This document shows, piece after piece, positions 1 through 64,000 of a stretch of 64,000 bases of DNA (its first letter is position 1; every line of letters begins with the position of its first letter). Source of the stretch: a candidate division FCPU426 bacterium (GTDB lineage: Bacteria > Oederibacteriota > Muellerivitia > Muellerivitales > Muellerivitaceae); assembly GCA_963847625.1 (NCBI GenBank), contig CAWKAR010000023.1:25290-89289 (forward strand). Reading direction: 5' to 3'. The translations under genes and the position numbers were made by a program. Under the pieces are notes generated by a model that worked only from the letters and a program-made list of their open reading frames with translations, did no database searches and was not told the DNA's origin.

Positions 1-24
1 TCATGACCCAGGGTAGCAGATATT

Positions 25-858
25 TCACGGTTTGCGCTTCTCCTTGTGCTTGTGGTGTCCGGGCCGCTCGGAATAATCCGGTTCCTTCAAAGGCCACGGC
101 ATGTACTTGGCCAGCCACAGCGCCCGGCTGGGGTTGAAGGGGTAGAAATTGGCGTCGGCGTAGTCGTGGACCTCGAAAAACAGGTGGGTGGAAACGCGCT
201 TTTCATGCACGTCCTCGCCCGTGCGGCCCACCCAGCCGATGACTTGGCCCTTGCTGACCACCTGGCCCAGGCCCACCTTCAGCTTGGCCAGGCGGGAATA
301 GATGAAAAGGCGGCCGTCCTCCTGGTCCAGGACGCAAACATAAACGCCTTCCTTATTGATGTCGCCAGGCTTCCAGTAGGGCTGGGTGGAGACCACCAGG
401 CCGTCCATGGCCGAAAGCACGGCCACTTTCTTTTTTGTCTTGTCGTCCAGGCCGTCCCGCTCCTTGTCATGGATGTAGATGTTCACCCCGGGGTGCCCCT
501 TGCGCTTGTGCCCGTCGTAGAAACGGTAGCCCGCGGCCCGGTAGCTGTTGGATTTGAAGCTTTTCTTGGTGCCGCCGGCCACCGGAAAGACCCACTGCCA
601 CCGCCCCTGGCGGGGGGAGGGCACCTCGTCCACGCGCACCTGGGGCCAGAGCTTCTTGAAGATGGCGCGGGCGGCCTTGGGCTCGATGGAGCCGTCCCTG
701 AGGTAATGCTCGGTCTTCTCCCACAACCTTAACGACTCCATTTGGGGCTCGCCGGTGTAGGTGGAGGTCGCCCGGGCGGAATCACCCGGCGCTAGGCAAA
801 GACAGGCCAGGATCAGCGCGCTTCCAAGAAGTGCCATTTTCCCGACTTCTTTCGCCAT
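25..858 (-). CDS. Exported M23/LytM-family peptidase-like protein with degenerate Zn ligands
   Basis: Signal peptide; LytM-like blocks (VLSAMDGLVV, VKVG..VSKGQVIGWVGRTG-type); HxxxD reads HPGVN and HxH reads HLF. Start taken at ATG 858 (837 also possible). Confidence 0.75.
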   Translation of the reverse strand: MAKEVGKMALLGSALILACLCLAPGDSARATSTYTGEPQMESLRLWEKTEHYLRDGSIEPKAARAIFKKLWPQVRVDEVPSPRQGRWQWVFPVAGGTKKSFKSNSYRAAGYRFYDGHKRKGHPGVNIYIHDKERDGLDDKTKKKVAVLSAMDGLVVSTQPYWKPGDINKEGVYVCVLDQEDGRLFIYSRLAKLKVGLGQVVSKGQVIGWVGRTGEDVHEKRVSTHLFFEVHDYADANFYPFNPSRALWLAKYMPWPLKEPDYSERPGHHKHKEKRKP

Positions 859-1664
859 GTGACCCTCAAGCCCGCCTTGCGGCAGCATAAAGAGGCTTCC
901 CGCGCCTCTGAAAATCCGTGGATGCCGGACATCCACAGCCGCCCGCCTTTTTTCAGGCGGCTTTTCAGGGAAGAAATAATTTTCTTGAGCACCGGAAAGG
1001 TGAGGTTCGCCAGAATCAGGGGAAACTTTTCCCCGCGTTTAAGCTTTGCGTAAGGAAAGGCGCCTTCCACGATCAGGAAGTAGCCTCCCACCGCGCCCGC
1101 AACTCCGCCAATTCCAAGTGCCAGCATTCCCGTATCATTGGTCGTAGTCGCATTGCCGTAGTCATCGTAGGTTGTATTACCCATGGCATATATTAAAAAC
1201 CCCACAATACTCGCAGCAATACCCAGCGAAAACAGAATGACTCCCCCTAAAGCCTCCCCCGGATTGGCGTTTTTAACTTGCCAGTATTGCGTCCCGCCCT
1301 CAGCCGACACTGTAAATTTAGCGCCTAACATCGCGTTATTCGTGACATGAAAGTGATAATAACCGTTTTCCAGTTTAAGTTCCGCGGGGGCATCGCAGAT
1401 TTGCTTCAAGTCGACTTCATGGCCGCTGGCAGAACCCCCGTACCCCACTATATAAGCGTTTGATTCGCCGAGCAGTTCATAAATACCGACTAATTGATCG
1501 TTCGGGGTTTGAAAAACAATCTTGGTGCTTCCTTCCTTAACGGCTTTCTTTCCCCTTTGTTTGATCACCTTGATATTCTGCGCGTTCCCGGCAAGGGGTA
1601 ACAAAAGAACCGCCATGACCATCAAAATCCTTAAAAAAACCAATTTCCCAAAGGCCTTTTTCAT
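813..1664 (-). CDS. Chimeric hypothetical membrane protein: signal peptide and two TM helices fused to a PrmA-like methyltransferase C-terminal fragment
   Basis: ATG 1664 follows an AGGAGG RBS; the tail KFPLILANL...LKKGGRLWMSGI...GKWHFLEAR resembles the PrmA C-terminus. Confidence 0.5.
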   Translation of the reverse strand: MKKAFGKLVFLRILMVMAVLLLPLAGNAQNIKVIKQRGKKAVKEGSTKIVFQTPNDQLVGIYELLGESNAYIVGYGGSASGHEVDLKQICDAPAELKLENGYYHFHVTNNAMLGAKFTVSAEGGTQYWQVKNANPGEALGGVILFSLGIAASIVGFLIYAMGNTTYDDYGNATTTNDTGMLALGIGGVAGAVGGYFLIVEGAFPYAKLKRGEKFPLILANLTFPVLKKIISSLKSRLKKGGRLWMSGIHGFSEAREASLCCRKAGLRVTWRKKSGKWHFLEAR

Positions 1665-1734
1665 ATCGCCTCCTTTTCGGATATAAAATCTATTTCCCTT
1701 AATTTCCCAAACGATCTTACCCGGCGAAAAACTT

Positions 1735-1965
1735 TTATTTATTCTTAGGCAACACCAGGGGCGAAACCTGCTTCGCTCCCCGTTGGGCCGTCCCACCCAC
1801 CTTGCGGACAGGCTTTGCCTTTTTCAAATGGCGGCCCATGGCATGGTCCTTCTCATGCTCCAGGACCCACTGGGGTTTTTCCTTTTTCTGGATAGGTGCC
1901 GCCCAGGATACCGTCCCCGCTGACGCCGCGAACAGGATGACTGCCGCCAATAGGATTTTTTTCAT
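1735..1965 (-). CDS. Small secreted basic hypothetical protein
   Basis: AGGAG RBS, MKKILL...SWA signal peptide, 76 aa. Confidence 0.55.
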   Translation of the reverse strand: MKKILLAAVILFAASAGTVSWAAPIQKKEKPQWVLEHEKDHAMGRHLKKAKPVRKVGGTAQRGAKQVSPLVLPKNK

Positions 1966-2040
1966 GTTTTTAACTCCTTAAATGAGGTTGAAACTAGACT
2001 ACTGTTTTTCCTGAATTACACCGTTCGATTGGAACCATTC

Positions 2041-3471
2041 CTAATTGGTCACAGTACATCCCGCTCCTGTGAGCGTTGATATTTCGGTCGGCACGTTCAC
2101 GTTCGTCAGGGGGTTGCCCGTGATGTAAATACTGGCTACATTGGCGCCCAGATGCGTGTTGCTCACCAGGGCCGCCAAATCCTGGATTTGGTTGTTTTCC
2201 AGGTACAGATTACTTAGTTTCACCAGTCCCGTTAAACTCGACAGGATGGCGATGGAGTTTTGATCCAGATAGAGGTACACCAGGTTTGCGTCGGTCGACA
2301 AAACGGAAATATCCGAAATGTTGTTGTAATCAAGGTTCAGTCTATACAAATTCGTCATCCCGGTCAGGACCGTGATGGTGCTGACCGTGTTGTTGTAGAG
2401 GTCTAGGGAATACAGGTTCAACCCGGACAAGAAGGATATATCTGTGATGGAATCTCCATCTAATGATAGGTCCTGGAGGTTCGTCAAACCGGATATGACC
2501 GTCGTGTAGGTGCTGAGCGGGTTGTACGAAAGGTCCAGGTACTGCAAATTCGTCATCCCGGACAGGATCGAGATGTCACTGACCAGGTTGTTCATGAGGT
2601 TCAGGTCAGTCAGGTTCAACCCGGACAGGAAGGATAGGCTCGAGATGGAATCGCCCTCCAAATAAATGCTCCAGAGGCTTGTCAAACCGGACAGGACCGA
2701 GAGGTTGCTGATCGTGCTTGGGTCATGCGAAAGGTCTATATCGGTCAATTGCGTCATGCCGGACAGGAAGGAAATGTCCGTGATGTTAACATACTCTAAT
2801 TCAAGGTATTGGAGGTTCGTCAGAACGGATACCGCCGCGATGTTAGTGATTCCCGCGTCGTGATTAAGGTTCAGAGCCCACAATCCGGTGAGGCCTAATA
2901 TGGGGGTGAGGTCGGTAAAGCTGTTGCCTGCCAGGTCCAGGGCGGTCACTCCGGCGCAATATTCCAGGCCGGTCAGGTCCCCGATCGTGACGTAAGTGGC
3001 ATTTAAAGAAGTGATGGTGGCCATGTCGGCGGGCGTGATGGGGACCGACGAGTTCGCGATGATCCCGTTATTGATCAATACGGTTTGAACCGCGTGCAAA
3101 AGGTTCGGGTCCGGGATATTGACCACCGAGGCGGTGGACGTGACGGTGGCTGTGGGGGTGGCCGTGGAGGTGGGGGTCCCCGTGAAGGTGGGGGTGCCCG
3201 TGGGGGTGGGTGTGTCCGTGGGGAGGCTAGTTTTAGTATTGATCGCGGTAGAGGTGGACGTGATGGTGGGCGTGGCGGTCGGTTTTTTTGAGCCGGGGGG
3301 GGATGAGGGATTATTGCTGGAACTGCAGGCGCCGGTCAGGCCGATTATCGATGCGAGGATCAGGAAGACAAACCAAATGGATTTGTTGAACTTGCCGACC
3401 CTCCTTGAAGCTTTCAAGGTTGTCGGTATAGCACCGATTTCCATCTCAGTTTTTATTGTGTATCGGCGCAT
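2041..3471 (-). CDS. Internalin-like leucine-rich-repeat lipoprotein with Pro/Thr linker
   Basis: Lipobox LTGAC, TPT-rich linker, IPDPNL cap, about 12 LRRs of the form LxxLxLxxNxIxDIxxLxxL; start uncertain (3471 or 3444). Confidence 0.85.
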   Translation of the reverse strand: MRRYTIKTEMEIGAIPTTLKASRRVGKFNKSIWFVFLILASIIGLTGACSSSNNPSSPPGSKKPTATPTITSTSTAINTKTSLPTDTPTPTGTPTFTGTPTSTATPTATVTSTASVVNIPDPNLLHAVQTVLINNGIIANSSVPITPADMATITSLNATYVTIGDLTGLEYCAGVTALDLAGNSFTDLTPILGLTGLWALNLNHDAGITNIAAVSVLTNLQYLELEYVNITDISFLSGMTQLTDIDLSHDPSTISNLSVLSGLTSLWSIYLEGDSISSLSFLSGLNLTDLNLMNNLVSDISILSGMTNLQYLDLSYNPLSTYTTVISGLTNLQDLSLDGDSITDISFLSGLNLYSLDLYNNTVSTITVLTGMTNLYRLNLDYNNISDISVLSTDANLVYLYLDQNSIAILSSLTGLVKLSNLYLENNQIQDLAALVSNTHLGANVASIYITGNPLTNVNVPTEISTLTGAGCTVTN

Positions 3472-3642
3472 AGGGAGCCTCCCGAAATAAAAATAATTTC
3501 CGGATAGCCTGCGCCTGAAGGCTTCGGCTTTACCGCTCCCCTGCAACGAGAGGTATATTATCCAGTTTCCAACAAAATTGAAAAAAAACAGGTTAAACGG
3601 GTGACTAGCGGGATTTATTGGAAATTGTAAGAGGACTTGTTC

Positions 3643-4602
3643 CTAATTCAAGGGCAGAAGGTCGGGCACTTCGTAGGCCTGGATCACGTGCTGGCTTCCG
3701 GAGCGGCAAACCCAGGTGGCGGGTTGTAAAAATCCCTTCGAGCGCAGTTGCGAGGGCGTGTAGGGGCCTTCCCAATTGTCGTTGCGGTAAACCATGAAGG
3801 CGGACCCGTTATCGGAATGCTCGGAAGCCGCGGATAACTTGAAGAATCCCTCTTTTTTCCCTTCCTCCGGCAGGATCAGCGATTGAATATCCGTTTTCAT
3901 CGACACGGACAACTTCTCGGTTTCAGGAATATGGCCTACTGCGGGAGTAGAAACACCAACCTCCCGTTCCTTCGGCTTGGAGCTGGATGGTTCCACGGTC
4001 TTCCCCTTCGTGGACACCAAAGTGATCAAGTCCTCATCGGCCTTGAGACGGCGGATTTCCCCGGTCAATTGCTCGATGCGCATGGGGTCGGGCGCCGGCT
4101 TCCCCATCTCATTTTCCAGCTCGATGCGTTTAACGTGAAGAGGGTAGGATTTTTTGAGGGTCTTGAAGCATTGTTTTATTTCCGGATCGACGGGGTCCGA
4201 CTGGAGGGTCATGAGGTTCAACGCGATGGAATAGGCCAGTTCCGCGTTATCGAACTTAAGATTGGGTTGGTCCCCTATATTACGGTTGAAAAGCTTGATG
4301 GCATCGAGGTAAACCCCGTAGGCCGTCCGGTATTCCTTTTCTTCCTGGTAATACTTACCCACCAAGTAATGGCACTGGAGGTCGAAGACGTCGTCAGGGG
4401 AGAGGGTTTCAAACATTTTCAGGGCTTCGACGATATGGTTTTCCTGGTTCTTAGGATTCGCAAAGCGGTTCAACAGGCAGAAATTGATGAATTGGGTTTT
4501 AAGGGCGTGGTCGCGGGGGTTGTTCTGGATGGCGGTCTTAAACCGCTTGTATTGGGCCGAGAAATTGTTGTTCTTCCCGAAAAGTTGGTTTAAAAAAGCC
4601 AT
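3643..4602 (-). CDS. Hypothetical protein: TPR-like N-terminus, C-terminal GYF_2-like domain
   Basis: Helical repeat-like N-half; C-terminal ...WEGPYTPSQLRSKGFLQPATWVCRSG...AYEVPDL. Confidence 0.6.
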   Translation of the reverse strand: MAFLNQLFGKNNNFSAQYKRFKTAIQNNPRDHALKTQFINFCLLNRFANPKNQENHIVEALKMFETLSPDDVFDLQCHYLVGKYYQEEKEYRTAYGVYLDAIKLFNRNIGDQPNLKFDNAELAYSIALNLMTLQSDPVDPEIKQCFKTLKKSYPLHVKRIELENEMGKPAPDPMRIEQLTGEIRRLKADEDLITLVSTKGKTVEPSSSKPKEREVGVSTPAVGHIPETEKLSVSMKTDIQSLILPEEGKKEGFFKLSAASEHSDNGSAFMVYRNDNWEGPYTPSQLRSKGFLQPATWVCRSGSQHVIQAYEVPDLLPLN

Positions 4603-4640
4603 GGGGCCTCTTCCTTGATATTAAAAGCCGAGCCTGGAGG

Positions 4641-5177
4641 TTAGAGCCACGTCCATGGTTTTAGCATCCTGACGAACCACCGTGATTTCCCGGGTTCTTT
4701 GACTTTTAGGGTATCCGCAAGGCCCTGATCCACCCGGGGTTCCTCAAGACCCGCTTCCGCCCGGGGTACCTCAAGGCTCTTACTCGTCCGGCGTTTCCCT
4801 CTTCCCTTGACCGCCCGGATTTTTCCAAACCCCTGCTGGACAGCCTGTTCCACGTCCGGGAAGGATTTTAGAATGGTGTGGAATTCCAAAAGATAGTACG
4901 TATCCGTCACTTCTTGGCACATGGAGGTGAGAAACAGGTTTCCTTTTTGATTCCGGATGCGCTTGAGCTCGGCGATGAAAATGCCCCAACCCGCGCTGGA
5001 GATGTAGTTGACCTCTTTCAGGTCGATGATCAGGTTGAACCTTTTCTTGGCCAGGACCGACTGGAAGGTCTTCTCGAATTCCGGCGCGGTCGTCGTGTCG
5101 ATGAACCCCTTGACCGAGAGCAGGGTGATGTCCTTGTGCTGGGGATGCGCCGAAGCGGTGACTGTGATATTAGGCAT
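4641..5177 (-). CDS. STAS-domain anti-sigma factor antagonist
   Basis: VKGFIDTTTAPEF, IIDLKEVNYISSAGWG. Confidence 0.85.
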   Translation of the reverse strand: MPNITVTASAHPQHKDITLLSVKGFIDTTTAPEFEKTFQSVLAKKRFNLIIDLKEVNYISSAGWGIFIAELKRIRNQKGNLFLTSMCQEVTDTYYLLEFHTILKSFPDVEQAVQQGFGKIRAVKGRGKRRTSKSLEVPRAEAGLEEPRVDQGLADTLKVKEPGKSRWFVRMLKPWTWL

Positions 5178-5342
5178 GGTTCCTCTAAAAATATCTGGCT
5201 GAAAGTGGGAGAGTATTATTGCCTTTCTTCGCCGTTGCTTGCAACCCCCTGTTAAAAACAAAAAAACGATTTCACTAGAATTTACAAAAGTAAAACGGCT
5301 ATCCCAATCCCCAAAAAAATACGTTGAATGAACCCCCTAAAT

Positions 5343-5378
5343 AAAAAAACCCCGCCCCACTAACCGTGGGGCGAGGTC
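5343..5378 (-). terminator. Intrinsic terminator after beta-barrel gene 1
   Basis: CGCCCCAC/GTGGGGCG stem next to an A-run (U-tract on the minus strand). Confidence 0.75.
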
Positions 5379-5401
5379 TTAAAACGAACGTTAAATCAAT
5401 A

Positions 5402-6100
5402 TCACTGGAAAGAAAAATTGATACCAGCCTGGATCGGCAGGAGCATGATTGGGCTGTCGTTTGTAGTCTCAGGCTTGGTTGAACCGCTTGCGACATTCGG
5501 GGCGAAATCCATCGCCAATTTGCCTTGCACGAAAATATTCATGCTATCCCCGGCCTTGAAGGCGACTCCGAAACCCGGATCCACCTCAAGATTGGTCCAG
5601 CTCTCGTTGGGGATGGTATAAGTTCCGGAATGACCCTGGTAAGTCGCGGTGACGGTGCCACCGATCGAATCCATGGCCAAGCCGACTCCCAATAGAAAAT
5701 AGGGTTTTACCGAACCGTCGCCGGTATTGATATTGTATTGGCCGACCAATTCAACCGGTATATGGTTCAAAGGCGGAATTGTGGCGGTCAGGCCGGCAGG
5801 CGGGGGAAAACCCAAATACTGTGTCATTATTTTAGTCAAGCTATAATTCATGGCCGTATAACCGCCTTCCACGCCCAAAGTAAACTCAGGTGAGACAGCA
5901 TATCCCACCATGATCTCTCCGCCGAATCCCATGTCGAAATAGTTCGACATATCACTACTAATGGGAAGGGCAATTCCACCCTCCAACTGTAAAACCACAT
6001 TCCCTTTTGAACTGTTGGTGCTAGCAGTGCTGGCCTCTGCGGCAAACGAAATCGAGGCAGTCATTACCAAGGCAAAAGCAAAAAACAGAATCTTTTTCAT
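5402..6100 (-). CDS. Outer-membrane beta-barrel protein (OmpA-like membrane domain), paralog 1
   Basis: Signal peptide, amphipathic strands (VKPYFLLGVG), C-terminal GINFSFQ. Confidence 0.8.
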   Translation of the reverse strand: MKKILFFAFALVMTASISFAAEASTASTNSSKGNVVLQLEGGIALPISSDMSNYFDMGFGGEIMVGYAVSPEFTLGVEGGYTAMNYSLTKIMTQYLGFPPPAGLTATIPPLNHIPVELVGQYNINTGDGSVKPYFLLGVGLAMDSIGGTVTATYQGHSGTYTIPNESWTNLEVDPGFGVAFKAGDSMNIFVQGKLAMDFAPNVASGSTKPETTNDSPIMLLPIQAGINFSFQ

Positions 6101-6160
6101 CTTTTCCACCTCTCTAACTTGATTTGTTGCCGTTTCAGGGAACCGGCATGTAACCCATTG

Positions 6161-6189
6161 TTTATATGCACTTTTTCAGAATGATTCAA
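6161..6189 (-). promoter_or_regulatory. Sigma70 promoter of beta-barrel gene 1
   Basis: TTGAAT-N17-TATAAA, conserved in front of the paralog. Confidence 0.65.
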
Positions 6190-6223
6190 CCAATAAATCC
6201 TTCCCATCGCAAGCTCCTAAAAC

Positions 6224-6261
6224 AAAAAAAACCCCGCCCCACGGGAGTGGGACGGGGTTTT
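6224..6261 (-). terminator. Intrinsic terminator after beta-barrel gene 2
   Basis: AAAACCCCG.CCCAC/GTGGG.CGGGGTTTT hairpin, homologous to 5343-5378. Confidence 0.75.
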
Positions 6262-6282
6262 AAAACGAACGTTAAATCAATA

Positions 6283-6912
6283 TTACTGGAATAAATAATT
6301 CAAGCCGATCTGGATGGGGATAGAGGCAAGCGGGCTATCATTCCCCTGAGCCTTGTCTCCGGTCGTCGTCTCCATATCCATGCAATATTTCGCCTGGACG
6401 AAGATATTCATGTTGTCCCCGGCCTTGAAAGCGACCCCGATGCCCGGATCAATCTCGGGATTGGTCCAGCTCGTGGTCCATCCCGCTGGAATCGCGGGCG
6501 AAGAACTCACTGAATCCATCGCGATGCCCACTCCCAACACGATATAGGGGGAAACGCCGCCGTCCATGACGATGTTATACTGTCCGACGAGCTCAATGGG
6601 CACATGCCCAACACTCATCGATGTAAATCCGGATTGTAGCATGGAACTTTTAACCGGCGTCATTTCATAACCGCCCTCCAAGCTCAAAGAAAAATCCTTG
6701 GAAAAAGCGTATCCAACCTGAATTTCCCCGCCGCCACCCATGTCGAACATGGAAGCAGCTTGACTGCTCATGGGAATTACGATTCCACCCTGCAACTGTA
6801 GAATTACTTTCCCATCCGAACTACCGGTGTTGCTGGCTTTGCTGGCCTCTGCGGCAAACGAAATCGAGGCAGTCAATGCCAAGGCAAAAGCAAAAAACAG
6901 AATCTTTTTCAT
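6283..6912 (-). CDS. Outer-membrane beta-barrel protein, paralog 2
   Basis: Near-identical signal peptide to 5402-6100; shared HxPxELVGQYN, WTN.E.DPG.GVAFKAGD, C-terminal GLNYLFQ. Confidence 0.8.
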   Translation of the reverse strand: MKKILFFAFALALTASISFAAEASKASNTGSSDGKVILQLQGGIVIPMSSQAASMFDMGGGGEIQVGYAFSKDFSLSLEGGYEMTPVKSSMLQSGFTSMSVGHVPIELVGQYNIVMDGGVSPYIVLGVGIAMDSVSSSPAIPAGWTTSWTNPEIDPGIGVAFKAGDNMNIFVQAKYCMDMETTTGDKAQGNDSPLASIPIQIGLNYLFQ

Positions 6913-7048
6913 CTTTTCCACCTCTCCATTTTGATTTGTTGCCGTTTCAGGGAACCGGCATGTGCCGATCATCTTTAAAAATATATTGAGATCGGTACGA
7001 TACCAATCTCTTTATAAGCTTTATGGAAGATTGGCATGCAACCCATAA

Positions 7049-7077
7049 CTTATATGTACTTTTCCGGGTTGCTTCAA
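7049..7077 (-). promoter_or_regulatory. Sigma70 promoter of beta-barrel gene 2
   Basis: TTGAAG-N17-TATAAG. Confidence 0.6.
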
Positions 7078-7263
7078 GGGCAATAACAGTTTCCATGGCG
7101 GAAATGCCTTGATAATGGCTGTTTTCCAAGTTCTTTTTTACAGGCATTCGAATGATTTTCCCTTTCAAGGCCGCCAACCGGTCCTTGAAACTACCCGTAT
7201 AATCCCTGAGAATCGTTGATTCCAAAAACAATCCGTGCCTTTTAATAAATATGGAGAGTCGGC

Positions 7264-9543
7264 ATGAAAACCCATGGCTCCGAAAAAAGCTCCCTTTCCG
7301 TTACAGTCAAGGGTGTGGTACAGGGTGTGGGTTTCCGCCCCTTCGTGTACCGCCTGGCGGAGCGTTTCCACCTGACCGGCTGGGTGAAGAATTCGCCCCA
7401 GGGCGCCGAGTTGGAAGTGGAAGGGGCGGGTACGGACCTGGAAGCTTTCCTGCTAGCCCTCCAGCAGGAGGCCCCGCCCGGTGCTATTCTCAAGGACCTG
7501 GAAGTCCGATGGGGCAAGCCCAAGGATTTCGCGGGCTTTGAAATTCTCCAAAGCCTGGTGGAAGGCGGCAAGGAAGCCTGGATTCTCCCCGACCTGGCTA
7601 CCTGCCCGGAATGCCTGGCGGAGCTGTTCGACCCGAAGGACCGGCGTTACCGGTATCCCTTCCTCAATTGCACCCATTGCGGGCCCCGTTTTTCCATTAT
7701 CGAAAGCCTTCCCTACGACCGCCCCCGCACCACGATGAAGGTTTTTCCCCTCTGTGACGAGTGCCGCCGGGAGTACGAAGATCCTAAGAACCGTAGGTTC
7801 CATGCCCAACCTACTGCCTGCCCCCAATGCGGGCCCCGGGCTTCTATAAATAGTAATGAAGGTTCAACCCTGGAAGAGAAGGAAGAAGCCCTCCAATATG
7901 CCGTTCAGGCCTTAAAAGAAGGGAAAATACTGGCGGTCAAGGGGCTGGGAGGTTACCACCTTTGGTGCGACGCCCGGAACGAACGGGCCGTGAAAGAACT
8001 CCGGCGCCGCAAAAAACGGGAGGAAAAACCCCTGGCCCTCATGGCGCCCAGCCTGGAATGGGTCAAAAAAGCCTGCGAGGTTTCCCCGGAAGAGGAAAAA
8101 CTGCTGGTTTCGCCCCAGTCGCCAATCGTCCTGCTGAGGCGCCGCGCTGAAACCGATGTGGCGGAGTCCGTGGCCCCGGACAACCCCACCCTGGGCATCA
8201 TGCTTCCCTACGCCCCCCTTCACCATCTGCTGTTGAAAGACCTGGGATTTCCTGTAGTGGCCACCAGCGGCAACCTGTCGGACGAGCCCATCTGCATCGA
8301 CGAAAAGGAAGCGTTCGAGCGGCTCGGCGGCATCGCGGATTACTTCCTGGCCCACAACCGGCCCATCGCCCGGCCCGTGGACGACTCAGTCTGCCGCCTT
8401 CTGGCGGGAGAACCCCAGGTCCTTCGCCGGGCCAGGGGCTACGCCCCCTTGCCGGTGGAAATAGCTTTTACCGGCCGGCCTCTTATGGCCTTCGGCGCCC
8501 ACTTGAAAAACACCGTGGCACTTTACGAGAACGGCAAGGTTTTCCTGAGCCAGCACATCGGCGACCTGGACACCCCCGAGGCCCTGTCCCATTTCAACCG
8601 CGTCGTGGCGGACCTTCCCCGCCTCTACGAAGTGGACCCCTCCCGGGTGGTCTGCGACCTGCATCCCGATTACGCCTCCACCCGGATGGCCGAAAAAACC
8701 GGCAAGATCGTCCAAAGGGTCCAGCACCACGTGGCCCACATCTTCGCCTGCGCGGCCGAGAACCAGGTGGCCTCCCCTTTCCTGGGTGTGGCTTGGGATG
8801 GGGCGGGACTGGGCGAGGATAACACCATTTGGGGTGGTGAATTTTTCCGCGTGGAAAAATCGCAGGTAAAACGGGTGGGGAGGTTTCTTCCCTTCCTTCT
8901 TTTGGGTGGCGACATGGCCGCCCTGGAACCCCGGCGTTCCGCTCTGGGCGTGCTTTATGAAATCTTCGGAAAGGACGTATTTGATAAGGAAGACCTTCCG
9001 TCCTTGGGCTTTTTTACGGCGACGGAAAGGAAGCTCTTGAAATCCATGGCCGAAAAGGGGCTCAATACCCCCAGGACCTCCAGCGCCGGGCGGTTGTTCG
9101 ACGCGGCGGCTTCCTTGACCGGCCTATGCCAGGTTTCCCGCTTCGAGGGCCAGGCCGCCATGAAGATGGAATTCGCCCTGCCCGCCGATCCGGGACCCAG
9201 GACTTATCCCCTGGAATTCCGGGAAGCCGATAAGTTCTGGGAATTGGATTGGCGCCCCTTGATCCAACAGCTTCTCAAGGAAGCCGCCTCAAATATTCCG
9301 GTTCCGGAACTCTCGACGGGCTTCCATAACGGCCTGGCGGAGGGTATTGTGAAGGCAGCCCGCCGCGAGGGTTTGGAGCAGGTGGTCCTATCCGGCGGCT
9401 GTTTCCAGAATAAATACCTCTCAACCCGGGTAATCCAGGGGCTGAAACGGAAAGGCTTCACGCCCTTCTGGCACCGGCAAACACCCCCCAACGACGGGGG
9501 AATCGCCCTGGGCCAGGCCGCTTACACGCTGTGGAAAGGTTGA
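7264..9543 (+). CDS. hypF: Carbamoyltransferase HypF ([NiFe]-hydrogenase maturation)
   Basis: Acylphosphatase GVVQGVGFRP, two Zn fingers (CPEC...CTHC; CDEC...CPQC), TSGNLS, QHHVAH, PPNDGGIALGQ. Confidence 0.97.
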   Translation: MKTHGSEKSSLSVTVKGVVQGVGFRPFVYRLAERFHLTGWVKNSPQGAELEVEGAGTDLEAFLLALQQEAPPGAILKDLEVRWGKPKDFAGFEILQSLVEGGKEAWILPDLATCPECLAELFDPKDRRYRYPFLNCTHCGPRFSIIESLPYDRPRTTMKVFPLCDECRREYEDPKNRRFHAQPTACPQCGPRASINSNEGSTLEEKEEALQYAVQALKEGKILAVKGLGGYHLWCDARNERAVKELRRRKKREEKPLALMAPSLEWVKKACEVSPEEEKLLVSPQSPIVLLRRRAETDVAESVAPDNPTLGIMLPYAPLHHLLLKDLGFPVVATSGNLSDEPICIDEKEAFERLGGIADYFLAHNRPIARPVDDSVCRLLAGEPQVLRRARGYAPLPVEIAFTGRPLMAFGAHLKNTVALYENGKVFLSQHIGDLDTPEALSHFNRVVADLPRLYEVDPSRVVCDLHPDYASTRMAEKTGKIVQRVQHHVAHIFACAAENQVASPFLGVAWDGAGLGEDNTIWGGEFFRVEKSQVKRVGRFLPFLLLGGDMAALEPRRSALGVLYEIFGKDVFDKEDLPSLGFFTATERKLLKSMAEKGLNTPRTSSAGRLFDAAASLTGLCQVSRFEGQAAMKMEFALPADPGPRTYPLEFREADKFWELDWRPLIQQLLKEAASNIPVPELSTGFHNGLAEGIVKAARREGLEQVVLSGGCFQNKYLSTRVIQGLKRKGFTPFWHRQTPPNDGGIALGQAAYTLWKG

Positions 9544-9547
9544 AACC

Positions 9548-9796
9548 ATGTGTCTTGCCATGCCGGGAAAAATAGTCAGCATCCAGGGCCAGGACAACCT
9601 GGGCCTGCGCGCCAAGGTCGATTTCGGAGGAGTGCTCAAGGATGTTTCCCTGGCCTGCCTGCCGGACGCCAAGGTGGGCGAGTACGTGATCGTGCACGTG
9701 GGCATCGCGCTGAGCAAGCTGGACGAGGAAGAGGCCGCCAGGACCCTGGAACTCTTTTCCGAAATATCCAAGCTTGAACTTCAAGAAGGCGCTTAA
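9548..9796 (+). CDS. hypC: HypC/HybG/HupF hydrogenase chaperone
   Basis: MCLAMPGKI...VGEYVIVHVG. Confidence 0.96.
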   Translation: MCLAMPGKIVSIQGQDNLGLRAKVDFGGVLKDVSLACLPDAKVGEYVIVHVGIALSKLDEEEAARTLELFSEISKLELQEGA

Positions 9797-9800
9797 AACT

Positions 9801-10181
9801 TCATCTTCTTTTAGAAATCGCCTCACCCCGGCTCTGCCAATAAATCCAAGCCATCAACAAAAGTTGGAAGGGTATCCGGGCCACCAATTCCCATTGTGGA
9901 AGTGGAATCCCCGCCCCGCCCGAAAAAATAATGTAAAGATTGAAGGGAAAAACAAAGACCAGTAATAGAAGCAGCCCGTAGCAGGCCGCCCGCCGGGTTG
10001 GGCGGAATGGAAGCAATACCGCCGCTAAAATATCGAAAGACCCTGTGAATGCCGTGAACGCTGTTCGGGCGGGAAGGAAATGGGGTACCAGGTTCAGGAA
10101 ATAGTCAAAGCGGGTGAAATGATATATCCCTAAAAAGAGATAGGTAAAAACGAGGATGCTGAGGCTGGTTTTCCGGATCAC
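9801..10181 (-). CDS. DoxX-like membrane protein
   Basis: Four TM helices; GIYHF, VPHFLP, VFPFNLY, RIPFQ motifs. Confidence 0.65.
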   Translation of the reverse strand: MIRKTSLSILVFTYLFLGIYHFTRFDYFLNLVPHFLPARTAFTAFTGSFDILAAVLLPFRPTRRAACYGLLLLLVFVFPFNLYIIFSGGAGIPLPQWELVARIPFQLLLMAWIYWQSRGEAISKRR

Positions 10182-10315
10182 GTAACTATGATACGTCGTA
10201 AAAACCTAAATCCACAACAGGACAAAAACTAACAGCAAACTGGGGTCGCCACGCACATAACCGCGCCGATTGGCGCATGTGCTCACGATGACAACTTAAA
10301 AGAAATTATTTCAAA

Positions 10316-10804
10316 TTAATTCCCCAAGGCCTTCCATTCCCCCAGCCGTTTTTGCATCTGCCCGATATGGTAGGGAATATGGCCCAGGTAGGTTTCTAAC
10401 ATTCGGTCTAAGGCCAAGACCCCCCGTTCCGGGTGGGTGACGGTTCGCTCAAAAGCCTCTTCACTTTGTGCTAAAAGCAAGTCCGCGTTGGCCCGAATGA
10501 GCCATCTTAAACCAACAATAGCGAATTCCACGTCCTTGCTTTTGTAATCCAATTCTCTGGACCAGCGGTCCTGGTCAAAAGTCATGATCGTTTTTCCGGG
10601 CTCGGCCAGGGCGGCGCGGTAACGCACGTAGAGGCTGGCCTCGGTGTCCAAAAGGTGGAAGATGATTTCATGCACACACCAGCGTCCCGGATCGGGTTTG
10701 TAATTCCACATGGATCTCGGGAATTTCGCGAGGATCTCCGGCAAATCCCGGGAGAAGTTTCCGTATTCCTTGATCTTCTCAAGGCGTTCCGAGTGTTTCA
10801 TCAT
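10316..10804 (-). CDS. DinB-family protein
   Basis: PGRWCVHEIIFHL, FDQDRW, HIPYHIGQ. Confidence 0.85.
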   Translation of the reverse strand: MMKHSERLEKIKEYGNFSRDLPEILAKFPRSMWNYKPDPGRWCVHEIIFHLLDTEASLYVRYRAALAEPGKTIMTFDQDRWSRELDYKSKDVEFAIVGLRWLIRANADLLLAQSEEAFERTVTHPERGVLALDRMLETYLGHIPYHIGQMQKRLGEWKALGN

Positions 10805-10907
10805 TACATCCTTTCATTAATACGACTGTTTGCCTTTGGATCATGATGGAGCCCATGATGAGGGGAAATCAAGCCGGTCAGTCTTGAAAACCATCCGGCC
10901 CTGGAAT

Positions 10908-12053
10908 TTACTTGGCCGGAAGGGCTTTCTCGATTTCATCCAAGCCGGCGCCGAATAAACGTTTCGCAGCCTGGTCCAAGGACTTCCGGCCGCCGGTGAA
11001 ATGGAACGTCTTGTGGATATGCTCGAGGCTTTCCCCGGGGGCCAGGGCCGCGGCGGAGGAGGATGTCTCCAATTCGAAGAAAGGCCCCTCGGGTTTCTTC
11101 CACGGCTCCGGCGGTCCGTCGTTATAACTATTCACGACGTCCCCGCCGTAAGGGTCCTTTTGGATTTCCCACATGGAATTCACGTAAATACCCGGCGGGT
11201 GCGGCAAGGTGTATTGGACCACCGTGAGGACGCCGTTCCGAGAGTCCCAGGACCCCAGTACCGGTTTGGCCCTTCGCGGGGATATTCCGATCTTGCTCCG
11301 GCAAAGCCCGTCCCCGCTGAAATAAACCACGTTCTTTCCCACCTGGATCCGGTCCCCCGGAACCTTTCCGAAATAGGAATCGTTCACGGCGGGGCCTAGT
11401 TCATCCTCCCCGCCTTCCTTAAAAGGAATCACCACGCGTGAATGGACCGAGGGCTGGAACATGCCCAGGATCCAAACCGAAACCAGCCCCTTTTCCCTCC
11501 GCCACGCTTCCCTCCCAATGTTTTTCAAGCGATTGACCGACTCAAACCCCACGTTGGATAACCCCGCCGGCTCCAAACCCAAATCGGTAAAAATGCGATC
11601 GTCGCCTAATAGGCTGATTCGACGATCCAACTCTAAATTGAAAGTAAAGCCCGCGTAATTGTGAAGTTTCATCCCTTTCTGGAACCGGATGCTTAGAGAA
11701 TCTTTTTCCACGGCCTCGAAAGGCTCCTTGTCAATGGGAGCGGGAACGTAGGAATGCTCCAAATCAAAAGCGGTCCCTGGCGCGAAAAACAGGGCGAATT
11801 GACCCCCCTCCGGCCCCAACCAGAACCGGTCTTCCCCGCCATAGGAGTTGAAATGGGGCATGGATTTCCCCGATGCGATAAGTTCCCGGTTGATCCAACC
11901 GTAACTCATGCCCTTGGAACCGTCCAAGGTGCTGGTAAATACCCGGCCTTGGAGTTTGGGGGCAACGGCCGCCTCATGGCCCCGGCCATCGGATAAAAGA
12001 TGTATTTCCGTATGGTTTCGCAGGAATTCTAAATCGTCCTGAAAGGTCGGCAT
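10908..12053 (-). CDS. Conserved hypothetical protein (DUF6786-like)
   Basis: GGEDRFWLGPEGGQF and YNDGPP...FFELETSS motifs recognised from memory, not verified. Confidence 0.6.
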   Translation of the reverse strand: MPTFQDDLEFLRNHTEIHLLSDGRGHEAAVAPKLQGRVFTSTLDGSKGMSYGWINRELIASGKSMPHFNSYGGEDRFWLGPEGGQFALFFAPGTAFDLEHSYVPAPIDKEPFEAVEKDSLSIRFQKGMKLHNYAGFTFNLELDRRISLLGDDRIFTDLGLEPAGLSNVGFESVNRLKNIGREAWRREKGLVSVWILGMFQPSVHSRVVIPFKEGGEDELGPAVNDSYFGKVPGDRIQVGKNVVYFSGDGLCRSKIGISPRRAKPVLGSWDSRNGVLTVVQYTLPHPPGIYVNSMWEIQKDPYGGDVVNSYNDGPPEPWKKPEGPFFELETSSSAAALAPGESLEHIHKTFHFTGGRKSLDQAAKRLFGAGLDEIEKALPAK

Positions 12054-12152
12054 TTTTCATCCTTCACGAGGTATTGGAATTCATAAACAGGGAATATTCT
12101 ACCCTTCAATCGGGATATCTTTGAAGATTTTGGAAGGCCATGAATTAGAAAT

Positions 12153-12184
12153 AAAAAAAGGCCCCGAAATCCTGGGGCCTTTTT
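12153..12184 (-). terminator. Terminator after degP
   Basis: AAAAGGCCCC/GGGGCCTTTT stem with A/T tails. Confidence 0.75.
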
Positions 12185-12212
12185 AATCAGAAATTTCTTA
12201 AAGAACCTTTAA

Positions 12213-13748
12213 TTATTCATCCTCCGATTGCAGCAAGGCATAGAGGGTCATGCCTTCGCGCCAAATAAAAAGACGCACGCCGTTTTTCAAATCACTCTTT
12301 TTCAACAGTACCGACAACTGGCTCGCCGAATAAATCGGCTTGTTTTCCAGGTTCAAGACGATGTCCCCGGGCTGTAAACCCGCCGCGGCCGCGGGGCTTT
12401 GCGGGTCCACTTGGGTGATAACCGGACCCTTGGGGGCGTTTCCCGGTAGCTGGCCCTTGATGTCCGCGGTCTGGTCCTGGAAAGTCAGGCCCAGGTTGTC
12501 GTTTTGGCCCGTGCCCGGGTTGGTTTCCCCCTGGTCCGGCTTGCTGGAACCGCGTTTTAAGCTGGCTTCGTCCAATTGTTGCAAAGTTACGGGAATTTCA
12601 GATTTCACCCCGTTGCGCAAGACCGTCAGTTGGACGGTTTGGCCCGGTTGGAAGGTGTAAAGCTTGGCCACCAAATCCCCCATATTCGCCACCTGGGCGC
12701 CGTTGACCTTCAGGATGATGTCGCCGGGTTTCAATCCCGCCTTCTCGGCGGCGCTGCCCGGATTGACGCTGGAAATGAGCGCCCCCTCGGTCGAGGATAA
12801 ACCGAAACTCTTCGCCATTTTCGCATTGAGGGACTGGATCATGGCCCCCAAGCCGGCGCGGAGGATCTTTCCCGTATTGACCAGGTCCTCGGCAGCCTTC
12901 CGGGCAATGTTGGAGGGTATGGCAAACCCAATGCCGATGGAGCCCCCCGATTGGCTGTAGATGGCGCTGTTGATGCCGATGACTTCCCCCTTGATGTTGC
13001 AAAGCGGGCCGCCCGAGTTGCCAGGGTTGATGGAAGCGTCAGTTTGGATGTAGTTTTGCATGCCCTGGTCCTGGCTGATTTCGACGCTTCTGCCCTTGGC
13101 CGAGATGACGCCGGTCGTGACGGTGTGGTCCAAAGCGAAGGGATTGCCCACCGCGATGGCCCACTCCCCCACCTTGAGGGCGTCGGAGTTGCCCAGGACC
13201 ACGTGCGGGAATTTCTTGTCCGAAGCGGTGATTTTCACGACGGCGATGTCGATTTTCTCGTCCTTGCCGATGATCTTGGCCGGATAAGTGGTCCCGTCCT
13301 CGAAAGTAACCGTCACTTTCTCGGCTTTACCCACGACGTGGGCGTTGGTCATGATGTAGCCGTCCTCTGTGACGATGAAACCCGATCCCAGGCTTCGCTG
13401 CTTTTGTTTGAAAATCTTCTGGCGGGGCCCGCCCTGGGGCCCGTAGAAGAAGTAATTGAAGAAATTGTCCATATTGCCGAAATCGTTGAACCCCCGGATG
13501 TCCTCGGTCCACTCGGAGCTGATGTTGACCACCGCGGGGCTGATGGCGGCGGCCACGTCGATGAAGGCGTTCTGGAGTGCCACTGCCGGGTTGTTGGGCG
13601 CCAACTGCACCGGAGCCTCCCCTTGCCCCAGGCGCAGGGTCGCCGATCCCGCTTTAAAAGGAAGGATGGAACACAGGAACAGCAGGACGGCTAGGACCGC
13701 GGCTTTGCGGCAGCCCGGTTTATTTTTTCCGTCTTTTCGGTTTCGCAT
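12213..13748 (-). CDS. degP: Do/DegP(DegQ)-family serine protease with two PDZ domains
   Basis: TNAHVV, DIAV, QTDASINPGNSGGPL, two PDZ domains. Confidence 0.92.
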   Translation of the reverse strand: MRNRKDGKNKPGCRKAAVLAVLLFLCSILPFKAGSATLRLGQGEAPVQLAPNNPAVALQNAFIDVAAAISPAVVNISSEWTEDIRGFNDFGNMDNFFNYFFYGPQGGPRQKIFKQKQRSLGSGFIVTEDGYIMTNAHVVGKAEKVTVTFEDGTTYPAKIIGKDEKIDIAVVKITASDKKFPHVVLGNSDALKVGEWAIAVGNPFALDHTVTTGVISAKGRSVEISQDQGMQNYIQTDASINPGNSGGPLCNIKGEVIGINSAIYSQSGGSIGIGFAIPSNIARKAAEDLVNTGKILRAGLGAMIQSLNAKMAKSFGLSSTEGALISSVNPGSAAEKAGLKPGDIILKVNGAQVANMGDLVAKLYTFQPGQTVQLTVLRNGVKSEIPVTLQQLDEASLKRGSSKPDQGETNPGTGQNDNLGLTFQDQTADIKGQLPGNAPKGPVITQVDPQSPAAAAGLQPGDIVLNLENKPIYSASQLSVLLKKSDLKNGVRLFIWREGMTLYALLQSEDE

Positions 13749-14082
13749 TTTTTTCCTCCGGTTTTGTTTCAGGCCCGGTCTCTTGCTCGTCCCGGGCGTT
13801 AAAGGATTTTCTTCTCAGCAACTCATCTATATCAGGGTGATTGGACGACAAGTTTATGACGATCTTGACACCCGAAAGGTTTACCCCGCAGGTTTTGACG
13901 AGATACGTGATGCTTTCGAGCCGTTCCACGTCCAACTGGGAATAAAGTCTGGTTTTCCGGATTGTCCGGCAAGGACAAATCAGTCCTAACCGTTCGTATT
14001 GGCGGATGGTCTGTTCGTGGAGGCCCAACAGCTCGGCCACCACGCTGATCGTGTAAAGGGGATGTTCGGGAGGAACGTTCAT
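13720..14082 (-). CDS. hspR: MerR-family HspR-like heat-shock regulator
   Basis: PLYTISVVAELLGLHEQTIRQYERLGLI.P.RT...RLYS, GVNLSGV. Confidence 0.8.
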   Translation of the reverse strand: MNVPPEHPLYTISVVAELLGLHEQTIRQYERLGLICPCRTIRKTRLYSQLDVERLESITYLVKTCGVNLSGVKIVINLSSNHPDIDELLRRKSFNARDEQETGPETKPEEKNAKPKRRKK

Positions 14083-14104
14083 TGTTTTTTACGTTTATTT
14101 AATC

Positions 14105-14956
14105 TCAAGAAAAATAGTCCCTCAAATGGTTGGCTTCCTTCGAGCCGCGGACCCTTCGCATGGCCCTTTCCTCGATCTGCCGGACCCTTTCCTTGGAAAT
14201 CTTCAACCGTTGGCCGATCTCGTCCAGGGTTTTGGATCCCCGGCCGTCCAGGCCATAGCGCCAGACCAGGATTTGGCCGTCGCGTTTGTCTAAAACCCGG
14301 AGGGCTTTCCAGAGCTTTTCCGAGAGATCCTTGTCCATGAGTTCCCGTTCAAAAGACTCCTGGTCCTTGGGGTCCTTCAGGAACTCGATAATCGGCCTCT
14401 CGCTATCGCCGATATGGGTCGTATCCAGGCTCATGTAACCGTAGGCGAACTCTTGGACCTCGGTCAAAGTTTTGCGGTCAATGCCCGTTTTTTTCATGAC
14501 GTCCAGATCCGAAACCGGCCTCTTGGCTTTTTGCTTCATCGCCTCGACCTGCTTGTTGATTTTGCGGATCTTTTTGGACTGGCTTTGCGGGATCCGCACC
14601 ATGTTCCCCTTGTCCAATATGGCCGCCAGGATGGATTGGCGGATCCACCATACGGCGTAGGAAACGAACCTCACGCCCCTTTCAGGGTCGAAGGTTTTGG
14701 CGGCTTTGATCAAGCCCAAATTTCCCTCGTTAATGAGGTCCAGAAAGGAAAGGCCCCGGTTGCGGAAGCCCTTGGCGACCGAAACCACGAACCTCAAATT
14801 GGACTCCACAAGCCTGTTCATGGCCGCGTCATCGCCTTTTCGGGCGCTGCGGCTGACGGCTTTTTCTTCCTCTGGAGTCAACAGAGGAATGCGGGCTATT
14901 TCTTTTAAATAGGTCCCGACTGATTTTTCTTCGCTGACGAATGTTGTTCTATCCAT
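14105..14956 (-). CDS. Sigma-70 family alternative sigma factor (RpoD/RpoS-like, no region 1.1)
   Basis: YLKEIARIPLL, SNLRFVVSVAK, DLINEGNLGL, FVSYAVWWIRQ, TLDEIG...SKERVRQIE. Confidence 0.92.
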   Translation of the reverse strand: MDRTTFVSEEKSVGTYLKEIARIPLLTPEEEKAVSRSARKGDDAAMNRLVESNLRFVVSVAKGFRNRGLSFLDLINEGNLGLIKAAKTFDPERGVRFVSYAVWWIRQSILAAILDKGNMVRIPQSQSKKIRKINKQVEAMKQKAKRPVSDLDVMKKTGIDRKTLTEVQEFAYGYMSLDTTHIGDSERPIIEFLKDPKDQESFERELMDKDLSEKLWKALRVLDKRDGQILVWRYGLDGRGSKTLDEIGQRLKISKERVRQIEERAMRRVRGSKEANHLRDYFS

Positions 14957-15012
14957 GACTTTCTCCCCAAGTAAATAATTTATTGTCAGATTTACTTCCT
15001 ACTACAATACAG

Positions 15013-15041
15013 ATTATATGAGCCAATACGTATCATGTCAA
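15013..15041 (-). promoter_or_regulatory. Perfect-consensus sigma70 promoter of the sigma-hspR-degP operon with a HAIR-like inverted repeat in the spacer
   Basis: TTGACA-N17-TATAAT exactly; ATGATA-N7-GCTCAT spans the spacer. Confidence 0.8.
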
Positions 15042-15413
15042 ATGAAATTTATTATCAAGGTGCTGTCCTAATTTGAAATATACCTTATTTATTGCTGTTT
15101 TGACGGGCTTATATATTGAAGGTGTTGTCAGTCTAAACAGCTTTTTCGACGGTTAGGTGAACAGTATAATGTTGTCACGATAGATATATTATACACCCCC
15201 CTCTCCCCCCTCTCCCCCTACCCTCCCCACCCCCAGGGGAGGGGGGTGTTATCACAAAATAACACTTTATTTTATTTAACCATCTATCCTTAGTGGGTAA
15301 ATTGTCATCCCTCATTGACATAAAACGGTATGAGAGTAAATTATAGGGTTTAAATTTTAACCCGTATTGCCTTGATTCTTTCGAGGTTAAGGTTAAAATT
15401 AATTTAACATCCC

Positions 15414-15468
15414 GTTGGCTCTTACGAGTCAGCGCCCCCCTAGGTACGTAACGGTCCTGGGGTTTTTT
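15414..15468 (+). ncRNA. Structured leader or small RNA upstream of the NYN nuclease
   Basis: Hairpin GTTGGCTC-TTAC-GAGTCAGC, then CCCTAGG...CCTGGGG plus T6; candidate promoter TTGATT-N16-TAAAAT at 15372-15399. Confidence 0.45.
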
Positions 15469-15485
15469 ATTTATGGAGCAAATTT

Positions 15486-16148
15486 ATGGCAAGAGTTACT
15501 GGTTTTATAGATGGGTTTAATCTTTATCATTCAATTGATGATCAAATAATTCCCCTCCCTCATTTCACCCAATACAAATGGCTTAATGTTATCAAACTTA
15601 TTAAAAGATTCATGCCATCAGAAGATACTTTAACTGATGTTTATTTTTTTTCTGCTATTACAGAGTGGGAAGTTGAAAGAGCAAGAAGACATAAAATATA
15701 TTTACAAGCTTTGCAAAATAGTGGCGTCAAACTAATTCTCGGAAAATTTAAAAAGAAAATCAAACGTTGTAAAAATTGCAATTTTGAAAGTGTATTTCCA
15801 GTCGAGAAAAAGACTGATGTTAATATAGCTGTAAGAATTATGGGTGCCGCTTTTAAAAATAGATTTGATAAATGTTATTTGGTTTCTGGTGACACCGACC
15901 TTGCCCCCGTTTTAGCAGAAATAAAACTTTTATTTTCAGACAAAATAATTGGTGTTATTAGTCCAATGGGAAGAGAGAATGGGGCTTTAAAACGCATAGC
16001 TCATATTCATGGGGCAATTTCGGAAGAGATTTTAAAAGATTCGATGTTTGAAAATCCATTAATTATTCCAGAAAAACCTCAACTTGAATGTCCCATTGAA
16101 TGGACTTGGAATCCTTCACCACCCGCCAACCCCGAAGTTAAATCTTAA
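15486..16148 (+). CDS. NYN (LabA/DUF88, PIN-like) putative ribonuclease with CxxC insert
   Basis: FIDGFN, EKKTDV, VSGDTDLAP acidic motifs; RCKNC. Confidence 0.88.
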   Translation: MARVTGFIDGFNLYHSIDDQIIPLPHFTQYKWLNVIKLIKRFMPSEDTLTDVYFFSAITEWEVERARRHKIYLQALQNSGVKLILGKFKKKIKRCKNCNFESVFPVEKKTDVNIAVRIMGAAFKNRFDKCYLVSGDTDLAPVLAEIKLLFSDKIIGVISPMGRENGALKRIAHIHGAISEEILKDSMFENPLIIPEKPQLECPIEWTWNPSPPANPEVKS

Positions 16149-16150
16149 AA

Positions 16151-16441
16151 TTATTTATTTTTATCTTGGCTAATTAAATAAGCTTTAACTGCCGTTTCTG
16201 GACTTTTAACTGGTGACAATTCTAAAACAGTTACAAATTCTGTGTGTCCAGGTTTATCTTCAAATCCCCACCCATAACACTTTTTAGCCGTTGGATGTCC
16301 TGTTACTTCAAAAATTTCAACTTCACCTTCCCACATAGTTTGTCCTTCGTGTTTTAAATAAACGGGAACGGTCTTAATGTGTTTAGCTTTGCAATGGTAG
16401 CCTTTACCGATTGCGTCTTGAATTGCTTCTATATATTCCAC
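16151..16441 (-). CDS. Hypothetical protein coupled to the IS1 transposase
   Basis: 96-aa ORF overlapping the transposase stop, GGAGG-like RBS context. Confidence 0.65.
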   Translation of the reverse strand: MEYIEAIQDAIGKGYHCKAKHIKTVPVYLKHEGQTMWEGEVEIFEVTGHPTAKKCYGWGFEDKPGHTEFVTVLELSPVKSPETAVKAYLISQDKNK

Positions 16442-17268
16442 TCGCCTTCAGCCCTTTCCAGTAGATCAAACAACGTCCAGGGGGCTTTTATCACACCAGC
16501 GGCCACAGCAGGAGCCGTTTTGATCGAAGAATGAATTTTAACGAAATTATAATAAGCGAAATGTAAGGCAACTGCCGCTTTAAAATTTTCCAGCTTTTTG
16601 CTGAAAGCATTTGTTAATCTTGCCAACCTACGGCAATGCATCCTTATCGTCAGGTTTTGCCGCTCGATATACGATGTGGAAATATAACCCGGATTTCCAC
16701 TTATCACTTTCGGAGTTAAGGAAGTTAATTCTGGAGGATTGTACTTACCCTTAAAATCCACAAGAGACGAGTAGGTTTTTACTATTTGTCCATAATCGGC
16801 ATTTCGGCCAAAGGCTATATCTATGGCCGCTAAAAAACCTTTATAAGCGTCCGTGTGAATCCTTGGTTTGTTTTTTAAACGTTTGGATAAATCAACAGCT
16901 AATTCAATAGCCGTTTCAGGAGACCTAGAACCGACTTTGTAATTAGGAACCAAACGAGTGTCTTTATCCAAAGTCATAAAAGTATAAATCTCGCCCTCCC
17001 CTGTTTCGGCGGCTTGAATCTTTTTACGCCCGTAAGCTGGTTTCTTTTTAATGAATCCATAAATCTCATCAATCTGGATTTTGTCACAGGTTAGATCGAC
17101 CATTTCCCTATCCGCTATCATGTCACAAGCCATTCCCACACGAAGGCCAAGGCGCATAATCGTATCCCGATGAACACCAGTTTGACGCTCCAATGAGCGA
17201 ATACTAGAATCTTCCACTAAGCCGGATAGAAGCCTTAATTTTGTTTGGTCATCCAGGTTGTTAGCCAT
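16429..17268 (-). CDS. IS1-family DDE transposase (single ORF)
   Basis: HTH SIRSLERQTGVHRDTI; DDE motifs QIDEIYGF, IHTDAY, STSYIERQN; RLTNAFSKK...YNF. Confidence 0.88.
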   Translation of the reverse strand: MANNLDDQTKLRLLSGLVEDSSIRSLERQTGVHRDTIMRLGLRVGMACDMIADREMVDLTCDKIQIDEIYGFIKKKPAYGRKKIQAAETGEGEIYTFMTLDKDTRLVPNYKVGSRSPETAIELAVDLSKRLKNKPRIHTDAYKGFLAAIDIAFGRNADYGQIVKTYSSLVDFKGKYNPPELTSLTPKVISGNPGYISTSYIERQNLTIRMHCRRLARLTNAFSKKLENFKAAVALHFAYYNFVKIHSSIKTAPAVAAGVIKAPWTLFDLLERAEGEWNI

Positions 17269-17303
17269 ACATTTTCTCCTTGCATTTCTTACTTACATGT
17301 ATT

Positions 17304-17348
17304 ATTGTACGCACATTAATTCTTATGTCAATAAAAAACGTACGTACA
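17304..17348. promoter_or_regulatory. Transposase promoter with palindromic operators
   Basis: Minus-strand TTGACA-N16-TACAAT (17304-17331); TGTACGCACA 17306-17315 and CGTACGTACA 17339-17348; third copy TGTGCGCACA at 17534-17543. Confidence 0.55.
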
Positions 17349-17360
17349 AAAAATAAAGCT

Positions 17361-17522
17361 ATGACCAAAGGTCGGAAAAAACTCCCCGATAATATAAAGA
17401 AGGCAAAACGCCTTTATTTGCGGTTAAATGAGGAAACTAAAGCGAAATATGAGCAAGCGGCTCAAAAGGCGGGAATAGGCCTATCTGAATGGATTAGAAA
17501 GACGCTTGACAAAAATTCTTGA
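17361..17522 (+). CDS. Small ribbon-helix-helix (CopG-like) DNA-binding protein
   Basis: RLYLRLNEETKAKYEQAAQKAGIGLSEWIRKTLD pattern. Confidence 0.7.
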   Translation: MTKGRKKLPDNIKKAKRLYLRLNEETKAKYEQAAQKAGIGLSEWIRKTLDKNS

Positions 17523-17548
17523 CAAGTATATTCTGTGCGCACAAGAAA

Positions 17549-17646
17549 TGGCGGAGGACGACGGCATCGAATCCGAATCGTGTCTCTAGCACGATGTACC
17601 CAGGATGTACAGCCTGAGCCCACAGCCTCTCTGTGGTTCATCCTCC
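17549..17646 (-). tRNA. Non-canonical tRNA-like RNA (allo-tRNA-like 9/3 fold, 98 nt, anticodon loop CUGUACAU, GCCA end)
   Basis: GGAGGATGA/TCGTCCTCC acceptor, CCACAG/CTGTGG D-stem, CTCAGG/CCTGGG anticodon stem, ATCGTG/CACGAT variable arm, CGG-ATTCGATG-CCG T-arm; G-U pairs form only on the minus strand. Confidence 0.7.
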
Positions 17647-17661
17647 GAGTTTATCAAGGTA

Positions 17662-17765
17662 GTAGGGGTGGGGAGCTTTAAAACTCCCCTTGCGAGCCAC
17701 CGCAATTTTGTTTCCCGTATTCAACCCACGGGACGAACCGAGTTTGGACCTCGGCCAACCCCCAC
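17662..17765 (-). ncRNA. Second irregular tRNA-like cloverleaf (104 nt, no encoded CCA)
   Basis: GTGGGGGT/ACCCCTAC closing stem with arms CCGAG/CTCGG, TCCCGT/ACGGGA, TTGCG/CGCAA and GGGGAGT/GCTCCCC. Confidence 0.55.
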
Positions 17766-17774
17766 AAGTACATT

Positions 17775-17808
17775 AAGCGGAATGTGTTTACGCACATTCC
17801 GCTTTTTT
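17775..17808 (+). terminator. Strong intrinsic terminator (plus-strand U-tract)
   Basis: Perfect 12-bp stem AAGCGGAATGTG/CACATTCCGCTT followed by TTTT. Confidence 0.75.
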
Positions 17809-18235
17809 ATTTTTCAACTATCCCTAAATTTTTATAAATTGTAGTGTGTGATCCTTTTCCTTTTTTTGTTCTTTTAATTCCATTTGGGTCTTTTTCTTTA
17901 GCCCATCTTTTTAAAGTTCCGGCGATGGTTCCCATCCTCACTTCATGTCCATTTTTTAAAAGTGCATCATGAACGTTTATCTTAGTAATCCTCACAATAC
18001 CCATATTTTTAACGGTTTTTTTAATGATTTCCTTGATCTCTCCGTGTTCTCTTCCGTTTTTTGGGTGATTTGCGCCCTTTTTTAAAAAAACAAATTCAGG
18101 CATCGGAATAATAAAATCTTTTCTGTCCTTATCAAAAAGTTCATTTAGATTTTGAATTTTGGAGTTTAGTTCTTGAACGTTATATTTTTGGTATAGATCA
18201 TTCAGTAGTTTGGAATAATCGTCTTTAAACTTCAT
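17807..18235 (-). CDS. Hypothetical basic protein, possible C-terminal winged helix
   Basis: AAGGA RBS before ATG 18235; ITKINVHDAL...GTIAGTLKRW resembles a wHTH. Confidence 0.5.
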   Translation of the reverse strand: MKFKDDYSKLLNDLYQKYNVQELNSKIQNLNELFDKDRKDFIIPMPEFVFLKKGANHPKNGREHGEIKEIIKKTVKNMGIVRITKINVHDALLKNGHEVRMGTIAGTLKRWAKEKDPNGIKRTKKGKGSHTTIYKNLGIVEK

Positions 18236-18773
18236 GTTACACATCCTTCGAGTGATTAAACTAATTTTACTATTATGTTCAGAGATGATACAAGCCAAAA
18301 ATGTAATTAGTGCGATTTATTTACCCAATGGCTTACACAATGGTTTTTGTATGCCTTTCTCTTGTACAATCTCTTGTCATACAAAAGCAAAGCGTGAATT
18401 ATCTAATTTCTCTTTGTTTTCAATGGTTTTAGATGATTTTTGTCCTACAAAGCATTGAGTATTTTGCATGTATTTAGGTATGAAAAAGGAGGGGTTGAAC
18501 GGCTCTAAAGGAAAAACGTTAATACAATTACCGCAAAGAGCAAATTCATATTTTACTAATGAGGCTGATTTAAAGGGAATTTTTAGGTTTAACGATATTC
18601 ATTAGAGTGAATTAGGACAGGACCATTATCAAGATGCCAGGTATTTGAAAACGGCTTATTTATGTGGGTTTTGACGGCTTTATTGACTGAAGGTGCCGAC
18701 GGTTGAAGGGAGTATTCCGGCCGCTTGGAAATGATCTTTTAGGCGAGACGGGTTAATGGTGCATCAAGAACGA

Positions 18774-19817
18774 TCATGATTCTTTAGTTTGGTTCATTAA
18801 AAAACTTCTCATGGTGTCCAGATACAGGGCAGTGGAAACGGCCAAGGGGAGCAGAAAAAAAACGAACCGGAACAGCAGGGCGGCCACCATCGCCTTCTCA
18901 AATCCCACTCCCAGCAGGGAGAAAGCCCCGGCGAGGGCGACCTCGCTGATTCCCAGACCCGCCGGTACGGGGTTGATGTTGGAGGTCAGGAAAAAAATGG
19001 TGAACCCCACCATGAGCAGACCTAGAGGCAGATCCACCCCCACGGCCCGGAAGCAGAAGTAAAGGACCAGTGCCGTGAAACACCAGTCCATCGAAACCCA
19101 GAAAAGAACCACCAAAAGTTGGAGTTTCCCCCGGTGGAAATATCGGATGGTGGCGTCCAGGTTGTTCCTGATTTCAACGAGCCTCTGGTTGTTCGATTCG
19201 CGCCGGAGAATCCTGTGGTTGATCCAATGGCCGATCCGAAGCACTTGGCGCAGGAACCACCTGCGGAAGGTCCCGTTGACGAAGATGAGGATCATGGTCC
19301 CCACCAGCAGAACAAGTCCCAGCATGAACAATAGGATGATGTATTCCCGGGAGCCCCCGATAAACTCTGGATGTTGCCGGAGAAATAAGAGTCCGCCGAA
19401 ACAAACACCGGAAAGCACCAGGTTAAAAATCATGTTTTGCGCGAAAGACAGGGGGACTGTGACGGAAAACGGGATCTTATGCTGTTTCAACAGGAAGGAA
19501 CGCAGGGCGATGCCCGCCCAGCCGCCGGAGGAAATGATGAAATTGATGGTCGCGGAAATGAACATGATGGAAAAAAATCTTCCGAACGGCACCCGGTAAG
19601 GCGTCATCTCGAAAAGGCTGCTGAAGGAAAGTGTGAAAGCCAGGTAAGCGGTAAAGGTGCAAAGCAGTGAAAAAAGAAGTGGCTCCATTTTAATCGCATG
19701 GAAAACCGCCACGAGTTTTGGAAAATCGCTGAAAATAGCCGTGACGAGTCCCAGAACCATGATGCCCGCAACAAAAAGAGACAGAACTACCAAAAATTTT
19801 CGGTTGGGTTGGCTCAC
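18774..19817 (-). CDS. Lysylphosphatidylglycerol synthase TM-domain (UPF0104/flippase-like) membrane protein
   Basis: Multi-TM; PVPAGLGISE, AALLFRFVFFLLP. Confidence 0.8.
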   Translation of the reverse strand: MSQPNRKFLVVLSLFVAGIMVLGLVTAIFSDFPKLVAVFHAIKMEPLLFSLLCTFTAYLAFTLSFSSLFEMTPYRVPFGRFFSIMFISATINFIISSGGWAGIALRSFLLKQHKIPFSVTVPLSFAQNMIFNLVLSGVCFGGLLFLRQHPEFIGGSREYIILLFMLGLVLLVGTMILIFVNGTFRRWFLRQVLRIGHWINHRILRRESNNQRLVEIRNNLDATIRYFHRGKLQLLVVLFWVSMDWCFTALVLYFCFRAVGVDLPLGLLMVGFTIFFLTSNINPVPAGLGISEVALAGAFSLLGVGFEKAMVAALLFRFVFFLLPLAVSTALYLDTMRSFLMNQTKES

Positions 19818-19853
19818 TTCATTCCTTCGTTTTTAAGCACACTAACTACAAAT

Positions 19854-19879
19854 AAAAAAACCCTGTTGGATCAGGGTTT
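19854..19879 (-). terminator. Terminator after the kinase-like gene
   Basis: AAACCCTG/CAGGGTTT stem plus A-run. Confidence 0.6.
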
Positions 19880-19909
19880 CAGTTTTAAAATCAAATGAGA
19901 ATCAGGGAA

Positions 19910-22900
19910 TTATTCAATCAAATCCCCATCGCCTTCCTTGTTTAAATCCTTCACGATCGGCTTATTGGCATTTAACCCCCCCGGGGGCATAGGGAGTTTG
20001 GGAGGAGAGGGAGCCGTATCCAACTTAACGGAATCAACCGTATCCATATCTAAAATACCTTTAGGGGGAGTCGTTGTCTTTAAATCCGTTGGAACCACAT
20101 TGGGCGGGGGAGGCGGTGGAACAGGCTTGGGAGCGGCCGGGGGTGGGGTACTGGATCTGCCGGCCTGTGGGGATATGCCTTTATTTCCCAAAAGAGAGTC
20201 CAAAACATTCGAGATGCTTGAAGGAGGTTTGGGCGGGGTAAGGCCTGGACCCGCCGGGGGCTTTGCGATTCCTAGGGGAGCCGAAACCGGGGCGACCGGG
20301 GGTGGAGACGGCTTGGGAGTTGCAGGGGGCTGAACCGATGGCGGACTCATAGGAGAAGACGCCGGCGTTGGTTTTGGAATCGAGACAGTTGGCGGGGAAA
20401 CCTTTCCAATCCCTGCAAATATGTCGGAAAGCCCCGAACTTTCTTCTTTAGGGGGGACGCCAGCCGGTTTTTGGGGTTGGGCTGTCACTAGCGGCGTTTT
20501 TCCTGCTAAAAAAGATTCCATGGTTCCGCCACCCGCTGGTTTGGGAATAATCGCCGGAGATCCAGGTACAGCACCCGTGGAAGCCGGAGGTCTTGACGCG
20601 GCAAGGGATGGGAAAATTGCCCCTGGCCGGGTTACTCCCATTCCTGGACCCATGGGCGACTTGGGAGTCACGGCGGGGGCCGCGCTGGAAGGTTTTGCGG
20701 TTGGAGGGGATGTAAAAGGGGCTGAAACAGGGGTCTCGCCGGTTTTTTTAATCTTGGTGGGAAAAGTCAGGATGAGGCGGGTTCCAGGATCGCCTTTTTC
20801 AGCAACCGCCCCGCCGCCATGAGCTCCGAGAATGGTTTTAACCAGAGCGAATTTCAGGCCCGTCCCGGCCAGTTGGGCCGAGGCCGGGTGTTTCGGATCG
20901 TAAAATTCGTCAAAGAGTTTCGGCAGCTTATCCGGGGCAACGATCAAACCCGGATCGGGAAAGGTGACCTTCATGTTATCCCCGATGGATTCCACCGTAA
21001 TGGGAATAACCGATCCCCTGGGAGCGTCTTTAATAACTTGCAGATAAAGGATATTCCAAAGCTGGTTAAAGCGCCTGCGTACGATCGGGACATTGGGGAG
21101 GTTGGGTTTGGCCTCCACCCTCAGCTTGAGGTTCTTCACTTCAGCCTGGGCCTGGAAATTGAAGGCCAGACTCTCGATTTCAGCGGCCAAGTTGACTTCT
21201 TCCCTTTTGGCATCCTCCATTTCCACCTCGACTTGGTATACGTCTAATAGATCGTTGATAAATTTTTCCAGGCGAGCGGACCGGTTGATGACCATGCCGA
21301 GGAATTCTTGTTGCTTCTCGCTGATTCCTCCCTGGGGAGATCCCAGGGCGGAGGAAACATAACCTTTGATAATACCCAGGGTGGTTTTGAATTCCTCGGA
21401 CATGGTTCGGATGGCGGCCGCCCTTACTTGTGAAACTTGGATGGCGGAGGAAACCGAAACCGCCTGCAGAAGCTTGGCCTCCATTTCATTGAGTTTGGCC
21501 TGCGAGTCAGTGATCTTTTTCTGAAGTTCTGTTTTTTCCTGCTCGGCCGAGGCGATTTGGCCCTTGAATTTCGAGTTGTCGTTCTTGGTTTGCTCGACCT
21601 GGTTGCGAAGGCCCTCGGACATATTCTTCAAGGCGTCGAGTTCCTTCAATTTATCGCTCAGTTGCTGGTTTTTTTCGTTGAGTTCATTGCGAGTCGATTG
21701 GGCTTGCTGCTGGGCCGTCGCTACTTGGGATGCAGCCTCCTTGGTTTTCTCATCCACTTGGACGCGCGCTCTGTGAAGGGCTTCTTCCTTTTCCTGGTTG
21801 ATTTGACTTTTTTCCTTTTCCGACTTCACCATCAAAAGGGAGGCGGATTGGACGATCTGCCCCACCTCATCGTTTCCGAAAGACTTCACCGATTCGGCAG
21901 AGAGTACCCCGCTCCCCTGGGAGGCGTTCAGGATGAGGCCGGAGGCTTTTCTCAGGGGTTTCAAGATCAAACCAAAACAAAGTGCTCCAACGATGAAAAT
22001 CCATCCCAGGAGGACGGCCATGGCGATCACCAACCCCATTCCCGCGGGCGACTGGAAAAATTGCGGAAGGTTTTCCAAGGAAGGTTGGGCAGAGGGCTTG
22101 GCTGCCGGCTCGGGGGGTTGTAAGACGGTAAATGGGACTGTGTGGACGATGCCGAATTTTCCAAATCCCATTGGCGCGTAAACCGCCGCGGCCAGGGGAG
22201 GGTTCAAGGAGGCGCCGGACTTGCCGTCGCTTAGCTCGGACAAAACCTTGTTCAGCCAAGACTCTTGGTTGCTATTAAAAGTCTCGGAAAGTTTGGAAGG
22301 GTTGGAATGGTAAAAATACCGCCCCGATCCCGCGTCCAAGAGAAAGATTTCCCCGCTCTTGGTGTCCATGTCCCTGAAAAAAGTCCCTAAGTTAAAGACA
22401 ACGACCAGGACCGAGTTTGAAGGAAGCGGAAGCGCGAAAATAAACGCCGGGTAGCCGAGCCGTTGGGTATAAAACTGGTAGGTTTCCCCGGGCTTGCTCT
22501 TAAACCTCTCAAGAATATTCTTGAATTCGTCGGAACTGCCGAAATTGGAATCAACCAAGGCTGGGTTCGCGGGAAGGCTTTTTTGCACCACGCCCGAGGG
22601 CGACATCACCACGATTCCCATGACCCCCGGATGAGAAGTTTTGAAAGTGGACAGGTCGGCATCCGAACTGTGGACGGCCAAACTTCCGATGTCGTCGTGG
22701 GTTTTCTTAATTCCGTTGAATAAAGATGAAGCGATGGTTTGGACTTCGGCCTGAAGCGAATTGATGGTGGTTTGAACCGCGGGGCTGTTGACAGAAGGGG
22801 TCTGAGGTATCTGGGAAGGGCCCTGGTTAAAAAGCGTCCAAAGATAAAAACCCGCCAAAGCAAAAACCGGCAGGATGCCGATAAAGATAAGGGTCAGCCA

Positions 22901-22915
22901 ATACTTACTTTTCAC
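19910..22915 (-). CDS. Degenerate sensor histidine kinase-like protein (Cache-like sensor, HAMP, coiled coil, HisKA/HATPase, Pro-rich tail)
   Basis: Two TMs, NDEVGQI HAMP, MSEEFKTTL (H-box His absent), LFDEFY, GTGLKF; about 270-aa P/S/A/G-rich tail. Confidence 0.75.
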   Translation of the reverse strand: MKSKYWLTLIFIGILPVFALAGFYLWTLFNQGPSQIPQTPSVNSPAVQTTINSLQAEVQTIASSLFNGIKKTHDDIGSLAVHSSDADLSTFKTSHPGVMGIVVMSPSGVVQKSLPANPALVDSNFGSSDEFKNILERFKSKPGETYQFYTQRLGYPAFIFALPLPSNSVLVVVFNLGTFFRDMDTKSGEIFLLDAGSGRYFYHSNPSKLSETFNSNQESWLNKVLSELSDGKSGASLNPPLAAAVYAPMGFGKFGIVHTVPFTVLQPPEPAAKPSAQPSLENLPQFFQSPAGMGLVIAMAVLLGWIFIVGALCFGLILKPLRKASGLILNASQGSGVLSAESVKSFGNDEVGQIVQSASLLMVKSEKEKSQINQEKEEALHRARVQVDEKTKEAASQVATAQQQAQSTRNELNEKNQQLSDKLKELDALKNMSEGLRNQVEQTKNDNSKFKGQIASAEQEKTELQKKITDSQAKLNEMEAKLLQAVSVSSAIQVSQVRAAAIRTMSEEFKTTLGIIKGYVSSALGSPQGGISEKQQEFLGMVINRSARLEKFINDLLDVYQVEVEMEDAKREEVNLAAEIESLAFNFQAQAEVKNLKLRVEAKPNLPNVPIVRRRFNQLWNILYLQVIKDAPRGSVIPITVESIGDNMKVTFPDPGLIVAPDKLPKLFDEFYDPKHPASAQLAGTGLKFALVKTILGAHGGGAVAEKGDPGTRLILTFPTKIKKTGETPVSAPFTSPPTAKPSSAAPAVTPKSPMGPGMGVTRPGAIFPSLAASRPPASTGAVPGSPAIIPKPAGGGTMESFLAGKTPLVTAQPQKPAGVPPKEESSGLSDIFAGIGKVSPPTVSIPKPTPASSPMSPPSVQPPATPKPSPPPVAPVSAPLGIAKPPAGPGLTPPKPPSSISNVLDSLLGNKGISPQAGRSSTPPPAAPKPVPPPPPPNVVPTDLKTTTPPKGILDMDTVDSVKLDTAPSPPKLPMPPGGLNANKPIVKDLNKEGDGDLIE

Positions 22916-25478
22916 CGGCTTCTTCTCCTTCTTCTTCCTCTTTGGGCACGTTCACAACGGAAACCAGACGGTCGTCCTCGGTCATTTTAATCAAACGGAC
23001 GCCCTGCGCCAACCTTCCCGTTGTCTTGATTTCCTTGACTCTTTGACGAATCACCTTGCCCGAGGCCGTCATGGCGATAATTTCGTCCTCGTCACCGACC
23101 GTGAGGGTCCCAATCGCCAAGCCGTTTTTGGCCGTAGTTTTGATGTTCAGGATGCCTTTCCCGCCCCTTCCCTGGCGGCGGTAGGCGGAAAGTTTGGTCC
23201 TCTTCCCGAAACCCCTTTCTGTGGCGGTCAAGAGAGACATTCCTTCTTTCATCACTTCCATGCTGATCACCAGGTCGTTTTTCCCAAGCCGTATTCCCTT
23301 GACTCCCTTGCCCGCTCGGCCCACTTCCCGGACCTCTTTTTCATGAAAACGGATGCTTTTACCCTGTCGGGTTGCCAAAAGGATTTCCTTTTTGCCGTCG
23401 GTAATCTCGGCAGATACCAAGCTGTCACCCTTGGAGAGCGTAATGGCGATAATACCCCCGGCCCTGGGTTTATCAAAGGCGGAAAGAGAGGTGTTTTTAA
23501 TGAGGCCCTGGGCCGTGGCCATCAGCACGGCGTTTTTCTCGTTGAATTCCTTTACCGGAAGCACCGTGGCGATCTTCTCGTTCTCCCCAAGCTTCAAGAC
23601 ATTAGCCAGAGCGGTCCCCTTGGCGTAACGGGACGCCTCAGGTATCTCATAAACCTTTAACCAGTGCACCTTGCCGAAGTTGGTGAAGATGAGGAGAAAT
23701 TCGTGGGTTGAGGCGGCGTACATACGCTCGATGAAATCCTCTTCCTTCATGGTGGAGCCTGTGATTCCCTTCCCTCCGCGACGTTGTTTTTGGTAAGTAT
23801 CCACCGGCATGCGCTTGATGTAGCCTGTGTGGGATAAGGTGATGACGGACTTCTCGTCTTCGATCAAATCCTCAATCTTCATGTCCTCAGCCTTTCCGAT
23901 GATTTCAGAACGGCGCGGATCGGCATACTTGGTTTTGATCTCAATTAATTCATCTTTGATGACCTGCCAAAGTTTCTTTTCAGAGGAGAGTATTCCCTTC
24001 AATACCTCGATGGTCTTGATGATTTCCTTGTATTCATCCTCGATTTTCTTGATTTCAAGATTGGTCAACTGCCGCAATTGCATCTCTAGGATGGCCTGGG
24101 CCTGGATGGGTGAAAGGTCGAAATTCTTGATGAGGGCGGTTTTGGCGTCCTCAGCAGATTTTGAGGCCCGGATAGTTTTAATGACTTTGTCAAGATTGTC
24201 GACCGCGATGCGAAGCCCTTCCAGGATGTGCGCGCGCTTTTCCGCCTTATCCAGCTCAAAGCGGGTCCGGCGCACGACGACGTCTTTGCGGTGTTCCAGG
24301 TAATGATGCAGGAGGCCCTTGAGGTTCAAAACCCGCGGCTGGCCGTTGACCAAAGCCAGCATGATGACGCCGAAAGAGGTTCTTAAGGAAGTTTGGGTGA
24401 GTAGGTTGTTCAGAAGCACCTGGGAATTGACGCTTTTAGAAATTTCCATGACGATGCGCATGCCATCCCGGTCGGATTCGTCACGAAGATCTGAAATTCC
24501 CTCGATCTTTTTATCCCGGACCATCTCCGCGATTCTCTCAATGAGTTGGGCTTTGTTAACCTGGTAGGGTATCTCGCTGATGATGATTCTCTCCCGGTCT
24601 TTCTTTCCCGTTTCGATCCCAGCCTTGGCCTGTAGGTGGATGCTTCCCCTCCCGGTGGTATAGGCTTCCACAAGGCCTTCGCGGCCCAGGATATAGCCTC
24701 CCGTTGGGAAGTCCGGCCCTTTGATGAAGTGGATTAATTCCTTAACGGTGGCTTCCGGGTTCTCGATCAAATGGATGAGGCCGTCGATCACTTCCCCCAG
24801 GTTGTGAGGAGGAACGTTGGTGGCCATCCCGACGGCGATGCCTTGGCTCCCATTCACCAGGAAGTTCGGGAAAGCGCAAGGGAGAACAACGGGTTCCATG
24901 CGGGTGTTATCGTAGTTGGGCACGAAATTGACGGTGTCTTTGTCGATGTCCTTAAGAAGTTCCTCGGCCAAGGGTGACATGCGTACTTCGGTGTAACGCT
25001 CGGCTGCCGGAGGATCCCCGTCAATGGAGCCAAAATTTCCCTGCCCATCTACAAGGGGATAGCGCATAGAGAAATCCTGCGCGAGACGCACGATCGTGTC
25101 GTATACGGACGCGGTGCCGTGAGGATGGTAATTACCGGTGACATCGCCAGTGACTTTAGCGGATTTACGGTAAGGTTTTCGAGAAGTCAGTCCCAGGTCG
25201 TGCATGCCCATGAAGACACGCCGGTGAACAGGTTTTAAGCCATCGCGAACATCCGGAAGGGCGCGTCCAACAATAACGCTCATGGCATAATCGAGGTAGG
25301 AATTCTCCATCTCTTCTTCGATTTCCGTCGGATGCACACGTCCCCGGTTGGCGTCATCACCCCCCCGGGTTGGCGCCAGGGGAGGTTTTTCCACCGGGAT
25401 GACCGGTTCATTGGCGTTTTCGTCGAATAGTTCAGGTTCCTGGGTTTTACTTTCTTTTTTCTTCCGAGGCCTGGCCAT
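22905..25478 (-). CDS. gyrA: DNA gyrase subunit A
   Basis: RALPDVRDGLKPVHRR, PAAERYTE, GyrA box QRRGGKG. Confidence 0.98.
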   Translation of the reverse strand: MARPRKKKESKTQEPELFDENANEPVIPVEKPPLAPTRGGDDANRGRVHPTEIEEEMENSYLDYAMSVIVGRALPDVRDGLKPVHRRVFMGMHDLGLTSRKPYRKSAKVTGDVTGNYHPHGTASVYDTIVRLAQDFSMRYPLVDGQGNFGSIDGDPPAAERYTEVRMSPLAEELLKDIDKDTVNFVPNYDNTRMEPVVLPCAFPNFLVNGSQGIAVGMATNVPPHNLGEVIDGLIHLIENPEATVKELIHFIKGPDFPTGGYILGREGLVEAYTTGRGSIHLQAKAGIETGKKDRERIIISEIPYQVNKAQLIERIAEMVRDKKIEGISDLRDESDRDGMRIVMEISKSVNSQVLLNNLLTQTSLRTSFGVIMLALVNGQPRVLNLKGLLHHYLEHRKDVVVRRTRFELDKAEKRAHILEGLRIAVDNLDKVIKTIRASKSAEDAKTALIKNFDLSPIQAQAILEMQLRQLTNLEIKKIEDEYKEIIKTIEVLKGILSSEKKLWQVIKDELIEIKTKYADPRRSEIIGKAEDMKIEDLIEDEKSVITLSHTGYIKRMPVDTYQKQRRGGKGITGSTMKEEDFIERMYAASTHEFLLIFTNFGKVHWLKVYEIPEASRYAKGTALANVLKLGENEKIATVLPVKEFNEKNAVLMATAQGLIKNTSLSAFDKPRAGGIIAITLSKGDSLVSAEITDGKKEILLATRQGKSIRFHEKEVREVGRAGKGVKGIRLGKNDLVISMEVMKEGMSLLTATERGFGKRTKLSAYRRQGRGGKGILNIKTTAKNGLAIGTLTVGDEDEIIAMTASGKVIRQRVKEIKTTGRLAQGVRLIKMTEDDRLVSVVNVPKEEEEGEEAGEK

Positions 25479-25556
25479 TTCTTTCCTTTAAAAATAAAAA
25501 TTTATGGTTGAAAACCAGGAGTTCTTTATTTCAAACTCCCCGCTTCAATTAGTTTA

Positions 25557-28160
<2,604 letters not shown>

Positions 28161-28171
28161 TTATTGAAAAA

Positions 28172-28498
28172 TCAATTTAATTTACGATTGGCTAAAATCA
28201 AAGAAAGATTCTTGATGCCCATGGATGGTAAGTTTTTTTGTAGTTCCTGAAGAAACTCCGTTTTTCGGAAACTTAATTCGTTCATCCAGATGGAATGGGT
28301 AAATTCCATTTGAACGGTTGAACCCTTTAAGATCGCTCGGATAAAACCTTTAGAAAAAGCCGCTCCTAGCAGTTCCCGACACTTGTTTTCCAATTTGTGC
28401 CTTTCGTAATCGCCTTTCACCCCAAGTTGTTGAAGAGCGCCTTCTAAAAGCTCGCTGATTTCAACCAAGCCTTGCCGAGATTTTTTCCGGCGCCTCAT
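28172..28498 (-). CDS. DUF721/DciA-like protein
   Basis: Position between recF and gyrB; HSIWMNELSFRK.EFL motif. Confidence 0.7.
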   Translation of the reverse strand: MRRRKKSRQGLVEISELLEGALQQLGVKGDYERHKLENKCRELLGAAFSKGFIRAILKGSTVQMEFTHSIWMNELSFRKTEFLQELQKNLPSMGIKNLSLILANRKLN

Positions 28499-28663
28499 CT
28501 TAAACCTTTCTTGTGTTGGAGTCGGAAACCGGTTTTTACTAACCGATTTGATTCCTTATTACGTCATTCTAAGATAAATGAATTTGCCATTAAAACTTTC
28601 CCTTTGCGAGTTTCACGGTATTACGTTTTCTTACAAAATTTCTTGACTATGCTTTTTTCTTTT

Positions 28664-29776
28664 CTAAGATCCGACTTTCTTTAAATCAACCTTGCCGCCC
28701 TCTACACTGAAAATCCGAGCAATGTTTATAGCCATCCTGAAATCATTCGGTGATGTTCCAGTTAAAATAGCTTGTCCTTCTTGTAAAAGACGGTTTAAAA
28801 AAAATTCCTGTCTTTTTTGATCCAACTCCGCCATGACATCATCAAACAAAATCAAAGGCGCCGTATGGCAACCTTCCGCTAGGACGGATAATTGCGAAAG
28901 CTTTAAGGCAAGAGCCCCGGTACGTTGTTGTCCTTGGCTGCCGTATCGCGCCAGGGAATGCCCGTTCAACCAAAAACCCAAATCATCCCGATGGGGACCC
29001 GCTATGGTTAAACCCCTCGCTATATCTTCTCTTCTGGCTTCAAGAAGAGCTTTAGCGATTTTTTCGTTCAAAAGTTCTCTTGATCCTTCCATCTCAAGAC
29101 AGGGTTCATAACATATTTCGAAATGTTCTGAACCGCCTGTTAAATCCTTAAGGGCTTGTTGGGCAAAAAAGGACAATCGGCTTGCCACTTCCGCCCTCTT
29201 TTCCATCAATACCGCGCCATGCTCCGCCAAAGGCTCATCCCAAGCTGTTAATTGGTTTTCCAACCGGGGAACCCTCTGCCGCAAGAGGGAATTACGTTGT
29301 TTCAATGCCCTTTCATATTTTTGCAAGTGGACCCGATAGGCTTGGTCAAGCTGTAAAATCGCCATATCCAAGTATCTACGGCGGGAAGCGGACCCGCCCT
29401 TCACCAAAAGCAAATCATCCGGCGAAAAAACAACAGAAGGGAGCCGCCCCAGGAGAGATGAAAGCCTTTGTTGTTTTTTTCCGTTAAGAAAAAGGGTTTT
29501 ATTTTTTCCCTTTCTAATTTCCAGTCTTATTTGCTCTTGACCTTCCTCCCGGTATAGAGTTCCCTCTACAGATCCTTCTTCCTGGTTCAATTGAACCACC
29601 TGTTCGTCGTCAGCTACCCGAAAGGAACGAGCGGTAGAAAGAAAATAAAGAGCTTCAAGGATGTTGGTTTTTCCCTGGGCATTTGCCCCCAACAGGAGAT
29701 TTAAGTGCGGGTGAAATGACACCTCCAAAGATTCGTAATTACGAAAGTGAAAGAGTCGTAAAGAGTCAACATGCAC
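28664..29776 (-). CDS. recF: DNA replication/repair protein RecF
   Basis: FRNY, GANAQGKTNILEA, GPHRDD, GSQGQQR, DDVMAELD. Confidence 0.97.
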   Translation of the reverse strand: MHVDSLRLFHFRNYESLEVSFHPHLNLLLGANAQGKTNILEALYFLSTARSFRVADDEQVVQLNQEEGSVEGTLYREEGQEQIRLEIRKGKNKTLFLNGKKQQRLSSLLGRLPSVVFSPDDLLLVKGGSASRRRYLDMAILQLDQAYRVHLQKYERALKQRNSLLRQRVPRLENQLTAWDEPLAEHGAVLMEKRAEVASRLSFFAQQALKDLTGGSEHFEICYEPCLEMEGSRELLNEKIAKALLEARREDIARGLTIAGPHRDDLGFWLNGHSLARYGSQGQQRTGALALKLSQLSVLAEGCHTAPLILFDDVMAELDQKRQEFFLNRLLQEGQAILTGTSPNDFRMAINIARIFSVEGGKVDLKKVGS

Positions 29777-30177
29777 CCATCTACCTCAATTAGAAAAATA
29801 ATTCCTCAATGAATCTTTTTAGGCTCCAAAATACGTTAATCTTAAATTCATCGTTCTAGAGCAAATCTGTTCGGTAAAACCTATTTCTGATAGGTTTTGC
29901 CCAATAAAACAACTTAGTTTGGGTCTTTAACCACTGGCAATGTTTAATTTAAGGCCTTAATTTAAATAACATTCTCTTCTTTATGAATCCTCTTAATCAC
30001 GGTTTTACCTACATGTGGGGCTTTAAAAAACCCTAAAAAGTAAGGTTATTATAATCGCTGGGGGCTTGAAATACCTGTATTTTAAACGAAAAAAAAGGGC
30101 CTATCTTAAAAATAGCACAATATATTATACAAATTATTTATATACCATTTTAGTCATCCTCAGTCCCTAATCTCAAT

Positions 30178-30193
30178 TGTTCCACATGGAACA
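30178..30193. promoter_or_regulatory. parS site
   Basis: TGTTCCACATGGAACA, near-palindrome matching the parS consensus TGTTNCACGTGAAACA. Confidence 0.75.
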
Positions 30194-30256
30194 TAACCTA
30201 CAGAAACCAATTCCCATTGAATAAGAGGTGTTAACTTAAAATTATCTTTTAGGTCC

Positions 30257-30994
30257 TCAAAGAGGATTCTTATTAGGTCGACCTATTGGCCGCGGATATT
30301 TTGGATGAGTTTTCCCCAACTTTTCCACAACAACCAACCATCGTTGTTGATGGGTTCCAGGTAGGAAATAAGGCGCTAATTTACTTACCCTTGCGTTAAG
30401 TAACTTCAATGCATTCTGTGACTTTTCCACAACTTTCAATTGTTCTTGGGTCCTCCAATCCACAAGATATCCGCCGATTTTTATGAGGGGAATTACATAT
30501 TCTAAAACAACAGGAAAATCAGCGACCGCACGAGTCAGGGCTCCATCCCAACTTTCTCGATAAATTATATTTTGACCGATTTCTTCAGCTCTTCCTGTTA
30601 AAGTTTTAGCTTTCCATTCTGCGGCATCTAGGCAATCTTGCAGGGCCTTCATTTTCTTTCCCACTGAATCCATGAAAGTAATCTCCCAATCAGGGAAAGC
30701 CGCCAACACAACAACACCTGGAAACCCGCAACCTGTGCCTAAATCGAGCCAAGTTTGTGGGCTTTTTCGGCCTTCTGACAAACTTTGAAGAATGGAAAGA
30801 CAAAAAGCCGAATCTAGTAAGTGATACTTAAGAATATCTTCATCTTTTGTCCATTTTGTAAGATTCATCGTTTTATTGATTTCAAGCATTTTTTGGATAT
30901 ATCGGATGGTGGGCAAGAGGGATGAAGAGGTAAAAAGGTTAAAAACACCAGCTTCTTTGAGGGATTGCTCAATATCTGTTGATTTTATACTCAA
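30257..30994 (-). CDS. rsmG: 16S rRNA m7G527 methyltransferase RsmG (GidB)
   Basis: MNLT, HLLDS, DLGTGCGFPG, GRAEE, RAVA, YPR..G.P.KNPL. Confidence 0.93.
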   Translation of the reverse strand: MSIKSTDIEQSLKEAGVFNLFTSSSLLPTIRYIQKMLEINKTMNLTKWTKDEDILKYHLLDSAFCLSILQSLSEGRKSPQTWLDLGTGCGFPGVVVLAAFPDWEITFMDSVGKKMKALQDCLDAAEWKAKTLTGRAEEIGQNIIYRESWDGALTRAVADFPVVLEYVIPLIKIGGYLVDWRTQEQLKVVEKSQNALKLLNARVSKLAPYFLPGTHQQRWLVVVEKLGKTHPKYPRPIGRPNKNPL

Positions 30995-31005
30995 CCTTGG
31001 GCTTC

Positions 31006-32904
31006 CTATGAAGTTGATAAAACCTGATTGGAAAGTTGTTGTTTCGAGAATCGGCTAATGGCTAAAAGCAAAACTGCTAAATCAGCATGGGTTACACCCT
31101 GAATTCTTGAAGCTTGACCGAATGTTTCAGGTCGAATCCGGTTAAGTTTTTCCTTGGCCTCCCTTGTTAAACCCAGAATATCTTGATAAGAAAATAGGTG
31201 AGGAATCACGAGGTTTTCATTGCGGCTTTGCCGTTGTATTTCCAGGCGTTGTTTTTTTAAATAACCTTCATATTTAAGTTCCACCTCGACTTGAAAAGCC
31301 ACTTCTGGTTCCAACTGAAGATCTTCAGGCAAAAACGGGCTAAGGGCTTTATAACTCATCCAAGGACGGCGAATAATTTCTTCCAATCGTAAAACTCGAT
31401 CATGGATTGAAATTTGAAGGGATTCATTGGGAGCCGCTTTAGCAGGTAAAAGCCGGGTTTTAAATTCTTTCAAACCTTTCTCAATTTTTGATCTTTTTAC
31501 AACGACATTATCTTTGGCTTTCGCCGGGATCAAGCCTAATTCAAATCCTTTTTCCATCAGGCGTAAATCAGCATTGTCGGGTCTTAATAGAAGTCGGTAT
31601 TCAGCTTTTGAAGTAAAAAGCCGGTAGGGTTCTTCCGTGCCTTTGGTCACTAAATCGTCTACCAAGACACCCATATAAGCTTCAGTTCGGGACAGCACCA
31701 AGGGTTTTAAACCTTGAATGGCTAAACTAGCATTAATCCCAACTAAAAGACCTTGGGCGGCGGCCTCTTCATAACCTGAAGTTCCATTGATTTGCCCGGC
31801 TAAAAAGAGATTCTTTAAACGATAGGTCTCCAAGGAATGGGATACTTGGGTGGGCGGAATAAAATCATACTCAACAGCGTATCCCGGCCGCACAATTTCA
31901 GCCCCTTCAAGCCCTGGAATGGTGTGTAGAAAGGCATATTGAACATCCAGCGGAAGGGAAGTGGATAGACCATTCAAGTAAAACTCATTCGTGGAAAGAC
32001 CCTCTGGCTCTAAAAAAATTTGATGCCGGATTTTGTCGGGAAATTTCACAACTTTATCTTCAATCGATGGGCAATACCGTGGACCAATTCCCTTGATCGT
32101 CCCCGAATAAAGAGGGGATCGGGCCATGTTATCCCGGATGATCTGGTGGGTTTGATTATTGGTGTAGGTGATATAACAGGAAACCTGGGGTTGTAATGGA
32201 AAAGAAGAGGTGAAATGGGAAAAGGGAAGGGGAGAATCATCCCCTTTCTGCTCTTCTGTTTTTTTAAAATCAATGGATTCTCGGTACACTCTTGGATTGG
32301 TGCCGGTTTTTAACCGTCCCACCTCAAAACCCAGTTCCTTTAAATGTTCCGAGAGGCCCTTGGCCGCCAATTCTCCCGTTCGACCACCTTCTATTTTCTT
32401 TTCGCCGATATGCATTAAACCGTTGAGGAAAGTACCGGTGGTGATAATGACTGCCTTGGCTTTGATTTCTTCACCCGATTGGATCCGAACCCCCTCTACT
32501 TGGTCTCTCGCTACCAAAAGGCGCTCAACCATCGCTTTCACCACCGTCAGTCGGGCTTGGTGAAAAACCGTTTGTTTCATTCTTTGAATGTAGAGTTCCT
32601 TGTCACATTGGGCTCTCAAACCCCATACTGCTGGTCCTTGGGTTTTATTTAAGATACGGGATTGGATGGAAGTTTCATCCGTGGCTTTCCCCATTTCGCC
32701 ACCCAAGGCGTCAATTTCGCGGACCAAATGTCCCTTGGCCAAACCTCCGATGGCGGGGTTACAGCTCATTTTGGCGATCGTCTCGGGATTCATAGTGATC
32801 AGGGCTGTTTCCATACCCATCCGGGAGCACGCCAGTGCGGCCTCACATCCGGCATGTCCTGCGCCAACCACCACCACATCAAAATTGGAAGAAACGTTAT
32901 CCAC
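31006..32904 (-). CDS. mnmG: tRNA modification enzyme MnmG (GidA)
   Basis: [42 protein letters not shown]. Confidence 0.98.
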
Positions 32905-32986
32905 GCAAACCCCTCAAGAAAATGATTCTAGGCGTTTTTATAACACAAGCGGCATTGCGACACAATGCGGCTTGAATCTTTTCATT

Positions 32987-33002
32987 CGTTCCACGTGGAA
33001 GA
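32987..33002. promoter_or_regulatory. parS-like site
   Basis: CGTTCCACGTGGAAGA. Confidence 0.55.
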
Positions 33003-33349
33003 ATAAAAAATTCAAACAGAAATTCCTGCGTGACATCCGCAAGGATCCATCTGACTTCGCATCGCGAAAAACAGAGGAGTGCTACCAGAAACTCTATATG
33101 AGAATTAGAAAATGATGGCGGGAAGATTACAAATACAAACCTTTAATTTCATAGATATCTTGCCTAATATTTGTCCTTTAAAAAGAAAAATTTTTTAGCT
33201 TTTATGAAAAGATTTTTTCGTGCAGTGATTTTCCGGGAGGTTTTCTTTATCTTCATCAGCCACAAGCTTATTGAAATCTCTTAACGAAAAGAATACAATT
33301 GTATACATTTTTGCAAGATGTTTGAAGCCTTTAGATTAAAAAAAGGAGT

Positions 33350-34404
33350 CCCGAGTTCCATAAGTAAGTGCAACACTTAGTGTCTGAAGAAGGCCGCATG
33401 AATAGGATATGCGGCTATGAAAAAGAAATACAAGCATTTAAGCGTTGAAGAAAGAGATCATTTATCCGTCTTGAAAGGAAAGGGTCTTAGCCTTCGAGCC
33501 ATTTCACGCGCCTTGAAGAGGTCTCCTTCCACCCTCTCCAGGGAACTCAAGCGCAATGCTCCCCCTATCCGTTCTGGTTATTATCTTTCTCATCGAGCCC
33601 ATCAACGGTATGTTGACCGCAACCAACAACGAGCACGCCGTTTACGCCTGAAAACAAAACGAATTCGTGCCTACGTCCGTCGTCAATTGAAACGAGGCTG
33701 GTCTCCAGAACTCATTTCAGGTCGATTAGGTCACCTACGGCCTAAGCAAACCATTGGTCCTGAAGCTATCTATCAGTGGGTTTATGCTGAAGCCACTGAG
33801 CTGATTCCTTGCCTAGTTCGACACCACCGGCGACGATTCTCATTTGGCCATAGCCGTAAGCACGCCAAAAACCATATCCCAGGCCGTGTTTCCATCGATA
33901 AGCGCTCCGAGATCGCCAATCAACGCAAGCAATTCGGCCATTGGGAAACCGACACCATGGTCTCTCGTCAGAGTAAAGTGGCTATGCGGGCTCTCGTCGA
34001 GCGTCAAAGCCGTTTTTCCAAGTTGGGAAAGCTCAAACGAAAGACCGCTCGCCAAATGAGTCATAGCCTCAACCGCGCTTTATGCCGCTTCCCTCAAGAC
34101 GCCCGCCTGAGTCTGACCTATGACAACGGAACCGAAAACACCAACCACTTGGAAACCAACCACGTGCTTGGTACAAAATCCTTTTTCTGCGCCCCTTTCC
34201 ACAGTTGGGAAAAAGGTACGGTGGAAAATACTATCGGTCTTGTCCGCCGCCATTTGCCTAAAAAGACTGATCTTGCTAAAGTGTCCTTCAAAGAATTCAG
34301 GACCATAGAAAGATGGCTCAATAACAGGCCCAGGAAATGTTTGGGCTTTAAAACTCCGGCGGAAGTCTTCCGGCGAAGTGTTGCACTTACTCCGTGAATT
34401 CGGC
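33350..34404 (+). mobile_element. IS30-family element, copy 1 (1055 bp)
   Basis: IRs CCCGAGTTCCATAAGTAAGTGCAACACTT and GCCGAATTCACGGAGTAAGTGCAACACTT; TSD AGT. Confidence 0.93.
33417..34397 (+). CDS. IS30-family transposase
   Basis: RSPSTLSRELKRN, WSPE.I, GHWETDT, TYDNGTE, SWEKGTVEN, LNNRPRKCLGFKTP. Confidence 0.95.
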   Translation: MKKKYKHLSVEERDHLSVLKGKGLSLRAISRALKRSPSTLSRELKRNAPPIRSGYYLSHRAHQRYVDRNQQRARRLRLKTKRIRAYVRRQLKRGWSPELISGRLGHLRPKQTIGPEAIYQWVYAEATELIPCLVRHHRRRFSFGHSRKHAKNHIPGRVSIDKRSEIANQRKQFGHWETDTMVSRQSKVAMRALVERQSRFSKLGKLKRKTARQMSHSLNRALCRFPQDARLSLTYDNGTENTNHLETNHVLGTKSFFCAPFHSWEKGTVENTIGLVRRHLPKKTDLAKVSFKEFRTIERWLNNRPRKCLGFKTPAEVFRRSVALTP

Positions 34405-34484
34405 AGTGATAGCGAGAAAGGTCTTATTTATTTTGAAGTAAATAAAAGTTTTTCTTCCTCTGTAAAAAACAACAAATAAACCTT

Positions 34485-35861
34485 TTATTTCCCTATGCAG
34501 AAACGACTAAAAATTTCCTCGAAAGCATCGCTAGTAAGATTGCGTCCACGTATTCGGCCTACTGCAAGGGTGGATTCCCTCAACTCTTCGGCCCAAAGTT
34601 CATAGGGTTGTTTGGAGGCCATATGATCCAAAAGGTTTCCCAAGGCCTTGCAAGCTTTGGCCGCTTCCTGTTGATGCCTCAACGAGATTAATACCACGTT
34701 TTCGCTTGTTATTGAGGTTTGCAGCAAATTTTCTATTAACCGGAACACTTTATCCAACCCTTGTCGGGTATAACAAGAAAGTTTAAAGCAACGGTCATCA
34801 GATAAAAGAAAAGAATCGTTAAATTTTGGAAGTTTTTCATCCTGGATAAGATCCATTTTATTAAATAAATAATAAGTTCTTTCTAAGGGAAGGGAAATAT
34901 CTCGAAGTCCTTCTAATGATTCCCTAGGATTCGAGGCGTCCACTAACCAAAAAACCACGTCGGCTTCCTCGATCACTTGACGGCTACGGCGGACTCCTTC
35001 AGATTCAACTATATTCGAAACTTCCCGAATACCAGCCGTATCAAAAAGTCGGACCTTAACACCTTTTAAATAAAATTCACCTTCGACAATATCGCGAGTA
35101 GTACCAGCCAAGGGTGTTACTATCGCCTTTTCAGCTCCTAAAATGATATTTAAGAGACTCGACTTTCCAACATTTGGAGGACCCACCAAAGCTACTTTAA
35201 TCCCCTCCCGTAGAATTTTACCCTGATTATAACTTTCTAATAACTTCCTTAGCTTTCCCTCGACTTCTACCACTTCATTCTTGAATTGAGTTATATCCAA
35301 ATGTGGAATTCCATCATCGGCAAATTCAAGGCGGGCTTCAATTTTTACATAGAGAGATTTGAGGGATTCCTCCAAAGGTTCCAAGTGGTGGGATAAGGAA
35401 CCTGTCATTTGGCTGAAAGCCTGCCGCCTGCCCGCATCCCCTTGAGATGAAACTAGGGCTTCCACCGCCTCGGCTTGGGTCAAATCCAAGCGTCCGTTTA
35501 TGAAAGCTCTATAAGTAAATTCTCCTGGATCGGCAGGCCGGACCCTTAAGGACACAAGAATTTCCATGATTTTGGAGAGAAGCTGTGGGCTGCCATGAAG
35601 ATGAAATTCCACTACATCTTCAGTGGTGTAACTTTGAGGGCCTGGCATAACTAAAATTAGGCCTTCATCTAGGAATTCCTCCGATCGGGGATCTCTAATT
35701 TTTACAAAAGAAATTTGTCTTTTTCTTTCTAGGTTTTTAAAAGCAGGGAGAAATAAACGGATGATATCCAGGGCTTTAGATCCAGAAACTCTAATAACCC
35801 CAATACCCCCGATACCAGCGGGAGTGGCAATAGCTGCAATGGTGTCTTCTAATTGATACAT
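34485..35861 (-). CDS. mnmE: tRNA modification GTPase MnmE (TrmE)
   Basis: DTIAAIAT, GPPNVGKSSL, GTTRD, DTAG, FCIGK. Confidence 0.98.
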   Translation of the reverse strand: MYQLEDTIAAIATPAGIGGIGVIRVSGSKALDIIRLFLPAFKNLERKRQISFVKIRDPRSEEFLDEGLILVMPGPQSYTTEDVVEFHLHGSPQLLSKIMEILVSLRVRPADPGEFTYRAFINGRLDLTQAEAVEALVSSQGDAGRRQAFSQMTGSLSHHLEPLEESLKSLYVKIEARLEFADDGIPHLDITQFKNEVVEVEGKLRKLLESYNQGKILREGIKVALVGPPNVGKSSLLNIILGAEKAIVTPLAGTTRDIVEGEFYLKGVKVRLFDTAGIREVSNIVESEGVRRSRQVIEEADVVFWLVDASNPRESLEGLRDISLPLERTYYLFNKMDLIQDEKLPKFNDSFLLSDDRCFKLSCYTRQGLDKVFRLIENLLQTSITSENVVLISLRHQQEAAKACKALGNLLDHMASKQPYELWAEELRESTLAVGRIRGRNLTSDAFEEIFSRFCIGK

Positions 35862-35904
35862 AACTTTTCAACCGATAACTATTGCAGAAAAATTATTAGA
35901 GTTT

Positions 35905-37020
35905 TTAATGGTTCCCGATATCGTCGTCCATAATTTGCGATGTATCGTTTCCAATAGAATTCCCCGGCTCCAATGAAGCGGGAGTGGAAGTCGGCAAATC
36001 TTCTATAGGAGAAATAGGACCTTCTGGTGACGCCTCAATACTCTCCTGCCCGTTAATGGGATTTGCTTCAGGTTGCAAATCCTGCTTTTGCGTTTCTTCC
36101 CCGCTCAAAGGTTGACCTGTAATCGTCGCCTCGGTAGCTTTCACTTTAGGAACGATAACAACTTTGCGCCTAAGTCCTTCGCCGCGGCTTTCGGTTGTAA
36201 CATGCTCGTGCTCTTTTAAAGCCAAGTGAACCACTCTGCGGTCCTTGGAACTCATGGGGCGCATCGGTATTTCCACCCCTGTTTCTTTGGCTTTTTGGGC
36301 AAGGTTGAGGGCCAGTTCCTTTAGCTTTTCCTTCTGACGATCTAGGTAATTTTCCACATCCACTATAACGATGGTTCTCTCATCACCCGTCATACGTTGA
36401 ATGATTTTTGAAACAATGTATTGAAGGGCTTCTAATGTATGGCCATGACGGCCAATCAAGGTGCCGCTGGAAGGCCCCTGGATGTTCAGGACCGTATTTT
36501 CATCTGAATCTTTTTGGATTTTCACCCTATCCGGAAGGTTCATGTCATGAAGGATTTTTGACAGAACACCCTCTGAAAAAGCAGGAACGACTGCAGATTT
36601 CAAGATGATCTTAACCCTAGCCTCCTTAGATCCAATTCCTAAAAATCCTTTCTTCCCTTCGTCCACAACCTCGGTCTTCAGGTCATCTCGGCCAACATTA
36701 AACCTTTTTGCGGCTTGCTCTACCGCCTCCTCGACCGTCTTTCCCGTCACTTCCAACCAGCCACCCTCACTCCGGGATGTAGGCCGATACTCTGTCTTCA
36801 CAGGGCGTTCGTTTCGGACCGGTCCACGGGAGGATGGTTGATAAGGCCGACTTTGGCTTCCGGGGGACCGGTGTTCACCTCGATATTCTTCCCGGTCGGA
36901 ATGATAGGGTTTACGGTATCCCCCAGGTTTACTTTGCCTGTTATAGCCTCCCCGATCACCAGGGGTACGGTTGTAACCCGGAGAAGGTCGGCCACTATTT
37001 TGATTTGAATAATTTCTCAT
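35905..37020 (-). CDS. jag: Jag/EloR (KhpB) RNA-binding protein with disordered N- and C-terminal extensions
   Basis: GKTVEEAV Jag_N, LIGRHGHTLEALQ KH, RRVVH R3H. Confidence 0.9.
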   Translation of the reverse strand: MRNYSNQNSGRPSPGYNRTPGDRGGYNRQSKPGGYRKPYHSDREEYRGEHRSPGSQSRPYQPSSRGPVRNERPVKTEYRPTSRSEGGWLEVTGKTVEEAVEQAAKRFNVGRDDLKTEVVDEGKKGFLGIGSKEARVKIILKSAVVPAFSEGVLSKILHDMNLPDRVKIQKDSDENTVLNIQGPSSGTLIGRHGHTLEALQYIVSKIIQRMTGDERTIVIVDVENYLDRQKEKLKELALNLAQKAKETGVEIPMRPMSSKDRRVVHLALKEHEHVTTESRGEGLRRKVVIVPKVKATEATITGQPLSGEETQKQDLQPEANPINGQESIEASPEGPISPIEDLPTSTPASLEPGNSIGNDTSQIMDDDIGNH

Positions 37021-37024
37021 ATTA

Positions 37025-38740
37025 TTACGCCTCCGCTTTCTTTTTAGCTTTCTGAACTTCAATGTTCACAACTTTTTGTTGAATCATTGAAAGAATGTTC
37101 GTCACTACCCAGTAAACCAAGAGTCCGGATGGCCACTGGAAAGAGAAGAACGTCAACATGACCGGCATCATCCACATCATCATTTTTTGTTGTCCAGCCG
37201 CCTGGGTAGTCATCTGGCCGGACATTCTTTGTGAAAAAATCATTGAGGCTCCCATGAGAAGGGGAAGCAGATAAATTGGATCCTTGAGGGTTAGGTCTCC
37301 AATCCACAGAAAAGGCGCGCCTCTTAGTTCGATACTGTGGGACAGGGTGGAATATAGCGCGATAAAGACTGGGGTTTGAAGGAGCATGGGCAGACAACCG
37401 CCCAATGGATTGATTCCGGCCTGCTGGTAAAGGGCCATTGTTTCCTGCTGCTGTTTCTGCTTGTCATCCGCGTACTTGCGTTTGATAGCTTCGAGTTTGG
37501 GTTGAATTTCCCTGGTTTTCTGCGACATGAGGTACATGTTTTTATAGCTGGATTGGGTAGGGAACCAGAGAATCAGTTTCACGGCGATAGATAAAAGCAG
37601 GATCGCCAAGCCCCAGTTTCGACACCAGGTAAAAAACCATTTTAGAAGATCCAACATATAAACACTGATGAAGCCAAACATGCCAAAATCCACAACCTTT
37701 TCCAACCCTAGGTGTAAGCTTTTTAAAAGAGAATAATCTTGAGGTCCGAAATAAACCTCGCCCTTACGTTCAAAGCTTTCCCCGGATTGTAGATTCTGAC
37801 CAGAGAAAACCAAGAGAGGGCGTGGGTCGAAAAATTTTGAATCGATACCTGGATTAGGATTTTCATCACTAGGTGGTTTATAGGCGTTGTAATCCCGGAT
37901 TATTTTGGCCGAGGCGCCACCGGAGGAAGGGTCAGGAATCATTGCCGCTACGAAAAATTGGTTGGCTAAAGCGGTCCAGGCAACAGGGGACGATATTTGA
38001 TTGATGTCCTGTGTTTTTTTAACGTTTTGGGAATCAAACTGGCCACTAGCAAAAGTGGCTACCCGGTAACCTCCGGTTCTTGAACTGGTTCCTCCTGTGT
38101 TTTCCTCCGGACCCAGTGTATCCGGCCATTCCACCACCAGATCAGAAGCAGCTACTTGGGTGCGACTTGTTTGGTTTACGGCCATATCAAAGTCGATCAA
38201 ATAACTGCTGTTTTTAAAACTAAATGTTTTCTGTAAAACAAGACCTTGCCCGTTTGCGGTCCGAAAAACCAAAACCGCTTTTTCATCTGTTTTCGCCAGA
38301 CGTTTAGAGGATCCTTCTATCTGAAAAAGGGTTTGATTTACTGTTGGCAGGGGCGAGTACTCTATCGAGAAGGGTTTTGGGCGGTCGGGATCCGGATTTA
38401 CCAATTGGATCGGTCGGTGAGTTTGTCTGTTCAGGTATTTTTTTAGCTGGAATCCTTCCAAAACCGCGCCTCGGTTTGAGAATGTGGCTATGTAATCGTC
38501 GGTCTCAATCGTGACGGATGTTTCTTGCATTTGAGGTATTTTTGCACCCGCCGGAATTTTAGTTGCTTTTTTAACCACAACTTTATTTGTGCTCAATGAA
38601 GGTGTTTCTTTGATGGGGTTAGCCTGAGTTGTCGCGGCTTTTGGTACAGGTGGGGGAGGAGTCGGCATAAAATAAGACGAGGCAAACAAAATAAGCATGG
38701 ATAGGACTAGGAATAATACGAGACGTCCTTGGTTTTCCAA
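37025..38740 (-). CDS. yidC: Membrane protein insertase YidC
   Basis: NWGLAI, NPLGGCLP, ELRGAPFLWI.DL..DP. Confidence 0.97.
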   Translation of the reverse strand: MENQGRLVLFLVLSMLILFASSYFMPTPPPPVPKAATTQANPIKETPSLSTNKVVVKKATKIPAGAKIPQMQETSVTIETDDYIATFSNRGAVLEGFQLKKYLNRQTHRPIQLVNPDPDRPKPFSIEYSPLPTVNQTLFQIEGSSKRLAKTDEKAVLVFRTANGQGLVLQKTFSFKNSSYLIDFDMAVNQTSRTQVAASDLVVEWPDTLGPEENTGGTSSRTGGYRVATFASGQFDSQNVKKTQDINQISSPVAWTALANQFFVAAMIPDPSSGGASAKIIRDYNAYKPPSDENPNPGIDSKFFDPRPLLVFSGQNLQSGESFERKGEVYFGPQDYSLLKSLHLGLEKVVDFGMFGFISVYMLDLLKWFFTWCRNWGLAILLLSIAVKLILWFPTQSSYKNMYLMSQKTREIQPKLEAIKRKYADDKQKQQQETMALYQQAGINPLGGCLPMLLQTPVFIALYSTLSHSIELRGAPFLWIGDLTLKDPIYLLPLLMGASMIFSQRMSGQMTTQAAGQQKMMMWMMPVMLTFFSFQWPSGLLVYWVVTNILSMIQQKVVNIEVQKAKKKAEA

Positions 38741-38759
38741 ATGATTCCCCCGCGAAATA

Positions 38760-38981
38760 TTAAGTAACGGGGTGGAATCCTCCGGATGAGGCGGGATGGC
38801 AACGGCTCAAACGCTTTAAACCCATAGCAAAGCCTTTAAATGCACCATATTTTTCGACGGCTTGGCGGGTATATTCCGAGCAGGAGGGCGTAAATCGACA
38901 GGCGGAGGGTAAATAAGGCGAAACCATTAATTGATACCCTTTTAATAAAATTAAAAACCCCTGCTTCAAAAGCTTGTCCAT
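38760..38981 (-). CDS. yidD: Membrane protein insertion efficiency factor YidD
   Basis: CRFTPSCSEY, RCHP...GG. Confidence 0.95.
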   Translation of the reverse strand: MDKLLKQGFLILLKGYQLMVSPYLPSACRFTPSCSEYTRQAVEKYGAFKGFAMGLKRLSRCHPASSGGFHPVT

Positions 38982-38999
38982 TTTTAAATCCCAGGTTTC

Positions 39000-39350
39000 T
39001 CATCCGGGGAGGAGGCCCGCCCTTTTCGAGAGTGAGAGAAAGGATTTTCTCAACTCTTCAAAGGTGCGGCCTGAGCTTCCACGCTGGGGTAGCAGAATAA
39101 TCTGATAGCCCCCGCGGAAATGTTCTTTTTCCACCCGGTAAATTTCCCGAAGACGCCGCTTGAGTTGGTTGCGTTGGTGGGCCTTTCCAAAGGTCCGTCC
39201 CAACGAAACGCCGAATTTTCTTAAGCCCTTGTCTTCGCTGAATTGAACATAAAACGCAAAATTACTATCTTCCAATTTGCGGCATTGCTGAAATACCGCT
39301 TTAAATTCCTTTGACTTCTTCAGCCGCTCCGCCTTTATAAAACGGGGCAT
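39000..39350 (-). CDS. rnpA: Ribonuclease P protein component
   Basis: RLKKSKEF, KAHQRNQLKRRLRE. Confidence 0.92.
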   Translation of the reverse strand: MPRFIKAERLKKSKEFKAVFQQCRKLEDSNFAFYVQFSEDKGLRKFGVSLGRTFGKAHQRNQLKRRLREIYRVEKEHFRGGYQIILLPQRGSSGRTFEELRKSFLSLSKRAGLLPG

Positions 39351-39369
39351 AATTTAATATTTTCCAAGC

Positions 39370-39507
39370 TTACTGTACACTGACCCGCAAACGTCCCTTC
39401 TTGCGCCGCGAACTTAACACGCGACGGCCACCAGTTGTCTTCATCCTGCTTCGAAAACCGTGGACTTTTTGGCGTTTACGCCGATTAGGTTGAAAGGTCC
39501 TTTTCAT
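39370..39507 (-). CDS. rpmH: 50S ribosomal protein L34 (not in the ORF track)
   Basis: Hand translation [45 protein letters not shown]. Confidence 0.97.
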
Positions 39508-39587
39508 AAAAGCCTAATTTTTCCTCATTTGATAATAGTCTTTTCGGAAAAACCAACAACTTCATATAGCAGTCCGAAAAGAGCGAC

Positions 39588-39617
39588 ATTGTAACGTACT
39601 GACAGCGAAAACGTCAA
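39588..39617 (-). promoter_or_regulatory. Candidate rpmH promoter
   Basis: TTGACG-N18-TACAAT. Confidence 0.5.
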
Positions 39618-39861
39618 TGAATCCTTCCCAATTTATGCCAATAGCGCCAATAGAAATAAAGGAATACGGGCCTATTCTACCCTCTGCGGAATTTTAAATG
39701 CACTCCAGTGGGTAAAGGAGATTGAAATTTAAAGGATATCAATAAGAAAAAAAATATGCGAATAGATGTGGGTAATCAATTTCACGGATAAAAACTTTAT
39801 TTTTCATAAAACGCGCAAAAGAAGGTTTTTAGTAATGCTAAAGCTGTTCCAAAGTAAGTGT

Positions 39862-40916
39862 GCCGAATTCACGGAGTAAGTGCAACACTTCGCCGGAAGA
39901 CTTCCGCCGGAGTTTTAAAGCCCAAACATTTCCTGGGCCTGTTATTGAGCCATCTTTCTATGGTCCTGAATTCTTTGAAGGACACTTTAGCAAGATCAGT
40001 CTTTTTAGGCAAATGGCGGCGGACAAGACCGATAGTATTTTCCACCGTACCTTTTTCCCAACTGTGGAAAGGGGCGCAGAAAAAGGATTTTGTACCAAGC
40101 ACGTGGTTGGTTTCCAAGTGGTTGGTGTTTTCGGTTCCGTTGTCATAGGTCAGACTCAGGCGGGCGTCTTGAGGGAAGCGGCATAAAGCGCGGTTGAGGC
40201 TATGACTCATTTGGCGAGCGGTCTTTCGTTTGAGCTTTCCCAACTTGGAAAAACGGCTTTGACGCTCGACGAGAGCCCGCATAGCCACTTTACTCTGACG
40301 AGAGACCATGGTGTCGGTTTCCCAATGGCCGAATTGCTTGCGTTGATTGGCGATCTCGGAGCGCTTATCGATGGAAACACGGCCTGGGATATGGTTTTTG
40401 GCGTGCTTACGGCTATGGCCAAATGAGAATCGTCGCCGGTGGTGTCGAACTAGGCAAGGAATCAGCTCAGTGGCTTCAGCATAAACCCACTGATAGATAG
40501 CTTCAGGACCAATGGTTTGCTTAGGCCGTAGGTGACCTAATCGACCTGAAATGAGTTCTGGAGACCAGCCTCGTTTCAATTGACGACGGACGTAGGCACG
40601 AATTCGTTTTGTTTTCAGGCGTAAACGGCGTGCTCGTTGTTGGTTGCGGTCAACATACCGTTGATGGGCTCGATGAGAAAGATAATAACCAGAACGGATA
40701 GGGGGAGCATTGCGCTTGAGTTCCCTGGAGAGGGTGGAAGGAGACCTCTTCAAGGCGCGTGAAATTGCTCGAAGGCTAAGACCCTTTCCTTTCAAGACGG
40801 ATAAATGATCTCTTTCTTCAACGCTTAAATGCTTGTATTTCTTTTTCATAGCCGCATATCCTATTCATGCGGCCTTCTTCAGACACTAAGTGTTGCACTT
40901 ACTTATGGAACTCGGG
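39862..40916 (-). mobile_element. IS30-family element, copy 2 (1055 bp)
   Basis: Same IRs as copy 1; TSD ACA in element orientation. Confidence 0.93.
39869..40849 (-). CDS. IS30-family transposase
   Basis: Protein identical to 33417-34397. Confidence 0.95.
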   Translation of the reverse strand: MKKKYKHLSVEERDHLSVLKGKGLSLRAISRALKRSPSTLSRELKRNAPPIRSGYYLSHRAHQRYVDRNQQRARRLRLKTKRIRAYVRRQLKRGWSPELISGRLGHLRPKQTIGPEAIYQWVYAEATELIPCLVRHHRRRFSFGHSRKHAKNHIPGRVSIDKRSEIANQRKQFGHWETDTMVSRQSKVAMRALVERQSRFSKLGKLKRKTARQMSHSLNRALCRFPQDARLSLTYDNGTENTNHLETNHVLGTKSFFCAPFHSWEKGTVENTIGLVRRHLPKKTDLAKVSFKEFRTIERWLNNRPRKCLGFKTPAEVFRRSVALTP

Positions 40917-41222
40917 TGTATATAAATGTTGCCGTTATTAAAATTTAGAGTGTAAAAAGATTTATATGCGGACGGAAATCTCAAGGTTTATTTATTTAAG
41001 TGAATTTATTCCTTGGGGTTAAGATCCCAGCTTTTAAAAAATATAAATTCTAAGAAAACAAGTTCTATTTAAAAAGTTTAAATAACCTAATACATAAATC
41101 TTGCCACTCAACTTATTCTGCATATAAGAAAACCTAAAATAATTTTCGTTACAAAGCTTGAAAAAACACACAAATCGTTGGAAACTTAACCTAATTAATT
41201 ATTATCGGTTACAAATTGTGCA

Positions 41223-41855
41223 GTGGAAGAGAAAAAAGTGCCTTTTAAAATACCCTCATCCGTACCCAACGCTAAGTTGAAGAAAGGTTTAAACACCTTA
41301 AATCGTTTGTGGAAAAGAGGTTTATTCCCAAAAGATTTAGAGCGTCATTATTTCCTTCATTGGTTTGTAGTTTATTCCGGAAATATCCTCAAGACAGCCG
41401 ACGCTCTTCAAATTCATCGAAACACCATTCAAGGACACTTTTTAACCCTTGGCTATTCGAAAAAATCCGTAAAACTCCGGCATGCCTGGCAAAAAATTAA
41501 AGTTAAATTTCCAAAATTTTCTTTTGAAAATAATTTTGCAAAGTTCTTTCAACAGTTCGGAAAAAATCCCCGTTTTTCCCCGGATGAAAACGCGGGACTT
41601 GTCGGTTTATGGCAAATCAAGTTTTCCTTCAAAACCTTGGTTCCCCATTATCTTCTCTGGGCGATACGGGCTGGAAAATCCCGGGAATGGGTCCAAAAAA
41701 AATTGGACTATTCCTACCGCCACAGGGCTAGACTTTTAAGTCAAGTTCTGAACACTAAGGCGCGGGATGGCTTTTGGCTTTCTTCCCTCAAGCCCACTTT
41801 CAGAGAAATTCATTCCCCTCGCTATCGGGCAAAGCTTCTTCAAAAAAGCCGTTAA
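41223..41855 (+). CDS. Hypothetical basic protein with a Fis-type HTH-like motif
   Basis: SGNILKTADALQIHRNTI; second HTH-like segment GKSREWVQKKLDYSYRH. Confidence 0.5.
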   Translation: MEEKKVPFKIPSSVPNAKLKKGLNTLNRLWKRGLFPKDLERHYFLHWFVVYSGNILKTADALQIHRNTIQGHFLTLGYSKKSVKLRHAWQKIKVKFPKFSFENNFAKFFQQFGKNPRFSPDENAGLVGLWQIKFSFKTLVPHYLLWAIRAGKSREWVQKKLDYSYRHRARLLSQVLNTKARDGFWLSSLKPTFREIHSPRYRAKLLQKSR

Positions 41856-41944
41856 TGATCTTTCCTTACAATTTTCCCTCGTTTTAATTCCATCCGGTTT
41901 CTTTTTCCATTTTTCCTGATTTTTTCCCAATGGCTAAAGTTGGA

Positions 41945-43981
41945 TCAAAGTGAAATTCGAGTCCCAAAATAAACTGAAAACCCAGGAGTGCCATAGCCGT
42001 AAATTTCTTCATAGGAAGTATTGAAGAGGTTATTGATTCGGCCGAATAACTTGAGATGCTTATCCAACTGGTAGGAAGCTACAAGGTTTACCAGCGCGTA
42101 AGCGGGCAATGCAATCGGTGTGGCTGTGTAGTTCACGAAGGATAAATCGGGCCGTTCTCCAACATAAAGTAAACTACACCCAAGATTGGCATCGCCCCAC
42201 TGGTAGGAAGTGCTGTAGTCCGCCTGGTTCTGGGGCCGCCGTTGAAGCTGTTGGCCGGTTTGAACGTCAAAAGCCCAAGTATAGGTATAGTCAGCTTTTA
42301 ATTCCAAATTTCGAATGGGTTTCGCGGAAGCAAAAGTTTCCCAACCTTCGGTTCGGGCATTACCGATATTGATATACCGGCCATAAGGTGGCGTTGCGCT
42401 GGACTCGAAGTCTATTAAATTGGAAAAGTCATTTTGAAAATAAGTCGCCCCGGCCTTGAGGTCGCCCCCCACAAAAGGTTGCTCAAACCCGGCATCCCAT
42501 CCCTCGCTCGTCTCGGCTTGCAAGCTGTTATTGCCGTAAGGGGAATAGAGCTGGTAAATCGAAGGGGCCTTGAAACCCGTGCCATAAGTAACATTCAACT
42601 TCGTCCCAAACTCGGGAACAAAATAAGCTACCGCGCCCCGGTAAGTGAGTTGACTACCAAAGGAACTGACGGCGTCTATCCGGCCACCCAAGGTGGCGAA
42701 AAGCCGGTTCAATAGGCCGGTTTGACTTTCGAGAAAATAACTTCCTGTGGTGGTTGTTTGATTAATAAAGGTAGGAGGGCCAATGATGGTCTGAGGGGGA
42801 CTTAAATATTCCGCGATGTACCCATAAGTGTCATCCTCCCGACCCCATTCCTTTTGGCCCTGAATTCCGGCTACCAGAGTTTCTCCTTTCCAAAGGTCGA
42901 TGTTATTCTGCCAATTTAACTGGGCGCTCTGGCCCTCAAAAGCCCCGCGCTCATAATGGGAATTGGGATAAGAACTGAAATCATCAGTATATTTTTGAAA
43001 ATCATCGGTATAGGAAATCCCCAAAACTTGTTCCCAACCGCTTCCCAAAAGATTCCATTTCATTTGGCTTCCCGTCACCCATTGGCGTTCATCGACGAAA
43101 TAATTCGGGTCGTCGCCATTAGCCCCACCTTGCGCGTCCACATTAGTGCGTGAATTGACAAAGCGCATGAAGATATTGTTATCAAAGTTACTTAAGTTAG
43201 AACGTGAGGAAAACCCGAAACGAAGGGAAGCAGTGGTGTTCCCATCCGCATTGTCAATGGTATTGCCGAAAGATTTATCCGCCGAGGGAAAACCCTGCGT
43301 GTCGAACCGGGAGACGGACAAGGCGATATTTCCAGCATCATTTCCCGCGGAAGCGCTAGCCGCCTCACGAAAGCTGTTATAGGCACCGCCTTCAAACAGG
43401 AACGAACCCTTAGGCGCTCCCTCTCCTTTTTGTGTGATGATATTCACCACACCTGCCGTGGCATTGGTGCCGTAGAGGGTGCTTAAGGGCCCCCGAAGCA
43501 CTTCCATTTGGTTGATGTCGTCCACGTAAAGCTGGTCGAAATCGCTAAACGCGCGGTCGGTCGAGATAGGGTTATTCAGAGGAACGCCGTTCAAAAGAAC
43601 GAGCGTGTGGCCCGCATCGGCGCCGCGTACGAAAATGCCGGAGATCTCTCCTGCCGCACCATTTTGCAAAAGGGTTAATCCCGGTACCCCCTGCAGGGCG
43701 CTCAAAGCGGTATCAGCCTGCTTTTGCTCAATGTCTTTGGACGTAATCACCGACATGGAATTGGCCACCTGGCTGAGAGGCATATCCACGCGGTTGGCGG
43801 TCACGACCACTTCCGGCAATGTGATCGGGGGCTGCTCCGGGGATAAATAGACATTGGATTTAGCGGCCAGTGTGTTGGTGGAAGGTTCCAGAAGGGGAGG
43901 ATCCGCCCAAAGAAAAGCGGGAATGATCAGGAAAACAAGGCCAAAAAGATAACCTGGCATCCGCCAAAAAGTCCTTTGCAT
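41945..43981 (-). CDS. btuB: TonB-dependent receptor, BtuB-like (cobalamin)
   Basis: EVVVTANR TonB box, LRGP.STLYG...GVVNIIT plug, NNLFN..YE; riboswitch upstream. Confidence 0.85.
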   Translation of the reverse strand: MQRTFWRMPGYLFGLVFLIIPAFLWADPPLLEPSTNTLAAKSNVYLSPEQPPITLPEVVVTANRVDMPLSQVANSMSVITSKDIEQKQADTALSALQGVPGLTLLQNGAAGEISGIFVRGADAGHTLVLLNGVPLNNPISTDRAFSDFDQLYVDDINQMEVLRGPLSTLYGTNATAGVVNIITQKGEGAPKGSFLFEGGAYNSFREAASASAGNDAGNIALSVSRFDTQGFPSADKSFGNTIDNADGNTTASLRFGFSSRSNLSNFDNNIFMRFVNSRTNVDAQGGANGDDPNYFVDERQWVTGSQMKWNLLGSGWEQVLGISYTDDFQKYTDDFSSYPNSHYERGAFEGQSAQLNWQNNIDLWKGETLVAGIQGQKEWGREDDTYGYIAEYLSPPQTIIGPPTFINQTTTTGSYFLESQTGLLNRLFATLGGRIDAVSSFGSQLTYRGAVAYFVPEFGTKLNVTYGTGFKAPSIYQLYSPYGNNSLQAETSEGWDAGFEQPFVGGDLKAGATYFQNDFSNLIDFESSATPPYGRYINIGNARTEGWETFASAKPIRNLELKADYTYTWAFDVQTGQQLQRRPQNQADYSTSYQWGDANLGCSLLYVGERPDLSFVNYTATPIALPAYALVNLVASYQLDKHLKLFGRINNLFNTSYEEIYGYGTPGFSVYFGTRISL

Positions 43982-44087
43982 ACGCCTACTCCCGAGGCCG
44001 AGGACTTCAAAGGAAGGAAAGGGAGGAAAACCGGAAGGAAGGTTTTTTCTCCGCTTCTTATTCCCGAAGAAGCCGTCGAAAATTTAT

Positions 44088-44225
44088 CTCAAGGCCGGTC
44101 TCCTGGCTATGGGGCAACCTTCCGGGCCTTCCCGTCTATTAAGACAGTGGCTTACGGAAGAAAACTAGGCCCCTTACAGTGGCGGGTCCGCATCGGTTTT
44201 TCACCGATTTCCCGAGCACCTTGAG
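44088..44225 (-). ncRNA. Cobalamin riboswitch
   Basis: Minus strand CTCAAGG...GGGAAATCGGTGAAAAACCGATGCGGACCCGCCACTGT...GCCACTG...GGGAAGGC...AGCCAGGAGACC...CCTTGAG. Confidence 0.92.
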
Positions 44226-44324
44226 TTATGGAATGTAATTACTCTTCCTCCTGGGAAAAGTCAATTAATAAAATAAATCGAAGATCCAAGATAAATTTTT
44301 ATCATCTATATCGAAGAAACGTTT

Positions 44325-45218
44325 TTAATTCCTATCCATCTTATTGAATAAACCGGAAAGATATTCCACTAGTCCCGCAAGGGTGGGACCAGGAATGAGA
44401 TAATCGTCCCGGGTCAGGATAAAAACATGGCCCTGTTGCACCGCTTTCAATGTCGGGAATTTCTTCCAGGATTCCTTCTCCGCTTCAAGTTGTTTGGGAT
44501 TTGCCTCGCTTGAGGGAATGGAATCAATGATGATATTCGGATCCCGTTTTATCAGTTGTTCCTTGGAGACCATGGGATAGGCCCCTGTCGCGTCCGAGAG
44601 AATATTTTTTCCCCCCGCCCAGGTGATCACCTCATCCACGAAAGTCCCTGACCCGGCGCCATAAAGTTGATCCAAGGTTCCCGGGTTGCGGCCAATAATA
44701 AAAAGGACTGAAATAGGCTTGTGACCTAAAGATTCCCGTTTAGCCCGCGCCAGCCTACGCTCCAACCGCCTTCTAGCGCGGTCCGCCTCTTTCTCTTTCC
44801 CTAATGCCTTCCCAAGGACCTGATAAGCGTCCAGGACATCCCGGACCTTCTGGCAGTCCAATACCAGAACCGGAAGATGAAGTTTTCGGAGGTGTTCAAC
44901 GGTTTGACCGTGGAATTTCAAGGCCAGAATCAGATCCGGCTTCAGCGAAAGAATCATCTCATAATTCGGGTTAATCCAACCCCCAATTGGGGTTTTTAAC
45001 CGGGCCTCCGGGGGAAATTTGCAATAGTCGGTTACGCCAATTAACTGTCCATCCGCTCCAATGTCATACACGATCTCAGTGAGATTAGGCGCCATTGATA
45101 TGACACGGTGGTAAACCGGGGTGGCTTCTTGTGCCTGAAGACGATTTCCAGTTATTAAAAGTGAAAAAGTAAACAGGAAGATACTTTTAATACGCTGATA
45201 TCTCGGTTGAAAAAACAT
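44325..45218 (-). CDS. btuF: Cobalamin ABC transporter substrate-binding protein (BtuF-like)
   Basis: RVISMAPNLTEIV, GVTDYCKFP, PNYE.I..LKPDL. Confidence 0.8.
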   Translation of the reverse strand: MFFQPRYQRIKSIFLFTFSLLITGNRLQAQEATPVYHRVISMAPNLTEIVYDIGADGQLIGVTDYCKFPPEARLKTPIGGWINPNYEMILSLKPDLILALKFHGQTVEHLRKLHLPVLVLDCQKVRDVLDAYQVLGKALGKEKEADRARRRLERRLARAKRESLGHKPISVLFIIGRNPGTLDQLYGAGSGTFVDEVITWAGGKNILSDATGAYPMVSKEQLIKRDPNIIIDSIPSSEANPKQLEAEKESWKKFPTLKAVQQGHVFILTRDDYLIPGPTLAGLVEYLSGLFNKMDRN

Positions 45219-45254
45219 ATTTTTAAATCCTGCCCTTTAATCCTCGAGGAATAA

Positions 45255-46268
45255 TTAGGAGGAGAGGTAATTCTTTCTTCGGAACAGCAACCAAAGCAAT
45301 ACTGGAACTCCCAACAATGCCGTTAAAATACCAACCGGAAGTTCAACCGGACCGAAAAAGGAACGGGCCACCGTATCGCAAATCATAAGGAAAGCCGCGC
45401 CCCCCAACGCGCTTAGGGGAAGAAGAAACCTGTGGTCGTTTCCTATTAAAAGCCTGTAAATATGGGGAATAATGAGCCCCACGAAGGCAATGGGGCCGGT
45501 CAGGGCCACTACCATGCTGGTCATCAAGGAAGCGGTTACGATGGAAAGAGCGATGACCCTGGAAGTATGGACCCCCTTGACCTTGGCCAGTTCTTCCCCC
45601 GCTGAAAGCAAGTTCAGTTCCCGCCCCAGCCAAGACAATAAAAAGAACCCCAACGCGATCCCCATCGCCAGTTTTTCCACTGTCACCATGTCGATCACAT
45701 CCAGGCTTCCGATCATCCAATGAATCATGGCGTAGGATTGGGTAAAGTCCGCGATGTAATACGCCAAAAGCACCAGTGCATTGAAGAAAAAACTGATCGC
45801 TATACCCGCCAGCAAGAGCGTGGTGGCTGAAAAAGAATTCAGGAATGTGGCCAACAGGTAGACCAGAACAAGGGAAAGAAGGGCTCCTAAAAAAGAAAAT
45901 AGGGTCACGCATGAAAAACCATGATAGGCAACCGTAAGGCCAAGCAACATGGCCAAGGCCGCTCCAAAGGAACTCCCCCCCGCCACTCCCAGCGTAAAGG
46001 GGCAAGCCAACGGATTCCTCAAGACAGCTTGAAAAACCACCCCCGCCAGGGCCATGGACGCGCCGGTTAACGCGGCTAGGAAGTTCCGGGGAAGTCGAAC
46101 ATTGAAAAAAATCTGGGCGTCCTGGTTACTGGATACCGGCGAGAGAGATTTAAAAACCATGTCATAGGATATGTGGGTGGGTCCAATAAAAGGACAACTT
46201 ACCAATACCACTAAAAATAGAAGGATTGTTCCAATCAAGACAAGAATTTTAGTGGAGGCGCTTTTCAT
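45255..46268 (-). CDS. FecCD/BtuC-family ABC permease
   Basis: RLPR, RNPLA.P..LGV, GPIAFVGLIIPH, ELPVG. Confidence 0.9.
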   Translation of the reverse strand: MKSASTKILVLIGTILLFLVVLVSCPFIGPTHISYDMVFKSLSPVSSNQDAQIFFNVRLPRNFLAALTGASMALAGVVFQAVLRNPLACPFTLGVAGGSSFGAALAMLLGLTVAYHGFSCVTLFSFLGALLSLVLVYLLATFLNSFSATTLLLAGIAISFFFNALVLLAYYIADFTQSYAMIHWMIGSLDVIDMVTVEKLAMGIALGFFLLSWLGRELNLLSAGEELAKVKGVHTSRVIALSIVTASLMTSMVVALTGPIAFVGLIIPHIYRLLIGNDHRFLLPLSALGGAAFLMICDTVARSFFGPVELPVGILTALLGVPVLLWLLFRRKNYLSS

Positions 46269-46272
46269 CGCG

Positions 46273-47058
46273 TTACTCCCCCTTCTTCGGGACAAAATAA
46301 GGAAATTCACCCTTGTGGCCAATCTTTTCCACGTCTACGTTTAATATCCTTTTAATATTTAAGGAAGATAAAACCCTCCTGGGAACCCCATCGGCCTCCA
46401 CATAACCGGACTTCACCAAGATCAACCGTTTTAAAAATCTTCCCGCCAGGTTCAACTCGTGGGTGGCCACCACCACAGTCAGGTTCTCTTCCCGATGCAG
46501 CTTTTGAATAATCTTGAAAAAGAGGATTTGATGTGAAAGGTCCAAGGAAAGGGTAGGCTCATCCAATAAAAGAATCTCGGGGGTTTGAGCGAGGGCCGAA
46601 GCCAACAGGATACGCTGTTTCTCACCCCCGGAAAGTTCATCATAGGCACGGCCTTTAAATTCCAAAGCATCGCAAAGTCCAAGGGCTTTATCGCAAATGG
46701 CCCGGTCTTCCTGGCCCATGGGCTGGAACCGGCCCAAGTAAGGATGCCTTCCCATCTCCACCACCTCCCAAACACTTAAAGGAAAAGTGAAGTGAGTGGC
46801 TTGTGGGACGTAAGCCATTTTTTTGCCGCGCACTCGGAAAGGTATTTCCCGAAGTGGTTTCCCATTGAATAAAACCTGGCCCTCCACGGGTAAAAGAAGC
46901 CCAACCATGAGTTTCAGCAGAGTTGATTTTCCAGCACCGTTGGAACCCAGCAGACCGACTAATTCCCCTTTTTGAATGGAAAGATCGGTTGGATGGAGTT
47001 GAAATTTAGAATGAGCTGGATAGTAGAATGAAACATTTTGAGTCTCAACTAAAGACAT
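46273..47058 (-). CDS. BtuD/FepC-family ABC ATPase
   Basis: GSNGAGKST, LSGGEKQR, LLLDEPT, HELNLA. Confidence 0.9.
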   Translation of the reverse strand: MSLVETQNVSFYYPAHSKFQLHPTDLSIQKGELVGLLGSNGAGKSTLLKLMVGLLLPVEGQVLFNGKPLREIPFRVRGKKMAYVPQATHFTFPLSVWEVVEMGRHPYLGRFQPMGQEDRAICDKALGLCDALEFKGRAYDELSGGEKQRILLASALAQTPEILLLDEPTLSLDLSHQILFFKIIQKLHREENLTVVVATHELNLAGRFLKRLILVKSGYVEADGVPRRVLSSLNIKRILNVDVEKIGHKGEFPYFVPKKGE

Positions 47059-47339
47059 GGGTTTCCCGGGTAATTCAAGAATTAAAACAGAAGCCAGTTT
47101 AAGAAGGTTTCTGAAAAGCGTCAACGTTCTGCAATAAACCCGGTCAGATTTAAGCGTGGTGGAAAGTCTATCCTGAAATGGGCGGAAACAATGAAAAGGC
47201 AATATCTTATTTTTTTCCAGTTCACCGCCAAATTAAAACGTTGCGCAAAAAACAAAGGATTCCCAATTCGTCGATTCTTTTCTTGAACCCGGTTTATCCC
47301 AGGTTTAGTCTATCTATTCATCCCGACGCAGGAGGTTCT

Positions 47340-48680
47340 ATGGACGCACTTTCCCTCGCCCGCGCGCAGTTCGGCTTGACGATCGCGTTTCATTACATAT
47401 TTCCCCCCTTGAGTATCGGTCTTTCCCTCATCCTCGTTATCCTGGAAAGTACTTTCTTTTTTTCCAAGAAAACCCTCTTCCTTGAAATGGCCAAGTTTTG
47501 GACCAGGATTTTCGGGCTTATTTTCTCCCTTGGGGTCGCCACCGGCGTCGTAATGGAGTTCCAATTCGGTACTAACTGGTCCACCTATTCCCGTTTCGTG
47601 GGTGACGTTTTCGGTAGCGCCTTGGCAGCAGAGGGGGTTTTCGCCTTTTTCTTGGAGTCGGGTTTCTTTGCTCTGCTTCTCTTCGGATGGAACAAGATCA
47701 GCCGTGGGATGCACCTTTTTTCCACCCTCATGGTTTGCCTGGGGGCCCATTTCAGCGCCATCTGGATCGTGGTGGCTAATTCCTGGCAACAAACACCCGC
47801 AGGCTTCCACTTGGTGGGAGAAGAGGCCTCCGTCCGGGCGGAAATTACCGACTTTTGGGGCCTGGTCCTGAATCCTTCCTCCCTGGATCGGATTTTCCAT
47901 GTTTTTATGGGCGCCTGGCAGGCCGGAGCTTTTGCGGTTTTAAGCGTTTGCGCTTATTACCTTTTAAAGAAAAAGAATGAAGCCTTCGCTAAATCTTGTA
48001 TGAATATTGCCTTGTTGGTAGCGGCTGGGGCTTCCTTGCTCCAACTGGTCTCGGGCCATCATAGCGCAAAATTAGTTGCCGCCTACCAACCGGCGAAATT
48101 GGCGGCTTATGAGGGGCATTACGACGCTCTCTCTCCCGCGCCCGCTTATCTCTTCGGGTGGGTGAACGATGAAAAAGAGCAAACCAATGGTCTGGCGATT
48201 CCGGGGCTTTTGAGTTATCTCGTCACCGGTGATTTCAACGCTCCTGTTACAGGATTGAAATCATTCGCCCCCGATAAAAGACCCCCCGTCAATTTCGTTT
48301 TCCAAACCTACCATTTAATGGTGGCCATCGGGATTGCCCTGATCCTCCTGGCTTGGGGCGGGCTTCTACTTTGGTGGCGGGGCCGGCTTTACGATACCCG
48401 ATGGTATTTAACTCTATTAGTCTGGTCGGTTCTTTTGCCCCAGGCCGCAAACCAGTTGGGTTGGTTTTCCGCCGAAGTGGGCCGCCAACCCTATATCGTT
48501 TACAACCTCATGAGGACATCCGAGGGCCTTTCCAAAATAGTCAAACCGATTGAAATTGAGACGTCCCTCATTCTTTTTTCATTCATTTACCTACTTTTAT
48601 TCATCCTCTTCATCTATCTCCTGAACGATAAAATCCAAAGCGGCCTCTACATGAAGGTCGAGGAAGGACATCGCGCATGA
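47340..48680 (+). CDS. cydA: Cytochrome bd ubiquinol oxidase subunit I
   Basis: FHYIF, EFQFGTNW, QPAKLAAYEG, GRQPY; GGAGG RBS. Confidence 0.96.
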   Translation: MDALSLARAQFGLTIAFHYIFPPLSIGLSLILVILESTFFFSKKTLFLEMAKFWTRIFGLIFSLGVATGVVMEFQFGTNWSTYSRFVGDVFGSALAAEGVFAFFLESGFFALLLFGWNKISRGMHLFSTLMVCLGAHFSAIWIVVANSWQQTPAGFHLVGEEASVRAEITDFWGLVLNPSSLDRIFHVFMGAWQAGAFAVLSVCAYYLLKKKNEAFAKSCMNIALLVAAGASLLQLVSGHHSAKLVAAYQPAKLAAYEGHYDALSPAPAYLFGWVNDEKEQTNGLAIPGLLSYLVTGDFNAPVTGLKSFAPDKRPPVNFVFQTYHLMVAIGIALILLAWGGLLLWWRGRLYDTRWYLTLLVWSVLLPQAANQLGWFSAEVGRQPYIVYNLMRTSEGLSKIVKPIEIETSLILFSFIYLLLFILFIYLLNDKIQSGLYMKVEEGHRA

Positions 48681-49699
48681 ACTGCGATTGGCAGACACTT
48701 TGGTTCATTCTGGTGGGGGTTCTTTTCACAGGTTACGCGGTTTTAGACGGATTCGATTTGGGAGTGGGCGCCTTGCATCTTTTCGTGAAGGAAGACCGGG
48801 ACCGGCGCATTTTCTTCAACGCGATCGGCCCCATTTGGGATGGGAACGAAGTTTGGTTGGTCACGGGAGGCGGCGCCCTCTTCGCCGCGTTTCCCGAGGT
48901 TTATGCCACCGTCTTCTCCGGTTTTTACTTGGCTTTCATGTTGCTTCTGGTGGCCCTCATTTTTCGCGCGGTGGCCATTGAATTCAGGGGCAAACTTTCC
49001 ATCCCCGCGTGGAGGAATTTTTGGGACATTTCCTTCAGCCTCTCCAGTATCACTTCGAGCCTGCTGGTGGGGATTGCCATGGGAAACATCGCGTGGGGCA
49101 TTCCCTTGGGCACTGACCGCGAATATGCAGGCACCTTCCTGGGCCTGTTAAAACCATATCCCTTATTATTGGGAGTTACAACGTTGGCCTTATTCGTCAT
49201 GCATGGTTCCATTTATCTTGTCCTGAAAACCGAGGGCCCTCTCCAGGAGCGGTTGAAAGGCTGGATTAAAAACGTCATGATCTTCTTTATCCTTTGTTAC
49301 GTGGTCACGACCATGACGACCTTGTTTTATGTTCCCCATATGATAGAAACCATCCGCAGTCATCCTTCTCTCTTCGCTATTCCGCTTGTATGCGTCCTGG
49401 CTATCGCAAACATACCCCGTAACGTCATCAAAGGTTTGGGCTTCAGGGCTTTCCTTTCTTCCTGTGCCGCGCTGGTTAGTCTGATGGCTCTTTTCGGGAT
49501 CGGCATGTACCCTAACCTTGTTTTTTCAAATCCTTCTCCCGAGAACAGCTTGACGATTTACAACGCAGCTTCCTCCATCAAGACCCTCAAAATCATGACA
49601 TTCATAGCGGCCGTGGGCATGCCCCTCGTGATTGCTTACACCACGAGTATTTACTGGGTCTTTAGGGGAAAGGTAAAACTGGATTCGCTCAGCTACTAA
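48677..49699 (+). CDS. cydB: Cytochrome bd ubiquinol oxidase subunit II
   Basis: LDGFDLGVG, GPIWDGNEVWL, YWVFRGKV. Confidence 0.96.
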   Translation: MNCDWQTLWFILVGVLFTGYAVLDGFDLGVGALHLFVKEDRDRRIFFNAIGPIWDGNEVWLVTGGGALFAAFPEVYATVFSGFYLAFMLLLVALIFRAVAIEFRGKLSIPAWRNFWDISFSLSSITSSLLVGIAMGNIAWGIPLGTDREYAGTFLGLLKPYPLLLGVTTLALFVMHGSIYLVLKTEGPLQERLKGWIKNVMIFFILCYVVTTMTTLFYVPHMIETIRSHPSLFAIPLVCVLAIANIPRNVIKGLGFRAFLSSCAALVSLMALFGIGMYPNLVFSNPSPENSLTIYNAASSIKTLKIMTFIAAVGMPLVIAYTTSIYWVFRGKVKLDSLSY

Positions 49700-50059
49700 A
49701 TCATTCTTCCTTTGGAATTTCCAAAAACATCGCGCATTATTTCAAGAAGAGGAAATAAAAAAATGTCAAGTCTTTCATTCCCCAACCGAAACAATTTTTT
49801 TCCCCGCGAAGGTTTAAATAAAAAAATATTTTTTTATTGCTACCGAAAACATTCCTCAAGGGTGTTATAAAGGCCTTGAAACAAAAGATTTCATCCCCTT
49901 AAATATTTTTTTCCTTTTACTTAAAATTTTCTTGACTTAAATTGAAAAAGTTTTAAAAGGATTAATGCAAGTTAATTTCTTGAAAACTTTTCTTTTTTTA
50001 GTTTTCAATTCATTTTGAATTGATTCAAAGGAATTTTTGTCCGGGAGTTTTTTGGGAAT

Positions 50060-50345
50060 GATGTGAATCACGGTGGATATGTTGTGAACAGATTTCGTTC
50101 TTGTTTATAAAACACCGTAAGTAGTGTTTGTTTTGGGTTGATTAGAAGTGTCAAAATTAGATGCATTAAAATTTGTCGCTGGAAAGAACTTTCAGCTTTT
50201 AGAGTTTCGTTGATTAATAAGGAATATTGGTTCTTAAAGTTATCCACAGCTCTGTATACAAATGTGGATAAGTGTTGTATTCCAGGCAAAAATAGATTAA
50301 ATAATTTCGCTTTCTATATATGGGGATAAACAGGGGATAATTCCT
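50060..50345. other. oriC part 1: DnaA-box cluster upstream of dnaA
   Basis: TTATCCACA 50240-50248, TGTGGATAA 50263-50271, TGGGGATAA 50321-50329, AGGGGATAA 50332-50340 in AT-rich DNA. Confidence 0.75.
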
Positions 50346-50413
50346 TTGAGGTATCGCTTTTACCCTATTTTTATGGGTTTTTTTACGTGTTTTATCTCAT
50401 GGGAGGTTTGTGG

Positions 50414-51832
50414 ATGACTGTTTATCTGGATATCTGGGATCGTTGCCTGGAAAACCTTAAAAATGAGTTAAATCGCCAAAGTTTTGAGACTTGGTTCAAA
50501 CCGACAAAAGCTTCCATCTTAAATGACAGTAATATTATTAGTGTTCAAGTTCCTAATGAGTTTTATCGGGATTGGATCCGCGACCATTACCAACCTCAGA
50601 TTCAAAAAGCATTAAAAACCATCTATCCAGAGCAATTGGAAATTCAATTTGTCGTTGAAACCCCCAATAATTGGGTGAAACCAAAGACCGAACCTTCCAG
50701 TAACGTTTTGACTGACAAATCAGAAGTCCCAAACACCGTAGAAGTAGTCCAAAAACCTCTTTTAACCATGCCGACGACTGGCAAGAGCTCTTCCGATGCG
50801 GAATTTATTCTTAATTCAAGATTTAATTTTGAGAGTTTCGTAGTTGGAAACAGTAATCGTTTCGCTCATGCCGCCTGTCTAGCTGTAGCGGAATCTCCTG
50901 CCAGGTCCTACAATCCCTTGTTTATTTATGGGGGCGTTGGTTTGGGAAAAACCCACTTATTGCAAGCCATCGGCAATTTTGTCATGGAACAAAATCCCAA
51001 TATCAAAGTTCTCTATATTTCATCCGAGAAATTCATGAATGATTTCATCCAATCCATTCAATCGGGCCGGCAACAGGATTTCCGCAATAAATACAGAACA
51101 ATAGATGTACTTTTAATCGACGATATCCAATTTTGGGAAGGAAAGGATGCCACCCAAGAGGAGTTCTTTCATACATTCAATGTTTTATATGAAGCTCAAA
51201 AACAAATTGTGGCAACCTCGGACAGCCATCCCAAGGAAATTAAGCTGGAAGAGAGGCTTAAAAACCGTTTTGAAATGGGATTAATCACCGACATTCAAGA
51301 GCCGGATTTAGAGACCCGCATCGCCATCCTCCGAAAAAAAGCCGCGAGCGAAGGAATTTTGGTTCCTAATGAAGTAACTGTCTTCATTGCCAACCACGCC
51401 AAGGCCAATATTCGTGAATTGGAAGGTTCCATGCTTCGGGTGATCGCCTTCGCCTCTCTCACCCGCCAGGAAATAACCTTGGAGATGGTGAAGGAAATCC
51501 TCAAGGACACTTTTCCAAGGGAAGAAAAAAGAATATCTGTGGAAGCTATTCAACGGGTGGTTGCGGAGCGTTATAACTGTAAATATTCTGATATGAAATC
51601 AAAAAAACGCACAAAACAAATTGCTTTTCCCAGGCAAATCGCCATGTTTCTTTCAAGGGAATTGACGGCCCATTCTTTGACTGAAATAGGCGCCGCTTTC
51701 GGGGGCAAGGATCACACGACCATTATTCATGCCTATGAGAAAATCGAGGAAATGCTTCTATCCGACCTCACCTTGTTGTCTGAAACCAACAGCCTGAAAA
51801 AACAACTGACGGAAGGCGACTACTCCTTATAA
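50414..51832 (+). CDS. dnaA: Chromosomal replication initiator DnaA
   Basis: YNPLFIYGGVGLGKTHL, LLIDDIQF, NIRELEG, FGGKDHTT. Confidence 0.98.
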   Translation: MTVYLDIWDRCLENLKNELNRQSFETWFKPTKASILNDSNIISVQVPNEFYRDWIRDHYQPQIQKALKTIYPEQLEIQFVVETPNNWVKPKTEPSSNVLTDKSEVPNTVEVVQKPLLTMPTTGKSSSDAEFILNSRFNFESFVVGNSNRFAHAACLAVAESPARSYNPLFIYGGVGLGKTHLLQAIGNFVMEQNPNIKVLYISSEKFMNDFIQSIQSGRQQDFRNKYRTIDVLLIDDIQFWEGKDATQEEFFHTFNVLYEAQKQIVATSDSHPKEIKLEERLKNRFEMGLITDIQEPDLETRIAILRKKAASEGILVPNEVTVFIANHAKANIRELEGSMLRVIAFASLTRQEITLEMVKEILKDTFPREEKRISVEAIQRVVAERYNCKYSDMKSKKRTKQIAFPRQIAMFLSRELTAHSLTEIGAAFGGKDHTTIIHAYEKIEEMLLSDLTLLSETNSLKKQLTEGDYSL

Positions 51833-51939
51833 TTCTTGAATCTTCAAAATGTTCCCTTCTTCATCCAAAAATATTTCTTTTTTCGAAACATATTTTTCAC
51901 CGCGATTCCGAGAGGGTACTCGGGCGCTGGTTACTCTTA

Positions 51940-52217
51940 TTTATCCCCAAAAACCTCACTCTTTATCCAGATATCACCAATTTTTTAACCGCCGAAAATA
52001 AAAATACAACCAGATCTCCACAAAAAAAGACAACCAGATTGTAGAACCTGTGAGTAAAGGAAAGGAAAAACCAAAATGGTTGCGGGGTTGTGGATTTGTT
52101 CTATAATACCCCCAGTTTGTACACCAACAAAAAACGTTGTGAACCTTAACAAATAAACGTTTTTTGATGACTTATACACATATCCTCCATGCCTACTACT
52201 AATTCTATTATTTTTTT
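51940..52217. other. oriC part 2: DnaA boxes plus DnaA-trio unwinding element
   Basis: TTATCCCCA 51941-51949, TTATACACA 52172-52180 followed by TATCCTCCA-TGC-CTACTACTAATTCTATTA-T7. Confidence 0.8.
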
Positions 52218-52249
52218 AAATCAAATTTTTATAGTCGAAGGAGTTTTAA

Positions 52250-53368
52250 ATGAAAGTGGTTCTGACTAGATCTGATCTTTTAAAGGGGATCAATACAGTT
52301 CAAAACGCTGTTGCGACCAAGAATACCATGCCGATTTTGGCAAATGTTCTATTGGAAGCCCGGGATAAAAAACTGGAGTTTGTTGCAACAGATTTGGATA
52401 TGGGTATTCGTTGTAGTGTTCCAGCGGAAGTAGTTGAAAAAGGCAGTATCACGATAAATGCCAAAAAACTTTCGGATATTGTACGGGAGTTGCCGGAAGC
52501 ATCTGTTGATTTTGAAATTGACGATAACCATAAGATGATATTGGTTTGCCAAAAATCCAATTTTAAAATTCATGGATTGCCAAAAGATGATTTTCCCATC
52601 CTGCCGGAAGTCAAAAAAGACAAGGTTTTAAAAGTAAACGGATCCCTTTTGCAAGACATGATCCGCAAAACCATATTTGCCGTGTCAACGGATGAGACCC
52701 GTTACGTTCTCAATGGCGTATACTTCCAGGTTGAGAATGAAAAAATAAAAATGGTAGCCACCGACGGACACCGGTTGGCTTTCATACAAAAAAAAATAGA
52801 AGGCAAATCGGATGAAAATTACAGCGTCATCATTCCAACCAAAACCTTGAACGAATTATCCAAAGTGATTTCCGATGTGGGCAAGGGCAAGGAAAATGAG
52901 ATTAATGTCGAAGTTATCGCAACGGATAACCAAATAAAATTCAATGTGAATGAAGTTGAGATCGTATCGAGGTTGATCGACGGTCAATTCCCCAATTACG
53001 ATCAAGTCATTCCCAAAGAGGCCGACAAGAAAATAGAAGCCTCCACCTCGGAACTTTCGGCTGCTACCCGCCGTGTCGCTGTTCTTACCTCTGAAAAATC
53101 CAATTCCATCCGATACCAAGCCAGGGAAGGAAAAATCTCGATATCCTCCAAAACCCCGGATATGGGCGAGGCCCAGGAGGAAATGGAGGTGGCTTACAAG
53201 GGGGATGAAATCAGCATCGCTTACAATTCCAGGTATGTCTTGGATGTTTTAAAAAACATAAGTACTGCAACGGTTCTGTTGGAGTTAACCCAACCTTTAA
53301 GCCCTGGCGTGATTCGGCCCAAAGGAGACGCGGATTACCTGTGCGTCATCATGCCCATGAGGGTCTAA
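52250..53368 (+). CDS. dnaN: DNA polymerase III beta clamp
   Basis: PILANVL, ATDLD, ETRYVLNG, VATDGHRL, IMPMR. Confidence 0.98.
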   Translation: MKVVLTRSDLLKGINTVQNAVATKNTMPILANVLLEARDKKLEFVATDLDMGIRCSVPAEVVEKGSITINAKKLSDIVRELPEASVDFEIDDNHKMILVCQKSNFKIHGLPKDDFPILPEVKKDKVLKVNGSLLQDMIRKTIFAVSTDETRYVLNGVYFQVENEKIKMVATDGHRLAFIQKKIEGKSDENYSVIIPTKTLNELSKVISDVGKGKENEINVEVIATDNQIKFNVNEVEIVSRLIDGQFPNYDQVIPKEADKKIEASTSELSAATRRVAVLTSEKSNSIRYQAREGKISISSKTPDMGEAQEEMEVAYKGDEISIAYNSRYVLDVLKNISTATVLLELTQPLSPGVIRPKGDADYLCVIMPMRV

Positions 53369-53392
53369 AGGCGTCCATTCGCTATCGGACCC

Positions 53393-53427
53393 AAGGCCCG
53401 GAGGCAACCAAACTCCGGGCCTTTTTT
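53393..53427 (+). terminator. Terminator after dnaN
   Basis: AAGGCCCGGAG/CTCCGGGCCTT plus T-run. Confidence 0.85.
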
Positions 53428-53589
53428 ATTTCCATACTCGTTTTCTTTTATATTCCTGCCATCGTTTTTATTTTTCTGGGTTTTATATGGGTAAAAGAGC
53501 AACCGTTCATATAGGCTCGGTCGCGATTAAAACAAAATATTGAGCGACAGGGTCATTGAAATCAACTTTTTAAGACCTACAATCTTTTT

Positions 53590-56500
53590 ATGGCTTTAAA
53601 AAACCCGCCCCCCATAGCCTCGCTGTACCAATTGCTTAACCGGTTGAAAACCAGTGAGGATTTAAAAGAACGCATCAAGCATGTGGAAAAGATGGAATCC
53701 CGGCCGGCTCAATTCAGCGATTTTCCAAAGGCCTTGTCGCCGGATATCATAAGAATCCTGGAAAAATCCAGAATCGAGAGGCTTTGGACCCATCAGACTC
53801 AAGCGGTGGATTTCTTGTTGAATGGTAAGAACGTCGCGGTAACGACACCCACAGCCTCTGGAAAAACCCTCTGTTTTAACCTGCCAGTCCTGCAGTCCTT
53901 CCTCCAAGACCAACAATCCCGGGCCCTATACCTTTACCCCATGAAAGCCTTGGCCCGGGACCAGTTAAAAACCCTCCAGGAATGGATGAGCCTGCTCAAG
54001 GCGGCCAAGCTTCCGGTATTCAAGGCCGAGATCTATGACGGCGATACCGCCACAGGGATGAGGACCCGTATCCGCAAGAGCCCTCCCCAGATTATCCTTT
54101 CCAATCCCGACATGCTTCACCTGGGGATTCTGGCGTTCCATGACGGTTGGGTGGAATTCTTCAAGAACTTGAAATACGTGGTGGTGGACGAAACCCATAG
54201 CTATCGGGGTATTTTTGGCGCCCATGTGGCCCATGTCCTGAGGAGGCTTCGCCGTGCCTGCCGGTATTACGGTTCCCAACCCCAGTTCATCTCCTGCTCG
54301 GCCACCCTTGGAAACCCCGGGGAATTCCTGGGGGATTTAACCGGGCTGGACTTTGAAATTATCGACGAATCCGGCGCCCCCCAGAACGGGAAAACATTTG
54401 TTTTATGGAATCCCGATACCACTTCGCCCTATACCGAGGCCGTGACGCTCTTGTCGGAATGCCTCAAGGCCGGAATGAAAACCATCGTTTTCACCAAAGC
54501 CAGGAAAATAACGGAACTGATCAGCCTTTGGATCACCCAAGCCCATCCGGAGTGGGCCTCCCAGATCAAAAGCTACCGGGCGGGGTATCTCCCCGAGGAA
54601 AGACGCGAGATCGAGACGCTCCTGTTCAAGGACAAGCTCAAGGCGGTCATCTCCACCTCGGCCTTGGAAGTGGGCATTGACGTGGGTGGATTGGACGCCT
54701 GCATCCTGGTGGGTTATCCGGGGACCATGATTTCCACCTGGCAGCGTTCGGGCCGCGTGGGCAGGGGATCGGCGCCCTCGGCGGTTTTCCTCGTGGGCAT
54801 GGCCGACGCCATGGACCAGTACTGGATGAAACATCCCGCCAAATTCTTCACGATGAAGCCTGAATCCCTGATGGTGGGTTTTAAGAACGAGAACATCGCG
54901 AAGGCGCACTTGCGTTGCGCGGCGGCTGAAATCCCCATTACCCGCGATGACGAGGAATTTTACGGGAAGTTGCTCTGGGAGCTCCTAACACCCATGGTGA
55001 AGGAAGGAAGCGTCCTTGAAGCGGTCAGTGGCGAAAAATGGCTGGTCACGGACAAAAACCCCCAACGGGGAATCAATATCCGGGACATGGGGGAGGGTTA
55101 CCAGATCATTTTCCGGGAAACTGGGGAGATGATCGGAACCATTGACGGCATGCGGGCCTTCCGGGACTGCCATCCGGGCGCGGTTTACCTTCACCAAGGG
55201 GTGCAGTACGTGGTGAAAGACCTGCAATGGGAACAGCACAAGATCCTGGTTTCCGACGAGCCGGTGGATTATTACACGCAAGTCAATTACGAGGAGGAAA
55301 CGACGATCTTGGAGGAGCAAAAGCGCAGGCCCCTGGGAAAAGGCGCCTCCCATTGCGAAATCCGGTGGGGAAGAGTCAAGATCACCCAAAGGTTCATCAA
55401 TTACGAAATCCACCGCATCGTGGACCGGTCGCTGGTTTCCACCTATCCCCTCACGCTTCCCCCGCAGACTTTTGAAACCAGGGCCCTTTGGATGTCCCTC
55501 CCGGATTATCTTCAGAGAAACCTGGCGGACCGGAAGATCCACTTTATGGGGGGCCTGCACGCGGCCGAACATGGGACCATCGCCATGATGCCCCTTCATG
55601 TGGTCTGCGACCGGTGGGACTTGGGCGGCATCTCCACACCCGCCCATCCCCAGGTGCCCCAGCCCGTCATCTTCATCTACGACGGTTATCCGGGAGGCGT
55701 CGGGCTCTCCGAAAAAGCGTTTGAGACCATGGAGGAATTGTTGACCACTACCTTCGAGATGATCCGGGACTGCGAGTGCGAGGAAGGGTGCCCCTCCTGC
55801 GTTCAATCGCCCAAATGCGGAAGCGGGAACCACCCCTTGGATAAGAAAGGCGCGCTTTTGATCCTGGGCCATATCCTGGGCAGGGAGGACTGGAAACCGG
55901 CCGCCAGGGGGGCACAACCTGTTTTTTCCCTCCCGGGGGAACCATTCAACATGGAGGACGGACCAGGGGATACCCCGGAACGGTTTAAGCCTTCCCAAGA
56001 GAAATACCCTGCGCGGTACGTTTCCCGGGAAGCGCCCGTTTCAGGCCCGGGCACAAAAATCGCTTTCGAACCGCCTCCCGGGAAAACCGGGCCAGTTGTG
56101 TTTGACATTGAAACCCAGTTCCTTTCCGCGGAAGTCCCTGGCGGCTGGAACAATTTACCCGGCATGCGGCTTTCCTGCGCGGTGGTTTATGATGTCGACC
56201 AAGACAAGTATTTCACGTATGTGGAAGAAAATGTGAACGACTTGATCACTCACTTGCGGGCCTCCAGCCTCGTGGTCGGGTTCAATTCTCTTCGCTTTGA
56301 CTACGGCGTGATACAGGGTTATACCTCCTTCCCCCTACAAAGCCTGCCGACCCTGGACCTCATGGCGGACCTGCAGAAAAAGCTGAAACACAGGTTATCC
56401 CTCGCCCACCTGGCCCAACACACCCTGGGCGGCGCGGAGAAATCCGCCGACGGATTGCTCGCGGTCCAGTGGTGGCGGGAGGGGAAGTACGAGCAAGTGA

Positions 56501-56625
56501 TCGACTATTGCCGGCAGGATGTGAAACTCACCCATGACCTTTGGAAGTTCGGGAAGGAAAAGGGCCACGTCCTTTTCGCGCACAAGCAATCCGGGGAAAT
56601 TGTGAAATGCCCGGTGGAGTGGTGA
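53590..56625 (+). CDS. MrfA/YprA-type DEAH helicase (DUF1998 Zn domain) fused to a C-terminal RNase H-like exonuclease
   Basis: TPTASGKT, DETH, SAT, QRSGRVGR, CECEEGCPSC..SPKC; C-terminal FDIET, GFN..RFD, YCRQDV. Confidence 0.9.
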   Translation: MALKNPPPIASLYQLLNRLKTSEDLKERIKHVEKMESRPAQFSDFPKALSPDIIRILEKSRIERLWTHQTQAVDFLLNGKNVAVTTPTASGKTLCFNLPVLQSFLQDQQSRALYLYPMKALARDQLKTLQEWMSLLKAAKLPVFKAEIYDGDTATGMRTRIRKSPPQIILSNPDMLHLGILAFHDGWVEFFKNLKYVVVDETHSYRGIFGAHVAHVLRRLRRACRYYGSQPQFISCSATLGNPGEFLGDLTGLDFEIIDESGAPQNGKTFVLWNPDTTSPYTEAVTLLSECLKAGMKTIVFTKARKITELISLWITQAHPEWASQIKSYRAGYLPEERREIETLLFKDKLKAVISTSALEVGIDVGGLDACILVGYPGTMISTWQRSGRVGRGSAPSAVFLVGMADAMDQYWMKHPAKFFTMKPESLMVGFKNENIAKAHLRCAAAEIPITRDDEEFYGKLLWELLTPMVKEGSVLEAVSGEKWLVTDKNPQRGINIRDMGEGYQIIFRETGEMIGTIDGMRAFRDCHPGAVYLHQGVQYVVKDLQWEQHKILVSDEPVDYYTQVNYEEETTILEEQKRRPLGKGASHCEIRWGRVKITQRFINYEIHRIVDRSLVSTYPLTLPPQTFETRALWMSLPDYLQRNLADRKIHFMGGLHAAEHGTIAMMPLHVVCDRWDLGGISTPAHPQVPQPVIFIYDGYPGGVGLSEKAFETMEELLTTTFEMIRDCECEEGCPSCVQSPKCGSGNHPLDKKGALLILGHILGREDWKPAARGAQPVFSLPGEPFNMEDGPGDTPERFKPSQEKYPARYVSREAPVSGPGTKIAFEPPPGKTGPVVFDIETQFLSAEVPGGWNNLPGMRLSCAVVYDVDQDKYFTYVEENVNDLITHLRASSLVVGFNSLRFDYGVIQGYTSFPLQSLPTLDLMADLQKKLKHRLSLAHLAQHTLGGAEKSADGLLAVQWWREGKYEQVIDYCRQDVKLTHDLWKFGKEKGHVLFAHKQSGEIVKCPVEW

Positions 56626-56775
56626 AAAAAATCCACTTTCCGGTTCATGAGGAAGAACGAGGTTTTTATCACACAAGCAGGGATAAAAGGGATGAAAAGC
56701 TATTGAATAGCGGTCCTATCCGGAACAAAAGACCGTTTGTTGCCGTTGAATCGCCGGCGGGGGTATACTTTTTCC

Positions 56776-57189
56776 ATGCAAAAGCCTGGCCATTCCAAGC
56801 ATAGGGTAACGGTCGAACTGCCTGTCTTGTCCTTTGAGACCGATTTCCTGGGCGTGGTCAACAATACTGAATTTCTCCGGTATATCGAACGGGTCCGTTA
56901 CGCGCTCGGCAAGAAATACGGTTTTTCCTTCAAGCAGGTGCGCAACGCCAAGGTTTGGGTTGTTATGGCCCGGGTGGAGATCAACTACCGCGCCCCGGCT
57001 TTCTTTGAGGACATCCTTTTGGGGACGGGCTGGGTGGAGAAAATCGGAAAGACCTCGCTCACCATGGCCTATGAATTCCGCATGAAAGGTTCGGGGAAAT
57101 TGATTGTGGATGCCAGACAGGTTATGGTCTTTATTGACAGCAAGTTTAAACCTACTCCCATTCCCGCTACGATTCGTAGGAAGCTTTAG
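56776..57189 (+). CDS. Acyl-CoA thioesterase (YbgC/4HBT family)
   Basis: ETDFLGVVNN..FLRYIE.R, INYRAPA.FED. Confidence 0.85.
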   Translation: MQKPGHSKHRVTVELPVLSFETDFLGVVNNTEFLRYIERVRYALGKKYGFSFKQVRNAKVWVVMARVEINYRAPAFFEDILLGTGWVEKIGKTSLTMAYEFRMKGSGKLIVDARQVMVFIDSKFKPTPIPATIRRKL

Positions 57190-57290
57190 GAGGGGGGAAT
57201 TAAGGACATCTGAAGGCAAACCCCTTGTTATTTGGCCATTTCAGGGGTATTTTTAGTTATTGGTTGGATCTTTTTCCAAGGAAATATTTA

Positions 57291-58496
57291 ATGCCCGGCA
57301 AAATCAGCGCGAGCGGTCTCCAAGAACAATTGATGTCCCTCAACCGCATCGGCATCGCCCTCACCAAAGAACAGGATATAAACCAGCTCCTGACCCTCAT
57401 TCTCACCGAAAGCCGGCAGTTTACCAATGCGGAAGCCGGAAGCCTTTACGTTCGGGAAGGGGCCCAGCTTCGTTTTTCCGTGAGCCAGAACGATGTTATG
57501 GATGCGCGCAGGAAGGCCGAGATCAAATCCCAGAAAAAACCCGTGGATGTGGTCCCCTCGACATTCACGGGATTTTACGTTTCCTTGGATAAGAGTTCCC
57601 TGGCGGGTTACGTGGGCGTTACCGGCAAGGTTCTGAACATCCCGGATTCCTATAAAATCCCCAAGAACCGGGAATACAAGCACAATCCCTCCTTCGATTT
57701 GAAAAACAACTATCACACCACGAGCATGCTGATGGTGCCCATGAAGGATCCCTCTGGAAAAGTGGTGGGTGTCATCCAACTCATTAACGCCCGAAAAGGA
57801 AAATCCGTTGTTCCTTTTCACAAGCATTTTGAGAATTTGGTGCTGTCCCTGGCCAGCCAGGCCGCTATCGCCATCGGGAACGCCCGGTTGACCCAGGAAC
57901 TGAAAGAGGCTTATTTGGACACCATTTTCCGCTTGTCAGTAGCGGCGGAATACAAGGACGACGACACGGCCGCCCATATCCATCGGATGAGCCGTTACTC
58001 GGCGGTCCTGGCCGAGGGATTGGGGTTGTCATTCCACGAGGTGGAGAATATCCGTTACGCCTCGCCCATGCATGACATCGGGAAATTGGGGGTTCCGGAT
58101 GCCATCCTGATGAAACCCGGGAAACTTACTCCCGACGAGTTCAAGGAAATGCAAAAACACACTGTTTTCGGCGGAAAAATTTTGGAAAATGCCAAGGCCG
58201 AGTTGTTGAAGGTTTCCGAGGTCATCGCGCTGTCACACCACGAGAAATGGGACGGGTCCGGGTATCCGAGGGGATTGAAAGGCGAGGCCATCCCCCTTTT
58301 CGGCCGAATCGTGGCGCTGGCGGATGTTTTCGACGCCCTGACCACGAAGCGCTGTTATAAACCGGCTTTTTCCCTCGGGGATTCCTTGAAGATCATTAAG
58401 GACAGCACGGGACATCATTTTGACCCTAACGTGGCCCAAGCCTTCAACAACAACTTGGAGAAGATCCTTACCATCAAGGCGCAATTCAGTAATTAA
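57291..58496 (+). CDS. GAF + HD-GYP cyclic-dinucleotide phosphodiesterase
   Basis: GAF (SLAGYV..TG.VLNIPD.Y, GVIQLIN); HDIGK, HHEKWDGSGYP, ADVFDAL. Confidence 0.92.
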   Translation: MPGKISASGLQEQLMSLNRIGIALTKEQDINQLLTLILTESRQFTNAEAGSLYVREGAQLRFSVSQNDVMDARRKAEIKSQKKPVDVVPSTFTGFYVSLDKSSLAGYVGVTGKVLNIPDSYKIPKNREYKHNPSFDLKNNYHTTSMLMVPMKDPSGKVVGVIQLINARKGKSVVPFHKHFENLVLSLASQAAIAIGNARLTQELKEAYLDTIFRLSVAAEYKDDDTAAHIHRMSRYSAVLAEGLGLSFHEVENIRYASPMHDIGKLGVPDAILMKPGKLTPDEFKEMQKHTVFGGKILENAKAELLKVSEVIALSHHEKWDGSGYPRGLKGEAIPLFGRIVALADVFDALTTKRCYKPAFSLGDSLKIIKDSTGHHFDPNVAQAFNNNLEKILTIKAQFSN

Positions 58497-58718
58497 GCCC
58501 CGTTTCTTTTTCCTTCCGTTCTCTCAAAAAAATTTTACCTGTTAAAAATTTTGTTTCAAAGCTGATGCCCCCTCGCGGGGAAGTGACAGGGTGAAATTGA
58601 TTGACTGATTTTAATCAGCGCCTGATCATGTTTTATAAGCGGGAGATACGAAACCGAATGGGGAAAAGTGGAAACGAAGTATTTAGAAAGAATGGAGAGG
58701 ATTTTTAAGCGCTGGGTT

Positions 58719-59003
58719 TTAAAGAACGGGGCGGATAAAAAATCCCCGCTTGATGAGGAATTGGTCGATCCTCTGGCACACAAGGGCGACCTCTTGGTCT
58801 TTTAGGGTATCTTCGAGTTCGGACTCAATCCGCAAACCCACCTTTTCCAATAGGGCGATTTGCACCTGTCGGTGTTGTTCCTGTATTGAGGAAGTATTGA
58901 TGCGCATATCTTCCGATGGGATGCCGGAAGGATTGACCTGGTTTAATGTTTCTGTTGTCAGACAGGAATCCAGGATTTGGTTGATTTGATTCAACCGATC
59001 CAT
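58719..59003 (-). CDS. Hypothetical protein
   Basis: 94-aa ORF with AAGGTG RBS-like site; no recognised motif. Confidence 0.45.
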   Translation of the reverse strand: MDRLNQINQILDSCLTTETLNQVNPSGIPSEDMRINTSSIQEQHRQVQIALLEKVGLRIESELEDTLKDQEVALVCQRIDQFLIKRGFFIRPVL

Positions 59004-59237
59004 AGATCACCTTGAGGTTTAATGTTAAACCATTCAAGTTAATCCTATTCCTATTTGGGACAAATGTCAAATATTAGAGGTTTTCCAAGGGAATTCGAGG
59101 GGTAATTTCAAACTTTTCCAGAAAGTTTCTTATAGCCTGTTGAAATCCCCTGCCCTTGCTGTGGTGCGGGGGCCCACCCTGAGCGAGATTGCGATCCTAC
59201 GGTGTTGGAGTAAAACATGCCAAATCAGGCAATCCCT

Positions 59238-60752
59238 TTATTCGATTTTCGTTTCCAGTTCCATGAGCTGGTGGTCCAGCCGTAAGTCCGGCAAACGGTC
59301 CAGGGCGTGTCTGAAAACCACCTTCAATTGAATTTGTTTGGGAGTTCCCATCCAAAGTTTGTAGAGCAGGTGAAGGGCCCGCGCGGCTTGGATCTGCGTG
59401 CCGTGGTTGGTCAGATACTCCAGGATTAATTCTTCCTTCCCCCCGTCCCCGAGCCGGTGGAAAACATCGGCGGCCAGGCTTAAGAATGCCGGGTCCGCGT
59501 CTTCAATGTTTCCCAGCTTCCACCATTCCCCCAAGGCGGCCAGGGCCGCCGGGTATTGGCGGTTGCCATAGAGGCGCCCCACTTCCTCCTCCAGCGCCGC
59601 CCGCCGGTCGGGGGCTTTCATGGAAAGGGTTTTGTCCTTATCCCCCAGTTTCATGATCCCGGCTAAAAGTTGCGGTTTGTATTCCTCGTCCCGGAAGGTC
59701 CCGCGAAGCGACCGGAACAACTTGACCGCGTCCAATTCTCTGCCCTCCTTCAGCCAAAGCTCCAGCACCCATTGGTATTGCAAGAAAGCCTTGTCCTTGT
59801 AACCCTGCCTGCGGAAGCGGGTGCGGTCTTCCATTTGAAGGTAGAAATCCGCCAGCTCGCACCGGGCATCGGAGTTCTCGGGGTACTTTTCCAGGTACTC
59901 CACATATTCCGAAACGGCGGCATTGGTAAACCCGTTTCGCGCGTCCTCTTGGGCCCTTTCTAGGAGCCGCTCGTCCACGTTTTCCTGCGGCAGGTACATC
60001 AGCCACCCCGCGCCAAAACCGGAAATAAAACAGAAGGCATGGATCAAATGGTTGACTCCGTCGTCCTCGCCCTTGACCACCATGAAATAGTCGCTCACGA
60101 AAAAATAAAGGGCCATCGACCAGAGGGGGACCCGGTAAATCATTTTGCGCGCGGTATAGGGAAGCATGTAACAGAGCGGCAGGTAAAAAAGAAAATAGGT
60201 TCCAAGCCAACTCCGCCAGGACGGCATGAAGACCATCAACAGGAACCAAACGATGAGCGGGGCCACGAAGGGGTTCAAGATCCGGACCTTCAAGTTGAAA
60301 TAGCGGGTCAGGGTGATGCCGACAATCGCCATCACGCACCCGGAGGCCCCGATCCCCGGCATGCTGACACGGCCTGGGGCGAGTGCGTAGGCCGCCCAAT
60401 AGATGCCCAATTCGATCAGATTGCCCGCCAGCCCGCATCCCAGATAAAGAAGGGCGAATTTTTTCCAACCCAGCCGGTCCTCCAAGATCCATCCAAATAT
60501 CCAGAGGAAGACCATGTTGGAGATCAGGTGCCACCAGCCCGCGTGGGTGAACATGGAAAGGAAAATCCCGGAAACGGTGGGCTTGTCCGGGTCGAAGGCG
60601 AACCAATCCAGAAAAGTTTTGAACTCCATCAGGTGGAAAGTGTGGACAAAGGTGAAAAATGCCTGAAACCAGATATTGACGGCGATCAGGGTGATGAGCG
60701 CCAGCGGAGGCTTCAGGTTTTGGCGGGACTCGATGGAAAGGGGCAGGATCAT
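59238..60752 (-). CDS. Rhomboid intramembrane serine protease with C-terminal TPR-like domain
   Basis: SMFTHAGWWHLISNM, IGASG, NHLIH; helical repeats after the TM domain. Confidence 0.85.
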   Translation of the reverse strand: MILPLSIESRQNLKPPLALITLIAVNIWFQAFFTFVHTFHLMEFKTFLDWFAFDPDKPTVSGIFLSMFTHAGWWHLISNMVFLWIFGWILEDRLGWKKFALLYLGCGLAGNLIELGIYWAAYALAPGRVSMPGIGASGCVMAIVGITLTRYFNLKVRILNPFVAPLIVWFLLMVFMPSWRSWLGTYFLFYLPLCYMLPYTARKMIYRVPLWSMALYFFVSDYFMVVKGEDDGVNHLIHAFCFISGFGAGWLMYLPQENVDERLLERAQEDARNGFTNAAVSEYVEYLEKYPENSDARCELADFYLQMEDRTRFRRQGYKDKAFLQYQWVLELWLKEGRELDAVKLFRSLRGTFRDEEYKPQLLAGIMKLGDKDKTLSMKAPDRRAALEEEVGRLYGNRQYPAALAALGEWWKLGNIEDADPAFLSLAADVFHRLGDGGKEELILEYLTNHGTQIQAARALHLLYKLWMGTPKQIQLKVVFRHALDRLPDLRLDHQLMELETKIE

Positions 60753-60815
60753 GACGGCTCATACTCCAATCTCGACTTATGCTTCCTATCTCTTCGGATT
60801 ATTTTTAAACGATAT

Positions 60816-61870
60816 GCCGAATTCACGGAGTAAGTGCAACACTTCGCCGGAAGACTTCCGCCGGAGTTTTAAAGCCCAAACATTTCCTGGGCCTGTTATT
60901 GAGCCATCTTTCTATGGTCCTGAATTCTTTGAAGGACACTTTAGCAAGATCAGTCTTTTTAGGCAAATGGCGGCGGACAAGACCGATAGTATTTTCCACC
61001 GTACCTTTTTCCCAACTGTGGAAAGGGGCGCAGAAAAAGGATTTTGTACCAAGCACGTGGTTGGTTTCCAAGTGGTTGGTGTTTTCGGTTCCGTTGTCAT
61101 AGGTCAGACTCAGGCGGGCGTCTTGAGGGAAGCGGCATAAAGCGCGGTTGAGGCTATGACTCATTTGGCGAGCGGTCTTTCGTTTGAGCTTTCCCAACTT
61201 GGAAAAACGGCTTTGACGCTCGACGAGAGCCCGCATAGCAACTTTACTCTGACGAGAGACCATGGTGTCGGTTTCCCAATGGCCGAATTGCTTGCGTTGA
61301 TTGGCGATCTCGGAGCGCTTATCGATGGAAACACGGCCTGGGATATGGTTTTTGGCGTGCTTACGGCTATGGCCAAATGAGAATCGTCGCCGGTGGTGTC
61401 GAACTAGGCAAGGAATCAGCTCAGTGGCTTCAGCATAAACCCACTGATAGATAGCTTCAGGACCAATGGTTTGCTTAGGCCGTAGGTGACCTAATCGACC
61501 TGAAATGAGTTCTGGAGACCAGCCTCGTTTCAATTGACGACGGACGTAGGCACGAATTCGTTTTGTTTTCAGGCGTAAACGGCGTGCTCGTTGTTGGTTG
61601 CGGTCAACATACCGTTGATGGGCTCGATGAGAAAGATAATAACCAGAACGGATAGGGGGAGCATTGCGCTTGAGTTCCCTGGAGAGGGTGGAAGGAGACC
61701 TCTTCAAGGCGCGTGAAATTGCTCGAAGGCTAAGACCCTTTCCTTTCAAGACGGATAAATGATCTCTTTCTTCAACGCTTAAATGCTTGTATTTCTTTTT
61801 CATAGCCGCATATCCTATTCATGCGGCCTTCTTCAGACACTAAGTGTTGCACTTACTTATGGAACTCGGG
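60816..61870 (-). mobile_element. IS30-family element, copy 3 (1055 bp)
   Basis: Same IRs; TSD ATA. Confidence 0.93.
60823..61803 (-). CDS. IS30-family transposase
   Basis: Protein identical to the other two copies. Confidence 0.95.
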   Translation of the reverse strand: MKKKYKHLSVEERDHLSVLKGKGLSLRAISRALKRSPSTLSRELKRNAPPIRSGYYLSHRAHQRYVDRNQQRARRLRLKTKRIRAYVRRQLKRGWSPELISGRLGHLRPKQTIGPEAIYQWVYAEATELIPCLVRHHRRRFSFGHSRKHAKNHIPGRVSIDKRSEIANQRKQFGHWETDTMVSRQSKVAMRALVERQSRFSKLGKLKRKTARQMSHSLNRALCRFPQDARLSLTYDNGTENTNHLETNHVLGTKSFFCAPFHSWEKGTVENTIGLVRRHLPKKTDLAKVSFKEFRTIERWLNNRPRKCLGFKTPAEVFRRSVALTP

Positions 61871-62273
61871 TATCCACGTGGTATAAATTCACGGATTTAG
61901 GCATTTTACCCGCTGCCAAGGCCCCGGGCTTGCCCGGGGGCCTAGCCGTGTACTTGGGCGGGGTTCCATGCCCCGCCCAAGTGGCGACCCGAAGGGTTGT
62001 CCCTTGACCTTTCGTGAAATACATCAGGGCCTCAATCCATTCCCCTGGCTTTTGAAAGCCTGATTTCTTAACGTACGGTTTGAGTTTGTCGGCATTCAAC
62101 CGATGAAATATTTTGACCAACATAACATTCCCAATACCAAATTTCTTTGTTTTAAAAAGCTTACCAGACACTAACGAATCCCTGCCCTCCCGGCGTTTTT
62201 TCTCGCGAAGGGTGTAAACTTCCTTATGTTTCAAAAGAAATTTACGGACTTTGGGGTGATTGAAAAACATCAT
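61857..62273 (-). CDS. Hypothetical protein, possibly ASCH/PUA-like; 3' end altered by IS30
   Basis: VYTLR, SGFQKPGEW, LYHV pattern; stop codon lies inside the IS30 IR. Confidence 0.45.
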   Translation of the reverse strand: MMFFNHPKVRKFLLKHKEVYTLREKKRREGRDSLVSGKLFKTKKFGIGNVMLVKIFHRLNADKLKPYVKKSGFQKPGEWIEALMYFTKGQGTTLRVATWAGHGTPPKYTARPPGKPGALAAGKMPKSVNLYHVDTRVP

Positions 62274-62375
62274 AGAGTAACAACCATCCGGTTATTTTAA
62301 GAGTACATTGGATTAGACCAGTAGCCTGTATTTTTTTCATCCAACATGAGTGTTCTGCGATGAGGTTTCCAAGGT

Positions 62376-62762
62376 TTACTTCGCCTGGGAATTTTCGTTT
62401 AAAGAGTTAAAAACAAAGGAAATAAGCTTCTTATAGCGGCCAAATCGGATCATATCCCGTGGGGGGATGTTTCCCAGAAGGGGATTGGCCATCTTGAACC
62501 ACAAGGCGGTTTTGCGGGCATCCCCCTGGAAATAACCAGCCACTAAATTGAATAAGTTCGCCCATTCCGTGAGCCGGTCTTTTAATTCCTTGGGCATTTT
62601 CTCGTCTTCATAGCGGATGGATGAAACAGGAATGCCAGTGGCCCTGGAAACATCTTTTTTTTCAAGTTCAGTAAATTTCACCACTTTCTGGTAGTCCATG
62701 GTGGTCCCTAAGTCAAAACCCAAGTAGTCCTTGTCCGGTATTGTTGAAAAGATTGAAGACAT
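62376..62762 (-). CDS. Xre/MbcA/ParS-type antitoxin (DUF2384-like)
   Basis: HTH KKDVSRATGIP..SIR; C-terminal F.GD..K.ALWF...NPLLG.I.P.DM. Confidence 0.75.
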   Translation of the reverse strand: MSSIFSTIPDKDYLGFDLGTTMDYQKVVKFTELEKKDVSRATGIPVSSIRYEDEKMPKELKDRLTEWANLFNLVAGYFQGDARKTALWFKMANPLLGNIPPRDMIRFGRYKKLISFVFNSLNENSQAK

Positions 62763-62811
62763 AGTTCCCTCCATTAAAAGAGTGTCCACATTTTTACCAC
62801 ATAATCACCAT

Positions 62812-64000
62812 TGACCTTTCCCCCGAAAACTGATCCAAAAATATGTTAGTTTTGGATTATAGATCGGGAGGGGAAAGATGGCAAAGAAACGGTTTTTATC
62901 TGAGCAGATAGTGGCTATTCTCCGCGAGGCGGAGAAAGCTCCCGCCGTTGAGGAAGTTCTCCGAAAGCATGGCATTTCCGAGCAGACTTACTACCGCTGG
63001 AAACGCATGTACGGAAGCCTTGGAGTTTCCGAAGTCCACCGCATCAAACAGCTGGAAGAAGAAAACCGGAAACTCAAGCAGTTAGCGGGTGATCAGGCCC
63101 TGGCTATTCAGGTTCTCCAAGAGCACATAAAAAAAAGGGGTATTGATCGAGGAGCAAAAAGGCATGGTGGAAGCCCTGAAGGCTCAGGAAGTACCGGAAA
63201 GACGAGCCTGTGATGTTCTTGGGGTAAATCGATCGAGTTTTCGATATGAGGCCCAGCCAGAAGATCCGTTGAACCAGGTGATCCTGCAGGAAATGGTTAA
63301 GTTAGCGCAAAGAAACCGACGTTTCGGAAGCCCTCGGATGTTGTGGATGTTGGAACGCAGAGGCCTTGATGTGAATCACAAGCGGGTGGAGAGGCTCTAC
63401 CAGGTAGCAGGGCTTCAATTACCGCGCAGGAGACCCAGGAAGAAGAGGGTTCCGACGGAATGGAGAAGGCCCCACCCGGCTTTGGGTTCCAACGAGGTGT
63501 GGACGATGGACTTCGTGCATGACCTGACATGGTTCGGGGGAAAGGTGAAGTTTTTGACGGTGTTGGATGAAGGATTTAGGGAATGCTTGGAAGATCCGGG
63601 CGGAGAAGCGAATGAGAAGCCGGGACGTGCTGGAGACGCTGGACGAGTTGATGACGGAGTACGGGACACCAAAGTGCCTGCGGGTGGACAACGGGCCAGA
63701 GTTCGTGGCGAAAGAACTGAGGAACTGGCTTGAGGAGAAGGGCGTAGAGGTGCTATATATCGAACCAGGGAGTCCATGGCAGAATGGATTCATCGAAAGT
63801 TTCAACGGAAAGTTTAGGGATGAGTGCCTGAACCAAGAAATTTTTCTTTCAAAAGCGGAGGCCCAGGTAGTCGTGGATTGGTGGAGGCAGGTGTATAACT
63901 GGCAGAGACCGCACAGCAGTTTGGGGGGAAAAACCCCAATGGAAGCAAAGGCCGAAAAGTTGGGCCTTAACTAACTTAAATTTGGATCAAACATTGGGGG
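62812..64000 (+). mobile_element. IS3-family element (IS407-like); right IR cut by the window edge
   Basis: Left IR TGACCTTTCCCCCGAAAACTGATCCAAAA; right end TTTGGATCAAACATTGGGGG. Confidence 0.88.
62878..63974 (+). pseudogene. IS3-family transposase orfA/orfB, frameshifted
   Basis: orfA RF..EQI..ILRE...GISEQTYYRWK; orfB WTMDF, VDNGPEF, PGSPWQNGFIESFNG, YN..RPHSSL split across frames near 63590. Confidence 0.8.

Follow-up and report, generated by a model that had tools for sequence, protein, structure and literature searches.

On the evidence of its fold and of its relatives, the tRNA-like RNA encoded by the transposon described here (RNA1; table 1) is a member of a 9/3 allo-tRNA family carried by transposons, and this family is overlapped on the opposite strand by a predicted promoter-to-terminator unit. 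Our preferred reading, to which we give somewhat less than an even chance, is that such an RNA is toxic as a tRNA that miscodes and is kept silent by a cis-antisense RNA, i.e. that the two form an RNA–RNA toxin–antitoxin pair operating as an addiction or abortive-infection module. In the accessible text of Mukai et al. (PMC5389517), the reason why allo-tRNA genes cluster near transposons and toxin–antitoxin genes is left open, and the RNA1 family offers a concrete and testable answer, with delimited elements, stop-restricted anticodons and a conserved, predicted antisense unit. If this answer is true, the toxic partner in an RNA–RNA module would be a tRNA.

Table 1. Features of the element and its borders. 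The window is the whole stretch of 64,000 nucleotides that was analysed, and positions count from its first letter.
Feature	Position	Strand	Basis or remark
Left target site duplication (TSD), ATTATCAA	15051-15058	.	exact 8 bp
Left terminal inverted repeat (TIR)	15059-15078	+	18/20 identical to commonest family end
Diverged copy of host DNA directly right of the element (18643-18695)	15071-15124	+	similarity score
NYN leader: promoter-like site, hairpin, terminator-like hairpin with U-run, ribosome-binding site	15372-15480	+	fold, layout
NYN-domain RNase, PADLOC HEC-09 type	15486-16148	+	profile matches
96-aa ORF, no known family, recurrent transposase partner	16151-16441	-	locus survey
IS1-like DDE transposase, single ORF, 279 aa	16429-17268	-	homology, catalytic motif
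53-aa ribbon-helix-helix (RHH) protein, divergent from transposase	17361-17522	+	NikA-like, E 2.4e-6
Predicted sigma70-type promoter, antisense into RNA1 3' end	17506-17534	+	same position in 21/34 family copies
RNA1, 9/3 allo-tRNA-like RNA	17549-17646	-	6-bp D stem, long variable arm, G73, encoded CCA
RNA2, four-hairpin junction RNA, 15 nt upstream of RNA1	17662-17765	-	fold
Predicted intrinsic terminator of ~270-nt antisense transcript	17775-17814	+	antisense terminator in 20/33 copies
Orphan ORF, 142-163 aa depending on the start codon chosen, preceding RNA2 and RNA1	17807-18298	-	ORF call
Right TIR	18610-18624	-	next 5 bases inward no longer match left end
Right TSD, ATTATCAA	18625-18632	.	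exact 8 bp

The transposon and its recurrent genes

As judged from sequence, the 3,566-bp element is an IS1-like mobile transposon carrying passenger genes. IS1 family members have TIRs beginning GG-nnn-TG and generate TSDs of 8–9 bp; the element shares with them its DDE transposase, GG-nnn-TG ends and an 8-bp TSD. The 15-bp TIRs and the exact duplication reported in a preliminary description of this DNA hold, the repeats being identical at 14/15 positions (15059-15073 versus 18610-18624). Ends were also defined in this way among transposase relatives, as that description had suggested, and exact 8-bp TSDs delimit 107 of 172 related loci. Over 20 nt, TIR identity is 14/20, which is below that of most relatives. 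The GC content of the element (0.31–0.43) departs from that of most flanking windows (approx. 0.5–0.6), and the host genome holds one copy. An empty-site allele, which that description had proposed to look for, was found: in a genome of the same genus the orthologous site lacks the element, with flanking genes approximately 160 bp apart and an alignment that crosses the junction, but the 8-mer at this site differs from the TSD. No piece spanning the element turned up in the small share of two DNA sequencing runs that was searched, and a search of sequencing runs brought up no RNA dataset containing it. The left end also resembles the host DNA just beyond the right end with a score of 44 (maximum 30 for 213 other element ends, 25 for 2000 shuffles); target mimicry as a family trait was rejected, with other element ends scoring 13.4 ± 2.8.

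The transposase is intact, as had been claimed, and an alignment of 29 proteins shows no variation at D67, D140 and E202; from the motif, these residues probably form the catalytic triad. Its score falls short of the cut-offs of the curated IS1 profiles (PF03400, 24.0 versus 24.1; NF033558, 41.2 versus 100); PF03400 is present in most of its homologues, and JGI, NCBI and plasmid records label the DDE transposase as IS1 family. The four closest transposases (P0003–P0006) are 70–85% identical to it. Classical IS1 of the E. coli type, in the partial description available to us, has two ORFs (InsA/InsB) joined by a frameshift, whereas here there is one. The element also adds to the IS1 family pattern a tRNA-like passenger gene and its partner genes, i.e. 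the 96-aa ORF, for which no Pfam family was found, and the RHH gene, whose earlier identification stands; judging by single-query tblastn, which found them at 42/172 and 15/172 transposase loci, respectively, both recur alongside the transposase in relatives. The earlier figure of about 2.7 kb of cargo is therefore too high, whereas the two ORFs of no family were rightly described as such. We take the element to be akin to the single-ORF, passenger-carrying IS1 members (ISMhu11-like, or tIS); a literature search for 'ISMhu11' found no paper.

The RNA1 family, its anticodons and its predicted antisense unit

RNA1 folds into a cloverleaf (z -3.15; 2/200 shuffles equally stable) whose CCA end is encoded and in which a 12-bp acceptor branch of 9/3 type is combined with a D arm whose loop has 5 nt, most family members having a tetraloop. 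Within the host genome, tRNA-Ser is the canonical tRNA that the RNA1-family model matches best. By these features RNA1 is of the 9/3 allo-tRNA type with serine-type traits; one of the two cloverleaf RNAs proposed at the outset is therefore upheld, while the second, RNA2, is not tRNA-like.

In a metagenome pattern search, 26 of 35 matches were true family members (60–88 bits); the other nine, as well as seven of eight genome matches, had no model match and were left out of all counts. The transposase had not been used as a query, and a transposase or the 96-aa ORF lies on the same contig for 24/26 members. Among these 26, which lie outside the seed alignment, double-sided changes occur at 18 of 24 predicted pairs, which argues that the fold is under selection, and the excess of G.U over A.C pairs in the family (16 versus 1) indicates that the tRNA strand is the structured one. 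CCA is encoded by only 7/34 family copies, many members fold with an extra junction stem, and in many copies the stretch directly upstream of the RNA holds a structured leader or a gene. The upstream ORFs of 17 copies are mixed, with DUF5343 in three (one above cut-off) and weak AbiEi-type matches in two. Strong model matches inside the 107 delimited elements number seven, all of them seed members, and by this count RNA1-type RNA is limited to a minority of elements. Such genes are probably under-annotated, because the RNA in the window was missed both by Rfam, which found nothing near gathering score there, and by ARAGORN in default mode, which called no gene in the window or in six family loci.

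An important question is what these RNAs could read. All 26 metagenome members carry stop-reading anticodons (13 CUA, 13 UUA), the single anticodon base left free by the search pattern being C in 13, U in 13 and G or A in none, with the rest of the loop fixed and A37 variants thus falling outside this survey. With the anticodon and base 37 both left free, eight matches were obtained in 401 genomes of one phylum, and the one true match (UUA, C37) adjoins a transposase, the 96-aa ORF and an RHH gene and has a predicted antisense promoter. C37 is present in every family member seen, and stop-reading anticodons also occur within related elements on tRNA scaffolds of unrelated types. The anticodon of RNA1 itself is GUA, set in an 8-nt loop (17605-17612), a form found in just one further copy, in the sister locus L021, and in none of the 26 metagenome members or the 401 genomes; viral contigs yielded no such copy, one family match (CUA) and three pattern matches without a model match. 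The 8-nt register is favoured by 6.5 kcal/mol in both RNA1 and its L021 counterpart, while four CUA copies slightly favour a 7-nt loop. The transposases of these two elements are only 49% identical and their cargo differs, but their RNAs share the same loop and an encoded CCA, the acceptor branch in L021 being of 8/4 type. GTA codons are not enriched in the element's genes.

On the opposite strand, 21 of 34 family copies have a predicted promoter no more than 25 nt from the tRNA 3' end, as compared with 1/34, 1/33 and 1/33 in adjacent windows, 1/43 for host tRNAs, 9/92 for other ARAGORN tRNAs in the loci and 1.4 ± 1.2 in shuffles (maximum 6 in 300). An antisense terminator beyond the tRNA 5' end is found in 20/33 copies, versus 3/33 on the sense strand and 21/150 random windows. 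The rules for both signals were simple and made for this analysis; L244, cut at its 5' end, was left out of the promoter count and L231, with a short flank, out of the terminator count. Counted by flank cluster, the promoter is present in 8/15 and missing from 7/15, and the 13 copies without it include L021, the closest RNA relative. One RHH-linked cluster makes up 15 copies, in which the -35 and TG bases overlap the coding and stop codons of the RHH gene and the end base of the -10 element lies outside it. In two loci (L234, L236) the promoter directly precedes the transposase start and could be the divergent promoter of that gene. In 11 further loci scored apart (L274 and ten shorter or different tRNA-like genes), a promoter within 25 nt was found in five.

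How do these RNAs relate to those already described? The allo-tRNAs of Mukai et al. share with RNA1 the 12-bp acceptor branch, a long variable arm with G73 (or, in that group, U73) and a long D stem, which ends in a tetraloop in that group and in the 5-nt loop in RNA1; their genes are placed near transposon proteins and toxin–antitoxin genes, and 9/3 species for the UAA codon are already catalogued (PMC5389517, available text). The RNA1 family differs in its loop type, CU-(C/U/G)UA-CA with C37, and its genes lie inside delimited elements. A text search of the tables of that paper found four of the loop motifs nowhere and the fifth once, outside an anticodon loop (control motif, 131), and its available text, figures excluded, mentions neither an 8-nt-loop form nor an overlapping antisense unit. 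Neither an antisense-controlled nor a transposon-borne suppressor tRNA emerged from a literature search, within whose reach most subscription papers did not lie.

A candidate RNA–RNA toxin–antitoxin pair and its alternatives

How might such a pair work? The long variable arm and G73 suggest that RNA1 is charged by the host seryl-tRNA synthetase; this enzyme does not read the anticodon, and the RNA would therefore miscode. The CUA and UUA forms would place serine at stop codons, whereas the GUA copy in its 8-nt loop would, probably weakly, either insert it where tyrosine is encoded or give rise to +1 slips. The antisense RNA (approx. 17541-17810) would pair with the precursor and either block its folding or trigger duplex decay. 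Once the element is no longer transcribed, because it has been lost or because a phage has shut off host transcription, the antisense RNA, being short-lived, would vanish first, and the stable tRNA would then poison translation. Toxicity of this kind has precedents: in the accessible text of PMC5389517, allo-tRNAs inserted serine at leucine codons in E. coli and their induction led to growth arrest and death, and, of six amber variants made from allo-tRNAs associated with transposons, two were lethal to the cells, whereas none of six UAU-type variants suppressed amber. The earlier notion of a mobile RNA-based toxin module is plausible in this form, i.e. as an IS1-like element with passengers and an RNA toxin, but not in its pairing with the NYN RNase.

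Among known systems, SdsR/RyeA and CreTA are base-pairing small RNA systems. Type VIII toxin–antitoxin systems consist of two RNAs (PMC10532202, available part), and both these and type I cis-antisense systems resemble the proposed pair in having two overlapping RNAs from opposite strands on a mobile element, with the antisense RNA being a prediction here; the toxin would, however, be a chargeable miscoding tRNA rather than a base-pairing small RNA or a peptide. The wider proposition that IS1-like transposons with such an RNA-only pair, i.e. a stop-reading, chargeable tRNA toxin and a cis-antisense antitoxin, are widespread, and that RNA1 and its L021 sister are a selected 8-nt-loop sub-type and possibly a four-base or frameshifting decoder, seems doubtful to us. 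If an 8-nt-loop tRNA is naturally kept by selection, this would be relevant to recoding and genetic-code expansion.

C37 and an 8-nt anticodon loop are both expected to weaken decoding, which speaks against the toxin model, as do the copies that lack an antisense promoter and the minority of elements that hold such an RNA. The presence of C37 in all members seen and the strong preference of RNA1 for the 8-nt register also speak for a tRNA-like RNA that does not decode at all, but ends the upstream leader and mRNA as a processing or stability tag, or as a decoy for proteins that bind or cleave tRNAs, with the antisense unit regulating the transcript. The structured leaders or genes directly upstream in many copies fit this picture, as does the extra junction stem of many members, a feature tied to translation-inactive allo-tRNAs in the available text of Mukai et al. 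(PMC5389517). A pure tag, however, would not need a C or U at the free anticodon position in 26/26 members, nor would it explain why stop-reading anticodons recur on unrelated tRNA scaffolds in related elements, and we consider this reading unlikely.

Alternatively, RNA1 could be the disarmed relic of a functional family, with anticodon and stem register mutated such that toxicity was removed. The rarity of the GUA/8-nt form (two copies versus 0/26 metagenome members), the worn right TIR (14/20) and the single genomic copy are consistent with such decay. Yet the loop and the encoded CCA are common to RNA1 and L021, and their stems differ at four of seven pairs with all seven still paired in the 8-nt register, a pattern that points to selection, though with n = 2; we consider a relic quite improbable.

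Still less probable is a mild, non-toxic suppressor that would tune expression of the transposase, the 96-aa ORF or cargo by stop read-through. The family anticodons do read stop codons, but of 18 loci only six (counted by eye) pair the transposase stop codon with an anticodon able to read it, this stop being TGA in ten, and the anticodon of RNA1 reads no stop codon. L021 is the one locus in which the 96-aa ORF shares its frame with the adjacent transposase, and there the anticodon is GUA; in the loci compared, read-through or fusion of the two ORFs found no support.

The NYN gene, RNA2 and the orphan ORF

The NYN nuclease with its structured leader, as initially described, was recovered: the gene matches PF01936 (E 1.5e-11), the HEC-09 model of PADLOC covers 206/220 residues (E 2.3e-47), and the leader is unusually stable (z -4.0; 0/200 shuffles equally stable). 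In the sections of Payne et al. at hand, HEC-09 lies inside an Hma system, whereas this NYN gene resides in a transposon. It appears to be an independent passenger with its own attenuating leader, unrelated to the RNAs. The NYN profile found no match in 199 transposase or RNA loci, a set that excludes the loci of the four closest transposases (positive control, E 1e-53), and the link between NYN and RNAs is therefore unsupported; no RNA1-family match was present in four other NYN loci of the phylum, and viral contigs yielded no NYN relatives. The co-occurrence expected in the preliminary description thus gave way to independent assortment, with L021 combining the same RNA loop with other cargo and two NYN loci (L270, L271) keeping the promoter–hairpin–terminator leader without the RNAs. 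The proposal that the NYN RNase is partnered by the RNAs, be it as its substrates, its decoys or its antitoxins, the last of which would make a type III-like system, is hence most improbable, even though both lie within one element and D111, D136 and D138 are invariant in 11 NYN homologues; moreover, a HEC-09 representative gave no phage protection, according to the part of the preprint available (bioRxiv 10.1101/2024.01.29.577857).

RNA2 is as stable as RNA1 by z-score (-3.15; 0/200 shuffles equally stable), but was ruled out as a tRNA-like cloverleaf: it has no T-loop, D-loop GG, 12–13-bp acceptor branch or CCA end, and it gives no match with the RNA1-family model. It is probably a leader. 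BLAST and nhmmer detected no homologues in the collected loci or in 98 other genomes of the phylum, nor did an exact pattern in viral contigs; the sole lead is one related contig with 80% likeness, in which the central loop differs at seven of nine bases. For the orphan ORF, a search restricted to near lengths gave no homologue, and its single-sequence model (pLDDT 41) gave no fold match; its best atlas match scores 0.89 and a HARE-HTH cluster 0.86, which we treat as no more than a lead towards a winged helix.

The element and its insertion site

The IS1-like transposon in the window is bounded by 15-bp inverted repeats and flanked by an exact duplication (ATTATCAA). It is present once in the 63-contig genome and is poorer in GC than its flanks. 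Its neighbours are a sigma-70-family gene on one side and a lysylphosphatidylglycerol-synthase-family gene on the other. In a genome of the same genus (G001), these two genes are ~160 bp apart and the alignment runs across the junction, i.e. the orthologous site is empty there. The inverted repeats, exact 8-bp duplication and intact transposase reported in the preliminary description were borne out: the transposase is a single 279-aa ORF that keeps D67, D140 and E202, which are invariant across 29 aligned proteins. IS1-family HMMs match it weakly, below curated cut-offs; homologues at E ≤ 1e-60 make up 5,196 of 8,000 scored candidates. Elements of 1.3–7 kb are delimited by an exact 8-bp duplication and similar ends in 107 of 172 related-transposase loci. 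Of the 172, at least 42 have the 96-aa ORF and at least 15 the RHH gene, both counts being lower bounds because a single query was used. Passenger-carrying IS1-like elements, as well as allo-tRNAs near transposons, are already known.

Features in the window
Feature	Position	Strand	Remark
Sigma70 promoter of sigma-factor gene	15013-15041	-	12/12; 10 bp outside left TSD
Element	15059-18624		end repeats 14/15 identical
Left-end interior	15071-15124		
C-rich run, then G-run	15195-15250		low complexity, within left end
Predicted antisense promoter	17506-17534	+	with terminator brackets RNA1 and RNA2
RNA1	17549-17646	-	9/3 tRNA-like
Palindrome	17606-17611		6 bases, in 8-nt loop
RNA2	17662-17765	-	four-hairpin junction
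Predicted antisense terminator	17775-17814	+	with promoter brackets RNA1 and RNA2
Host DNA just right of element	18643-18695		

The left-end interior is similar, in 42 of 55 columns, to the host sequence that adjoins the element on its right, at nearly equal distance to the TSD (score 44; maximum among 213 other ends, 30), and G001 keeps part of this motif. The left-end copy may restore DNA upstream of the perfect sigma-factor promoter, whose own region is conserved across the host family. The low-complexity run could form a hairpin (z −2.8). Two other host-family genomes have unrelated insertions of ~7 kb (L019) and ~1 kb (L020) between the same two genes. In three places the 96-aa ORF has no transposase of this family next to it (L002:5759-6040, L022:7277-7573, L021:8039-8302). 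A second, more distant IS1-like element of the host (L001:6838-10931; G000:C27) has TIRs, an 8-bp TSD and cargo of its own; R1, our model of the RNA1 family, finds no match in it.

The RNA1 family

RNA1 folds into a cloverleaf whose acceptor, T and D stems have 9, 3 and 6 bp, respectively; it also has a long variable arm, G73 and an encoded CCA. This is the 9/3 allo-tRNA plan described by Mukai et al. (PMC5389517). Of the tandem tRNA-like pair initially described, only this member stands; RNA2 is a stable junction lacking T-loop, D-loop GG, CCA and any R1 match, and is probably a structured leader. One contig of run X1 combines a transposase-like piece with an 80%, low-stringency match to 17689-17806, the differences listed including 7 of 9 bases of the RNA2 central loop. 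In the sister element L021, a multi-hairpin RNA separates the RHH gene from the tRNA-like gene (L021:7494-7585); it has no sequence match to RNA2. Another leader upstream of the tRNA, which combines two hairpins with a tiny ORF and its ribosome-binding site, is shared by L232 (526-656), L238, L256, L258, L260 and L064, the gene upstream being DUF5343-like in several.

L021 (genome G015; 2.5 kb; transposase 49% identical) retains the core of the window element with a different cargo ORF; its RNA is 8/4, with an anticodon loop identical to that of RNA1. A structural scan revealed more tRNA-like genes adjoining related transposases, and R1 was seeded with nine such genes. Scanning JGI metagenomes by DNA pattern, i.e. 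with no transposase query, gave 35 hits, 26 of them scoring 60–88 bits, and the transposase or 96-aa ORF is on the contig of 24 of these 26. In 99 genomes of the host phylum only the window and L021 exceed 45 bits; the remainder reach at most 42, the one identified being tRNA-Ser. By these sequence associations, RNA1 travels with the transposon and not with the NYN gene.

For the 26 members, RNAalifold predicts the 9/3 fold, a G.U pair closing its 7-nt loop; double-sided changes occur at 18 of 24 pairs, in an alignment that leans towards this fold because it was fitted to R1. The first anticodon base, free in the pattern, divides evenly between C and U (13 each), and the resulting CUA and UUA anticodons are stop-codon readers. 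Base 37 is C throughout, the pattern allowing no other; a search of 401 genomes that left it and the whole anticodon free yielded eight hits, the single real one being UUA with C37. Text search of the tables of Mukai et al. (PMC5389517) did not find this C37 loop type. Stop-reading anticodons are present on shorter scaffolds within related elements, too. CUA/UUA tRNA-like genes on other scaffolds, several short-armed, lie inside delimited elements at L039, L046, L047, L072, L090, L119, L128, L135 and L196; such genes at L089 and L170 have anticodons UAU and GUA (with A37), respectively.

Within the R1 family, GUA is confined to the window and L021. In both, folding favours an 8-nt anticodon loop by 6.5 kcal/mol. 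Between the two copies, 4 of 7 stem pairs are different yet all remain paired in this register, which suggests, from two copies, selection. Four-base reading need not follow from an enlarged loop (PMC5009743). The palindrome in the loop might, speculatively, allow RNA1 to dimerize loop-to-loop.

The predicted antisense unit and possible roles

Among 34 copies (nine seeds, 25 metagenome members), 21 have a promoter-like site within 25 nt, aimed into the tRNA 3' end. The corresponding figures are 1/34, 1/33 and 1/33 for the three windows that follow, 1.4 ± 1.2 for 300 shuffles, 1/43 for host tRNAs and 9/92 for the remaining tRNAs that ARAGORN calls in the loci. Past the tRNA 5' end, 20/33 have an antisense terminator no more than 220 nt away (sense strand 3/33; random windows 21/150). 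Both rules are simple and were set for this analysis, and kin among the copies inflates both counts; by flank cluster the promoter figure is 8/15, and within one RHH-linked cluster 14 of 15 copies have it. L021 is without the promoter. Despite these antisense signals, the tRNA strand is the selected fold (G.U 16, A.C 1). In the literature surveyed, with subscription papers mostly beyond reach, neither the antisense unit nor the 8-nt form was described.

Sequence comparison establishes the element, the RNA family and its fold, the stop-codon anticodons, the signals for an antisense unit and the independence of NYN. What they serve can be proposed tentatively, with slightly less than even confidence: an RNA1-type tRNA would be a miscoding toxin, a short-lived cis-antisense RNA would hold it down, and the pair would serve addiction or abortive infection. 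Such a pair, here predicted from sequence, would resemble type VIII RNA–RNA toxin–antitoxin systems (PMC10532202). According to PMC5389517 and the review PMC7609411, allo-tRNA charging is set by identity elements and not by the anticodon, allo-tRNAs miscode in and can kill E. coli, and one transposon-associated group is translation-inactive. That RNA1-type RNAs are non-decoding tags or decoys is doubtful, though deserving of attention. We consider it unlikely that the window copy, with its GUA anticodon, is disarmed. Self-regulatory read-through of element genes is decidedly improbable and, for the element's own genes, unsupported, because, on a count by eye, just 6 of 18 loci have a transposase stop that the resident anticodon can read.

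That the RNAs are an antitoxin of the NYN nuclease, one of the links suggested in the preliminary description, is hardly credible: across 199 loci holding the transposase or the RNA, a profile built from 11 NYN homologues had no match, its positive control being detected, and four other NYN loci gave no R1 match, so that by sequence the NYN gene is independent of the RNA1 family. It matches PADLOC HEC-09, for which phage protection was absent when tested (bioRxiv 10.1101/2024.01.29.577857). Its promoter–hairpin–terminator leader, which in the window copy has no Rfam match, recurs in two of the four other NYN loci, with the HEC-09-type NYN genes at L270:1330-1500 and L271:1330-1500, and is a candidate attenuator motif.

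What the first reader, a model, noticed from the sequence alone, without database searches (positions are those of the whole stretch)
17662..17765. Second irregular cloverleaf 15 nt upstream, forming a bicistronic tRNA-like array
An 8-bp closing stem and four arms appear in tRNA order, with a 9-nt middle loop GGGTTGAAT, a 7-bp last arm and no CCA. G-U pairs again favour the minus strand. Its sequence is unrelated to the first cloverleaf although the architecture is similar, which suggests selection on structure (inference).
Basis: partly seen in the sequence, partly recalled or inferred. Interest (0 to 1): 0.7.

Follow-up and report, generated by a model that had tools for sequence, protein, structure and literature searches.

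The report
Transposon's tRNA-shaped partner RNA
This is a real four-armed RNA fold, but not a working tRNA; it sits beside an odd tRNA-like gene in a small RNA cassette that many related jumping genes carry and that seems not to have been described.

Summary
The fold is real and on the minus strand: z -4.7, 0 of 1000 shuffles as stable, six G-U pairs. It fails every tRNA test run here (no T-loop consensus, no CCA, 14-bp branch, no model hit). No whole-length homolog was found. It lies in a 3.57-kb IS1-family element, in a recurring module: opposite-strand terminator, optional partner RNA, tRNA-like gene with UAC-A in its anticodon loop, convergent RHH gene. That tRNA-like gene occurs in 43 of 162 related elements. 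In nine elements the partner slot holds an apparently undescribed RNA with two or three UCCAA loops and covarying stems. Our RNA shares one such hairpin but not the family's junction. Best reading (0.45): a non-translated partner RNA showing tRNA-like loops to a trans factor, made with the miscoding tRNA-like neighbour and held down by an antisense transcript. Main rival (0.25): a remodelled, dead irregular tRNA. The closest known case is the irregular-tRNA polycistrons of Mukai 2017, whose table lacks these loops. No expression data were available.

The parts
17662..17765 (-). The finding: 104-nt five-way junction RNA (c2); closing stem 17765-17758 with 17669-17662
17736..17756 (-). Arm 1; 7-nt loop GUCCAAA (17749-17743), the loop type of the UCCAA slot family; similar to the host tRNA-Trp anticodon loop
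17713..17733 (-). Arm 2; loop GGUUGAA (7 nt) or GGGUUGAAU (9 nt; UGA in the anticodon position if read from the 3' side)
   Evidence: anticodon reading is inference
17690..17705 (-). Arm 3, after a 7-nt A-rich linker (17712-17706)
17670..17689 (-). Arm 4, stacked on the closing stem; loop UUUUAAAG, no T-loop consensus
17549..17646 (-). First cloverleaf (c1): allo-tRNA-like 9/3 body, long variable arm, 8-nt anticodon loop CUGUACAU, G73, encoded CCA
17775..17810 (+). Intrinsic terminator-like hairpin with U-tract on the plus (antisense) strand; its loop region resembles the operator motif
17506..17534 (+). Promoter-like site (10 of 12) pointing antisense into both cloverleaves
   Evidence: consensus match only
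17534..17543 (.). Operator-like palindrome, also at 17306-17315 and 17339-17348; probable RHH sites
   Evidence: binding inferred
17361..17522 (+). Ribbon-helix-helix protein, 53 aa, convergent with the RNA array
   Evidence: NikA-like, E 2.4e-6
16429..17268 (-). IS1-family single-ORF transposase, 279 aa
16151..16441 (-). Conserved 96-aa protein of unknown function behind the transposase (123 of 161 loci)
15486..16148 (+). NYN-domain RNase-like cargo gene
   Evidence: PADLOC HEC-09, E 2.3e-47
17807..18238 (-). 143-aa cargo ORF ending at the terminator hairpin; its mRNA may run on into the RNA array
   Evidence: read-through inferred
15059..18624 (.). Whole element: 15-bp terminal inverted repeats and an 8-bp target duplication (15051-15058, 18625-18632); 37.5% GC against 53% in the flanks

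Best explanation
c2 is a non-translated partner RNA in a transposon-borne RNA cassette. A minus-strand transcript runs through c2 and c1 and is cut at the 5' end of c1, probably by RNase P (inferred). c1 is a tRNA-like RNA with serine-type identity and a valine anticodon in an enlarged loop, so it would misread or shift frame at GUA/GUG codons (inferred). A plus-strand transcript from the RHH side covers both RNAs and ends at the terminator just past c2, so it can silence them; RHH represses these promoters (layout shown, action inferred). c2 holds out U-N-N-A-A loops, one a tRNA-Trp-like UCCAA loop, as binding sites for a trans factor such as a tRNA-cutting or tRNA-binding protein, acting as decoy or sponge (inferred).
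For: Fold and strand. Module: UAC-A tRNA-like gene in 43 of 162 non-redundant elements; of 46 listed, 39 have a convergent RHH-like ORF and 36 an opposite-strand terminator; in two elements RHH and RNA are flipped together. The slot holds a UCCAA RNA in 9 elements, three found by the model and not used to build it, with 10 of 16 pairs changed on both sides and 2-3 UCCAA motifs each. c2 shares a 13-nt hairpin core with one member; such hairpins occur 15 times in 8.86 Mb of host sequence, about 2 in 10,000 per 104 nt, or about 2 in 1000 by my estimate given four loops. An invariant loop in diverged elements points to a trans partner, since a cis-antisense strand changes along with it (inference). 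Mukai 2017 (PMC5389517) showed that missense allo-tRNAs arrest E. coli growth and that some lie near toxin-antitoxin genes.
Against: The slot-family model does not recognise c2: only arm 1, 5.6 bits, E 2.4; the conserved junction is missing; pairwise scores against 9 members are not significant (best 38 of 500 shuffles). No homolog of c2, so no covariation of its own. My attention to UCCAA began with c2, so that statistic is partly after the fact. Most elements leave the slot empty, so the partner is dispensable. The strand of the UCCAA family is unsettled: 7 G-U cells on the tRNA strand against 11 A-C cells that are G-U on the other. No partner protein was identified; the NYN cargo did not form a shared cluster across these elements.
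Confidence: 0.45

Rival explanations
1. c2 is a remodelled or dead irregular tRNA of class II type, a second gene of a Mukai-type polycistron, with no job of its own.
For: Outline as in allo-tRNAs: 8-bp stem, long first arm, A-rich linker before the third arm. By eye, the eight bases after the closing strand equal positions 8-15 of 2 of 43 host tRNAs, and starting at 17763 gives a 6+6 branch followed by A and a one-off CCA. Two elements have a second tRNA-like gene in this slot (L013, L091). Only 8 of 51 sister tRNA-like genes encode NCCA, so a missing CCA is usual here.
Against: No signal with a host class II profile (261 of 977 shuffles as high; c1 0 of 950), best-of-43 alignment (57 of 300), or covariance models R2 and R3 (single hairpin only). 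All five stems are intact with no mismatch, which decay would not leave.
Confidence: 0.25
2. c2 works only in cis: its loops start the pairing with the antisense RNA (as recalled for ColE1 RNA I and RNA II), or it is a leader that folds away and protects c1 during processing.
For: Antisense promoter and terminator bracket both RNAs; the antisense strand folds into matching hairpins; 7-nt U-containing loops suit kissing (own knowledge).
Against: Cis pairing needs no fixed loop sequence, yet UCCAA is kept in all 9 slot RNAs and in c2.
Confidence: 0.15
3. The working RNA is the plus strand, which shows UUGGA loops, for example as a CsrA-type sponge.
For: Clear promoter and terminator on that strand; 11 family cells pair better there.
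Against: c2 folds 11.6 kcal/mol better on the minus strand and has six G-U pairs there. CsrA was found in 1 of 5 genomes searched and not in the host, which is 94% complete.
Confidence: 0.08
4. c2 is itself charged and used in translation.
For: Cloverleaf order of arms; a possible UGA anticodon in the 9-nt loop.
Against: Branch of 14 or more pairs in the predicted fold, no T-loop consensus, no CCA while 42 of 43 host tRNAs encode it; ARAGORN does not call it on the minus strand even at half threshold.
Confidence: 0.04

Closest known systems
Allo-tRNAs and polycistrons of irregular tRNAs (tRNA0/1/2), Mukai et al. 2017, PMC5389517 (read: main text parts 1-3 of 5, supplement parts 1 and 24 of 26, two motif searches)
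   Same: Arrays of irregular tRNA-shaped RNAs near mobile or toxin-antitoxin genes; 8-9 bp acceptor stems, long first arm; some members inactive in translation; c1 fits the 9/3 body.
   Different: c2 lacks the 12-bp branch, T-loop and D tetraloop. Their table has no TCCAAA, no CTGTACAT, and 'UAC' only as a codon. The RHH, antisense and IS1 layout is not in the parts I read.
Type VIII (RNA-RNA) toxin-antitoxin pairs such as ryeA-sdsR (passages of PMC9424990) and CreTA (recalled)
   Same: Two RNAs on opposite strands of one locus; CreT acts on translation through tRNA supply (recalled).
   Different: Here the proposed toxin is a tRNA-like RNA and the antisense RNA comes from an RHH locus; no toxicity is shown.
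ColE1 RNA I (recalled)
   Same: About 100-nt cloverleaf-like RNA with 7-nt loops on a mobile element, facing an antisense transcript.
   Different: No replication origin here; four arms; fixed UCCAA loop in the slot family.
+1 frameshift suppressor tRNAs with 8-nt anticodon loops (recalled; listing of PMC8464047 only)
   Same: Applies to c1 and its family: enlarged loop with a variable base 5' of UAC.
   Different: Those are laboratory mutants; these are natural and borne on transposons. c2 itself is not of this kind.
IS1-family elements with passengers (ISMhu11 type, recalled)
   Same: Single-ORF DDE transposase, short inverted repeats, 8-bp duplication, cargo genes.
   Different: RNA cargo of this kind was not found in my paper searches.

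Membership tests
Allo-tRNA (Mukai 2017) | 12-bp acceptor branch as 8/4 or 9/3 | tested here: not met
   8 + 6 (or 8 + 8) pairs in the fold; 6/6 only if the 5' end is moved to 17763
Allo-tRNA (Mukai 2017) | Long D-stem with tetraloop | tested here: not met
   stem is long (7) but the loop is 7 nt
Allo-tRNA (Mukai 2017) | Long variable arm | tested here: met
   arm 3, 17705-17690
Allo-tRNA (Mukai 2017) | G73 or U73 discriminator | tested here: inconclusive
   U, C or A depending on where the stem is taken to end
tRNA in general | T-loop consensus and score with tRNA models | tested here: not met
   c1 also missed Rfam and ARAGORN, so only searches have a positive control
tRNA in general | Aminoacylation and decoding | not testable with these tools
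   needs bench work
UCCAA slot RNA (defined here) | Position between antisense terminator and UAC-A tRNA-like gene | tested here: met
UCCAA slot RNA (defined here) | Two or three UCCAA loops | tested here: inconclusive
   one exact loop; two other arms carry UUGAA and UUUAA; 17% of loops in shuffles hold U-N-N-A-A
UCCAA slot RNA (defined here) | Conserved junction and score with model R1 | tested here: not met
Type VIII toxin-antitoxin | Sense and antisense RNAs from one locus | tested here: inconclusive
   signals predicted; expression not seen
Type VIII toxin-antitoxin | Toxicity rescued by the antisense RNA | not testable with these tools
   needs bench work
Any Rfam family | Gathering score | tested here: not met
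   c2; all 9 UCCAA loci: only tRNA hits elsewhere in them

The most novel reading that the evidence does not exclude
A widespread group of IS1-family transposons carries an RNA-only addiction or abortive-infection cassette: a natural frameshifting or miscoding tRNA aimed at valine codons, built on at least two unrelated tRNA bodies, silenced by the antisense tail of the RHH transcript, plus a new class of junction RNAs (c2 and the UCCAA family) that display tRNA loops as decoys.
Probability: 0.25. Interest if true: 0.85.

Novelty: new variant of a known kind. Interest (0 to 1): 0.62.

Why it matters
Mukai 2017 left open what irregular tRNA arrays near mobile genes do. Here is a bounded 3.6-kb element with promoter, operator, antisense and terminator signals, and dozens of relatives, so the question can be tested in one construct. 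Natural tRNAs with enlarged loops would be of use for four-base decoding. The UCCAA RNA is a structured motif missing from Rfam. These RNAs are invisible to ARAGORN at default settings in this window.

Tried and rejected
ARAGORN default: 0 genes in the window; relaxed: only poor folds in other registers. Rfam: nothing at c2. Homolog searches for c2 found none: nhmmer in 80 loci and the own genome; 41 related genomes, one 23-nt hit to the end of c1; plasmids and phages; two viral pattern scans, chance hits only. Metagenome loci L081-L160 were screened by pattern, loop scan and models R1/R2, not by c2 itself. A likeness to host tRNA-Pro (z 3.7) vanished after allowing for 43 comparisons. The idea that the long UCCAA forms are four-armed like c2 was dropped: the consensus fold has two arms and an internal loop; only L315 folds four-armed alone. 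A +1 fusion of transposase and the 96-aa ORF was rejected: they overlap mostly in the -1 frame. A fixed UUGGA target near the transposase start was not found. CsrA sponge: see rivals. Searches of 93 and 301 further genomes gave one new element. Sequencing runs: none was listed. The careful tree did not finish; the quick tree was used. Ten paper searches found no description of this module; the library lacks most subscription papers.

Full report
Observation. The minus strand of 17662-17765 (c2) folds as an 8-bp stem closing four arms, -51.2 kcal/mol, z -4.67; the plus strand is weaker, z -2.86. None of 1000 shuffles is as stable, 10 of 1000 give a closed four-hairpin fold, and six pairs are G-U on the minus strand. 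Only one other, irregular, junction of this kind turned up on both strands of the window. The sequence is unrelated to the neighbouring cloverleaf c1.

It is not a tRNA by the tests run. ARAGORN and Rfam do not call it, but they also miss c1. With models that do see c1, c2 fails: host class II profile, 261 of 977 shuffles as high against 0 of 950 for c1; host class II covariance model, c1 13.2 bits (E 0.04), c2 one hairpin only; a model of long-arm sister RNAs, one hairpin only. The last arm has no T-loop consensus, the branch is 14 or more pairs, and CCA is absent although 42 of 43 host tRNAs encode it. By-eye likenesses to class II tRNAs exist but did not survive controls.

Setting. c2 lies in a 3566-bp element, 15059-18624, with inverted ends, an 8-bp duplication and 37.5% GC. 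It codes an IS1-family transposase, an RHH protein, a conserved 96-aa protein, an NYN protein and a 143-aa cargo ORF. On the plus strand a promoter-like site at 17506-17534 and a terminator at 17775-17810 bracket both cloverleaves. An operator-like palindrome lies at that promoter and at the divergent transposase and RHH promoters.

The module recurs. I fetched 160 loci of transposase relatives (best 80 of 302 and best 80 of 462) and about 40 more. A tRNA-like gene with UAC-A in the anticodon loop lies upstream in 43 of 162 non-redundant loci with enough flank. That search required TACA, so its invariance there is by construction; a T-arm search without that demand also found mostly TACA genes at this place, and model R2 added five more, all with TACA. 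The pattern missed c1 itself and at least three others. Bodies differ: short class I types and long-arm allo-tRNA types such as c1. The base two before UAC is U in 41 of 51, the base just before is variable, which fits an enlarged loop; some can also be folded as 7-nt loops with an N-U-A anticodon and C37, so stop or tyrosine reading is an alternative. Of 46 listed genes, 39 face a convergent RHH-like ORF and 36 have an opposite-strand terminator upstream by a crude script, which mis-called at least one (L317) and missed some.

The slot of c2. Between terminator and tRNA-like gene most elements have under 35 nt. Nine hold a 70-94 nt junction RNA with two or three UCCAA motifs, two hold a second tRNA-like gene, and the window holds c2. 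The UCCAA RNA model, built on six, found three new members and in 151 genomes hit only two places, both beside this transposase. Its stems covary, 10 of 16 pairs with both sides changed, far above slid controls, though relatedness inflates this. It is not in Rfam. On the quick transposase tree it is scattered (7 changes, 6 forced), which suggests cassette exchange or repeated loss; the window's transposase has a long branch, in line with c2 having no close relative.

How c2 relates. The model does not recognise c2 beyond arm 1 and the family junction is absent, so I do not file it as a member. It shares the slot, the strand of the tRNA-like gene, and a hairpin whose 13-nt core equals the last arm of L315. 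Such loops are rare in host DNA, 15 in 8.86 Mb. The loop is like the host tRNA-Trp anticodon loop, and UCCAA also occurs in the tRNA-Gly(UCC) loop and in variant T-loops, so which tRNA part is mimicked is open. Arms 2 and 4 carry UUGAA and UUUAA; 17% of loops in shuffles hold U-N-N-A-A, so three of four is suggestive only.

Mechanism. Shown: folds, layout, recurrence. Inferred: transcription of both strands, processing, RHH control, miscoding by c1 and binding of a factor by c2. I put 0.45 on c2 being a partner RNA that presents tRNA-like loops in trans, 0.25 on a remodelled dead tRNA, 0.15 on a cis role in antisense pairing or processing, 0.08 on a plus-strand RNA, 0.04 on translation. Against the best reading: no homolog, no partner protein, an empty slot in most elements, and mixed strand evidence in the family.

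What is known. Mukai 2017 (PMC5389517; main text parts 1-3 of 5; supplement parts 1 and 24 of 26 and motif searches) describes allo-tRNAs and polycistrons of irregular tRNAs near toxin-antitoxin and transposon genes; its figures are not held, so a drawn locus like this one cannot be excluded. A review repeats this (passages, PMC7609411). HEC-09 gave no phage defence when tested (passages, 10.1101/2024.01.29.577857). Earlier scan notes know this IS1 group and its 96-aa protein but not the RNAs. Ten paper searches found no account of the module. ColE1 RNA I, CreTA, ISMhu11 and suppressor tRNAs are recalled.

Verdict. A real structure; a new variant of the irregular-tRNA arrays of mobile elements; interest 0.62, mostly because it opens an undescribed and testable RNA cassette.

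Noticed in passing
L005:2789-2860, L084:704-775, L085:1555-1624, L020:2565-2657, L087:334-427, L015:2556-2626, L304:1044-1113, L315:1069-1161, L317:2686-2757(-): Undescribed junction RNA with two or three UCCAA loops, covarying stems and a fixed junction; found only beside this transposase.
   Followed up: yes
window 17549-17646 and about 50 loci: Family of tRNA-like genes with UAC-A in an often enlarged anticodon loop on different tRNA bodies, usually tail to tail with an RHH gene; candidates for natural frameshift or miscoding tRNAs.
   Followed up: partly
L001, L002, L022, L026, L027, L045, L081, about 60-150 nt upstream of the terminator hairpin: A further short motif, a small GC-rich hairpin closed by GCGC and followed by an A-rich run, recurs upstream of the hairpin.
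   Followed up: no
window 15084-15124 and 18655-18695: The DNA just outside the right end resembles the inside of the left end (78% over 41 nt): the element may have landed in a relic of a related end.
   Followed up: no
L058:812-915: Second tRNA-like gene downstream of the UAC-A gene, with a CUUCCAA loop and a very long variable region.
   Followed up: no
L084, L085, L015, L304, L315, L317: Six of the nine tRNA-like genes beside a UCCAA RNA have C in place of U55 in the T-loop.
   Followed up: no
L009:2745-2830: Two GUCCAAA hairpins upstream of the terminator hairpin, without the family junction and with no folding signal (z -0.03).
   Followed up: partly
transposase genes of 45 elements with and 123 without the tRNA-like gene: GUA makes up 6.3% of valine codons in elements with the RNA and 10.5% in those without; GC content and kinship were not controlled.
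   Followed up: partly
window 15410-15465: Two GC-rich hairpins and a T-run just before the NYN gene, on the plus strand.
   Followed up: no
G000:C27:140715-141539 (L162): Second, distant IS1-family transposase in the host genome (42% identity), without the RNA module by models R1 and R2.
   Followed up: partly
window 44076-44238: Cobalamin riboswitch, minus strand.
   Followed up: no
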